From Lytechinus pictus (taxonomy: Eukaryota): DNA of 64,000 nucleotides. Within the stretch, counting starts at the first letter, position 1, and every line of letters starts with the position of its first letter. Shown here piece after piece: positions 1 to 64,000 of this stretch. The translations under genes were made by a program, and so were the position numbers. Location of the stretch: positions 12,898,001 through 12,962,000 of the forward strand of contig NC_087251.1 of the NCBI RefSeq assembly GCF_037042905.1, in the 5' to 3' direction. The notes beneath the pieces were generated by a model that saw nothing but the letters and a program-made list of their open reading frames with translations, was not told the DNA's origin and searched no databases.

Positions 1-639
1 CTTTTGATTTTAGAGACAATGGACAATTGATTACAATTTTTTCGGAGGGATGAGCAGCTGAGTGTAAAATATGTATGTAGCATTGTATGTAATTTATTAC
101 AAGTATCAAGAAGGATAAAAAATTAAGCTTTAATATATTCTATCAGTTTTCAATGCATTTATTAGATTTGTATACATACATTGTATATCAAAGGCCCTGT
201 TTGAGCTCTCTTTTTTAAGAAAAATAAATAAATTCAGATTCTAGAGTGAAATCACTGCACATAAATGTACACATTTTTTACACATACTTCCATATTATTA
301 TGAAAAAAAGATTTTGTAGAAAAGAACTTAACAATCCAAACTTACCAATCTCCCCATGGATAGACTTGAAAGGCACCAAATTATTAGTTGAAGCAAAAAG
401 AAAAGGAAAAGAGTGGTCTGTTTCTTTCAAAACAAAACAACCAGGAAAAACAGATATCAAAGCTACAAAAACAGACATCAAAGCTCCAAACAAACACAAC
501 AAGAGAAACAAAAGTGACACAAAAACTTGTACCAATCCCATCCCCATTTTCCAGTTTAAAACACAACCCCCACCTGCACCCCTAACAAAACAAAAAAAAA
601 TTAATAAAATAGAGAAAAAAAATCATAAATACAGGACTT

Positions 640-1405
640 AGACCCATCTGGAAATGAAATATTCTTTCTTCTGAGTTTTCATGTATTTTCTTACAAGAGT
701 GAAAAAAAAAACCAACAACAACAAAATAAACAACATAGTTCTTGTATTTTAATTAAAAAAAATCAACATTTAAGATATTCCCCTTTCAAAAGCAAATCCA
801 GTGTCCAAATAATGAAACATGATAAAAAAAAAAGAAACTACAAAAAATTAAAAAAGAAACCAAAAAATAAACAAAAAATAAATAAACAACAAAATGTTTG
901 TATTTTAATTAAAAGTCAAGTGAAGTCAACATTTATGACATTCCCCTTTCTAAAGCAAATCCAGTCTCAAAATAATGAAACATGATTGAAAAGTTTCCAA
1001 ATATATATTTTTTCCTACAAAAGAAAAAAATAAATACTATAGATTTTGCATTTTAATTTAAAAGTCAACATTCATTGATATTCCACTTAAAAAAGAATCC
1101 AGTTTCCAAATGATGAAAAATGATTGAACAATCAACCACCTTGACTCTTGACTTGGGAAGAAGAAATATTTTTGTGACAAAATGTACAGGTATTAAAATC
1201 AATATCAGAATAATAATCTACGGTATAATAACATAAATTTTCAGAAAAAGGCACAATATTATGAAGTAACAAACAATTCAGATCCAGTCCAATCCAGCAT
1301 GAACAACTCACTATCGACCGCTCCCGTCACCCAGCCCTCCACATCGGGTAGCTAGACTGCCGAGAGACCGGCGGGAGCCCACCGCATCGAGTAAGAGTTT
1401 CTAGA
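640..1405 (+). repeat. Degenerate tandem repeat (3 or more units) followed by a GC-rich terminal segment, possibly another HINE-like family
   Basis: tcaacatt...attcccctttc.aaagcaaatccagt..c.aaataatgaaacatgat near 763, 926 and 1066. Confidence 0.5.
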
Positions 1406-1490
1406 ACATATTTGAATTTTGAATATGATGAAGTTATTATAAAGTGTACACTATTTTGTATGTGAAATGTATGTGAAATAATTTTTTCCA

Positions 1491-2054
1491 TAAAGGAAAC
1501 CAAAAGCGAAGAAGCGAAGCAATCTTACTGGAAAAAGTAAAATGAGAGGAACAATTTGAAACAAGTTTCATCATAATCGGTTGATAGATAAGCAAGTTAT
1601 GGACGTTTGAAATGTCTTGTTGCACTTTCTATGGGGATCCTTGAATTGACCACCATGCTTCAGAATTGCAGATTTTGTGGACAACTCTTCATTTGTTTTG
1701 TACACAAATTTTCAGATTTTCCCCATTATCTTTCAAATTGCACCTTTCCTCCTGAGCATATGTCATGGGCAAATGTTATTCACACGGCATATTTTACGGT
1801 CAGAAGGAGATGTGGAATATGTGAAATAAAGGGAAAAATTTGAAGAGTTGTCCACAAAATCAGCCATTTTGAAGCATGTTTGCCAATTTGAAGATCCCCA
1901 TAGAAAGTACGAGACTTTTCAAAATTCCATATTATATAGCTTACAGCTTATTCTATAGCTTTTTCTACAGTATAACAGATTTTGATGAAACAAGTTTTAG
2001 ATTGCTCCACTCATTTTCTGATAAGATTCTCTCCTTGTATTTTGGTTTCCTTTA
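1491..2054. mobile_element. Degenerate foldback MITE
   Basis: taaaggaaaccaaa ... tttggtttccttta; internal IR ttttgtggacaactcttca / tgaagagttgtccacaaaa. Confidence 0.7.
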
Positions 2055-2109
2055 GTACACTGGGGGTTAATGAGGTGTCAAGATGTTGTTGACTCGTATG
2101 GTAGAATAA

Positions 2110-2948
2110 GGCCGTGTTTATGCTTCCACTTTTCAGGCCACAATCAGCGTTTCCAAACGTGATTAGTCCAAAACACGGTTGCGTCCATTCTTACTTTCAT
2201 TTAAACGCTGTTTCAAAACGCCGATCGTAAACTCACAAAAAGGTGCGTTTGTAAACGTCGTTCGACCAGAATCAGGCTTTCTGGGGTGGTATAAACAGAA
2301 CCACGATAGTAAACGTGTTTAAATGACGTCATTTGGTACATGCTTCCGGTGAGATGAAAATCCGCGGGCAAATACAGTCACATTGCTCCATGGTCGCATG
2401 TTACCTCCACGGAATTACCTCTCATCAGCTCTCATCTCCCTTGTTTTGCATTAGTACTATTACTAGTATTACTCTTCCAATTTGTCATCACGATGAACGT
2501 TGAGGGATTTACACCAAAAAATAACCTGGAACATGAGTTATAATGAGGAGACATCGCAAGATGCCCCAGTAGCATAAACAAATAGATATTTTATTATTTT
2601 GTATACTTAATATTCTTTTTTTTTTTTTACTATTATCCTCACCATGGTGGAAATTATATGGCTATATCAAGAAGCTCTATGCAATGACTAAAATATCGGA
2701 AATTGTTCGATGTTTATATAACAGTCGACGTACCTTCCCCATAACAACACTCGAAAAAGGGCACGCCCAATTTGACCTCGTTTTCCTGCTCAACAAAAAT
2801 TACGATGTGAAGCCAGCTGGAGATCGTGATTTCGCCTCTGAAAAGTTAAGCATAAACAGCACTCCCAGAACCACGTTTACGATTGGCGTTTTGGATCGAC
2901 GTTTGAAAACGCTGATTCTGTCCTCACAATGGAAGCATAAACACACCC
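2110..2948. mobile_element. Harbinger-like MITE
   Basis: About 50-bp imperfect TIR gtgtttatgcttcca...aatcagcgttt; CpG-rich interior. Confidence 0.75.
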
Positions 2949-4129
2949 TTTAGTATACCCAGTTGTGGTGTGTCCGGACAGGTTGTGTGTGCTTACGATC
3001 AATTTTAGAAAGTCATTTGGAAAAAGTTCAGCAATTTTTAGCACAAAATGATAAAAAATATTATAGAGAACAAAATAGAAGATGACTACAAATATTGAAT
3101 TTATTCTTAGTGTAATCCAAAGACAAAAAAGGAGGCTTCAAAAATATAAAATGTCCAGACACCCGACCCCCTATCCTATGCCTATATTGTATGCTATATA
3201 AAGAGGATTTAAAAAACTCAGTAAGTTGATGATAAATAACGTGATAGTTTCACTGGCATACAGAATGGGGTTGGTGGGCTTAGGGGCCATTACCCCACCA
3301 GAATTTTTTTCAACCCCCCAAAAAAAAGAGGAAGGGAAAGAAATTAAAAGGAAAGAGTGAATTACTATTTTCTGAATATTACGTCAAATTGTATCCAAAA
3401 TTATTTTTTTGTATTAGAAAAGGCAAATTTTTGCTCGCTCGCGCACTTTGCTCGCTTGCAAATTTTAGAATGTTTCCTCCACCTGCCATATCTGCCCACT
3501 CAAAAGTTTTGGCTCATCATGCCACCTTAATACATGTACATGTATATTAATTTTCACATCTGTGTCAACTTATTTGATTAATTTAATTCTGGCATATTAA
3601 TCTTTTGTGTCACCTGAAAATAGTGGCGTTAGCCTGGCCAGGGATGTTAAAGTCTAAATAATATAGGCCTACATGATATCCTGTATGAATGTATTATTTC
3701 GACTGTCTAAATCTGGTCACCCGACTCCTTGGCTCTGTAACACATACTGTACATGTAGGTTTGCAGTGGATAGCAAGTATGAAAGAACATCGTTCATTTG
3801 TTCTCAGTCATTGAATTGAACAAAATGTGCCCAGGAGCCCCATAACAAACAAACTTGATTGGCCATTGGTAATTGATTGCAACCTTTTTTGTTCCAGATC
3901 TTTATTTTCTGTCAATGTTATTTCTCCCTTTTGGGGTCAAAAGTCTTAGAGGTGAGTGTAAGAACTTTTGTTATAAACATAGATCATCTCATAGCAGTGA
4001 CTATGATCTACATGTAGATTATTATAGGGTAAGAAAGGTCAAAGATCAAAGAAGTCTTGTGTTTTTTTGTGTTTGCTGAAAGAAGTTTGCCAGAAACCTA
4101 ATAAATACTTTTCCCCGTTGGTCTGTTAA

Positions 4130-4510
4130 GGCGATGCTGCACCATCCAGAGTTTGCTCAATCTCGAGATTTTAGCCCGATCGACCCTCTTCGCGATTAAT
4201 CTCGAGATTCAAGAAACCCCGTCTCCATCATCGCAAGAAGAGCGATTCCTGCTTGAGCGAGGCATCGATGCATTATTGTCTGACGCCGTGAATAAATAAT
4301 CCCGAGTGCGTCTGCACCTGCGAATTAGCGCGATAATTCGTAAAATAGCGTGCTATTTTGCAAATAATCCCAAGTTGACTTGGGATTGCAATCTCGAGAT
4401 TAATCCTACGAACTAGCGCGATAATTGCGTCTCCATTACAAATAATCTCAAGATTGTTCAGATCGGGATAATTTGCCGGATTAGTAAACTCGGGATGGTG
4501 CAGACGGCCC
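4130..4510. mobile_element. Harbinger-like MITE
   Basis: ctgcaccatccagagttt ... aaactcgggatggtgcag; internal aatctcgagatt palindromes. Confidence 0.72.
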
Positions 4511-4849
4511 TTTAGTCTGTTGGTATTTTGTTCAACCTGTATTTCTGCTTCAATTATGTTGACACTTCGGACATATGATTCTTGGACAATACCACAGGTG
4601 TGTTCATGGGGGATAGGGTCAAAGGTCATCAAGGGGTCAAAAGGGCAAATGGTATGAGGTCATCCCTTATCTGAAGTTTTTGTTCAACTTGCTCTCATTT
4701 CTTTATTTCTGCATCAATTATGTTCATACTTGGTTAAAAATGATCCTTGTCTAATACCAAATGTGTGTTCATTAGGACGATGGGGTCAAAGGTCATCTAC
4801 AGGTCAAAAGGTAAAATGGTATGAGGTCATGTCCATCCTTTTTTTGCAG

Positions 4850-6188
4850 TTTTTGTCTCACCTGCATAGCAGAGTGAGACTATAGGCGCCGCTTTTCCAG
4901 CGGCGGCGGCGTCAACACCAAATCTTAACCTAAGGTTAAGTTTTTGAAATGACAGCATAACTTAGAAAATATATAGACCTAGTTCATGAAACTTGGCCAT
5001 AAGGTTAATCAAGTATTACTGAACATATTGCCTGAGTTTCAGGTCACATGAGTAAGGTCAAAGGTCATTTAGGGTCAATGAACTTAGACCATGTTGGGGG
5101 AATCAACATCAAAATCTTAACCTACATGTAAGGTTAAGTTTTTGAAATGTCATCATAACTTAGAAAATATATGGACCTAGTTCATGAAACTGAGGTTAAT
5201 CAATTCTTACTAAACATACTGCCTGAGTTTCACGTCACATGACCAAGGTCAAAGGTAATGTAAGGTCAATGAACTTTGGCCAAGTTGGGGGTATTTGTTG
5301 AATTACCATCATAACTTTCAAAGTTTATTGGTCTAGTTCATAAAACTTGGACATAAGAGTAATCAAGTATCACTGAACATCTTGTGCGCATTTCATGTCA
5401 CATGACCAAGGTCAAAGGTCAATGAACTTTGGCCATAATGGGGATATCTGTTGAATTACCATCATAACTTTGAAAGTTTATGGATCTGACTCATGAAACT
5501 TGGACATAAGAGTAATCAAGTATCACTGAACATCTTGTGCAAGTTTCAGGTCACATGATCAAGGTCAAAGGTAATGTAAGGTCAATGAACTTTGGCCAAG
5601 TTGGGGGTATTTGTTGAATTACCATCATAACTTTGAAAGTTTATTGGTCTAGTTCATAAAACGTGGACATAAGAGTAATCAAGTATCACTGAACATCCTG
5701 TGCGATTTTCAGGTCGCATGACCAAGGTCAAAGGTCAATGAACTTTGGCCATGGGGGGGGGGGTTATCTGTTGAATTACCATCATAACTTTGAAAGTTTA
5801 TGGATGTGATTCATGAAACTTGGACATGAGAGTAATCAAGTATTTTTGAAAATTTCGTCCGAGTTTCAGGTCACATGACCAAAGTCAAAAGTCATTTAAG
5901 GTCATTGAACTTTGGCCATATTAGAGGTAATTATTAGATTGCTCTCATACCTTTTAAAGTTTATAGATACATGTATAGTGTATAATATGTGGATATAGGG
6001 GTAATCAAGTTTCACTGACAAGTTTTAGGTCACATGATCAAGGTCAAATGTCAATGAACGTAGTATTGTATCATTATATGAATGGTGTTTTTTGTGACTA
6101 ATTATTTGATAGTAGTTTTCAAAGTCAGCACTGCTGCTATATTGAATCGCGTGATGCAGGTGAGACCGCCAGAGGCATTCCACTTGTT
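4850..6188 (+). mobile_element. Helentron-associated (HINE/DINE-1-like) non-autonomous element with internal tandem array, copy 1
   Basis: T-run start; 5' subTIR gtctcacctgca with short IR gagtgagac; (CGG)n; about 120-140-bp tandem units; 3' subTIR tgcaggtgagac; ends ccacttgtt. Class assignment is inferred from architecture. Confidence 0.75.
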
Positions 6189-7268
6189 GTTCAATTTGCT
6201 CTCATGTCTTCATTTTCTCCATCATCGATTATGATTACACTTATTTATCTCACACGGTAATAATACTGATTATTTGGTAAAAATACTGATTTGGGGGGAT
6301 AAGAATACTGAAAATGCAAAATACAACTTGGCAGCTCTGCACTTGGTACAAATGATCCTTACAATTCTTATTTCTTTGTGTTTACACTTGGTATAATACA
6401 ATCCTTGGGTAATACCCCATGTGTGTTCATGAGGATGATAACGTCAAAGGTCATCTTGGGGTCAAAATATCATATGCATATTTAATTGATCGCGAAATCA
6501 GGCAAGACTCATGTAAAATGTCCTTGAATGAAATTAAAAATCTGATTCATGCGTATATGTGGGAATGACAATCTGATTATAATTTCCAATATATGACAAT
6601 GTTAGGAGTGAAATGTGCAGGCCTGCATGTTTTATTCTTTTGGCAATGCCGGACAACATGGGGCAAAATCACATGGGGGAGGGGGGGGGGGGGCTTGGGG
6701 CGAAAACGCCCCAGCAATGCTCAAAAGAGCACTGGTAATTCAAAAGGGAGCCGTAGAAAACTTACATTCATTGCAATGTTATATGTTGCATATCTAGGCA
6801 GTAAGTTGTGAAAAGAATAGCCCCCAATATAATTTTTTTTTTTTTTTTGGCCTGACAGACACACACTGTAGACTGTGGGCAGTGAAGCACCCTTCCATGC
6901 GTCTTGACTTAGGTATTGAGTGGTAAAAATGTACTTGAGGAGGGTGAGCATAACATAGCACCCTGACATTAAGTTAATCTTGATAACAGCAGGTCAAATT
7001 AGAAACATACTAAGGTTTTGTTAAAATTTGTTCCAGAATAATCAAGTTACATATAGGCTTACTTTCAAATTTCTCATTTTGTGATGTCACATGCGAGCAG
7101 CTCCCTCATATGTCTTGTGCAGAGCTGCCAACCATTACGTTTTTGCCGTAATCATTACGTTTTTTCATTCAAATTACGGCATTCTGGTTTTTCTTTTCAA
7201 ATTACGTTTTTTGACAATTTTGATAATGTGTGTACATAATTGTATGTATGTGGAGTGCGTGTTGAGCC

Positions 7269-7302
7269 CACTGAACTAGAAATACGTATTTCTAGTTCAG
7301 TG
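7269..7302. mobile_element. 34-bp perfect palindromic micro-insertion with 8-bp TSD
   Basis: gttgagcc|CACTGAACTAGAAATACGTATTTCTAGTTCAGTG|gttgagcc. Confidence 0.8.
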
Positions 7303-7309
7303 GTTGAGC

Positions 7310-7590
7310 CCGAGATGAGCCTGGTATTTGCGCGTGCGTAGTCGCCCGCCGGCCGGTTTTCCAACGCACTTTAATAATTTGATAGCGTGCACCTACATAT
7401 ACGTTAGTTGAATATGCGAGCGGCATGCATGGTACGAATCGCGATGTATAGCGACTGGTAAATACGTCTGTAAGGATGATGACGTCATCCAAGATGGCAA
7501 CTTACGATGACAAACGAAAGGATCGAGGATGATATGTTTTGATCATCATTTGAAAGGAAATAACAGTAACTGCGGTCTAAGGTACGATAT
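7310..7590 (+). promoter_or_regulatory. CpG-rich promoter-like segment with a full CRE and YY1-like motif
   Basis: GATGACGTCATC at 7478-7489 directly followed by CAAGATGGC at 7490-7498; possible donor AAG|gtacga at 7582; lies inside a TE, function unproven. Confidence 0.4.
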
Positions 7591-7861
7591 TTCTGAATTT
7601 TATATATTTTATCTTAAATTTGCATGTAATTTCTTTCCTATAAAGTGATGTTTTATGTACAAAAAAACGATCCGAAAATCAGATTTCAGAATTTAGATCT
7701 AACGTTACTGCTAATACGTTGTCTTTACGCACGGGCCAACACTCTTCAGGTGATCGAGCCAACGTTTGTTCTTGCAGCGCAGAGCGAGGAGTACGATGAA
7801 TTGGATAGGGTAATTCCCAAATGTAGTAAGAGAAGAGTCCATTTGTAATGGAGGGGGATTT

Positions 7862-8411
7862 CCCGGGTGGGCCACTTACATTGACGAGTGGATACCATGC
7901 GCGACCAAAAAAACACGTAAAAAGGATGTCTTTTTTACGATAGGGCACGTTACGTACGTACGTGATAAGGGTGTCAAAAACACAAAAATAATGAAAAAAG
8001 GGTATCTATTTCGCTAGGAAAATTACGTGTTTAGGGTCGAATTCGCGGGGATGATAAAACAAAATTAAAACGTTTTATAAAGGATGTCCTTTTTGCCCCA
8101 ACACTTCGTGTTTAGAGTCCGATTTGCGCGAGGTGTAGAAGGTGGGGTCGTACTAAACCAAATAAGGTAAAGCCGACGACCGAAGGACCCGTAACAATAA
8201 AACATTCCTGTACTTGTTTAGGGGTTCATTTCAGGGAACATTTGCCAAGAGTATCGTTTTGTTACCAATACTTGTTAAGGGTAGGGTTTCACACGCCAAT
8301 ACTTGTTAAGGGGCGCATTTTCAGAATATAGAAATTACGTGTTTAGGGTGCTTTTCGAGACCCAATGGTCGCGCATGGTATCCACTCGTGAATGGAAGTG
8401 GCCCCCCCGGG
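7862..8411. mobile_element. MITE with about 46-bp TIRs and 8-bp TSD, nested in 7120-9792
   Basis: ggggattt|cccgggtgggccacttacattgacgagtggataccatgcgcgacca ... tggtcgcgcatggtatccactcgtgaatggaagtggcccccccggg|ggggattt. Confidence 0.88.
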
Positions 8412-9960
8412 GGGGATTTGGAGGTTTGAGGGAAATTATTATTCCATTTGCAAAATTTTACAAAAATACTCATCATATATATTAAAGATTGAATCATCAA
8501 AAGATATTTTTCATATACTTTAAAATTAATTGTTGTGATAAAGAAATGACATTTTGAGGCTATTTTCTTGAATTGATTAATATCAATTCCCTTCGGATAA
8601 CGGTACTGTCTGGTTAATTTTCATCAACTCGTAATCGTATTAAACAAATACGATCAATTCGGCTTTGAAAAGACCTGGAAAGCTCTTCATTGTCCCTTGA
8701 AGTAATAATTCTGGGTGATATTCAACATTTATTGATAGTTTCACATGATTTATACTAGAGAGATGTCCTACTGCCTTTGGAATTCATTAAAAAAGTCGGC
8801 ACTTTAGCATTCAGTTTAGCAGGAATGGGAAGATTTCTTCCCCGGTTCTGGCGGCCTAGATGTCTGCTCTATAGTGCCGTCAGTGCTGGTGATGATTGAG
8901 TGTGCGTGCAGTGTGATTGAGGCTGAGCTGTGCACATCGTGAAGTGATTTACGATGGGACTTTTGTGGAATGATTTCAACTTCTTATCTATAGATCTATT
9001 TGAATTTTAGATTAGATTGATTTATGAATAATTTTTCTATATTTGTGGAATGTTACATGTACACTTCCATTTTATGACACTTTAATTTTAAAGGGTACTG
9101 TTTGGCAAAAACAATGTTACTTGGGAAGAGAAGTCTGAATTGATGTCAACTTTTTTTTATTATTTCTCTTAGTCTACAATTTGGTAGTTTTGTCAGGAAA
9201 CTCAACATAAAACAATTAATTATTTTAGAAGTGGAAAGGAAGCCCCAGAAAAATGGGGCCCTAAAAATGTTCACCAGAACTGATTTTGGTGCCCCTGAAA
9301 GAATTTTTTCTCGACAGATCTTCACTTTGATAAGTGCTGGAGTAGGTTGCACTACAAAATGAAAGGCCTACTTGTCATTTTTAGAAAAATTTGCCTAGGT
9401 GCCCATTTGACTAGAATAAAAGTGGCCTTCATGTCCTTTAGAATGGCCTTGATACCCCTTGAAATTTTGGGGCATCCAAGGCCACTTTGCCGGTTGCCCC
9501 AAGCTGAAAGTGCCCATTTGAAAATGGCCTTGCCCCTCTCAATTCTTAATTCAAGCCCTGCTACTGACTTAATTAAAATAAGGGTCCAATTTGTAACGCT
9601 CCGTTACTTAGCCCAGACTAGGCCTAGAGATTAACTTTTTTTAAATTGTTCACTGCATACATACTTTTTGCATTGGATGTTTGTCGCATGTGGTTTTAAG
9701 GTTCGTTTTAACACATTCCTTTTTTTTGTTGGAAATTCCTTTTTTTGGCCATAATGATTCCTTTTTTTGCTTGCACAAGGTTGGCAGCTCTGCTTGTGAT
9801 GCAAACTTCATAAAATTCTACTTTCTCATATAATTGAAAATAGTTATACATGCAGAGAATTTGTCAGTCATCTTGAACTGAAAAAAAGCAACCAATGGAC
9901 TTATTACATAACCCATCGGGCAGCTGCTATAAACCCATACATGTATATGATGTCGCAAAA

Positions 9961-10540
9961 TTAAAAGGCAAGTCCACCCCAGTAAAATATTGATTTGAAT
10001 AAATAGAGAAAAATTAAACTTGCATAACACTGAAAATTTCATAAAAATCGGTTGTAAAATAAGAATGTTATGGCATTTTAAAGTTTCGCTTATTTTTCAC
10101 AAAGTGATATGCACAACTCTGTGACATGCAAATGAGTCAGTCGATGATGTCCATCACTCACTATTTATTTTGTTTTTTATTGTTTGAATTATACAATATT
10201 TCATTTTTTTACAGATTTGACCATAGGGACCGACTTGACTGAATCATATAGTATTAAACAATGCTAATTCCACATGTTCAGGGAGAAACTAATCACTGTT
10301 TCACTTGACAATGAGAAACAAAATACAAAAGAAATAGTGAGTGGATGATGTCATCAGTCTCCTCATTTGTATACCAACCAGGATGTGCATATAACTGTTT
10401 TGTGAAATTAAGCGAAACTTTAAAATGTCATAACTTTCTTATTTTACATCCGATTTTGATGAAATTTTCAGTGTTATGCTTGTTGGATTTTTTACTTTTT
10501 ACTCATATTATTTTTTTATTGGGGTAGACTTGTCCTTTAA
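9961..10540. mobile_element. TTAA-flanked MITE
   Basis: ttaaaaggcaagtccacccc ... ggggtagacttgtcctttaa; inverted homologue of 32024-32579. Confidence 0.82.
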
Positions 10541-11946
10541 AACTGGAAAAAAAATTTCGATCATAACTTGGTTCTACTTTGTTGGATTTTCCCCAAACCA
10601 CCAAATTTCTGCATTCTTTTACTAAAATCAGCCTTCTTCCTCGATTCTACCGATTGATAATAGACTGTACTTTGGTGTTGTAAGTGCAATTGTGCAAACT
10701 GTTATTGTGGTTTTACATGTAATTGGTGTTAAAATTAATGCATGTCTGGTAACCAGACAGACAAGGTTGCCAGGTGAAAGGTCACAACATGCATGTAATT
10801 TACACTGTACATGTGTGCATGGAGAAGAATTACATGTACACTGTACTCTGAAACCTGATTCACATTAAATGCGAGAATCATACCATAATAGAACTTGCTA
10901 ATCCATCAAGGATGGAAGACAATACAGACTGACCTAGGAATACTGGCATTCCCAAGGGCAACATGCCCCAGGCCCCTGGGCCAGAGCTAGCTGGTATTAC
11001 AGAACCCAACCAACCAGAACCCTTGGAGTCCCTGGAAACAGATCCCAAACAATATAACGCGCCAGTTTGGTTCTAACCGGTCACTTGATCCTGCACTGTC
11101 TACATTGAAGCAGGGGACCCTAGAATTGTACAGACAATAAATACAACCCTGGGAAAGTTAGGTGTTTTCCTGCTTGCTTGCATATGCTGTTTAGTGCATG
11201 TACTGTGCTAACGGCAACAAACGTTATGTATGGTTTTTGCACAATCATATCATATCATGTGTATGTATGTATACACTATTTAGTAGATTGTGTGTAATGC
11301 ATGATTGTGCTTGTTATATTGGGAAATAATGTAAAATAACATGAATACGTGTAGGCCTATAAAAGTAGACCTACATGTACTTGTACATTGCAGATAATGG
11401 AATTGTTGAAATTTTACTATAAAAAATAGAGTAAAAATATTGTTACAAGAGTATTGATATTTTTTATTCTTCAAATTCCCCCCCCTATTTACTGCTACAA
11501 AGTGAAAAGTTCTGTTTCAATTAAAAAACAAATCATAGGGTGTATGTAGGCCTACATGTACATGTAGGCCTACTATAATTACTCTAAATTTGAATAAGGT
11601 TTTGAAAGAAAATGCTACTGTATCTGCACATTCCTTATCCACATGTCAATTCCTGAAAAGAGTTCAATCTCAGTTATACATTGAAAAAAAAAGACGTACA
11701 TGATTTATACATTTTTTTCAGTTTACAAAAATCATGTTGATCAATAAACATATAAACAAATAGATGAATTAATACTGCACACTGATAAATGAATGAATTA
11801 CAGGAATAAATAAATAAATTGATTAGTGATATATGAATAAATAAATAAATGAATACTTGATACATTATAACATGATGTCTATTCATTGAATAAACTGTAA
11901 AACATCCTTTCCTTATTTGATCAAAATGTGTGAAGATTGCTCATTA

Positions 11947-12338
11947 AACTGGGTTCCAAAATAAACTTATCAAACTGCACAAGCGCACTACACAAATTCC
12001 ACTCAGTCAAAATGAACAAAATTTTGACATGGGCTAGCTTCAATAATCTTTACTAAACACATGTCCAAAAAGAGATATGGTTTAATCACAAAGAAGCTGT
12101 AGGCTGTAGCCCCTCAAATCGATTGGTTCTGGAATCCAGTCACAAAATGGCAAAAGAAAAACCATTGAAAATGAGATTGAATTACTTTGTGATTAAACCA
12201 ATCTTTTAATTATTGACATGTGCTTTATTAGTAGAGATTATTGAAGCTAGCCTGTGTGAAAATTTTTGTTCATTTTGACTGAGTGGAATTTGTATAGTGC
12301 GCTTGTGAAGTTTGGTAAGTTTTTTTTGGAACCCAGTT
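11947..12338. mobile_element. Foldback MITE, near-complete hairpin
   Basis: aactgggttccaaaa...aaattccactcagtcaaaatgaacaaaa / ttttgttcattttgactgagtggaattt...ttttggaacccagtt. Confidence 0.85.
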
Positions 12339-12758
12339 ATTGTATGGACTATCAATATAAAACAAATTTAATTATAAAAGCAACAAAGCACATAACAAAC
12401 TTATAATCGAAAAACAGAATACAACAAAAAAATAAACACAAATAAGCATTTAGAAGTACATGTAGGTTATGGATAGATGGCTACAAGAGCTACTTTAATG
12501 GTAATTCATAACTTTTAAAGCATTTATTTTAAATTGTTTCAGACATTTAGAAGTGTGGACTGGCCTAAAGCCGTCCTTCCCAATGAAGAATGTCACATGA
12601 TATTGCTTAGTACTATCAAGTTCATTTATTTATTGTTTTTCAGAGTTGAGCTGATATTGGTTCCCATGGTAGCAGTGTATTTCAGCTCCACCCATCTGTT
12701 TAGTCACAGGTGTGATGAGCTCACACTATCTATATGCTAGGGTCTTGTTTCACAAAAC

Positions 12759-13700
12759 TTAAGGACGTTCCACAGTTATGTTTGTGCGCATTATGATCTG
12801 CGCATATTTTACACTCTGCGCGCTGACGTCACAATGGATGAACAGGCGATTAATTAGCTGTGGTTATGAGCTGATTTTTCTCATCATCTGCATGCTAACT
12901 ACAGATCCGATGCATTATTTTATGAAGCTAAAAAATGGAATTATTCCATGGACCATTTTTAAAAATATGTCTACAATTTTGAAATACTTTACTCTGCAGT
13001 GCTGCCAAGAATCACGAATATTACCCCGATTTTGAATAAATGGTAGTGGCTTTGTTTTTTGTCTTCACATAGATACAAAGCATTTGGCGCATTTTTGGTG
13101 TTTTAGAAAGCACATTTGCTCTAATAAAAATACTGATAGTTTGAAAACAAGCACATGAACCCCTATTTTTTAATGTTTGCACCTCTTATGTATACCTTCC
13201 TCTACAACTTTGCAAATTTTGGTGAATATGACATGGATTTTGAATAAAGTGCAACATTTTTTGTACTTTTGTAGTTTGTTATTGTAATTTCACATTTTTG
13301 AGATTTGGTTTTTGTTATCTCTTACGCCATTTTTAAGAACTGACAGTGCTGTTAGACTTAAAATTGCAAACAAATAGCACTATAAATAGATTCTCCATTC
13401 TAACAATACAATGATTAACTCTCTTGCAAAATTTGATGACTTTTTCATGTATCTTGACTGAGTATTATAGGTTTAAACTCATTGTAGTGATATTGCGAGG
13501 TCTAAAAATGCCAAATTCTTTTGAATGCGCAATTCTTAAGAACATCAATTTAGGTGAACTTTGAAGCTCTATAGCAAAAAATCAAGCACATGGACCTATG
13601 TTAATTTTTGCATATTTCGAATATTCAGGTTCTAAAGTATCTATGTGCAAAGTTTGGTGAAAATGACATGGATTTCACTTTAACTGTGGAACGTCCTTAA
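12759..13700. mobile_element. TTAA-flanked TIR element
   Basis: ttaa|ggacgttccacagtta ... taactgtggaacgtcc|ttaa, perfect 16-bp TIR. Confidence 0.85.
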
Positions 13701-14359
13701 ACTACATTTGTATAACAAGTGTTAGAATTTTATGAAAGATCTGCCCTTGACCGATGAACAGCACATGTGCAAGTGGGTATCATGAATAATGTTTTCTGGA
13801 TGTGCGATGTACATCTGCCATTATTATTATCCGGTATAGGAAATGTAAAGGTGGATCTTTGTGTTTTCCATGGCTGTTTATATGTAAGTGTTTGATGATG
13901 TTTGGAGGTTATTGAATTATGGTGTGGAATTCTTGTTTTTAAAATGATCTGTCATTTCCTACATTGATTTTAGGGGAGAATGGGGGTCATGTGTCTCCTT
14001 CATTGAAAAATGTCATTGATATTCAGGGTTATTTATGGAAACATTATAGACTTATGTATTATTGTAGTGACAATATGAATGCTTTCAATAGGTGCTTTCA
14101 CAACTTCCCAATTGGTATTTATAACACAGTCTTTAGGTGCATGTAACTTTGGATTTTGTGTGAAGTATCACATTATTTGATGAAGTACAGTATCTAACAT
14201 ATTCACTGGTGAAGATGCACTTTGGTTTTGGCTGAGGAAAAAATATAAGAGTAAGTAAACTCGGTTTGATGGAAAAACCACATTTGATGCGGACTATATC
14301 TAGTCTACAGTTGAAGAACTTTTCTTTCTTTTATAGATTACTGGGTATTTAATCTTTAA

Positions 14360-15049
14360 GGCCCCCTCACACCTAACCGAATTGCGATGGCTGGCGAAAG
14401 GCATTTATTTTAAATTGTTTTCAATGGTAACTGATAGTAAATCATATTTACCCTTCGTGTTTTGGGTTCGTACATCTTCTGAACTAACAGCTGCAATTAT
14501 TCAAATTTGCACGGAAATTTTGAACATGTTAAAAATTTCCCAACGAATTGAAAAATCGTTGGTCATCTGTTTTAATTTGCATCTCTTATTTAGTCTGCGG
14601 TAATCATTCGTTTATTGTTCGTGTGTTTTTGTCGCGCATAGTCCCTCTTCGCGCTATTGCCAAAGTGGACCGAAAGACTCGAAAGAACCTGTAACGAAGC
14701 AACACAATGACACAACGAACAAGATTGCCCGATCTATTCCCTCGTCTTCGTTTCTAATCGCACGCCATATCAAACCATTGCTCACTTTTCGTTCGTCTTA
14801 TTGGGTTATATCAACCCTTCGCTCGCCTTCGGCCGTAATTTTCTCAAAGAGGTGAAACCGGAAAATCGATATCCTTCGCATGTCATATTTATCCTTCGCT
14901 TACCGTTCGTTGATAAAATTTGACAATAGTTACTGATCGCATGATTTGACAGAAATTTAATTTGAATTCGTTGAATTCGCGTGCATTTCGTTCATTTTTC
15001 CCATTCGTCACCCTTCGTCTGCCTACATTCGGTTAGGTGTGAGGGGGCT
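14360..15049. mobile_element. Harbinger-like MITE
   Basis: TIR gccccctcacacctaaccgaat / attcggttaggtgtgagggggc. Confidence 0.82.
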
Positions 15050-16734
15050 TTTAAGGCCTGAAGAAAGTATTTTAATTCACATATATTTTTCTGATGGGGC
15101 AGATGTGAATAAGCTTCTGGTGTGTGCTAAAGATTGTTAGAAGATATTGTACAGGAAGTTTTTATTTGTGTCAGTGTCATGTGCTAAGTTCATATGGCCT
15201 GATCTCAAGGATTAACTACTTTTCAAATTCCCTATCCAATTAAAATATGGCCTAATATTGAGGATCAACTACTCTCATGAATTCCCTATTGGCAGGTATT
15301 TTGAAATGTTCAATATTACGTATGCGGTTTTATGGTTTTATATGCCATGGCATTGGAATTGTTTATCTAGTACAAGTTTATTATAGGCCTAAGGGAAACT
15401 TACACTTTTCCTGTGGTAATTTTGGTGGAAAAGAGACACATAGATTAGAAAATGTGAAAAGTAAAATCTTCAAGTTATGAGTATTCCAAGACTCTTTGTT
15501 TGTAATTTTCCTTTTTTTTTTTTTGGGGGGGGGGAGGGGGTAGTGAGAAACCCTTACCAGTTTACTTGTATGGAGAAAGTTTAAACATGTAGACCTACAT
15601 GTAAATATGGGATGTCTGTGAATGTGATCTCTCCTGACTGAGTTTGACAAAAAAAACAACATACATGTAGGCCTATACAAGTAAAGAAGAAGAAAGAAAA
15701 ATGAAACCAGATACGTTTTCGTCGATTGTGGTTATTTTGTGGCATGAAGGGTCTTGTAAAGGCCACAATGTTGACAATTCCTTGTAATGGAGTAAATAAT
15801 TCTAATGAAATAGTTCCTTGATTGTTTACATACTGTACATGTACATCCGGTGGTATTCATGTTGATTATTTCCGGCCATTCCCATTTTAGATAACATCTT
15901 ATACCTGAATAGATGGATTTAATGTGCACATGATCTCTGTTTGTATTCAGTATTGTTTATGAGTACATGTATGAGATTATAGAGTCATGGAACATATTAT
16001 AAAAGTCTAAATGCATTCTCAAAGAAGAACCATTTTTGAAAAAGTAGAATTTAAAATGGAAAAGAATGGAAAAAAATTGAAATTTTAATGTCGATTCCTT
16101 CAATAAATCTGCTTTTGTACAAAAAAGTCAGAAGTCAAGGAATGGCTAGCCATTTTGATTTTAATAAGTAATGCTGTCACATCCACGAAAAAAGGACCAA
16201 GAGATCGATTTGTGAGCTACCCTGTATAGAGAATCCATTAATTACCTATTTGTTTGTATTATTGTTCTTAACTTGTTATTAAGGACCAATGTACATGTAC
16301 ACAGCCTCTATTAGGTGTTATACCTACATGGATTAAAATCTTTATTTTTCTTCATGAGCTACATGTATCACTCTTTGCCAGTTTGCCTGCACATCTGTTC
16401 TCACTTTTCTTATTTGACAATTGACATGATATCAGTATCTACACTCTAGTTGTTGTACCTTCTAATTTATTAAAGGTTCATTCAGTAATCTGCAAACTGC
16501 CTGGGGGCTGTACAAAAAACACACATGTAGTGAAAAATGCTGGAGATGTCTGATATAATGTATGTATACATTGATCATACATAGATTTGAACACTTTGAT
16601 TTCACACAGTGATCAATGTAATTGATCTTAAAAATCAGCACAATGATCAAACACTATGCTTTTTGTCACAGGGCCCTGGTTCAATAACAGTGTTAACGTC
16701 TTCCTATTGTTGTGTTTTTTCTTTATGATTATAG

Positions 16735-16806
16735 CCAACCTAACAGGACATGCAGAGAAGGTGGGGCGAGAGAACTTTGAACTGTTGAAGGTGTTAGGAA
16801 CAGGAG
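16735..16806 (+). CDS. RPS6KA5: MSK exon A (72 nt, phase 1-1): ANLTGHAEKVGRENFELLKVLGTG
   Basis: Pyrimidine tract then atag|CCAACC; GGAG|gtaaga donor; start of the glycine-rich loop. Confidence 0.95.
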
Positions 16807-17630
16807 GTAAGATACTGGTGCTTTCACACCTCTTGTCACTGTAGAAAAATTATTGAAGTAGCATCAATATTCATTGCTATTGAAAAATATTTTTTCAACT
16901 ATATTCGCAATTTCGTATCATTCGAAATTGAAGAATGTTATTTAATGTTTATCTTCAATTTTTCCAAGATGTGCAAAAGTAGAGGATTGCAATGGCAGTA
17001 CACACATGCACTATATGTATTATGATTGAGATAACTGTTTGTAGCAACTATTGCAATTTGCAAATTAGAAAATACATTGTACATGATAACTCTGTCTCTG
17101 CTTTGAAAACGAGATCCAAGATTGCATTGTATTTGTGAGCAATTCATGTGTCCTTGATCTGTTTCAGTGTTTCTTGTCTTAATTTGTTTACCTGTAGGCT
17201 ATTATGTCAACCAAGCTGATGCTTCTGTTGTTATGATTCACTCACATATCCTAGACATGTACAATGGAGTGACAGTATCAATCACTCGTCCTCTCTGTAA
17301 GAATTCATTCCACACCTGTTATTGTTTTTAGGAAGTCTTCAAGGATATGTCCAAGATAGAAAGAAGATCTCCAATCGTCTGAAAGATTGAAATTTAACCC
17401 TATCAGTCCTATAATGTAGGAAATCCCATTCTTCTTTTAATAATTATGTAAGGTTACTTTAGCTCCAGATTGTGTGCACTCTTGGATAGGGTCTCCACTT
17501 TGAAGGCAATTTTGTGAATTCCGGGAAACCTGGACCATCTTTGGGAAATTTTGGGGAAGTAAAAATAAATTCTCTTCTGATTATAATTATACAATGATTG
17601 AATACATTAGCAAGTTTCAATAAATTGATG

Positions 17631-18191
17631 TTAAAGGGATGGTCGGGGCTGAAAATATTTATATCTAAATAAATAGAGTAAAATTCACAGAGCAAAATGC
17701 TGAAAACTTCATAAAAATCAAATAACAAATAATGAAGTTATTGAATTCTAAAGTTTATCAATATTTTGTGAAAACAGTTATATGCATATCGTCATGAGTA
17801 TTCATTAGGTGGGCTGATGATGTCACATCCCCACTTTCCTTTTTCTTATGTTATTACATGAAATCATAATTGTTTCATTTTTTTCATATGTTTGTAAATT
17901 ACATGTATGTCTCTCCATTATGATGATATAATTTGCGGCAATAAATAACTAATGCACTTAATCAGTTGAATAAAACTGATTTCATATAATGAAATATAAA
18001 AGAGCAAATGGGGATATGACATCATCAGCCTACCTAATGAATATTCATGAAGACATGCCTAGAACTGTTTCACTGGAATAATGCAAATCTTGAAAATTCA
18101 ATAACTTTGTTATTTGTTATCCGATTTTTATCAAATTTCCAGCATTTTGCTCTGTGAATTTTACTCTATCCGGCCTAGATCATCCCTTTAA
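17631..18191. mobile_element. TTAA-flanked MITE (Kolobok-like)
   Basis: ttaaagggatggtc ... gatcatccctttaa with long subterminal inverted repeats. Confidence 0.8.
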
Positions 18192-21100
18192 TTCATAGAA
18201 TGATTTGCCTTATAAGTTATTATTTAGCTAAAAAACTTCCTACTCTTGCTTTGTGCTCCCATTGGTGAGTTTGTCCCTATTTTAGGAAGTGTGTGAACAA
18301 AAGAGGTATTCAATTCCTTGATTTTTGTCACGAGGGTCAAGTTCAGGCTCGCTTTTTGAATTTCTTTTAAAAACGAAGTTTTCAGGAAAGCCCTTTTAAT
18401 TTTTGGAAATCTTGGATTCACTTTTGGGTAATTTATTTTTTGTTTTTTCTGTACTGTTTTGGAGAGAATGTGATTGTCTTGTACTTTAAATACATTTGAG
18501 GTAAAATTTGAGTATTTGTTCACCTGCAAAGTAAGAGGCTTTATTAGGGTTAATCCTAAAAACAGACAATTTTGTCAAGAAGCTGTAGTTTATTTTGCAT
18601 TGTTGTAATCAAAAGCTTGCTAATTTCATTTTCATTTCAACTTAACTGGAGCTCCTATCGACCAAGTCAAGTTACTGTGATCTGAATTCACTTGCATGTT
18701 TTGAAAATGATTAGGCTGAAGAGCACAGGCTTTGATAATGGTCGATGACTGGAATTTACATTAATCATTGCAGTAGCTAGAATTACAAATTACTGTACAT
18801 ACCATAGCTGTCATGTAGTATGTTGGAAGCTCCTTGCACACAATTGCCAATTTCACAAAATAAAGTCCTTGAACTGATTTCTTGAAGGGAACATGAGACC
18901 TTGAAAATGAAATTGATTTCTACTACTGTACATGCATTCTTATTTTGCTTGCCATTGAGGTAGAAAAATAAGAAAATTGATTTGAATCTTCAAAAAATTT
19001 GATTATTGTTACAAATTGGGAAAAGTTGTTACATGTACATGGAACAAATTTATTACCAATAAACTTTGTAGTTTTCCTTCATTTATGAACAATAGTGAAG
19101 AATGACAGAAGATTTCTATAATTATGATAAAATTTGAAATTTTAATAATTGAAATTGTAATATTTTTTTTTTATTTGTGAGTCATATGCCAACAGCTCCC
19201 CCATTTATCTGGTGGTAAAAAAATTGTAGAGTACCTGCAATTTCAATTTGATTTTGAACCTTGATTACATGCCAGAATTGTCAATCTTCACATTACCATC
19301 ATAACTGGAATACATGTATCTACTACCTGTAAGTACATTTTTTTCTCAGATTTTAAAATATAATTCATGGAAGTCATTTCCAATATTATTTCTGCAGGGT
19401 TGACAACTGCTACCACTGAGGGCCCTGCATATAACAATTACACACTGTTCCAAATAAACTTACCTGCCTATAACATTCACAGGTTGACGTGATCAAGTAT
19501 TGAAAAAAGGGATACATGTATTTTGTATAGTACTTTAAAACGTTAATCACAAGTCAAACTAAAAACAATTTGGCAAACTTTCTTCTCCTTGACACAGAAA
19601 TAAAGACTCTAAAACATTTGTTTAGGCCTAAATGTACATCCTCAGTAATGTTCTGTTTCAAAGAAGGATGGTAGGTATATCAAAGAGTTGAAAATACCTA
19701 GTCAAATCTATTGGACCTTTGTAACCTACATTCATGTTTAAAAGACATACTGTAATAAAATCTTCCCTATCCTGCCTGTGTTTATGGTACCATGTGAAAA
19801 CATGATTTTAACACCCACATAACGAGGCCCTCCCGTATGCCTTGGCATTATTAAATGACTTGTGATTTCTCAGAAGAGTCATAGCTTCAGTGTCACTCAC
19901 CTTCTCTCTTTTATGTGACTGCACTTGGACAGGCAGCAAATCTAGGAAATGTCAATTGCAACCCCACTGGTTATTCTTAATGCCCCTATTATCAAATACG
20001 ATAAATGAATTATTGTATTGTCTGAAATAAAACCACTGAATTATCACATTACATCACCATTATTCATAATAAATAAGACAAATGTTATACAATTGAACGA
20101 GCAGATTGGAGACAGTTATATCAATAAGATGAGGGTATGAAGGGCAATAAAAAGCAGAGCTTGTAATTTACAGTTTCCCTATAAAGCTTGTAATTTAAAT
20201 GATATAACAAGGGCGGAAAGGGATTTAAAAAATATCAAAGAGAAATTGATTTTTGAATGATAAAATTGTTCTGAGACATTAGAAAAAATGAGAATAAAAC
20301 AATAGAGAAGGCATAGAACGAGTAAAAAACAACTGAGCAAACAGTAAAGCTGGAAAGAACTTCAAGAGATAGTTAGAAGTGTTGTGGCTCTCAATATACA
20401 ATGCCTATCAGACCATCACATAATAAGTGATGTTCTATTAATGTTTACTATCGTATTTCACTTGGTTTTATCAGATTATCACTGAATGCAATTTCTATAG
20501 ATCAGATTACAATTTGCACAGAAATGATTAAATTCCGTTGAAGGCATCTGCTTTTATTGATCAAAAAGATGTTTCAACTGCCCGGGAGTTTCATTATCAT
20601 TCAATTGAAGACGTATCCTCAAGGAAAATGACCTGAAATTGATGACTCCACAGAGTATCCTTTATTCAAATGTAATGACGAAGAAGGATTTGTAAAGATT
20701 CTAAAGGAAGAATACAGTGGGCGAGACAATAATAAAAATGTTTGACATAAACCTATATTTTCACATTTTGCATAGAAATCTGACATATATTTCAAGCCTA
20801 CATTGTGCAAATTTCCATACACTTTGTTGGATCTGTTTGAGGTCGTTTTGTGATTGTTACCACAAATGGAGTTTATCATTTACCATGCAGTAATCAGGTT
20901 TTATTTCCATTGTAGTTTGGAGATTAATAATTATTCAAGAATGATTTCATCCTGCCCCTTTCCCCCGAAATAAATATAAACAGATGAAGAGTGATCAGTG
21001 TAGTTGAATATGAATGATGATGAAATCACAGATGTTTATTTTCTTTGAATTTTATTTCCTTTGCTTCTACACTTGTAATTATTCAATATGATTGTGCCAT

Positions 21101-24100
21101 TATTTGCTTCTCGGCCTGAATACAACGCACAGTTTTATCTTTGTGAATGTAGCCTGCAGAGCCCTTTGAAGAAATTCTTACTACAAGAAGGAATCTCTAT
21201 CTTTCTGTCCTTGTCTCAATTGTATCTTTCCTTCTGTGTTTTCCTGTCACAAACTTGTGATGAGTATGATTCACAATGTTACATCTAATTTTATCAGCCT
21301 CCATTGAGCACGTAATGGTTTCAGATTAACATGAGTGCAGAGATTGATGGCTGTCATTTAGGCGGTGTTCATCAAAAAAGATTTTAGACTGAGGGATCGT
21401 TTGATCATAGAGGTAAAAAGGTCCTTGATTATAGGCCTGCCCCAACTCCCGGGTCTAACCCGTGAGGTGAGTCTGATTCACACTTTTTTCTGCGTGTAAA
21501 CATTTTAACCTTGTTCAGTGAGCTCGAGCTGACTCGCCTTGTTTGCTCCGCCAAAATATTAGGACAAGACCTGCGAGTTGGGGCAGACACAGCAACTTTT
21601 CTCCGTGTAAATACAAAGTTGAGTCGGGCCCGGCAACGCGATGCTGGATAATCTGTGGGCCGAGTCTGCTCCACGAGGTGGGTCTGCCCCACAAGCTGGT
21701 GTAGCGTGTAAACGCCATAGTAGTTATGATATTAATAAAAGGCCCCTTTCCAAGAGTCTGAGCTAGTATGTTCAGGGAACTCCCCGGTCTGTTGATGGCT
21801 GTCATTGAGGGTGTGTTCATAAAACCAGATTTAAGACTCTTGAGTCAGTTGATTGATACTGTGCTTTACATTACAAGGCACCTTTCCAAGAAAGAGCTGT
21901 GTCTGTTGATTGCTGTTATTTAGGCTGTGTAACTCAATTTTAGACTGGGAAGTCATTTCATTGTAGTTGAGGACTGAGGTACCCTACCCAAAACTGTCAG
22001 TGGTATCTTTCCCTGTAGGAATCTGCAAGCATCTTTACATTGCTGCTTACCCTCACATTTATCATGAACAAAGCAATGGAGAATGTGGGGAAAGTGGCTA
22101 TGAAAGAGGAGGCACTGACTTTAAAGCTGGATTTTCGCTTAAAGACTTGGCTCTGATTTTTGGTAAAGTGCCCAAAGGCCATATTGGCATTAGGCAGCAA
22201 AAGATTATTGATCTGAAACTGATTAATTGTGCTATCGAATTATCTGCATTGAATATCAAGTATGCAAGATCATCTGACAATTTCAGTCATCATATATGAT
22301 GAATTTCAAATTCTGAAATTCACACAATTTCCAACCACTGCTGTTGACCTCTGCTAGGAAATTGATGTTTTGACCTAGCAATATGCAAAAGGCAACTGTT
22401 TGGTATAGGTGCAGAACTCTCTATTGGTGGCTTCAGACTGCCTTTAAGTTCATCAGTTCCAGGTATTTGGGCAGTGTGAAAGCAAATTACGGGAACTTTT
22501 AGCTCAGCGTGTACTGTAGTTGGGTGCGGGCTAGCGATTTTGAATCTCATGCCTTGCTTGCTTATAAGACCATATTGCGCATGCCGGTAACTTTAGGAAC
22601 TTATCCTGAAGGGTAGGTATCGGGACTGTGTGAATGCGAAAAATAATTAACTGGTATTTTTTTAGCCTGAAAAAGTTCTTGTAATTTAACGGGATTCTTT
22701 GAAACCACCTTCTGTATCTTTACAGGAAGAGCAGAGCCAGGATGATTTAAGGATGATTTTAGAATTAGAATTTATGTATGCTTACAGTAAATTTGGATGC
22801 TTCTGGTGAATGGTAGTTATTGCCTGATATCAAGCAACCTTCTTCAATCCGAAAACAGGTCACATGCTGTTTGAGAAATGAGCAAGGAACCCTATCGACT
22901 TGATAGTAGGAAATCTATGAGTCATAGATAGTGAGAACCTCAGTCAGAGGCCATTTTATGTGCAACCTTACTCAAGTCAACAACTTATGAATGTTGAATT
23001 CATATATGTATGTATTGGCATTGAGCCTTCATAGTAATTACTCAAGAATAACAATGGTTCTTTATAAGCCCACCCTGTCAATATTGTCATGCTGTTGCAT
23101 AGAATTTACCATTGATGAAAACAACTAATGATATTTACCTTGGTAACAGGGCTCAGGCCGCTCAGGAGCCAATTAAAAATAATGTTTCCATGCTTGTGTC
23201 ACATAATGGCAAAGTTATCAAAATATTAGGTTTTGGGCAACTGGAATTTATTTTCAGCACCCTTCAAAATTCATAACACTGCAATCACAATAACCTCATC
23301 TAACCCTGGGTGGAGTGTGGTAAATGTTTGGTGTTCCATCAATGGATATCAGTAATATGTTTCTCCTCTGGGGGGGGGGGGGGATTCATAACTGGTATTG
23401 TTGCAACTCCTACATGTATCATTTACTGATACTTGTATGAGAATGTGAGGAAATTCATTTTGTATAATTTTCATTCAATAGTAAAGGGAGTAAAGTTTGT
23501 AAAGATTATACATGTAGATGTACAGAAAACAGCATGTTGAATATATACAGTACAGAGGCCATCATAATTTCGCTGACTGGTAAGGCAAAGGTCTGCCTGC
23601 CAGCATGCTCATCTGTGAGAATTTCTTGAAAGCTAAAAAAAAATTCTTAGGATATAATGATTTCATATTAGTCCCCAAATAGATAATTCAATAAAATTAT
23701 TAAGGAATCACACAGATCAGAAAAAGAATCACAAGGACCTAAAAGTCATGGTTAATACAAGTGTAGATCTTTCCTTATAATTCTAAAAACAGTTTTGCAT
23801 TGAATGTTCTGATTCATAAAGGGGAATGATATTCATGGTCCATTGCAAGACATTCAAGCACTAGTTGTTTTGTATTGATTATACAATTTGTATGGTGATA
23901 CTTGAAATGTATTGCTCAATATGTTCATTATAATATACATTTGTTTATTAAACATGCCTAACGGCATTTTGACCCCTGTGGAGTATTGTACATTTCCTCA
24001 TGTATGTACATGTACCCTCTATCCATGTGCTCATCAGTCATTATTTACCTGCAGGCACATGTAGTTTTGTATTCTATGGCAAATCAGGAATCAACATGCT

Positions 24101-24429
24101 CTTTCTGTCTTGGTTTTGTTGTGGTCCAGGTAACTAGAGCATAACGTACAGAGTAGCACAAATCATAAATCTCATGATTACTGTAAGAATTTGAAATATA
24201 TCTGATTTCAAAACTTACATAGAACTGCCAACTGGAATTTTATGAGATACTAGTACTTCACAATTTGTTTTGTATGTATACATGCATTCTTAATTGAATC
24301 ATTTGCTTTTTTGTATGCACCGTGTATGGAACTAATTTGTAGAATTAAACATATGCCTGAATAATCATTGATTTAAGTACCATGAATAAATTCAGTCATA
24401 ATAAAAGTACATTTGATGAGTACACTCGG

Positions 24430-25449
24430 TTTTTGTCTCGCCTGCATAGCAGAGCGAGACTATAGGCGCCGCTTTTCCGACGGCGGCGGCGGCGTCAACA
24501 TCAAATCTTAATCTAAGGTTAAGTTTTTGAAATGACATCATAACTTAGAAAGTCTATGGACCTAGTTCATGAAACTTGGAAATAAGGTTAATCAAGTATT
24601 ACTGAACATCCTGCCTGAGTTTCAGGTCACATGACCAAGGTCAAAGGTCATTTAGGGTCAATGAACTTTGACCATGTTGGGAGAATTATTTTCAAAATCT
24701 TAACCGAAGGTTAAGTTTTAGAAATGACATCATAACTTAGAAAGTATATGGACCTAGTTCATGAAACTTGGGCATAAGGTTAATCAAGTATAAGTAAACA
24801 TCCTGCTCGAGTTTCAGGTCACGTGACCAATGTCAAAGGTCATTTAGGGTCAATGAACTTTGGTCAAGTTGGGGGTATTTGTTGAATTACTATCATAACT
24901 TTGAAAATTTATGGATCTAGTTCATGAAACTTGGACATAAGATTAATCAAGTATTAGTGAACATCCTGCCTGAGTTTCAGGTCACATGACCAAGGTCAAA
25001 GGTCATTTAGGGTCAATGAACTTTGGCCAAGTTGGATGTATTTGTTGAATTACCATCATAACTTTGAAAATTTATAGATCTAGTTCATAAAACTTGGGAT
25101 ATAAGAGTAATCAAGTATCACTGAACATCCCCTGTGAGTTTCAGGTCACAAAACCAAGGTCAAAGGTCAGTTAAGGTCAATAAACTTAGGCCATGTTGGG
25201 GTAATTGTTGAATTGCCATCATAACTTTGAAAGTTTATAGATAGAGTGAATGAAATGTGGACATGGGTGTAGTTGACAAGTCTTATGTCACCGTTCAAAT
25301 GTCATTTATGGTCAATGAACGTGGTATTATGTCATTATATGAACAGTGTTTTTGTGAATGATTATTTTATAGTAGTTTTCAAAGTTAGCACTGCTGCGAT
25401 ATTAAAATCGCGTAATGCAGGCGAGACTGCCAGAGACGTTCCACTTGTT
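24430..25449 (+). mobile_element. HINE-like element, copy 2
   Basis: Same termini and tandem unit as 4850-6188. Confidence 0.78.
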
Positions 25450-27062
25450 TTAGTTTAACTTCACTGGACACCTTTTTTGTTAAGGTGATTTATAATGAAT
25501 TAAAGTACATGTAGTTGAATTGTACAGTTTTATTTACTCTTGTTGAAGGAGAAACTATACAAAATAAAGTTTCAAGTTTCTTAGATTATATTTTATTAGC
25601 GCTTGCACCAACAACTTTTGCTATAAAAAGGAAATGCCAAAACGAATCTCTGATAACATTGCAATTTTCAGTTAGATGTACACGTACACAAGTAAGCAAC
25701 GGATGGAAACTGAATTGATAAATTCATGATTATCATAAACAGTGGATTTTTGTCATCACAATATACATGTAGGTTATTTCATACATGTATGTTCCAAATC
25801 AATTGTTGGGTATATAGGTCTACATGTTGGTCTTCATTTGAGCTATATGCAGAAATATGCAAGCCATAGTCAGCTCTAGGTGTCCCTTGGCATTAGCCTA
25901 TAGGCCTACAGTAATTACGGGTATTAACTGTCTTTGTGGGTTTAGTAAAAAAGATTATTTCATGGTAAACATAAGCTTTATGAAATATTCATTAAAGTTG
26001 GTGATAATAATCCACTTTGATATAGCCTACAGTAGGCCTAGGGTTTGAGACATCGTCAATGTTTCTACGTGCCTTACGCATCAGTAAGGATGCAGCTGCT
26101 TGCAAAAGAATTTAGTAACAAGATTTGGCAGTGGAAAAGAGAAAAACACAGTTGAGCAACCTTTAATGAAATCCAATATGTTTTTGAATAATAATTAAAA
26201 TCAGCTAGTGCCCCTTTAATCAATACATTCTGGTTCATGTAAAGGTCCCTGGATTGAAATTATGTTGCTTTTATCCTTGAGTTGTGTTCAATCAACAGTT
26301 GTAAAGATCTCTCTCACTTCCCCTATTTCCTTTCTACCAACTGACACGTTCCGTTCCTCCCTCTTTTTCTTTCTTTGGACCCCATTCACACTATTAATGT
26401 GAGTGTTGAATGTCTTTCTTCATATGATATGTGAGATTATCTAATCCATCTTAGCAATTGTTTATATTTGTATACATGTGAATTTTGCTTATCTTCACTT
26501 TCATTAGGCATTCTCAATGTTCAAACTTCCATTATTTTTAAAATTATATGAAAATAAGATATGTTTTGTTACTCAGCTGACTGTACAGTGATTAGATGGG
26601 ACTTGCAGAAATATAATGCACATTGGCCATTTTCTGACTCTTGTAATGGTTGAGGATTAGGGGTCCATTTTATTGAAGACTTACAATGATATCTTTGCTA
26701 CTTTGCCAATTATATACCATAGAAAACTTGATTTTTTACGGTTGAACATTGTTACTGTGCAGAAGTCATCATAATGGTAAAGTTAGAACAGTTACGTCCT
26801 CTTTGAAAAGGAGCCCCTGAATTTAATTTTCTGGGTATGTTTTATGATGGAACATTATTCTTTCTCCCTGATGTAAAATGGAAACCTGGTAGGAACTAAG
26901 AAGTGATAGCCAATATATTTGTATTTGTGTATCCTTAGAACCTCCCCAGGTGGTGGAGAATATTCATGCGTACACATGTATGTGCAGGGAAGCCTGAATC
27001 ATATGACCAGGGATCTGTAAAGTGTTATATAGAGTCATTTATTGAATGCTAAATATCAAAAC

Positions 27063-27229
27063 TCACACCTCAGTCACATTTGCTCTACAACGGCCGTACG
27101 TCAAGTAAAAGCAGCCATTGTATTCATTTTTATTCAAACCAACTCTATGTAGCTTGTAAAAAAAAAGTTAAAACGGCTGTTTGCGACTCGACGTAAGGCT
27201 GCCATAGAGCCAATGTGACTGAGGTATGA
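27063..27229. mobile_element. Short MITE
   Basis: acctcagtcacatt / aatgtgactgaggt. Confidence 0.7.
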
Positions 27230-28523
27230 AGAACAGTCTTTTTCAAATCAATGTCAGTTTGTAAGGGAGCGTGGGCCCAGTGTGGGTAGCAAGACAAGAT
27301 GATGAAACCCTTTTTACTGTAAATATAGAAACTTTTTACTTAAACTGACATTTTACTTTAATAAACTGTCATTCAAGTAGCAATATGAAAAATAATTTCT
27401 TGTCAAAAGGTTATCGTCAATTTGCTTGGGAACATGGACAGCATGTCATTTAAAGTCACTCCTTGCACTTGTAAAAGACAAGTATATATTATTCAAATTA
27501 CGTACTGCATGATCAGGCAAGCAAACTCTTGTAAATGCAGAATGATAATTTTTTACAATGACAATTTTCCTATTCCAATCCCAATTGAATTGTACAGTAT
27601 GGTTTCTCTTTGTTTGGTGCGCCCATCATTAGTCAATAGCCCATTCATATACTAGCTGTTCTTGTAAAACCAAATCATCAGGGCTAACCCCATGGACTAC
27701 AGTAAAGAGCAGACTTGGCTTTAATGTACAATATGTATTTAACAGGACTCATATTAAAAACAAGTGTGAAAAGCAAACAAAATGTTCCTGGGTTCAGGAA
27801 AGTAGGGCCACCCTTCATGAGGGTTAAGGATATTACAGGGCTAAGAATATAGTGTTATACAGTGAACAAATGACATACATAGGGAGGATTGACAATGAAA
27901 GGACATGATCCAGCCACTTGTTGAGGTTTTCCTCCTCAAATATTGACAATCAAAAGGACAGAGTGTAAGGTACAGATTAGGACCTTGTTAATTTAAAATT
28001 AATTGATAAATTAATATTTTGTGATAGACAAGTTGCTTGCATAGTTAGGGTTATTCCCCCACCCATATCATTGGCATGGAATCCAATTGCTTTTAACAGT
28101 CACAAGGAAATCTGCATGTGTGATAAACATTTTAAAGCATGGAATAAATTATGTGGATGCAATAAAATGGACATCATGTAGGATGTGTATATTTTTTATA
28201 CTTTGTACGGGCCAGAGGTGGCCAGAGTGGGAATACTGGTGGTAAATACTGTCTCGATAATTTTTGAGGAAGATGGGAAATAGTTGGAAATGCAGTGAAA
28301 CACTACAAAATATACTTATTTAATGATTTTGAATATTGCCCAGGTGTTTCTCAAGAATATTCTAGCATTTCCCTCAAGTACTTCCAAGCATTTACATATT
28401 TTTCAAATATTCCCCACCTGGATGGGAAATGCCTAAATTTCCTTGGAAATTGCTGACCCGGATTTTGTATAATTCTAGGGCACAGCATGGAAAGTATTGA
28501 TGTGATCACTTTGTCCTGAATAG

Positions 28524-28781
<258 letters not shown>

Positions 28782-29186
28782 TAAGGGCCTTATTCTATTG
28801 TCACTATTACCGTTACAGGATTAAGCCATTGTTAAAGAGGGCAGCCTTTGATCTTGCCATGCAAAAAAAAAAAAAAAACAATCCAATTTTATCTTTGCTT
28901 CTACTTGCAGTCACAGCAACATTGTAAATGGTGGTGTCACTGGCCTGGTTTCCTAAAGACGAGAGTGATTTGATCGATCGCATATCTTTGTAAAGCAGGG
29001 CCAAGATCTCATATGCACAAATGTAACGGCTGAATGGGTATAGTTATATAAACCAAACTGTTGGCTGAGAGCGATAACAAGATTATTTTCATCTTTCTCT
29101 TGAGATGTCTTGAATAAATTAACAGTGAAGTACCGGCACTGTGCTAAAAGGTTTCAACTGAAAGTGATTTTGTGGTATCCTTGTAG

Positions 29187-29302
29187 ATTATGTGAGTGGA
29201 GGAGAACTATTCACCCACCTTTATCAGAGGGAGCACTTCAGAGAGAGTGAAGTCCGTATCTACATTGCTGAGATTGTCATAGCTTTAGATTGCCTTCATC
29301 AG
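29187..29302 (+). CDS. RPS6KA5: MSK exon C (116 nt, phase 1-0): DYVSGGELFTHLYQREHFRESEVRIYIAEIVIALDCLHQ
   Basis: ccttgtag|ATTATG; CAG|gtgagt; GGELF hinge motif; too short to appear in the ORF track. Confidence 0.95.
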
Positions 29303-29343
29303 GTGAGTCAAAACTTTCTCCTTTTTTGTTTTGTAAGTTTTAA

Positions 29344-29460
29344 GGAAGCATCATGATGTAGTGGTTCTGACACTTGCCCTATAGTCAGAGGGTTGTGTGT
29401 TCAAATCCGTTCTTGGCATGCATGTTCGTTGGCAGGATAACTATCACCACTATCCATCGA
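29344..29460 (+). mobile_element. tRNA-derived SINE head, degenerate
   Basis: gaagcatcatgatgtagtggttctgac...gggttgtgtgttcaaatcc aligns with 40769-40845. Confidence 0.6.
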
Positions 29461-30602
29461 TGTGGTTCATTCACTTGTCCCTCAGTACTCATCACAAGGG
29501 TTGAGGGTACCAAACCAAAGACACTACTAGGGGAAGACTGGACACTTCAACGATTTTTGGAAACACTGTTTTGTTCATGAGGAAGGGCACCCACCAGCGT
29601 TGAACAAGTAAATCTACGCACATCCGCACGGGGTTGTGTATAAAACATATGGGAAAATTATAGAGGGTGTGATGAAGAGGGCACTGAGATGGCGCATGGG
29701 AATTATTCCACCTTCCTTCCCCAGGAGTATCTAAAATATATCCACTTCATAATTTGTGGGCATTTTTTGAAGAGTGAAATTAAAAAAAAATTAAATATCA
29801 AAATCGTTCCCTCCTTCACCCCACTACCATTTCCCCCATATGTTTTATACACGACCCAAAATGACAATATGTGAATGCATACCTAAGCAATGCTTTCAGG
29901 GGCTCTTCCCATGTGTTTCATTATGCGCTCTACCGAGTGACCAGACTTCCCCTTGTAGTGTCTTTGACCAAACTGAGAGTAGTATTATTTGGCACCCAGA
30001 TGGATATGAGTCACAATGTCCTTGTCATTATAACTAGCTCTTCTCACTTAATATATACAATAGTAACAACTTGAACTGAAAGGTAAATAGAAATCACATA
30101 AAGGGAAGTCTTATTGTAAATAATGCTCATTACCCATTGGGGGATTACCCATGGGGGATTCCCCCACTTGAGAACTACGCATTGGTATACTGTGATCTAT
30201 TCTATTAATTTCTATCTGGCTGAAACCATGCATATCATGCTTGTTGGAACGAGCAAATAAATATTTGTCGGGCTCATGAGCATGTTGTTACATGTTATTG
30301 TAATACTACATGTAGATTATAAATACATGCATAAGTATTTTTTCTGTTAATTGGTTAAGATTTCAATACATCATATTTGTGCATTTCAATAAGAACAGTG
30401 TCATTTCCTAATATCTTAAACTCTTCTTGTCTTTCCAATTTAAACATATCAAATATTGTTTTGCTACTTGAATTTCTTTTTAAAATTTTCTGTCATGGGA
30501 TAGAAATGACTTGCCCATACCAGAATTTTCGCCCATTCTTAGTAAGATAGGTGACAAAATCAAATTCAACTAGAATTGGGAATTAGAGTTTGATGGCTAA
30601 AC

Positions 30603-30984
30603 CAGACCTGCCAACCAGTACGTTTTTGGCGTATTTAGTACGTTTTTGCAACCAAAATACGGCAGTATGTTTTTTCCTTTAAAAATATGTTTTCGTAAAA
30701 AAAAAAAATTGTAATTTATTGAGAAAAATCATCTCTATATGTCTCTATTTCATAAAACTTACACAAATATGTTTATTAGATCAATGTAATTTCAGGTAAC
30801 TTGTTTTTTTTTCAATCATTTTGTTAAAACCAGGGTGAGATATACACATGTTTAATTTTTTTTTTTCATCTGCAAGAGCATTTTAGCTTGCATGCTGCTT
30901 GAGCGCCAATACACTTTTTGGGGGAAAATACACTTTTTTTTAATCACAGAATACAATTTTCATTCCCAGAGGTTGCCAGGTCTG
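30603..30984. mobile_element. MITE with 6-bp TSD, same family as 7120-9792
   Basis: ctaaac|CAGACCTGCCAACC ... GGTTGCCAGGTCTG|ctaaac. Confidence 0.8.
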
Positions 30985-31899
30985 CTAAACAGTAAGTTTC
31001 CATAAACATTCACTTCAGTATTTATTTTACTGCCCCCTTTTCACATTCACTTTTTAAAGAATTAATCAACTTTATTACTTATGAATATTTATCTACCCCT
31101 GATGTGAACATATTATGAATATATTTGTAGACTCATGTCTATGTGGATTTGGTTGTAAAATTTGATTTTATACCTGAGAAAAGTAAGCTATTCAGCTTAG
31201 AAAATCTTATTAAAGTTGTCAGTAATTTCGCAACAACTTGGAAAAAATGGGAAGACCAGGAAATGTCCTTTCATCTTTGTATTGTGAGATAATTGTGAGA
31301 TACTTTCCCCTAACTGGAGAATTAGAGAATCCTGTTTGCTGAGAGCTGCTCATGATTCTTTTTTTTATTGCCAATCAGTTATGTTAGTGTTACCTTTTTT
31401 TATTCAATTACTTTTATGGAAAATGAAGACTTTGTTCAGAAATGATAGGAATCCTCATTTGATATTGAGTGCTTTTGATTTGGATATATACTTGTACAAC
31501 AATCCAGCTCTATGATATTACACATTTCAAGTGTAATCTTGTGACATTTATTCGTGTTATCTTTGTTTTCTGCATGAGATTGAGAGTGGCTTAATAGTAC
31601 TGATGTATGCAAATCAAAGAGAATGCTTGTTAAGTTGTGTATAATGTGAAAACTATTAGTAAAATTCTGCCTCTATTTGAGCTCCACCTTTATCCAACTA
31701 GCAAGATTTTATCAAGGGTGTAATCAAACCAAATTATGAAACTAGCCTTTGCGATTCTTCTTCGGCTGTCAGAGATGCACAAGCCAAACATCGTCATGGC
31801 AACAGCAATGGAAGCTGTTAGATGTGTGGGTGGACTGGCTGGCAGGGTGGAATATTATCCAGTGGTTTGCATGCATTATGAATGGCACTTCCTGCTTAT

Positions 31900-32920
31900 T
31901 TCTTGCTTTCTTGCACTCTCTCATCTCTCCCTCTCTCTCTTTCCTCCCTCTCCCACTTTCTCCCTGTCCATCTATCATTCTCTTTTTTTTCTTTCCTGCC
32001 CAGGGTTGCTTGTCACTCTTCTCTTAAAGGACAAGTCCACCCCAACAAAAAGTTGATTTTGATAAAAAGACAAAAATCCAAAGAGCATAACATTGACAAT
32101 TTTATCAAAATTGGATGTAAAGTAGAAAGTTATGACACTTTAAATTTTGCTTAATTTCACAAAACAGTTATATGCACATCGTGGTTGGCATTATATGAAA
32201 CATGAAATACAGTGTATTCTAATGTTATCCTCATTGTCAAGTGAAACAACGATTAATTCCTACCTGAACATGGGAATTAGCATTATTTAATACTTTATGA
32301 TTCAGCCAAGTTGGTTCATATTGTCAAATCTGCAAAAAATGAAATATTGTATGATTCAAACAATAAAAAACAAAAGAAATTAGAGGGACATCATACGACT
32401 TCCTCATTTCCATGTCACTGACTTGTGCACATCACTGTTTTATGAAAAATAAGCGAAACTTTAAAATGTCATAACTTTCTTATTTTGCATCCGATTTTGA
32501 TGAAATTTTCAGTGTCATGCTAGTTTTATTTTCTCTATTTATTCAAATCAAATTTTTTTTGGGTGAATTTGACCTTTAATGTCTCCCTCTCTACTCTTCC
32601 TTTTATCCCCTCCCTTCATTTTCTATGAAAATAAGTCTCTCTGTTTTTATACTATCTATGTTTTTATACTATCTATGTTTGTCTGATCGCTACATTTGTT
32701 CTCTTCTCCCTCCTCTCTCTTTTTCCCTTTCCTCTCTGTCTCCCCTTCTCTTCATAAAAGTATCTTCTGGCATATATCCCCCCATCCATCCTTTTTTGTT
32801 GTTCTTGCTCCAGGTCTCTTTCTTTTAATGTTCTATCTCTCTTATCACTCTCATAACTCTTTCTTCCTCCGTCTTTTTCCTCTCTTTCTCCATGGTGTCC
32901 ATTTATCACTATCACTCTTT
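31900..32920. repeat. Pyrimidine-rich low-complexity tract split by the 32024-32579 MITE
   Basis: CT-rich sequence on both sides of the MITE. Confidence 0.75.
32024..32579. mobile_element. TTAA-flanked MITE
   Basis: ttaaaggacaagtccacccc ... gggtgaatttgacctttaa. Confidence 0.8.
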
Positions 32921-33886
32921 GCCTGCCCAGGGTCCTTTTGCGGTGAATGTGTGGGGGCAGGGAGTTGGCTTCAACATTCAGACCCTATCTGTCACTCTCT
33001 TGATTACCCATCCAATACTAAAATTCTCTGTATAATGATGTTTGGCATGGTTAAGGCAGAGTACTTCGACATTCTTTCTCTTTTCATAGGGTAATACACC
33101 ATTTAGATGTGGAATTAGCAAAAGAAAAATGACAGATGCCTTGATAGAGAGAGGAGAATTAAGTATTCTAAACATACCATTATTTTTTTTTTCTGTTCTG
33201 TACATATTCAGATGTTGTATCTAGATTTTATTTAAACCAAAAACTTCTGAAATATGCAATTTGGCTTTATCACAAAAAGCTAAAGATGGGTCATTGAGAG
33301 CATAGTGATCTTTGTATTTAAATTATCCTGAAATCCCTACATAGTTATTATTTTTAACTATTCAAAAAAAAATCTGTATGAACAATAATTTTCATAAATT
33401 TCACCTGTTTCTACAGACAAAAAAATGATGCTTTGATAAAAGACTAGCTATCACCAGAAACCATAGAATTTTAAGTGGTAATTTTGTATGTTAAGGAGGG
33501 TGACAAATTTTAGGGAAAAAATATGAATAAAATGAATACCTCCAAAATTAAGCCTGCATCATGAGTTTCATAATCATTTTAGCAATTTGGTGAGAAATTT
33601 TGACTACCAAATAGTTTGTTCTTGCTTTCAGAGTAAATTCAGACACAAAATGTCTATTAAGAGGAGACTATGTATTAGGGCAATATTCAGAACCCTGGGC
33701 AAAGATATTGTATGAACCCTTTTCATGGATTTGAACATTGTCAAATATGGCACACTATCATGAACCATATTCTTCTTTTCAAATTCTTCTCAACAAATTG
33801 GAATGGAAAGCAGAGAGGGAGAAACCCTGGATCACATTAATATCTGCCGTAGATTCCATGTGTATCAGAATAATTAAACACCACAG

Positions 33887-35417
33887 GAGTCTGTTGCAGA
33901 AAGAGTTGCGTTTAAACGCAAGTAAAAAAATCAATCGCAAGTCCCAAATGCACGCTGTTAGTAGAAAATCAAGTTCAATTCAATTTTATTTCAATCATAA
34001 AATCATAAAATATATACAAAGTAACATGCAACAATCGAGATTTAATCTAATGAATGAAATTGGAGACTAATATGAAAGTTTAAAAAACTTGTAAGTTTAT
34101 AGTCCCCCAAAACAGGGAAAAGAAACACATGTTACGATATAATACAAACACACACACACTATCACACACACATACACCATGACACGCATGATACATAGGT
34201 ACTTAAAATAGAGTTACAAGGAATAGGAAGAGACGAGCTGTCTCTTCAATAAGACCTTAAAAGATGACAATGTAGTGCATGACATAAAATTATTAGGTAA
34301 ATTGTTCCAAATACGGGGACTGTTGTGTCTAAAAGAGTTGAGTAAGGACTGAGACGAAACCTTTGGTTAATGGTATTTTATACATGAGCGGGTATTATGG
34401 GAATGGATAGATTTATTAAGAGTAAACATTTGACAAATTATTTTAGGTGCAATACTATTATTAACATTAAACATCATTATGGCAATTTGGAATGTATATA
34501 TATCATAAATCGTAAGTGTTTGTAACCTAAAAAATAAAGGACGAGAGTGAGCTTGAAAATGAGAATTTGTACATATTCTAAGAGCTTTCTTTTGCAGTTT
34601 GTATAAAGATTCTAATTTAGTTTTCCCCACTGCTGCCCAGGTAATGGTACAATAACATAAGTATGGTAAAATTAAACAGTTATACAACATAAATAATACA
34701 TTTTGAGGTAGGGATATACGTAATTTACGGAGGATACCAATGTTTTTAGATATTTTGTTTGCAATATATTGTCGATGGTCCTGGAAAGATAGAGTATCAT
34801 CAAGAATTATTCCTAAAAATTTAACTGAAGTGCTCACATTCAAATTAACATGGTTTATAAGTATTATAATATTATTACAATTATATGGGTGGGATTTTCT
34901 TTTAAAATATAATACACACTTTTTGTCATTGTTTATAATTAATTCATTAGCATCAAACCATTGTATAACATTTTCTAATTCTCTATTTACCTGTAATATT
35001 AATCTATTGAAATCTTTATGACATGCAATTAAGTTGGTATAGTCGGCAAACAGTATAAAACGAAAAAAGGATGAAGAAGAGCTCAGATCATTTATATAGC
35101 TCAAGAAAAGGAGAGGATCCAGTATAGAGCCCTGTGGGACTCCACACTGGATCCTCTTTCTATCGGAAACAAAATTATTATAACATGTGAAATGGAAACG
35201 ATTACTCAAATAATTCTTAAACCACTGTAAGGCTACACCACGTATACCAAACTGTAATTTACAGAGGAGAATATCATGGTTGATGACATCAAACGCTTTA
35301 GATAGATCAAGAAATAAGCCTAATGTTTGTTAATTTATTTTGGGTGTAATCATGAAGGTCAAGTTGTGCATGATTTTTAGAGTTGCAATTGATTGCAACT
35401 CTTTTTGCAACGGACCC
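33887..35417. mobile_element. Small TIR element (MITE) with CAG target duplication, split by the LINE
   Basis: Left gagtctgttgcagaaagagttgc; right reverse complement gggtccgttgcaaaaagagttgc; cag at 33884-33886 and 35418-35420. Confidence 0.75.
33990..35330 (-). mobile_element. 5'-truncated, degenerate CR1/L2-group LINE
   Basis: Minus frame from about 35327 reads TLGLFLDLSKAFDVINHDILL...GVPQGSILDP...FADY (catalytic DD lost). Nonsense stop at 34367; the frame continues to a natural-looking stop at 34214; aattga-type tail near 33990. Confidence 0.9.
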
Positions 35418-36973
35418 CAGGTTTTGATAAGATCTCAAAACCAATTGGTTACAGTTTATTTTATCCTATCCATTAGCACCAAGGAAAATCTAAGTTTCTT
35501 AATATTTTGTCTGATCAAAAATTGTAAAAGAATATTTAGAAAAACAATGCAAAAATATCTTACCAACAACCCATTACTTTCTATGAAATCTCTGTCGTGT
35601 ATTCATTGTAGGGGAAATGAGAGAAGTTGTAGATGATTTCACATGACACTGTGCCAGTGTCCCATTTCATAAAGACTTTGATATAATAACAAATACATAA
35701 TTTGTAGAAATTATTAATATCTACAACAAATTTACTATTAGCCAAACAATTAAATGATTTCAGTAGCTTCAAAATTTTGTTGCGAAATTGTTATTACAAT
35801 ACGTGTCAAGTTTTATGAAATAGGTCCCTAGAGTTTTTCATAGCAGGCAGCCTTTCTAGCTTCCTGAAGTTCCTGACTCTGAACTCGTGTTTTAAACAGC
35901 TCTAATGATCACAGCCGCAAAGGAGTAGGGTAACTCTCGCGAGTTGACTTATTTCTTATGAACCCCAATCTTGTCCATTTTTCAAATTATGTCATTGATG
36001 TACATACAGTGTGACAAAGGCACAATTCATTTCCTAATTGTGTTGATGACTGCACCTTTAATATAAAATGAAACTAACTCATTTTTTATTGTATATTAAA
36101 GGGCCTCTATTGATTATACTATTGTACTATAATACTCATAGTATTCATACTGTACATGCACAATGTAAGAGGGCTCATGTACTGTATGTACAGGACTCAA
36201 AAGCAGAAGTTCATCTGAATTCAAAATACATGTAATCTTCAACAATATCTAACCAAAAATGTACATGTAGTAAGATTTCGATTTCAGTATATTTTAGCAA
36301 CTTCTGTTTTTTAGTTTCCATTGCAGTTGACCCGTATCGTCAAAGCAACAAGTTAGTTTATTGTACAATTTATCAAAATGTTCACTAAGGATATATTGTA
36401 CAGTCTGGTACACAAATATAATGCAGTGCATGAAGCTCGGAAATTATAATTGTGTCAAATTTTGTACATAAAATCAGAGGTCAACCATGACCAGGCCACA
36501 ACTATTTTACCAAAATGCATTTATGGATTGAATAATCTCATTTTCATTATATTTATTCTGAGAACTAAATTCTTTATCATGTCATGTATTGATTGAAACA
36601 ATTGACTATTGGATCCACTTTAAGAAAAGGAAATAATATTACCTTGTGTAATTGCCCATTGCTTTAGAAAGGGAAAAGTGTGTGGGTGTGTCTCCTCAAG
36701 TTGATCTAATTTAGGGCATGTGCAAAGTGAGTAAGAAAATCGCACTTGATCCAAACAATCTCATTTTTTTCTGAAGTTCATGTACAACAAGAAATTTCTC
36801 CATTGGTGTATCAAGCTTGTTGAAGCAACAGAATGTGAAAATGATCAGTTAAGGGTTGTTTTCCTATTTTTGAGTGCCACATTATGGTTGATTAGCATTA
36901 CATGTATATGTCACTTATTCACTCATCAAATATACGCTTTACCGAGAGCCTCTGTCACACCCATCTGATCATG

Positions 36974-37081
36974 AACTTTGTCAATGTGAAAGCAAAGTAT
37001 GCATTACTAAACTTTGTCAATGTGAAAGCAAAGTATGCATTACTAAACTTTGTCAGTGTGAAAGCAAAGTATGCATTACTA
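36974..37081 (+). repeat. 36-bp minisatellite x3
   Basis: aactttgtcaatgtgaaagcaaagtatgcattacta, one substitution in unit 3. Confidence 0.95.
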
Positions 37082-38207
37082 ATATATCCTTATTAGAAAA
37101 TTACATGTACCTGCAAGTAAGTAGGTACTTGACTAACAATGGTATCATTTTATGAATTGGAATTAGAAGAATCAAGCTGAACTACTATAAGCTATGAATA
37201 TCTTTCGATAAAATAGCATTTATGATTAGTTGCCTATTCAGTGGCACACTTTTCAAAGATTACAAGATGAAAAATACTTCTTGAACAATGTCAGTATGAT
37301 GAGTCACAGTAAGAATTCTAGTCTTTTGTATTATGTATGAGTGAACTTGTTACTACGTAAATTTGTACTGATGAATTGTATAGACCTGCAGGGCATCGAT
37401 GAGGTCTTTAACCCCATGAATTCATGTGTATTATCTGTTTGAACATGCTCGCCCCCAAAAATGTACTATTTGCTCATAGGGAGTAAAGGGCACAATTATT
37501 ATTTGGGCTTAATTTGAATGTGACAGTGTGTTGCTTTGTTGGTTTTTACAAAAAGTAAAAACGGGTATGTGACCTACATGTTCTAGTATTTTGTAAGGTT
37601 TTAGGTTTTACCTACATGTATGTGGTATGTACACAGAAAGAAATGAAATTTGGAGCAAGGAGACACTCCTGGAGTTATTCCAATTGCTGTACATCTTTGT
37701 TGTTTATGGATTTATTTTCAAATGATTTTTCTATATGTTTGTTTAGAAACAGTATGGAATGTGTTTAGGCATTATTTTTGTCAGATACTTAATTGAAATC
37801 ATAATTTTATTATTATGTCAACACTTGTGATTAGGAATACCTTTTGATAGGCATTCAGTATTATTCTTGTATGACTTTTCTCCATTAGTCTTATAATTAT
37901 TTTTTTTGTTGGAACCTGACTTTCAAGTTACAAAGAAATATTGATGAGTCCATCTGAAAAAGCCTTTGATTTTGTACTCTTTGGAGTCTGATTGTATAAT
38001 TATAAGAATACTTGTTCAACTGTTATCACTCATAACCTGAAAAATGTAATCATTATAGTCATTTATGTGAATGTCTGTTAAAGGCAAAATGTGTGTATTA
38101 AAAAGTTACAATCAAATAACGCATATCACTTCATGTAAACAGGACAATGAACTAGACATTATAATGATGTGTTAGCACTCACAGGTGTGCCTTTCATTTC
38201 CTAATGA

Positions 38208-39556
<1,349 letters not shown>

Positions 39557-40768
39557 GCAAATTATTTTCTCTGAAAAAGCATGACTGTGTATGTTGATTA
39601 ACCAATCTTATTGTATTTATGATTTTAAACTGCATAAAACTAGTCTTAAACAAGCATTTTAAAATTAAACTTATTTTTTAATGCATTTTCTACCAATATC
39701 CATGCCATGGACAGTCCTGCATTTTTCATCTTCAGTTTTTTAACATTATCATAATTTTTTTGGATCATTTTTCTTCACTTCTTTCATTTTTTTTTCAATA
39801 TCGATTTCAGTGGTTTTTTTACATTCGATTTATTACACAAGCTTGTAGAATACAAATATATAAACATGCTTAATGAAAATTGAAAGTGAATTTTTTTTCA
39901 ATGGTTTCTTGGTATAAGTGAGCTTGCAGTTGAATTATGAAAGCAATTTTTTTTAAAGACCCATTTATTTTCTTTTTAGTGCTAATAATATTGTTCATCT
40001 TAATTTTACACTGAAAGCAAGAGTAAAATCCTTTCTTTGATGTGAGTCAAAATACTTGGCATTTCGTTCATGCATGTACAATAAAGAGGAACAGATCAGA
40101 AATAATATGTCCAGAAACTCATCTAGGTGAATCTGAATACTCTCATAGATTTTGTAATAAAAACATAAAGAACATTATAAGAAATGCTTGTGAGCTATCT
40201 CATTTGTTTGTAAGGTCATTGTCTTCTATTAACATTATTCTTCTGAATTTTAACATTAAGATTTAAATTTTATTCTTTTCATATATGTGACACTTTAGTA
40301 TAAAAATAAAGAAAAACTGAAGAATCATAACATAACAGAATCCAATTTTCTGTTTTTTTGCTCTGCACATGCTGTAGACTAGAAGTTTGAAACCATCAAA
40401 ATGATAACAAGATATAGGCCTAACCATAATTTTCAGAATCATACATGTAAAGTTTCAAATCCACAACTACATTATGTAAAGGAAAAAATAATTGGCCATT
40501 GAAGTATTTGAATATCTCAGAAAGTGATAATACTTTTTCTATCAAAGACAATGATGTTAAGTCCAATTATACTTTTTCAGAATTTTTAAAGGCATTTTCT
40601 TTAAATAGGAAAGAGGAAAATGTTTAAACTTATTTGATATGTCTATTTCCTTAAAGAGCAATTAGCATCATCATGTGGCTTAAATAACACAATTAATTAT
40701 TAGTGTTGGTTTACTGAACTGATTTATCATATGCTATTCCAACCTATGATCATATGGTTCTTTTATGT

Positions 40769-41060
40769 GAAAGCATCGTGGTGTAACAATTCTGACTCTC
40801 ACCTTGTAAAAAAGTAAAAAAAAGGGGTTGTGTGTTCGAATCCCACCATGGCCTAGCATCCTTTGGCGAGGCATCATTCCACAATATGCCACTCTCCACC
40901 CAGGTGTTTAATGGGTAACTGGTAGGATGCAAAAGCCTATGTACAATAGTATGTCTAGCAATTGAGTCTTGAAACTCTTGTTGAAATGCTCCCCAGGCTT
41001 GCCATTATCCGATGACCATAATAATTACATTATGCACCCCCTAAGCGCTTAGAAACATAA
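40769..41060 (+). mobile_element. tRNA-derived SINE
   Basis: A-box-like gtggtgtaac, B box gttcgaatcc at 40834, central ctctccacccaggtg...aatgggta, 3' end running into (TAA)n. Related heads at 29344 and about 60518. Confidence 0.7.
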
Positions 41061-41152
41061 ATGATAATAATAATTATAAAAAATAATAATAGTATAATAA
41101 TGATAATATAATAATAATGATAATGATAATGGTAATAATAATGATAATAATG

Positions 41153-41196
<44 letters not shown>

Positions 41197-41258
41197 GATG
41201 ATAATGATAATATTATTATCATTATTAGTATTATTATCATTATTATTATTGTTATCAT
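41060..41258. repeat. (TAA/TGA)n microsatellite switching to (TTA/TCA)n
   Basis: Direct reading; the switch occurs near 41210. Confidence 0.95.
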
Positions 41259-41498
41259 AAATTATTTAAATCTTTTCCTCTACTATCCTATTTGCTGTAA
41301 AGAGGCTACCAAACAGCTATATTTACATTTCTGTTTTGCTCTGCCCGCTTGTTATGATAGAATTTGGTAATAAAATTTAATTCGCTATTATGAAGAATTA
41401 TATGTACATGTAATGTATGTTTAAAGCATACTGTGTATTTCATAAAATGCACTGAAGGTTAATATCGTAAAATTATCTAAATATATTTATTTTATAAG

Positions 41499-42090
41499 AT
41501 ACCGCGTTCTCACTTAGCCCAGCTTGCGGATCAGACTCGCCTTGCGAGTCAGCCTCGGCTCGTGGGGTCTTCTCCTTCGCGTTCACATTTAGCCCCAGGT
41601 TGCGGAGCAGGCTCCCCTCGCTTGTCAGTTCTGCCAATTACCCACAATCCTCTGCAATAAATATGTAAACCGACTCTGGCGCGAAAAGTAGGCCTGTGCG
41701 AATGCATGTACTATGGAGGGAGTTCATATACCAGTGGTACAGTGCAGTGAACTGATGGAAATCGGTTTCACGATACACAATTCGTAAGGTAATATGACTG
41801 TGTATAAAATCGAGTGTACACTGGACGGACTGCATGCATAGAAAAACAAAACTCGAATAAAGCGTGTGAGATACACCGGAAGTTCGCTATCAATTGCCAG
41901 GGTAGACTCGGCTTTCTGTCCACACTGCAAAAAATTGCCGTGTCTCCCCCAGCTCGCAGGTCTGATCCTACCTTATTGCTGGGGCAGAAAAGGAGAGTCA
42001 GACTTGCCTCGCGGGGCTGATAATTTCCCTTCACATTGGGGAAAAAAGTGGGTCTAAGTCACGAGCTGGGGCTAAGTGAGAATGTGGTAT
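41499..42090. mobile_element. Harbinger-like MITE (related fragment at 21430-21718)
   Basis: ataccgcgttctcacttagccccagct / agctggggctaagtgagaatgtggtat. Confidence 0.8.
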
Positions 42091-42700
42091 GAGTTTGTTT
42101 TATGCTTGTAATTATTATTTTGATGGCTCTATTCAGCTGAATAATCATACTTCTACAATAGATGTGAACCTCCTCACCCGAATGGTGCCATTTACCCCCC
42201 ATGATACAAGCACTGCTGAATGATGTTTCGTAAAGCTATTTTTGTAAATACTATGTAAGACTTTACGCATAACTGGTAACCCTTATCGATGCCAAATCAT
42301 ATTCTCAATCATTTTGATTCCCATTTGCTAAAGTTGAAATCCGATCTCTGTATATTTAAATTACTTTTATATAGCATCTGAAATGCAAATTTCGTAATTT
42401 GGCAATTTGATTAGGGTTATGGGAATTTCACACCTACATAGTTAAAACTGGAAAAATCGGAAAATCGTTTAAAGGGATGGTCCCCACTGAAAATATATCT
42501 AAATAAATAGAGTAAAATTCACAGAGCAAAATGCTAAAAATTTCACCAAAATCGGATAACAAAGAACAAAGTTATTGAATTTTAAAGATTTGCATTATTC
42601 TGGTGAAACAGTTCTAGGCATGTCATGAATATTCATTAGATGGGCTGACGATGTCATATCCCCACTTGTTCTTTTGTATTTTATTATATAAAATTAGGTT

Positions 42701-43027
42701 GATGTGGAAGAGGTTCATCGTGGTGAAGGATTGAGTAGAAGAAATAACCAGTTGTCTCACTGTATCAAACGTAGTAGGAAAGAGACGTTTCGTCTGCAAG
42801 CTGCTAGACTTCATCAGGCAATGAGCAAAGACGCTGCTGCGCATGGGTTATAGCGTCGGGAGCTATTGTCTGGCTCCACTCGGGTGTGAGCCGCGCTGTG
42901 ATTGGCCGAAGCCGCTGGCCAATCAGGGTCCGCTCTAGTGCTTGGTGCCCGCTGGAGCGTGCACCGTGCGCTGTGACTGGCGGATGCAGCCGGCCAATCA
43001 GCGTCCGCGCTGGTGTCAGGCACCCGC
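42701..43027 (-). mobile_element. Penelope-like pseudo-LTR / retrozyme-like fragment with 12-bp TSD
   Basis: taaaattaggtt at 42689-42700 and 43028-43039; GC-rich; minus strand carries CTGATGA-A-GTCT...AGAC-GAAACGT. Confidence 0.65.
42756..42825 (-). ncRNA. Hammerhead ribozyme-like motif (type I topology, imperfect helix I)
   Basis: CUCAUUGc-CUGAUGA-A-[GUCUaGCA gcu UGCAGAC]-GAA-[ACGU 12-nt loop ACGU]-U-ugaua-CAGUGAG; folded by eye. Confidence 0.45.
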
Positions 43028-44354
43028 TAAAATTAGGTTTATTCAAAATTTTCCACCAAGAACTAAAACAGTTGGATTGACAACTGATTAAAGTGCATTA
43101 GTTATTTATTGCCGCAACTTGTTTCATCATAACTGAGACACATCATTTACACATGTATGAAAAAATGAAACATTTATGATTTCATGTAATAACATAAGAA
43201 AAAAGAAAGTGGGTATGTGTCACATCATCACCCCACCTAATGAATATTCACGGAATGTGCATATAACTGTTTTCACAAAATATTTATAAACTTTAAAATT
43301 CAATAACTGTTATTTGTGTCCGATTTTGATGAAATTTTCAGCATTTTGCCCAATGAATTTTACTCTATTTATTTAGATATAAAAATTTTCAGCCCGGACC
43401 ATCCCTTTAATAATATTTAGGCACAAGAACAGAGCAAACTAATCAGTATTGAACTAGAATCAATGACTATTTGTTTCATGTAATGCCTCACAGTTCACCA
43501 GTCATGTGTTAAATTGTGTATATTCATTTCAATTTTCATAATGATCTATTTTGAATATTCATATGATTTATGAATAAAAAGTAATGAGCATCAGAGAATT
43601 TTCTACGATTAAACACTTTCTTAATATTAAATCAAGCTAGCACTGCATGCTGACACACAAGTTAGACATATTCATTTCTTATTCCTGTGATATATCATAG
43701 GGGTCATAGAACTAGATATTCTGGATATTCAGTGTAACATTACAGCATAACATGATACGCTTCTGCTATGAAAAGTGCGTTCACCCACCAATGCTGTATA
43801 TCATGATACTGTGCTAGAAGCAATCATTAGGGGCACTATCCATAATAGAACGTACTGTACATGTATCATTAATGTATGATGTAGGCTCAGGAACAAACAT
43901 GTACAATATGCTAATTAATGTTGTACAGCTACATTTACATACATGTATGTAAAAAAACAAAAACAATAGTGATACCTAAATGAACATTGAGTGTGTTTAA
44001 ATAATGTTAAAGGAAATTTGTCCTTTCACATCTTACTATCTAAACTCAGTCAAAAGAGCTATCTGGTCCCTTATCACACTCTTCAAGGAGTGAGACAAAC
44101 TCTCATTTTCGAGTGAGATTTGCATCTTTCTAGAGTGATTTTACCTCTTTCTGGAGTGAAAGTGTCTAAAAAGATGCAGAGTTCACTTCAGAAGGAGCTA
44201 TATAATTCACTCTATAAGGAAGTACAGTTCACTCCAAAGGGATTAGTCCCATCTGTCACTCTGAGAGGAGTTTGATTACAGACCAGATTATCTCTTTTGC
44301 ATTTAGAGAGTAAGTGCTTTTTATGGTTTAATTGAAAATGATATTTTCAGTCCA

Positions 44355-44492
44355 GGGTCCCGTAACACAAAGGTTAGCAATTGATCGTACGCTTGATTTA
44401 CAGGATTGATTGTACATTGTAGTCAATGTAATCAATCGTAGAAAAATGAAAAATGTTCTACACTCATTGCTATGCTTTGTGTTATGGGCCCC
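44355..44492. mobile_element. Short MITE
   Basis: gggtcccgtaacacaaag / ctttgtgttatgggcccc. Confidence 0.7.
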
Positions 44493-44940
44493 ATGTGTTA
44501 TTTATCCTTCCATTCATTCCAAATTACCTTTAATTTTGATATGGGCTATTTTGATAATTTGAGGGCTAAATTGCCTTTGAATTAGCCCCTAACCAAGAAT
44601 GCACATCAAAGTGACCACCCAAGTATTTGTAATTGAAATTTAAAAAAATTCTAAATGAATTTGGTTGAAAATGAGTATTTGCTGAGTAAAAAGCAAACAA
44701 GCAATAAAACAAAACCACAGAGCATCAGGTGGAAGTGTATTTTTCAAAGCAATAAACAAATTTGTTTTTTGTCTGGATTTCCTTATTTTATCAAGTTTTG
44801 TTGAAGTAATGACTTTCAGTTCTTTTAAAATAATTTCTCAATGCCTTTTCTCTAGTTTAGCTTTAATTGTATTCCGCTTGTATTAGCAATTGAATTATTC
44901 TGGTATTTCAGATTATCGTTCTTTTCCCAATTCATTTTAA

Positions 44941-45132
<192 letters not shown>

Positions 45133-45924
45133 TGAGTATCAAAGTCACAATCTTTGGGGAGCATTGGAGGCAAATAGTGATTTTGTAGATCGTGTTATTT
45201 GGCTAAATAGAAGGAAAAAAATAAAATAAAAGAAGATGGAATTAAGATGTATTTGCCTTTTTCCGGCAACCCATTTTATTGGATAACATGATTATTTTCC
45301 CCCTGTAAGAAAGAATTTAATTATTTTCATTCTTTTGTGATGCACCTTACGATTCATAAATCTAAAGTGCGCACAGTCAGCCTTGTTGATGCGCTCACTT
45401 CCATGCGCGCAAACACACGTGCATACAAAATATGCATGTACACATGCTCAGTGGTATACCCTGAGGGAGAGAGCTCAACTGTGCAGTGGAAAAATAAAAA
45501 TGCATGTTTGCAGTGCAACGGAAAATAAAATTTGTATGCAGCACAAAATGAATCAAATATTGAATGGCTTTCAATCAATCAAATGACAAGAATCTTTGAA
45601 TGAGTTGTATGATTTGATATCTTTTTGGTAATTCCAATCAACAAAATTTCTTTTAATTTTTGATATCGCAATCTAGCTTACGACATTATTCCTTAGCCGT
45701 AGCTAAACAAGCTCAGCACATGCACAAAAAATGAAAAGACAATTGTAAACATTACTTCTTATCGATTACAAAAGGTGTCAAAACTTTAAATTACAACATA
45801 TTTTAGAAAGATTATAAGCCCCCCAAAAAAGAAGTCAAGAGTATTTTCACATTTTCAGTGCATATTTAGCATAGAAGACGCTTTTGTTATAAATATTGTT
45901 ATTTAAAAAAAAGAAACTATATAT

Positions 45925-46326
45925 TTAAAGATAAATTCCAGTTTTGGTAACGATCTCAAAATGACTTTTTACAAAATCTAATATAATGACCACCCAAGTG
46001 TCTGTTTGTATGAATAAAAAATATGTGCCAAAGGATTCTGGAAGAAATTGTGTAATTGCTGAGAAATAAGCAAAATAAGCGCGGATTCTGTCACTTCCGT
46101 CGGGTCTTTATTCCAGCAATAATAATACACTGTCCCACGTGCGCTTATCTGTGTTGGTGATCTTCAGTGTGAACATTTTTCAGCGTAGATTTCAAGATTT
46201 CACAAAGTTCAGTTTATGTAACTGTACCAGATCTAGATCCTCGATGATATACTGACAATTAAGCCTGGTTTTACAGACTTTCTCAAGAAATCAGTGTTTA
46301 CTGCAAATACTGGCATTTCTCTTTAA
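45925..46326. mobile_element. TTAA-flanked MITE
   Basis: ttaaagataaattccagtttt ... aatactggcatttctctttaa. Confidence 0.65.
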
Positions 46327-49059
46327 GGGTATTTCACTCTTGATTAATCAACCATCCGCTTTATTCAGCACTTGGAATCACAAGTTGAGGGGATTTCGGG
46401 GATATGAAATTTGACCACTGGCGTCATTTTAGCAGGGAAGTTCTCCAGTGAGCTTTCATATTGGCCTTTTCCCCGGTGAAGTTTGCCGGAGAAACCGTTT
46501 CACCTGGGAAGTAAAGTTATCCACCTCTCGAGGTGGAAAGGTTTGCCGGGGAAGTTCTCCTGTGTACCTTTCATACTGGACGCTTTCCCCTTCGCTGACG
46601 AACATCACCGGCGAAGCTTACCAGGGAAAAGCGCAATATGAAAGGGGTATTAGAGCAAAGGCCATTCAGAACTATCTTTTCAGCTATGTAAGTCTTTCAT
46701 ACCTGCCAAATACGAAAAACATTATTTTTGGTCAGTGTTAAACAAGTACTTGTATTATCCCTGAAAAATTCTGCAAATCGGTAGGCCAATGTTGAGATTA
46801 ATTACACCTTGCTTGTTCACGTAATACGGGAAATATCTACATTCTTGGTTCCATATTTAATAAGACAGGAGGCTGAAAGGAATATGGAACCAGAATGTAA
46901 ATATTTCCTGTATTCCATAAGAACATGCAGGGTGTAACGGTTTTATCACTTTAAGTGTACCCTTATTGTAGAATAAGGGGAAATCACGACAATGAACTGA
47001 AACCCTGCATTTTGTGAGTAAATCTTGAAAGGAATCCTTCATGCCACAGTAAAAAGGGAGTGCATTTAACCATTGATATTGTTTGGCAAATAGTAGTGTG
47101 CAGCGCGATGCTTGAGTATGCTGTATTAAACATGCTACGTAATATGGCCTCATATTACGTGGTTGACTTGAAATCAGTTCTGGGCATGCGCCTAACAATG
47201 AAAACAACATTGAAACAACAGTCGAACATCAAATATATGATACAGGCTCATTACCTGTTTGATCTCTTTGACCAAGTAATGCGAGATTGTCTTTCAGATA
47301 AATTGACCAATCAGAATACAAATTCATGAATACGAGGGCCCACTAAGTGATAAATTATGATATTTCCAGAACATTTGCTGGGATATATCCAAGGTTGAGG
47401 TGATATAATAAGTGTGAAAACACACTGTTTCAAGAACATACTAACTTTTAGGCAAGAGTAATGCATGTCTTATGCTATAGCAATGCAATCATCTTGTTGC
47501 TTGGTTATAACCAAGGGAACTTTATATTTTGTCCAGGTGGATATACCTATGTATACACAAAATAAATTATTGGTATTTTGGGGCCTGAACGAGTTTTGTT
47601 TACATACATTTTTGTAATCAGGCTGGTGTGAATATGCCCATTTTCTCCATTTATTTTGGGTACAAAATGGTTCATTAGCTAAATTCAGTTCCAGTGTTTG
47701 GAATATAAATGGAGGAAGGACTTTATTGTCTCTATTTGATCTAGTGATCTACTTTTGGTCCAGCTCCATATGCTGGTTCTCATCAGCCTAAAGTTTTACT
47801 CAAATTTTATAATATCTTTAACTCCTTTTAAAAAAAGTTCAATCTCAAGATTAACAAAGTTATGTATCTATTGACCTGGCGGATTCTTACTTGAACATGG
47901 ACATTGACATTCAGTTAGAAAGCCTTTGTAATTTTGGCTCAATGAATACCTTGCAGGTATGGACAATATCATGATTTGTAAATCATCCTGACCCCAATTG
48001 GAATGCATCTTCATGCGTAAATTAGCTTTGATAATTCCCAAATATTTTTTTTCCTATCAAAATGGGGAAAATTATCCCAAGATGAACACCACAAAAAAAA
48101 CGCTATTTGTGTCCTCATTACAAATAATGAATTTTTAAGATTTGAGATAATTTGCCAGATCAGAAATAGTAGGATAGTTCAGAAAGCCTGGCTGATTGGG
48201 ACAAGCCTCACATTCAAATAGCTCTGTCTGACCCAAATTCTAGTGACCTGGGAAGGTCATTTGGGGCAAGTGTCTGGCGTAGCTAGCCTTTGCTACAGCT
48301 CCCCATCAAAAGGGAAATAAGGTGATAAACTGTAGTTCATTGTAAAAATTAACACTGAAATTCTTAAGCTAAATGAATTCATCTTGATATGTGATCCCTA
48401 TGGTGCCATTACTTATATTGGTTTTAAAATGATGTAAAATACAAATAATAACACAATGCAATAGATTCTCCTTGAAAGTATTAGAAATAACATTTATTTT
48501 AAAAATAAATGAAGAAATATAGAATTGTATCATCTGGTAATTCTAAGGTAAATATCAACCATTCCCTGTAACTGTTGGTGCAATAAAACAACATTTGCCA
48601 AATATTTTTTTTCAGTGTTTCCATAGCTCGAAAACAAATTTCCTGAAACTGAACCAAAATTTCCCTAATTTCAGAGGAATTTCCTGGAATCTTTTTTTTT
48701 AAAAATCATACAAATATACAGCGAGTCTGAACTTGGGCCTAGTGACTAAATTTAAAGAATTTAAGATCTTAATTTTCATGCACTTCCAATTGGAACAAAA
48801 TAAGTCACTAATGTGAGCAAAAAGTGCAAAAATATTTCTTTTCCTGAGCCTTCCACTCTTCCTGATATTCCAGGAAGAGTGGAAACACTGGTTTCTTTGT
48901 ACATACAATACGTGCCACGAGACCAGAGCAAATCTCTATCTATGATGGATGTCCTGTCTGTGAGGTGATTGATTTGATTCCATAGACCTAATTTACTTGT
49001 GAATTGTTAACTTATTAATGTTGACAAATAGTATCTAAAGAATGTTTAGGGATGGTCTT

Positions 49060-51604
49060 TCCTTTGTTAGAAGAAGAATCTTGGGATGATGTATTTAGTA
49101 CAGAATGTGTTGACGAGTCCTACGAAACATTTATTGATATCTTCATGAGTCATGTTAATGAAAATATTCCCTTTGCAAAGCCCAAGTCCAAAAATTATAA
49201 AAGATCACCCAGACTACCTTGGATAACGAATTCAATTCTTCGTTCGATAAATAGAAAAAATCGATTATACTATAAATATATATCAAGATTAACTGAGAAT
49301 ACTCGGAGCCAATATACTAATTATAAGAATACACTTACAGGGGTCATCCGTACTGCTAAAAAGGCATATTACCATGATCAATTTAATCAATGCAAGAATG
49401 ATCTTAAAAAAACATGGAAATTGATCAATTCTACCATCAATAATGGACCAAAGTTTTCAAAGATAACTAAGCTTATGCATAATGATTCTATTATTGAAGA
49501 TAAAGTTCAGATGGCAAATATTTTCAACAATTACTTTTCACAAGTTGGATTTAAGCTCTCTAGAAGTATACCAACAAACTCCCATTCATTTCATCAATAT
49601 CTGGGGGATAGAAATCAAAGTTCTATGTTTTTCTCTCCTACGAACGCACAGGAGATAATTAAAATTATATCTAGCCTAAAATCAAATAAAAGTGCAGGAT
49701 TTGATAACATTGATAACAACCTTTTACTAAAAACTATGAATTATATAATTGACCCTCTTATTTATATATTCAATTTGTCATTATCATCGGGAAATATTCC
49801 AAAATCAATGAAAATTTCTAAGATAATACCAGTCTTCAAAAAAGGTGATAGTTCTTTAGCAAGTAATTACAGACCGATTTCATTGCTTACAAACTTATCT
49901 AAAATTCTTGAAAAATTGGTTCACATACGAACCATATGTTTTTTTAAAAAGCACAACATCCTATCCGATACTCAATTTGGTTTCCGGGAAAAGAGTAGCA
50001 CTTCCCACGCAATACTTTCTTTGGTTCAAACAGTTGCCAAAGCTTATGACAAGTCTTCGAATACGATTGGTTTGTTTTTAGATTTTTCAAAAGCATTCGA
50101 TACAGTTGATCATAACATTCTCCTTTATAAACTTTCTCATTATGGAATAAGAGGGGAACCACTAAAGTGGTTCAAGAATTATCTAACCGGGCGTTCACAG
50201 TTCGTTTCACTTGATTGTAATATTTCTGAACGTAAACCTGTCCTTTGTGGAGTTCCACAGGGCAGCATTCTTGGCCCACTTTTGTTCATTACTTATATAA
50301 ATGATATTGATATGTCATCTAGATTGCTCCAATTTATACTTTTCGCTGATGACTCTAATATATTTCTGTCGCACCCCGACCCAGAGCAATTGACGCAAAT
50401 ATTCAATGACGAACTAAAAAATGTGTCTAATTGGATAACAGCTAACAAACTCTCTCTTAACCTAGAAAAAACTAGCTACATGCTATTTAGCAACAAGATT
50501 ACGAGTGTACCAAAAGATGTAATTTTAAATGATATTGTCATTCAAAGAGTGCGATCTACTAAATTTTTGGGACTGATCATTGACGACAAACTTTCTTGGA
50601 AAGCACATATTGATAATATTTGTAAAATCATTGCTCGCAACATCGGTGTCATTAGAAAATTAAGTTACTTCTTACCCCATTATATTTTGTTATCATTGTA
50701 TTCAACGTTAATTTTACCTTACTTGAATTACGGAGTTGTTGCGTGGGGTAATGCAGCGAATTATCAAATTAATAGACTTTTTATTTTACAAAAAAGAGTG
50801 ATTCGTATTATTAGTCATGCAGAATTCAGGGCACATACAAATATTCTGTTTTTGAGAAATAAAGTCTTGAAGATTAAAGATTTATATTCTTTTCAACTCG
50901 GACAGTTAATGTTCAAGTTTATCAATAAACAATTACCGTTACCTTTTAATAATATGTTTATAAAAAATGATACAATTCATAAACACTTCACTCGCCAGGC
51001 GAGTTCCTTTCATTTACCTCTGAATAGAACATCGTTTGCACAGAAGACATTTGTTTTTACTGGTCCAAAATTATGGAATTATTTTTCAAAGGATATTATA
51101 CAATGTAATTCAATACACAATTTCAAAGGAAAACTTAAAAAATATCTTCTGAATTCATATTAGATTATCGTTTTTTCCCAAAGTAATGTAATTCAGAACT
51201 TAATATGTAAATGTGTTTATTAATTTCTCTTTGTATATATGTTTAATCGTTTTATGATTTCTGTATACAGTGTATACTGAATCATTTATTTTTATTATTA
51301 TTTAATTTAATTTTAATTTTTTTAATTTTTTTATTCATTATATATATATATATATTGTTTATTTCTTTATTTTATCTTATTTTTAATTCATAAAATTTAC
51401 TTATAAAAGGGGGCCTTCACCCTACAAGCTCTGCTTTTTAGTTGGTCTCCTTCCCTTTCGATTTCATGGTATTATTGTATTATAAAAAAATGATTTAAAT
51501 GTTATATTTTGTAAATATGTATATTGAACTATCATTGTAAATGTAAAAAGATTGAAAGAGAAAATAAATGAATTGAATTGAAAATTGAATTGAAATTGAA
51601 ATTG
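49060..51604 (+). mobile_element. 5'-truncated non-LTR retrotransposon (CR1/L2 group) with an uninterrupted RT ORF
   Basis: 703-aa ORF 49052-51163 with PWIT, NYRPISLL, QFGFR, FLDFSKAFDTV, GVPQGSILGP, FADD, KFLG; no endonuclease domain seen; AT-rich 3' UTR, AATAAA at 51563 and an (AATTG)n-like tail. Confidence 0.93.
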
Positions 51605-53131
51605 TTTACCAGTATATTATACAAATATTGACTGCTCATGAGGATGACTGTGGAATCATTCCCCAGGTGTTTTTCAAACCAGCCCTTCTATCACCCCAAG
51701 ACCTTGGCTGAGGGGTGATAGAAGGTGATAGAGGGGCCGGTGTGAAAAACATGGAGGGAGTGATGATTCTACCATCATAATACAGAGCATTCCATATTTG
51801 TTTTATTTGCCTCATCGATAATAACAAGATCTGTTTTACACTAAATCGATACTCAAGGGCTATGGGTATCTATAGGTGGTTTCAAACCGCCTCGATCACA
51901 ATAATCCCCGTTAAATTACGAGAACTTTTTCATGCTAAAAAATACCAGATAATTATTCCTGCATTCAGACCGCCCCGAAACACACTCTTCTGGGAAATTT
52001 CTCGAAGTTATGAGCGTTCGCAGTACTGTCTGGTAGCAGACGGAAGAAGTGTACGCTTTTCAACAGCGGTATGTATCGCGATCTGGGACGGCCGGCCAGG
52101 GCGGGAGATCCGCCTGCGGCCGGCCTAGCTCTAGCACGTACTAACTACATGTATACTCGATGCGCAAATCATTTGTTCCCTTGATCATCTGCAATTGCAC
52201 TAGATTTCTCTCCACATTGAAATTAAGGCCTTGGTGGCCTCCTCACTCCAGTGCGATGTCATCTGGTATGAAAATGTAGAATACCTGTAAATATCACCCT
52301 TAATTCGTAAAAATAATTTTTTGAAGAAGAATCAACCGCCGAGTCAAAGTCGAAACCCTGAGTCACGTTGCATGAAAAGTGCAGGTATGTTTATCGCTGC
52401 ATGCACTGGCGCTGGCCGGCTGACCGTGCCGGCTTGCTCGCTCGGTAGGCCTCGCATCAGCCTCGCATATCCATGCATACTGAACAGCGCGCGCTATGTA
52501 CTGGAAATTCACTTATCGCGGTGATCGATGGGATACAAGTGCTCGTACTTTGCTTTCAGATTGCCAAAATACCCACGACCTTGGAAAAATCCCCACGAAA
52601 GTTCTCGTAATTTCGCCAAGTACCTACTATATAGCGGGTATTTTCTTTCGGGGAAATTACGCATAGTTTGCTTTCACATTACCAAAATACCTGGTATTTT
52701 CTGATTGGGGTAAATTTCCCGAAAATTCCTGGAACTGACAAACTTTGAGGCGGTCTGAAACCACCTTATTTTAGGACCACTTAAACTCTTTGTCATATAA
52801 AGCTAGTTATTTTGATCCAATAATTCAAATGAGCTGCTATGCTGTTTGTCAATTGGCACCACCGTAGCACTTGAGCCGGTAGCCGGCTGCGCGTTTGAGA
52901 TCTAGCAGCAGCCAGCAGCAGATAGCTCAACCCTGGAGCCACCTACATGTAGCTGCGCTTGTATCAACACAAGGTGTGGCCCCGTCCTCGGGGGTTATGC
53001 ATTCTATCACAGGGTTTGATAGAAGAAATTGAAAGCAAGTCAAAACCCTGAGATGATAATAGACAGAACTATGACATCTCACATGATGTACTTTTGACCA
53101 AAAAGTGATTATTAGTATGAAGTATAGTAAT
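51604..53131. mobile_element. Unclassified non-autonomous element interrupted by the 51874-52766 MITE
   Basis: Repeated tgatagaa/ttctatca words on both sides of the MITE; GC-rich interior; ends only loosely inverted. Confidence 0.35.
51874..52766. mobile_element. Harbinger-like MITE (inverted fragment at 22580-22710)
   Basis: aggtggtttcaaaccgcctc / gaggcggtctgaaaccacct. Confidence 0.82.
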
Positions 53132-56100
53132 TAGCACATTTTTTTAGACCAGAATTATTTAATTAAGGCTAATCATATTTTTAATGCTATTCAGAATAAT
53201 TTCCACATATTTTTTTTCAATTCAGATCATTAAACCAATATTAAATATAAATCAATTACAAAGCATAATTACTAGTATATTATGTAACAAAATGGTTAGG
53301 ACCAAAAAAGGAGCTGGAGCTTGTAAAACGTACAGTATAGATTCAGTGTTCATGAAGCAGATAAAATGTGCACTCTTCAAGTCCTGACATTAAATTAAAA
53401 CTTTTAATAAAGAAAAAAAAAAGCAGATGTAATTTTTTCTTCAAAGTGATAAATAATCTGTTTGTAATAAAACTTGTCATGATATTTATGCTTGGCTATT
53501 AATGGAAAATATCAATTAAGCAATGCAATGCAGGCTGAATAGTCTTGTATTTTAATCAGATGATGTAACCCAGGGATTCTCAAATGGTGGCGAACGCGCC
53601 ACTTGTGGCGCACCGAGCGCTTGTGGTGCTTGGGAGCCGGTATAAAAAAAATAAAAATAAAGGAAAATTGGGGAGAAAAAAATGTATTTACCAGTACCCT
53701 GGGCTGGAAATAAGGATTTGGTGATCATTTTAATACAAAGAGAAAACAAAAACTCTTTACTTGACGCTTAATTGCTAATTGATTTCTTCAAATTTTGTCC
53801 AGTTTAGCACTCGATAACCCCTTTTATGGAGGATCAATGGTGTTCTCCTTTTTATTTATTCTATGCTGTACAAAGTTTATGTGCCACACAAGTGATTTGA
53901 AAGCCCCGTTTGTAGGATTTCTATTTCTACGGCGAGTAATTTTGCATTTCCATATACGTTTTGGTTAAGAGTTAAACATCAAATAATTTGATATTCAAAG
54001 AACATCCTGATCATAAAAGATTATAAATTTGGGACATAACAAACAGAAACTTTGTTTCCGAAGCCTATTAAAATCCGAAGTTGTAAAAGTGAAATATGCT
54101 CAGATGTATTGCCTGCCGTGATTGCCTGCATGCACTCTTGCTTAACATGAACTGAATGAATGATACTGCACGTGAGTTGTAGAGAGAGAGGGGCAGTTTT
54201 GGGCATTAGTGCAATGCAACGCGTGATTTTCAGCCCTTGCAAAATCGGGTAATATAACTTCAGCCACTGGCTTACAGATGGGGGTGTGGATTGGGGGGCC
54301 CCCAAGTGTTTCACGGCCAAGAAAAAAAAGGAGAAAAGGAAAGAAAAAGAAGGGGAAAGAGTGGAATATTGTATTATTTTTTAAATATTATGTCAAATAT
54401 AGATTTTTGTATTGAAAAGTTCAACATTTTTGCTTCAGCTGCCATATCTATATAGCCCCCTCATTTTTTTTTCTCATTACGCCATTTGCTTCAGCCAATA
54501 GATCTGGTGCAGAACAGTCTGAACTAGTGGTATCATTGGTACATGTATGTTGTGAAATAGTTACTAATCATTTTTCTTTTAATAAATATTGTGTAGTTTT
54601 TAGGCATTTGTATTTCTTCTGTTGATATTAATTAGAGCCCCTCTGGGCAATTTAAAAGGCCTCATATTCCAAAACTTCTGGGGGCTCTGCCCCCTCGACC
54701 CCCACCAGGGGCCTCTGGACCCTCTCCGCAATACTTTGCTGGTTTGCGTAATGGATAGTGGAGCATTACAGATTCTCAGCAAGAAATGTGGAGCTTCAAA
54801 AAAAGTAATTGAGAATGGCTGATGTAACCAGTCAATGAGACTTGAAAAATTATTTTCCCTGAATTTAATAACAAAAAATTGCAAGGTAGCTTCATTTACA
54901 CTGGTAGCAATTTTTTTTCTAATATATTGGTATTTTGTTTGAATTTAATACAGATCAGCAACCATCTGTAGATTTGCAAAAAGTTCCTTGTTACTGCATC
55001 ATTTTAACACTGCTTATAAAAACAGTATGAATAATGTTATTAAATTATGATATTAAATAAGCTTCAAAGGGTCGTTATAAATAGCAATACTCATATCAAC
55101 AGGTCATTGCTGATTTTCCTAAGTACTGCTCTGTATAATGATGTAGTAAAAAAAATCTGATGTTCCCTTTGTTTTCTTAAGATAATTCTTAATTCGTTCA
55201 CAATTATTTTTTGTGTAAATGAACCTATATCTGGTAGTGAGCAATAGAATAAATTGCCTTGACACTAATAATATTCAATACTTATAGACATGAAATGAGT
55301 CATGTTTATTATAGAGAGGCCTTGCTAAGACTATTATATTTTATTTGTATCTTATGTGTTGCTTTGGAAATATTTAATTTAGCTTTCTGATTTGATGAAA
55401 AAAAAATCTTCATTGAATTATTTGGCATGCTATTTAAGATGAACATTTGATTATATGAAATATAGAATACTTTAATTGCACATTCTACTACAAGGAAACA
55501 ACCTGAATGAATCACAATAGGTTACAACAATGGCAATCCCACATATTCAAGGCGTTAAACCTTGTTCATGTTATAATGAGGAAAAGAGTTGGATATTTCT
55601 TTTTTTCATAATTCATTTGTCATAAATTAAAATACAAAAGAAATGAGTGGGTGATGTCATCAGTTTTCTCATTTGCATATATCAAACCGAACTGTATTAT
55701 GAAAGTAAGTGAATATTTCACAGCATCATAAAATTCTTTTGTATTGTAGTTTGAAATCAAATTTAATTAAATTGTCAGCAGATTATGCTACTTTGACTTT
55801 TCTCTTTTCATTTAAATCAAATTTTGATTGGGGGTGGACTTGCCCTAAATATTAAGAAAAACAAGTTTTGGAACAGACTAGCGAGAGCAGACTATTTGTT
55901 GTGTGTTATCTGGTCACTGATCAGTCTACACCTGGTGACCTTATGTCACCTACATGTACAAATAGGTCATGTTCACATCAGGATTACACCGTTATGTTGG
56001 ATCATCAAGCAAATTGTTAAGTAATGGTACAACTCGTGTTCACACTCTATATAAGTACAGATCACTGTACAATGTTTCTCTCTGGACATGATAGGTTCAC

Positions 56101-56681
56101 AATTCATTAATGCTGTAGAATGTATTATGTAGATTGATTACTCTAGAATTACATAAGAGCCCTGGTTGTGTTCACATAATTTGTTTTTTACCATAAGGTC
56201 ATATGAGAGAAATGATACATGTTTCTGTGATAGCTAATTTGCTAATTTTAGTCTATTAAAAATGAATAAATTGAGAAAATTCAAACATTTAGTCCTAAAT
56301 GCTAGAAATATAATTGAAAGTGGATGTTAAATGAGAAAACTGACATTCTAAGGTCTCTCTTGTTTACACAAAAACTGTTATATGCACATCACTGATGATT
56401 TGTCTATGACTTTAATATTATTTTATGTTATCACATAGAACACATCATTTTTCCTCCAATGATATCTTCAGAAGTTCCTCTAATTCCTAATGGAAAATGG
56501 ACTATCATGATAATTTATTGTTAATTGGTGGCGATCTCATGTAGCATCAAATTTATCTAAAAATAAAAAACTACTACTATTGTACATGTGTAACAAAATT
56601 GTGAGTGTGTGATAATTTTTCACATGCTTTTTACTCTGTATTATATTAGTTATACATGTGTATTGTATGTATGAAATGCTC

Positions 56682-57263
56682 TTAAAGGAGAATAAAACCC
56701 TTGAAACCAGCTGAATCCATATCAAAGAGAAAAATCAAAGAAACATATTGTTGAAAGTTTGAGGAAGATTGAATGAATAATAAGAAAGTTATGAGCATTT
56801 GAATGTCGAGATCACTAATGCCACGTAGATCCTCCCATTGGCAATGCGATCAATATCTGTGATGTCACACACGTACAACTCCCTCATTACTTTAGTACTT
56901 ATTTCACTTATATTCTCACTTTTATAGAGTCTATCACAAGGTGAGGTGTTCTCTTTATGAGAGGACAAGTACAGAGGTTCCACAACATTATATCATTGAT
57001 GAATCGTTTGTCATATGATTAGAATGAGCAAAAAGAGATGTTTTGGGGTATATTTTCAGTGTCCAAAAGGGGAGAGTTGTTCATCTGTGACATCATAGAT
57101 CTTGGTCGCATTGCCAATGGGAGGATCTCCATAGCATTAGTGATCTTGACATTCAAATGCTCATAACTTTCTTATTATTCATTCAAACTTTCAACAATAT
57201 GTTTCTTTGATTTTTCTCTTTGATATGGATTCAGCTGGTTTCAAGGGTTTCATTCTCCTTTAA
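56682..57263. mobile_element. TTAA-flanked foldback MITE with long TIRs
   Basis: ttaaaggagaataaaacccttgaaaccagctgaatccatatc ... gatatggattcagctggtttcaagggtttcattctcctttaa; arms of roughly 170-190 bp. Confidence 0.88.
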
Positions 57264-57563
57264 GGTATGCATGTACTTGTATCAAATTGAATTTGTCATT
57301 GACTGAGGTCAAATGTTTATGAAAAAAAATCAAATATAGGCAGATATTTTTTTTGGCTGCTTGTCACTGGGTATTTTTGTATCAGCTGGCCTTTTCACAG
57401 AAAATCTTACCTGTAAGGTCACTGGACATATTTCTTGGTGTTATGGTTTTTTTTGTAGTCATATTACTCAAATCAATACTGGTACATATATGTAGATGAC
57501 AGAGTATGGTTTCAAAATAGCTCAGGCCATATTCACATCTGAACCACTTAGATAGGTTTCTCT

Positions 57564-58056
57564 TATGCTTTTCACACTGCACTTTTTTCCCTTAGCCCCA
57601 GGAAATTGGTGGGGCTAAGGGGGGTCCTAGCCCCACCAATTACCCGGGGTTAAGCTTAGCCCACTTCGTTTTCACACTACGTTTTAGCAAAGTGGGCTAG
57701 CACGGTAAATTGTACGGTACTATCTGGCCATGCAAAAAAGCAGGGTTAGCTGGCTTATTGTGCCACAATTGCGGTGCTAAGAGATGCAGTGGGAAACGAA
57801 ACAGGGCTAAGCAAAAGTGGGGCTAAGCATTAGCTAATCACAGAAGTCGAAATTGCACGTTAATCGCGCTCAGTATGGTAAAATCATCAATATTTATGAG
57901 CTGTGTGATTGCCGGGGGTTAAGGCGTTAACCCCAGCTAAGCAATAGTACGGGGTTAAGAAAGACAGTGTGAATCGAAAAAAAGATGGTATGGGGTTAAG
58001 GATAGTCCGGGGTTAAGGATAGTATGGGGTTAAGGATATGCAGTGTGAAAAGCATA
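57564..58056. mobile_element. Harbinger-like MITE with internal ggggttaag/ggggctaag repeats
   Basis: tatgcttttcacactgca / tgcagtgtgaaaagcata. Confidence 0.82.
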
Positions 58057-59842
58057 TCTGTGTATTTGTTAATAGGTCCGACTACTGTCTCTGTTCACAT
58101 GTGCTTTAGATTGTAAGGTCTACTGAATTCCTCTGGTATTTGTGACGAGTGTGTCTACATACATGTAGATATGTGCAGATAGTATGGAAGTGAACACAGA
58201 AATACCCAGATATCTGAGTGTGCCATGTTCACATCTGCTGTAGATGTATGGTATACCGTATTTCACTGGTGTTTGTGTCGAGTGTGACTTCATGTACGTA
58301 CATAATAAAATGAAAACAGATATATCCAGATAATCTTTTTTTTCAAATCATGGTCAATGCACCATTCATCATTCATCAATCATTTCATCAAAGTAAAAAC
58401 ATCTCTAACCAGTAACGCCCTTGTGTGCTTATGGTATGTAATGCTCATGTCTAAATCGCTTCTCAAGAGCGAGACTTAAATGATAATGTGAACACTCCCT
58501 TGATCTGTGCACTTGAAGTAAGAGCAAGATGTTGGACAGGAAGAAGGAAGAGGCTTGGAAAAAAAATCATTTAAGAAGGATGTGTGTAAAAGACATTAAC
58601 TACCCTAACAACTCCGTTCTATGCTTTGATTTATAAAGTTTAAGGGAAAATCCTGTTGTTGGAAGCTGAAAAGAATTGTGAGGATTTTTAATGTTGGTTT
58701 TCCAATCATTTAGGAAGAAATTTACAATAAAGGGGTCATCTCTTCTCAGATCCCCTCAAATTCAAGCAATGATAAAAGATAGCTAGGATATTGTGGAGGG
58801 TAATTTGTGCATTCTGTGTGGAGTGCATGTTACTTGTATGATATGAATCAATTCTTTTCATTTTGGTGATTCCAAAATTTTGCAGTGGCTCATTGAGAAA
58901 AAGTTTGCAACAGTTTTGTGGCATTTTCTTCCAAAGTTTAATCTTATGACTAGAAAGGAAATATATCTTTATTGTACAGTGCATAATCCTTTGCATTATT
59001 TTTTAAAAAGAATAAGTTTGTAAGTTTCCTCTCAGAATACAATTACAAACAATAAACCTTCCTCCAGCTACATGATTGTTATTTCCTCCATTATCTTCAT
59101 GTAGTTTTCAGATAAGTAATGTTTTCGTAAAGTATTTAGTCGCTGTCACATACCTTAATTAGTATATGCATGATAGAGGAACAATTCTTCTGAGCAGTCA
59201 GATAATTGATGTTCAGTCGATCAATTTCATTGTAACTGTGGGAATAAATTGGTACAAGCCACATGAATCACAGATACATCTTGGTTTACACCACTTTCAA
59301 AGTGTGATGATGTTCCTTGTGGTCAGATAAGTGCTGTTTTGTGGTTAAAACAAGAAGCCATGGATGTCATGATGTATCGGTTAAAGAGATACATTGTATT
59401 TACATGTATATAAAAAAGTTGAATCCCTTCATGTGTTTTTTTTGTGGGGGGGGGGGGAGGGGCAAAGCAGATGTCATTCATTTGCACAGTTGATATACAT
59501 ATTTTTCAAATAATAAATTTTGATGAAGGAGGATTGTTTTAGTTTGTTTGTTTTGTTTTACATATTTAGTCCTCAGTTTGCTTGATCCTGTTGCAGTCTC
59601 TATAAAAGATATTTACTGTCATTCTTGTTTCACACTCACATTCAATGAAAGATAATATAATACAGTCTGTCTTTAGATTTCTTTGATAATGCTTGTGAAC
59701 AAATACATGAAAAATGGAAATATGTAATAGATGAATGATTTTATTAAATTCCTAGAACTTAAAAGATTTTCTGATGCATGATGTGTAACATGTTTTCCAA
59801 GTTTATATAATTTCACTGTTTTCCCTTTGAAATTTATCACAG

Positions 59843-59987
59843 ACGGATCTTAACCAGCCACCCTCCAATGCCGCATACATTCTCCAAAGAGGTCAAAGAT
59901 TTTATCAACAAGTTACTCATCAAGGATCCAACCAAAAGACTTGGATGTAACGGGGTGAAAGACGTCAAATCTCATTCCTTCTTCAAG
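59843..59987 (+). CDS. RPS6KA5: MSK exon F (145 nt, phase 2-0): QRILTSHPPMPHTFSKEVKDFINKLLIKDPTKRLGCNGVKDVKSHSFFK
   Basis: tttatcacag|ACGGAT; AAG|gtatgg; subdomain XI LLxKDPxKRLG; phase fits exon E. Confidence 0.94.
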
Positions 59988-60809
59988 GTATGGTCTATTT
60001 TAATAGTGAAGGTAAAATGAAAAGAAAAAGAACAGGTGACCTAGTAATGAGAATATATAAAGACAGGCCCACTGATGAAACCTGGTTATATTCCATGTTC
60101 CTTGCTAAGCATATACACTGGATAGAAGTTTCTTTTATTCATACATTCTAGTGGGTGTTTTATAAAGCTATTTGTAAGTTAAGTATGACTGGTGAACCTT
60201 TTTTATGCGCAAAATAATCACCAATGAACATTTAATAGTCAATATCATTTACCACAAGAAAGTATCACCAGTCGTTCTGAAATTCGCTCTTAACTTATAT
60301 CAGCATTATGAAATGGCCTCAGGTCTGATAAAATATACAAATATGATAGGAATTCATTTTAATGTAGTTTCATAATGGTCTTGCATTGTTGCAATTCTGA
60401 GCTGATTGAGCTGTTCATTTTGTCAGAAAAAACAAGAGACTTCTTGAAATAGAGTTTTCTCAATGAAGAATAAAAGTTATTAGTCATATGGGTTTTAATT
60501 TTTTAGATATATTGCAGACGTGTGGATCAGTGGATATGTCCCCAGATTTTGAGCCATGAGGTCCCAAATTCAAATCCCACCATACAATAAGCATCCTCTG
60601 ACAAGGCAGTAATCTGCGTATCTTGCCAAAGCCTGGTTAATGATTTGTAAACGCTCAAAATCATTGGTATTACATGATTCAAAATTATTTTATTACATTA
60701 TTTTGTTGAGGGATTGAGCCTAGAAAATGTCTGTGACAATAGGTACCTGCACCCTTCAGAACTCATATCGACTGAGAACAGGACACCAGAATTCCTTTGG
60801 GTGCTTCAT

Positions 60810-61008
60810 TTGTTTTTTACAGGGTTGAACTGGGAAGATCTGGCAAAGAAGGTATCTCCTCTCGCCATCGGACTTCTCCTCAAGGGGGAACTGGATACCA
60901 GTAACTCTGAATCTATTATTTTTTGACAGGAATAGAAATGGGAAGAAATGGAGGCTACAGTGGTACCTCTAGCGATCACACCCCACACTGGGAACTGGAC
61001 ACTAGTAT
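60810..61008 (+). pseudogene. Two degenerate tandem copies of the acceptor plus 5' part of exon G
   Basis: ttttttacag|GGTTGAACTGGGAAGAT...GGGGAACTGGATACCAGTAAC (from 60823) and ttttttgacag|GAATAGAAATGGGAAGAA...GGGAACTGGACACTAGTA (from 60930) align to 61035-61130. Confidence 0.85.
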
Positions 61009-61044
61009 TATTTAGTTAGTTTTAGTTTTATTATTTTTTTACAG

Positions 61045-61209
61045 GGGTTGAAATGGGAAGATGTAGAGGCCAAGAGGGTACCTCCACCCTTCAGACCCCA
61101 CATCAATGGGGAACTGGATACCAGCAACTTTGCAGAGGAGTTCACATCTCTCATCCCTGCCGACTCTCCAGCAGACATTCCCAAGACGGCCGATGCAAGG
61201 GTCTTTAGG
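61045..61209 (+). CDS. RPS6KA5: MSK exon G (165 nt, phase 0-0): GLKWEDVEAKRVPPPFRPHINGELDTSNFAEEFTSLIPADSPADIPKTADARVFR
   Basis: tttttttacag|GGGTTG; AGG|gtaagt; AGC C-tail PPPFRP, DTSNF, an SP turn-motif site, and the start of the hydrophobic motif. Confidence 0.94.
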
Positions 61210-61599
61210 GTAAGTCTATAATATATGTTAAGATCTTGGAAATCATGTGAATTTTTAAATTACAGAAATGTACAAATTTTGAATCGAAAGTTTTACTTTG
61301 AAATATGGAGCATTTATCCTTATTACAATGGATATCCCACAAATAGATCTCACTTTTGCAATGGTTATTATCTTGGTGACCTTCAGATCATAATAAACAT
61401 ATTTTGATTCCGGTGAGATTCAGTTATCGTTTGCTGTGCTGTCCTGGATAAGCATGTGTGTTTGTCGTGAATGAGGTTATCTGTGACACAAATCAACCTC
61501 CATGTTTTTCGTCTGCAATATTTCATGGAAATTGTATACTGTATGAACATTATTGATGCCAGACTTTCTTAGGGTGATTGACCCAATGTATTGAAGACA

Positions 61600-62073
61600 G
61601 TGATATATGGAGAGAATGGGAAGGCTACAGATAGGGAGAGAGAAATGGGGGAGGAATGGCACAGATAGTCTTTTCAGTTATTGACTCATGGCATATAGAC
61701 AGACATGCTGATAAAAACACCTACACACGCCGCTGAACACTGATACAGACAACTGAGAGACACAGAGACAGACAGTTATAGAGAAAGATGATAAAATGAG
61801 GGAAAGAAACGATATAGATTGCAAAAATGAGGAGGAAGGGGTGGAAGGGAAGGGGGAGAGGGGGTTAGGGAGTAGAGAGCAAGACACTGAATAGAGAGGG
61901 AAACGGAAGGAGCCGGGAAATAAAGAATAAAGGGTGAGAAATATAAAGAGAGAGAGAGAAAGAGGAGTGGGGAAGGATATAAAAAGAATGGGGAGAGAGG
62001 GGGATAGGGGAAGAAAGAAAGATAATAAGAGAGGGGGGATAAAGGAGAGGCAGGCAGGAGGGTGAAGATAGAG

Positions 62074-62104
<31 letters not shown>

Positions 62105-63450
62105 CACTGGCACTGAGACAGCAATGTGACAGCCCTCCTCTTTATCCTCAAGGAAAGTCAAATTTACTTTCATTATGGATGTATTCCGCTGTGTCTGTGC
62201 TCTCAATTATATCCTATCAGCGAATGACTTCAGTCTCCTCTCCCTTCAAAATCTAGATGGCTACCAGAAGAATATAAAGGTCATTGGCCTGTATTTTCAC
62301 AAAATTCCTATAAACTTCAAGCCAGGATCTATTGCAGTGCGTGGACCGCTGATTTTATGAATTCTCCAAATGTCAATCTTTTATCTTACACAGCTTACTG
62401 CAAATGTATGATATTGAAGTGAAATAATGTAACATATGTTATCTTTGTATAAAATGTATATATGATCTTTAATTTGTAGCTGAAATTCCCTCATTTTTTG
62501 GGTAAATAGCAATATTGATAAAAAAAACTGAAAAAAAGTTAATTTGAATTATCTCCCGTAATTCAGGCCATTGATTCAAAGTCAAATTCTACTATTCCTA
62601 GAAATTATTAAAGATTATATAAAAAGATTAAAGCATGTTAGTGGCAGGTTTACAAGTAAAATATAAACAAGTTTGTCTTAGGCTGTCATTCACCAAAAAA
62701 AAGAAGAGTAAATACAGTTTTTCTCACTTTAAGATGAACCCCTTTAAAACAAATTCCTGTCTGGGGGCTTTGACTGTATCATTTCCAGATTTTTGAAATA
62801 TTCTGCAGGAAATTTGCTTAACAATCATGACTGCATTCTCTCCTGTATGAGGCATATTAAAAGTATTTTTCTTGGAAAAATAGTAGTTAATTCGGTACAG
62901 TTACAGTGGGAAGTATTTCATTTGCTGGGGGGAAGTGTGATGGTGAGAAGTGGAAAAAGGAAGTGGGAGGGGAGAGACGAGAAGAAAGAGAGTCGTGGAG
63001 AATAAGCAGATCAATGTATTGTCTTTATGGTGTGAATAAACAAAAGTATTATATGTACTACTTTTTCTTTGAAGAAACAGTATTTTACGGTAATATGCTA
63101 CAGTTGAAGAGGGAAGTTGTTCATTGGCAGGGGAAGTGTGATCGCGACAAGGGAATAGGGGAAGGTGGTTTGAGATATTGCATGATGGAATGGGTGGGGG
63201 TGTGTAGGTGTGAGTAAGAGAGGGGTGAGGGTTTGGAGGAAAGGGAAGGGGTGAGATGAGTGAAGATGGGAAGGGAGGGGAGGGTAGAAATAGTCATGGT
63301 GTAAGGATGTGTATGTGTATGAGAGAGCGAGAGAAAGAGAGAGAGAGACTGTGTTACAGATAGACAGAGATAGCATGACAGGCGAGGGGATGGACATCCA
63401 TGAGGAAGGGGAGAAGAGGAGCAAGAGAGAGAGAGAGAGAGATGTAGAGT
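61600..63450. repeat. Purine-rich low-complexity tracts with (GA)n (61600-62105, 62920-63440)
   Basis: Direct reading. Confidence 0.85.
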
Positions 63451-64000
63451 GGGTGTGTGGCTGATGATCTAAGAAGTCAAGATCTAAGAAGTCAAACTCT
63501 TAGCATATTTCCACTCTAAATTTAAATAATCAACATCCATGTCATTGTTAATTTAATCTTTATCTCTTTGATTAGGAACGAGCGATTACTTTCTTCTTGG
63601 TGTATTAGTTTAACACATCTTCAAGCCGTGATTCATTTCCTAAATGATTCATGTTAGGTTGGGGAAGCTCAAATTGCACGTGTCCTGCTACTTATCTGTC
63701 ATATCATGTCAAGTTAATTCTCATGTGTTCATTATCATATTGTAGTAGAGAGGGAGAGGGGAAGGGAATGCCGGGGGGGGGGGGGGACAGGGAGAGAGAA
63801 AAGGGAGGGGGCAGAAAGGAGGCTAACGGCTCTGGCACACACATTAGCTTTGCCTGCTAAATGATCTCATGCACGGTGACGGTGTGCGACAAACCTCCAT
63901 TATTTATCATTTTTAGATAGCTTATTTCTTCTATTTCATCTAAAACAGTCTAGGAAAAGGTACAATATACCTCACATTTCACCATAATATTTTTTCTACA

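Follow-up and report, generated by a model that had tools for sequence, protein, structure and literature searches.

Minimal hammerhead ribozymes occur by the thousands in the end repeats of Penelope-like elements (PLEs) in animal genomes, sea urchins included (PMC4209133). In the published table of these motifs, two entries come from S. purpuratus, and a helix I of 2 bp appears in the rows for Culex, D. virilis, and Oikopleura (PMC4209133). PLE copies are further known to share their 3' ends, to be truncated at the 5' end, and to occur in inverted pairs (PMC8969392; bioRxiv 2021.04.23.441226; PMC3846280), and DKG is the reverse transcriptase (RT) motif named for this group (bioRxiv 2021.04.23.441226). 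The kind of element described herein is already known and has been listed for sea urchins since 2014; the particular family of the present insert was not found in literature searches, whose limited coverage makes this weak evidence.

In the present study, the window, that is, the whole 64-kb stretch of DNA, was analyzed, and we consider it very likely that a 327-bp insert within a MITE (Table 1) is a dispersed repeat with a minimal hammerhead, most likely the 5'-truncated pseudo-LTR (pLTR) of a PLE, and that the ribozyme is probably inactive at this locus.

Table 1. Features of the insert, its hammerhead motif, and the surrounding MITE (positions in the window).
Feature	Position	Strand	Basis or remark
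Inserted element, probable 5'-truncated 3' end (pLTR) of a PLE	42701..43027	-	repeat depth, sharp end at 42698-42701, contig past 43028
Minimal type I hammerhead	42782..42819	-	core letters, family depth, published consensus (PMC4209133)
G2.2 C2.1	42819-42818	-	hammerhead part
CUGAUGA	42817-42811	-	hammerhead part
Extra A	42810	-	hammerhead part
Helix II	42809-42792	-	G10.1 (42809) pairs with C11.1 (42792); 7 bp with a bulged A
GAAA	42791-42788	-	hammerhead part
Palindromic CG (15.2-16.2), no loop 3	42787-42786	-	hammerhead part
U16.1 C17	42785-42784	-	hammerhead part
Position 1.1, then C1.2	42783-42782	-	1.1 is U at this locus but G in most of the family depth
Target-site duplication, copy 1, TAAAATTAGGTT	42689..42700		AT-rich site inside the MITE; exact repeat, empty site in other MITE copies
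Target-site duplication, copy 2, TAAAATTAGGTT	43028..43039		exact repeat
Host MITE with long inverted ends	about 42469..43410	.	intronic, within an MSK-like kinase gene
GC-rich tandem unit, opposed CCAAT boxes in each unit	42893..43027	-	75 bp plus a 60-bp second copy, 47/60 alike
TATAA, TATA-box-like	42848..42852	-	motif letters
Initiator-like TCATTG	42819..42824	-	predicted start A at 42822, 30 nt below TATAA, five bases above C3
Six-codon ATG frame (MNLFHI), truncated at the 3' end of the element	42701..42718	-	possible start of the parent's ORF
Second ACGU (42772-42769) and CAGUGAG-A-CAA strand	42752..42772	-	can pair with the core and 42819-42828; variable in the family

The insert has in common with the minimal hammerhead of metazoan PLE pLTRs the CUGANGA box followed by one extra nucleotide, which stands unpaired between A9 and position 10.1, the G10.1-C11.1 pair, a long helix II, the GAAA box, the palindromic 15.2-16.2 step without loop 3, the UH triplet that follows it, and a short helix I (PMC4209133). 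Also, the published copies are mostly single and dispersed, like the one at the locus, with some in inverted pairs (PMC4209133). The flanking and helix sequences of the sea-urchin examples differ from those of the insert, the insert has lost the 1.1-2.1 pair, and the second ACGU with a complementary distal strand downstream, as found in the insert, was not met in the accessible part of that report (PMC4209133). At the level of letters, the minus-strand motifs named in the initial annotation (CUGAUGA, the extra A, helix II, GAAA, ACGU, the second ACGU, and CUCAUUG/CAGUGAG) are all present.

As judged from the sequence, the predicted cut falls after GAAACGUC, between 42784 and 42783. Cleavage after the distal GUU, the triplet named in the initial annotation, is not supported: both the family and the unrelated loci described below pair helix I directly after GAAACGUC. 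In the family, plus-strand C at 42783, corresponding to G1.1 opposite C2.1, accounts for 95.5, 97.7, and 98.0% of the depth in three DNA runs. Among the variant rows listed, the other majority change in the core is plus-strand G at 42813, the free N7 position (C7 in the family), and the family helix I comprises at least 2 bp, G1.1-C2.1 and C1.2-G2.2. At the locus itself, U1.1 faces C2.1, and the closing pair of helix I has a probability of 0. The earlier suspicion that the base of helix I does not pair cleanly, and that this copy might be inactive or need a dimer, is supported: the copy is probably inactive, and its minimal hammerhead would be of a kind that needs a dimer. The stability of the 111-nt fold was no better than that of shuffled sequences (z +1.25; 180 of 200 fold as well, and the centroid is almost unpaired), and folding stability was rejected as support for the ribozyme. 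An Rfam search, as proposed in the initial annotation, gave no match at the gathering score in the whole window and none at E values up to 10 over 42600-43100. Eight other matches to the expression CTGANGA...GAAA are present in the window, all without the CGUH ending, and the only one of the eight that was folded, at 46595, forms no hammerhead.

Loci with the same core were also obtained from metagenome contigs, using a pattern that fixed the core and the ends of helix II and left helix I free. None of the 13 loci belongs to the family of the insert, BLAST matches being confined to the core. Position 1.1 forms a Watson-Crick pair with 2.1 in 12 of them, by three types of pair (A-U, U-A, and C-G), and helix I reaches at least 2 bp in 11; in four slid registers, the 1.1-2.1 pair was found in 0, 1, 2, and 2 of the 13 loci. 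With the sample reduced to a single locus per family (six families), the observed total length of helix I was reached in 1 of 720 permutations. A clear PLE-type RT accompanies two of the 13 loci, which represent one element (L005/L012). In this tandem element the core lies between the RT ORF and ORF1; the RT carries the DKG motif and matches Pfam RVT_1 at 22 bits, below the 29.6-bit cut-off, its Atlas neighbours have RT domains, and a GIY-YIG domain was not found in the element. At locus L013, GIY-YIG occurs in 17% of the members of a 0.90 cluster, a possible endonuclease remnant that serves as a lead only, and at 10 of the 13 loci no PLE ORF was seen. A tblastn search of the 64-kb window with the L012 RT and the L013 fragment gave no match.

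The insertion itself, proposed initially as 327 bp with a 12-bp target-site duplication (TSD), is confirmed by the exact repeats and by the empty site in other MITE copies. The TSD encloses the insert, is exact over 12 bp without extension on either side, and consists of A/T at 10 of 12 positions, in agreement with the variable-length duplications at AT-rich targets of PLEs. The 64-kb window contains no second copy of the insert, and at the locus there is no tandem array and no inverted or partial tandem pLTR pair. The sister MITE (17631-18191; 86-89% alike, opposite orientation) had been named as an empty site. It does hold a single diverged copy of the site, at 17973-17984 with 9 of 12 bases alike, but the adjoining 35 bp or so are missing, and it is therefore an imperfect empty-site control. 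Sequencing runs were also aligned to 42600-43140 at 80% likeness, namely three DNA runs (X1, X3, and X6; organism A) and one raw RNA run (X23; organism B), which are 4 of the 24 runs listed and may come from related species (best share of words 0.34). In all four runs, a joint leads from 42690 to 43030 and skips 339 bases (327+12), and the loose ends behind 42700 read like 43040 onward. The skip has GT..AG ends, and its reading as an intron was rejected because the joint stands in three DNA runs. Position 42690 is G in about 96% of the MITE depth (X1) and A at the locus, in both repeat copies, which indicates that the duplication copied the local variant of its own site. Among the listed contig pieces, none bridges a junction of the insert. 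The description of the block as GC-rich applies to the insert overall (57%, against 35% in the window) and to 42831-43027 (66%), but 42701-42830 reaches only 44%.

The depth of the family is distributed unevenly along the insert. In X1, the summed contig depth is 31-93 thousand over 42714-42846 versus 3.5-8 thousand over 42866-43017, and in X3 and X6 it falls in the same direction, toward the 5' end of the insert; contig depth is not copy number, and most of the listed pieces have a depth of 20-95. This pattern suggests that the minus-strand 3' end is present in many copies and the 5' part in fewer. The coordinates of each record were taken along its own strand, with which records 6, 13, 20, and 21 agree. 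At least five pieces (records 1, 9, 10, 16, and 17 of the 24 listed) stop at 42698-42701, with other sequence beyond, and thus mark a common 3' end. Records 9, 10, and 16 are confined to the stretch from 42698/42700 to 42821/42822 and are flanked by other sequence at either end, and record 11, an X3 contig, holds two inverted copies. At the opposite end, record 5 (contig X1-5; 270 nt, depth 2745, 9 differences in 180) continues 82 nt past 43028, and among the listed pieces records 13, 14, and 20 likewise run past 43025-43028. In other words, 5'-truncated copies with a common 3' end, a feature of PLEs, are found in the family, and the 327-bp copy appears to derive, by 5' truncation, from a longer element. 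The insert had been described as a retrotransposed, non-autonomous, ribozyme-bearing element; retrotransposition, the TSD, and the Penelope-type hammerhead are supported, but a self-contained 327-bp non-autonomous or retrozyme unit is not, since the copy looks 5'-truncated and contig X1-5 runs beyond it.

Upstream of the hammerhead, the insert has a promoter-like anatomy. Three CCAAT boxes are intact at the locus, and the fourth (42977) is intact in 83-88% of the family depth; judging from these motifs, the tandem unit may act as a promoter. The TATAA motif is lengthened by a TA insertion in 27% of the depth in X1, 0.4% in X3, and 69% in X6. A test devised after the motifs had been seen found their combination in 0 of 20,000 shuffles. 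Similar signals have been described in the pLTRs of Adineta vaga, which carry a TATA box, an Inr-like motif, and the first 12 codons, compared with TATAA, an Inr-like motif, and six codons in the insert; the TSD is 8-10 bp in A. vaga and 12 bp here (PMC3846280). The pLTRs of A. vaga and D. virilis are described as holding promoter signals and the first codons of the ORF, and as occurring solo and inverted (PMC3846280, PMC2377424); the promoter-like motifs and the six-codon frame of the insert may correspond to these. The D. virilis promoter is internal and TATA-less, whereas the insert has TATAA (PMC2377424). Paired CCAAT boxes in a tandem 75-bp unit are a feature of the insert, unlike the A. 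vaga and D. virilis pLTRs as far as the accessible accounts describe them.

A further resemblance is observed with Poseidon PAc of Anolis carolinensis, which also has an AT-rich target and a hammerhead near the ORF start (PMC11167929). The start of reverse transcription in PAc lies, by subtraction, 85-92 nt below the cut, in AC-rich sequence, and the distance from the predicted cut to the end of the insert is 83 nt. Uncleaved RNA is the main template of PAc, whose ribozyme needs a protein, and no RNA-seq ends are reported at the cut (PMC11167929); run X23 is likewise without a pile-up of ends. The PAc ORF starts at stem II, and the candidate ATG of the insert lies 18 nt from its 3' end; an ATG at A6-U7-G8 exists only in the locus copy (C7 in the family), unlike the PAc ORF start (PMC11167929). 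At least three short family copies (records 9, 10, and 16 of the listed pieces) start at 42821-42822, and the depth is at least as high over the hammerhead core as over the 3' end. These observations fit the copying of uncleaved RNA from that start, as inferred from few records. The short copies begin at the predicted transcription start and not at the cut site, which fits uncleaved RNA as the template in vitro (PMC11167929).

We propose the following scenario for the origin of the insert, in which we infer the identity of the parent, its enzymes, its promoter, and the cleavage. A GIY-YIG endonuclease encoded by the element would have nicked the AT-rich site in the MITE, and the Penelope RT would have primed at the nick with uncleaved RNA of the element as its template, at a point about 83 nt below the cut site of the hammerhead. 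The RT would then have copied the first codons, the hammerhead, the start site, and the promoter, and would have stopped after 327 nt; the subsequent repair would have left the 12-bp duplication. Cleavage by the family hammerhead would fall after GAAACGUC, on a helix I of 2 bp, and would require either a partner copy, through pairing of the palindromic ACGU, or the protein of the element.

No RT or GIY-YIG ORF of the insert's family was found; family pattern scans of viral contigs and prokaryote genomes returned 0 loci. The lack of such an ORF in the window and in the pattern scans would be consistent with a parent that was itself a non-autonomous, non-coding derivative, either retrozyme-like or a parasite consisting only of the pLTR, and moved in trans by Penelope enzymes, and pLTR sequences do suffice for trans mobilisation (PMC3846280). 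The length of 327 bp would also suit an animal retrozyme monomer (150-450 bp); such retrozymes are flanked by long TSDs (PMC7229834) and, according to a preprint, are derived from pLTRs (bioRxiv 10.64898/2026.07.22.740005). Like the insert, animal non-LTR retrozymes are non-coding, measure a few hundred bases, and combine a type I hammerhead with a long TSD; however, they are tandem, have a GC content below 50%, and carry canonical hammerheads, minimal variants being assigned to PLEs, whereas the insert is a truncated single copy with 57% GC and a minimal core (PMC7229834; bioRxiv 10.64898/2026.07.22.740005). Tandem monomers with a hammerhead in each are absent from the window, and in place of a canonical hammerhead with a 6-bp helix I and contacts between loops 1 and 2, the family has a helix I of 2 bp. 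Moreover, the 82 extra letters of record 5 give no second piece on 42701-42782 among the listed pieces, unlike a 327-bp head-to-tail unit, and an ATG frame is cut off after six codons at the end of the insert. A non-coding parent of this kind is unlikely in our view. The same promoter-like CCAAT and TATA signals, with the tandem enhancer-like unit, recall an LTR, and the lack of an Rfam hit would suit a solo LTR, a DIRS terminal repeat, or a SINE in which the hammerhead letters are incidental. LTR elements have TSDs of 4-6 bp and TG...CA ends, DIRS elements have no TSD, and tRNA-derived SINEs have a tRNA head and an A-rich tail. The insert has a 12-bp TSD, no TG...CA ends, and variable 5' ends in its family; ARAGORN found no tRNA gene at 40000-46000, and there is no A-rich tail. 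The truncation pattern further weakens such readings and the family majority restores the 1.1-2.1 pair, so that an origin of this type is barely credible, and the truncated PLE pLTR is retained as the preferred reading.

The sequence downstream of the core raises a different question, namely whether the family hammerhead works as a monomer. In that case, the second ACGU would provide helix III in cis, with a cut after GUU (42770-42768) and a distal helix I of 7-10 bp; alternatively, the fold would be a selected off-switch. The pairing of ACGU with ACGU and of CUCAUUG with CAGUGAG, as described in the initial annotation, is possible and beats shuffles, but a catalytic register of this form would have no 1.1-2.1 pair and would tie up A13/A14. 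This distal fold is the minimum-energy fold of both the 111-nt and the 86-nt stretches, and the ACGU/ACGU helix has a probability of 0.5-0.7 in all four contexts folded. In its strict form it recurs in 2 of 20,000 shuffles, under looser definitions in 7, 51, 155, 218, and 973 of 10,000, and the 7-bp distal helix alone in 47 of 2,000; however, the definition was made after the fold had been seen. In addition, U1.1 cannot pair with C2.1 in this register, A13/A14 are paired with a probability of 0.4-0.7, and the strict fold is present in 0 of the 13 metagenome loci. Within the module, coverage is lowest over the distal strand, which has a 2-nt insertion in 7-20% of the DNA depth and in 55 of 68 RNA reads (organism B). 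The probability of the distal helix drops to 0.11 when the whole insert is folded and to 0 when folding begins at the predicted start. Both the monomer and the selected off-switch are thus highly improbable, and the distal fold may be an inhibitory fold or an accident.

A more specific hypothesis, which is hazardous and in our judgment very unlikely, would make the second ACGU and the 10-bp distal helix a cis-encoded context switch that times the cleavage by the Penelope hammerhead. Because the distal helix uses bases upstream of 42822, its formation would be limited to transcripts that read through from an upstream tandem copy, and RNA from the element's own TATA promoter, starting five bases above the core, would fold differently. 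If this were true, the cut in promoter-started RNA would remove a capped leader of 39 nt. A comparable cis control of a Penelope hammerhead was not met in the accessible parts of the literature on these elements. The family constitutes a natural set of copies that bears on the role of these ribozymes, and in which the alternative fold is open to covariation.

With regard to the host gene, the exon at 44941-45132 has its best match in human MSK1/RPS6KA5 (1vzo, E 1.2e-31; next best 1.5e-18), and the exons on both sides of the insert belong to one plus-strand kinase. A splice donor (GT) near 38358 and a splice acceptor (AG) near 44943 place the insert in a plus-strand intron, so that the minus-strand hammerhead is antisense to the pre-mRNA, as had been claimed. 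Taken with U1.1 and the lack of a partner copy in the 64-kb window, this position suggests a copy that probably persists as a passive remnant. Given its mutation and its antisense orientation relative to the host gene, it is by itself of small importance. A search of sequencing runs listed no RNA run as a carrier of the sequence, a result that carries no weight as to expression. In RNA run X23 (about 6 in 100 of the run), 10-45 reads per direction cover the hammerhead half and 0-3 the GC-rich half, and these reads, whose ends do not pile up, are uninformative on cleavage or strand. Several variants in X23 are almost confined to a single mate direction, a pattern suggestive of one decayed copy carried within a host transcript.

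The base at 42783 of the insert (U1.1), which is unable to pair with C2.1 and is G in the majority of the family, might not be unique to the window copy. In one DNA sequencing run of organism A (X3), one piece of a contig with two inverted family copies (record 11) is identical to the window over 42703-42825, with 0 differing letters. This sequence identity suggests that U1.1 may be common to a small subfamily. Subfamilies exist among the MITEs, as approximately 35 bp of the host MITE adjoining the insertion site (43046-43078) are absent in the sister MITE at 17631-18191 and present in other copies. Older MITE relatives, 69-78% alike to the host MITE, were observed at 9977-10524 and 32062-32556.

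Among the metagenome loci found with the hammerhead-core pattern, two (L005 and L012) represent one tandem element, comprising ORF1, with a weak match to GDSL lipase (E 0.002), a DKG-motif reverse transcriptase without GIY-YIG, and a minimal hammerhead located approximately 130 nt upstream of ORF1. This element resembles endonuclease-less Penelope-like elements. In L004, L007 and L011, inverted repeats of 200-300 bp contain or adjoin the hammerhead, which is the inverted-pair arrangement known from Penelope-like elements.

Other features of the window are listed in the table. The long open frame is a LINE-type retrotransposon within the MSK gene region. In addition, a GC-rich hairpin with CTGACGAA...GAAA at 46580-46640 (+) was considered, and no hammerhead fold was obtained for this candidate. 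The hairpin at 42866-42886 was compared with the histone stem-loop, which its 11-nt interior does not match.

Other repeats, an open frame and a hairpin in the window
Feature	Position	Strand	Remark
Open frame, 712 aa	49025-51163	+	Strong RVT_1 match, E 3e-37
Related 153-192-bp tandem repeat, three arrays	4931-5968, 24503-25264, 38797-39260		
Hairpin, stem closed by GGCTC/GAGCC, 11-nt interior	42866-42886		Between CCAAT units and TATAA
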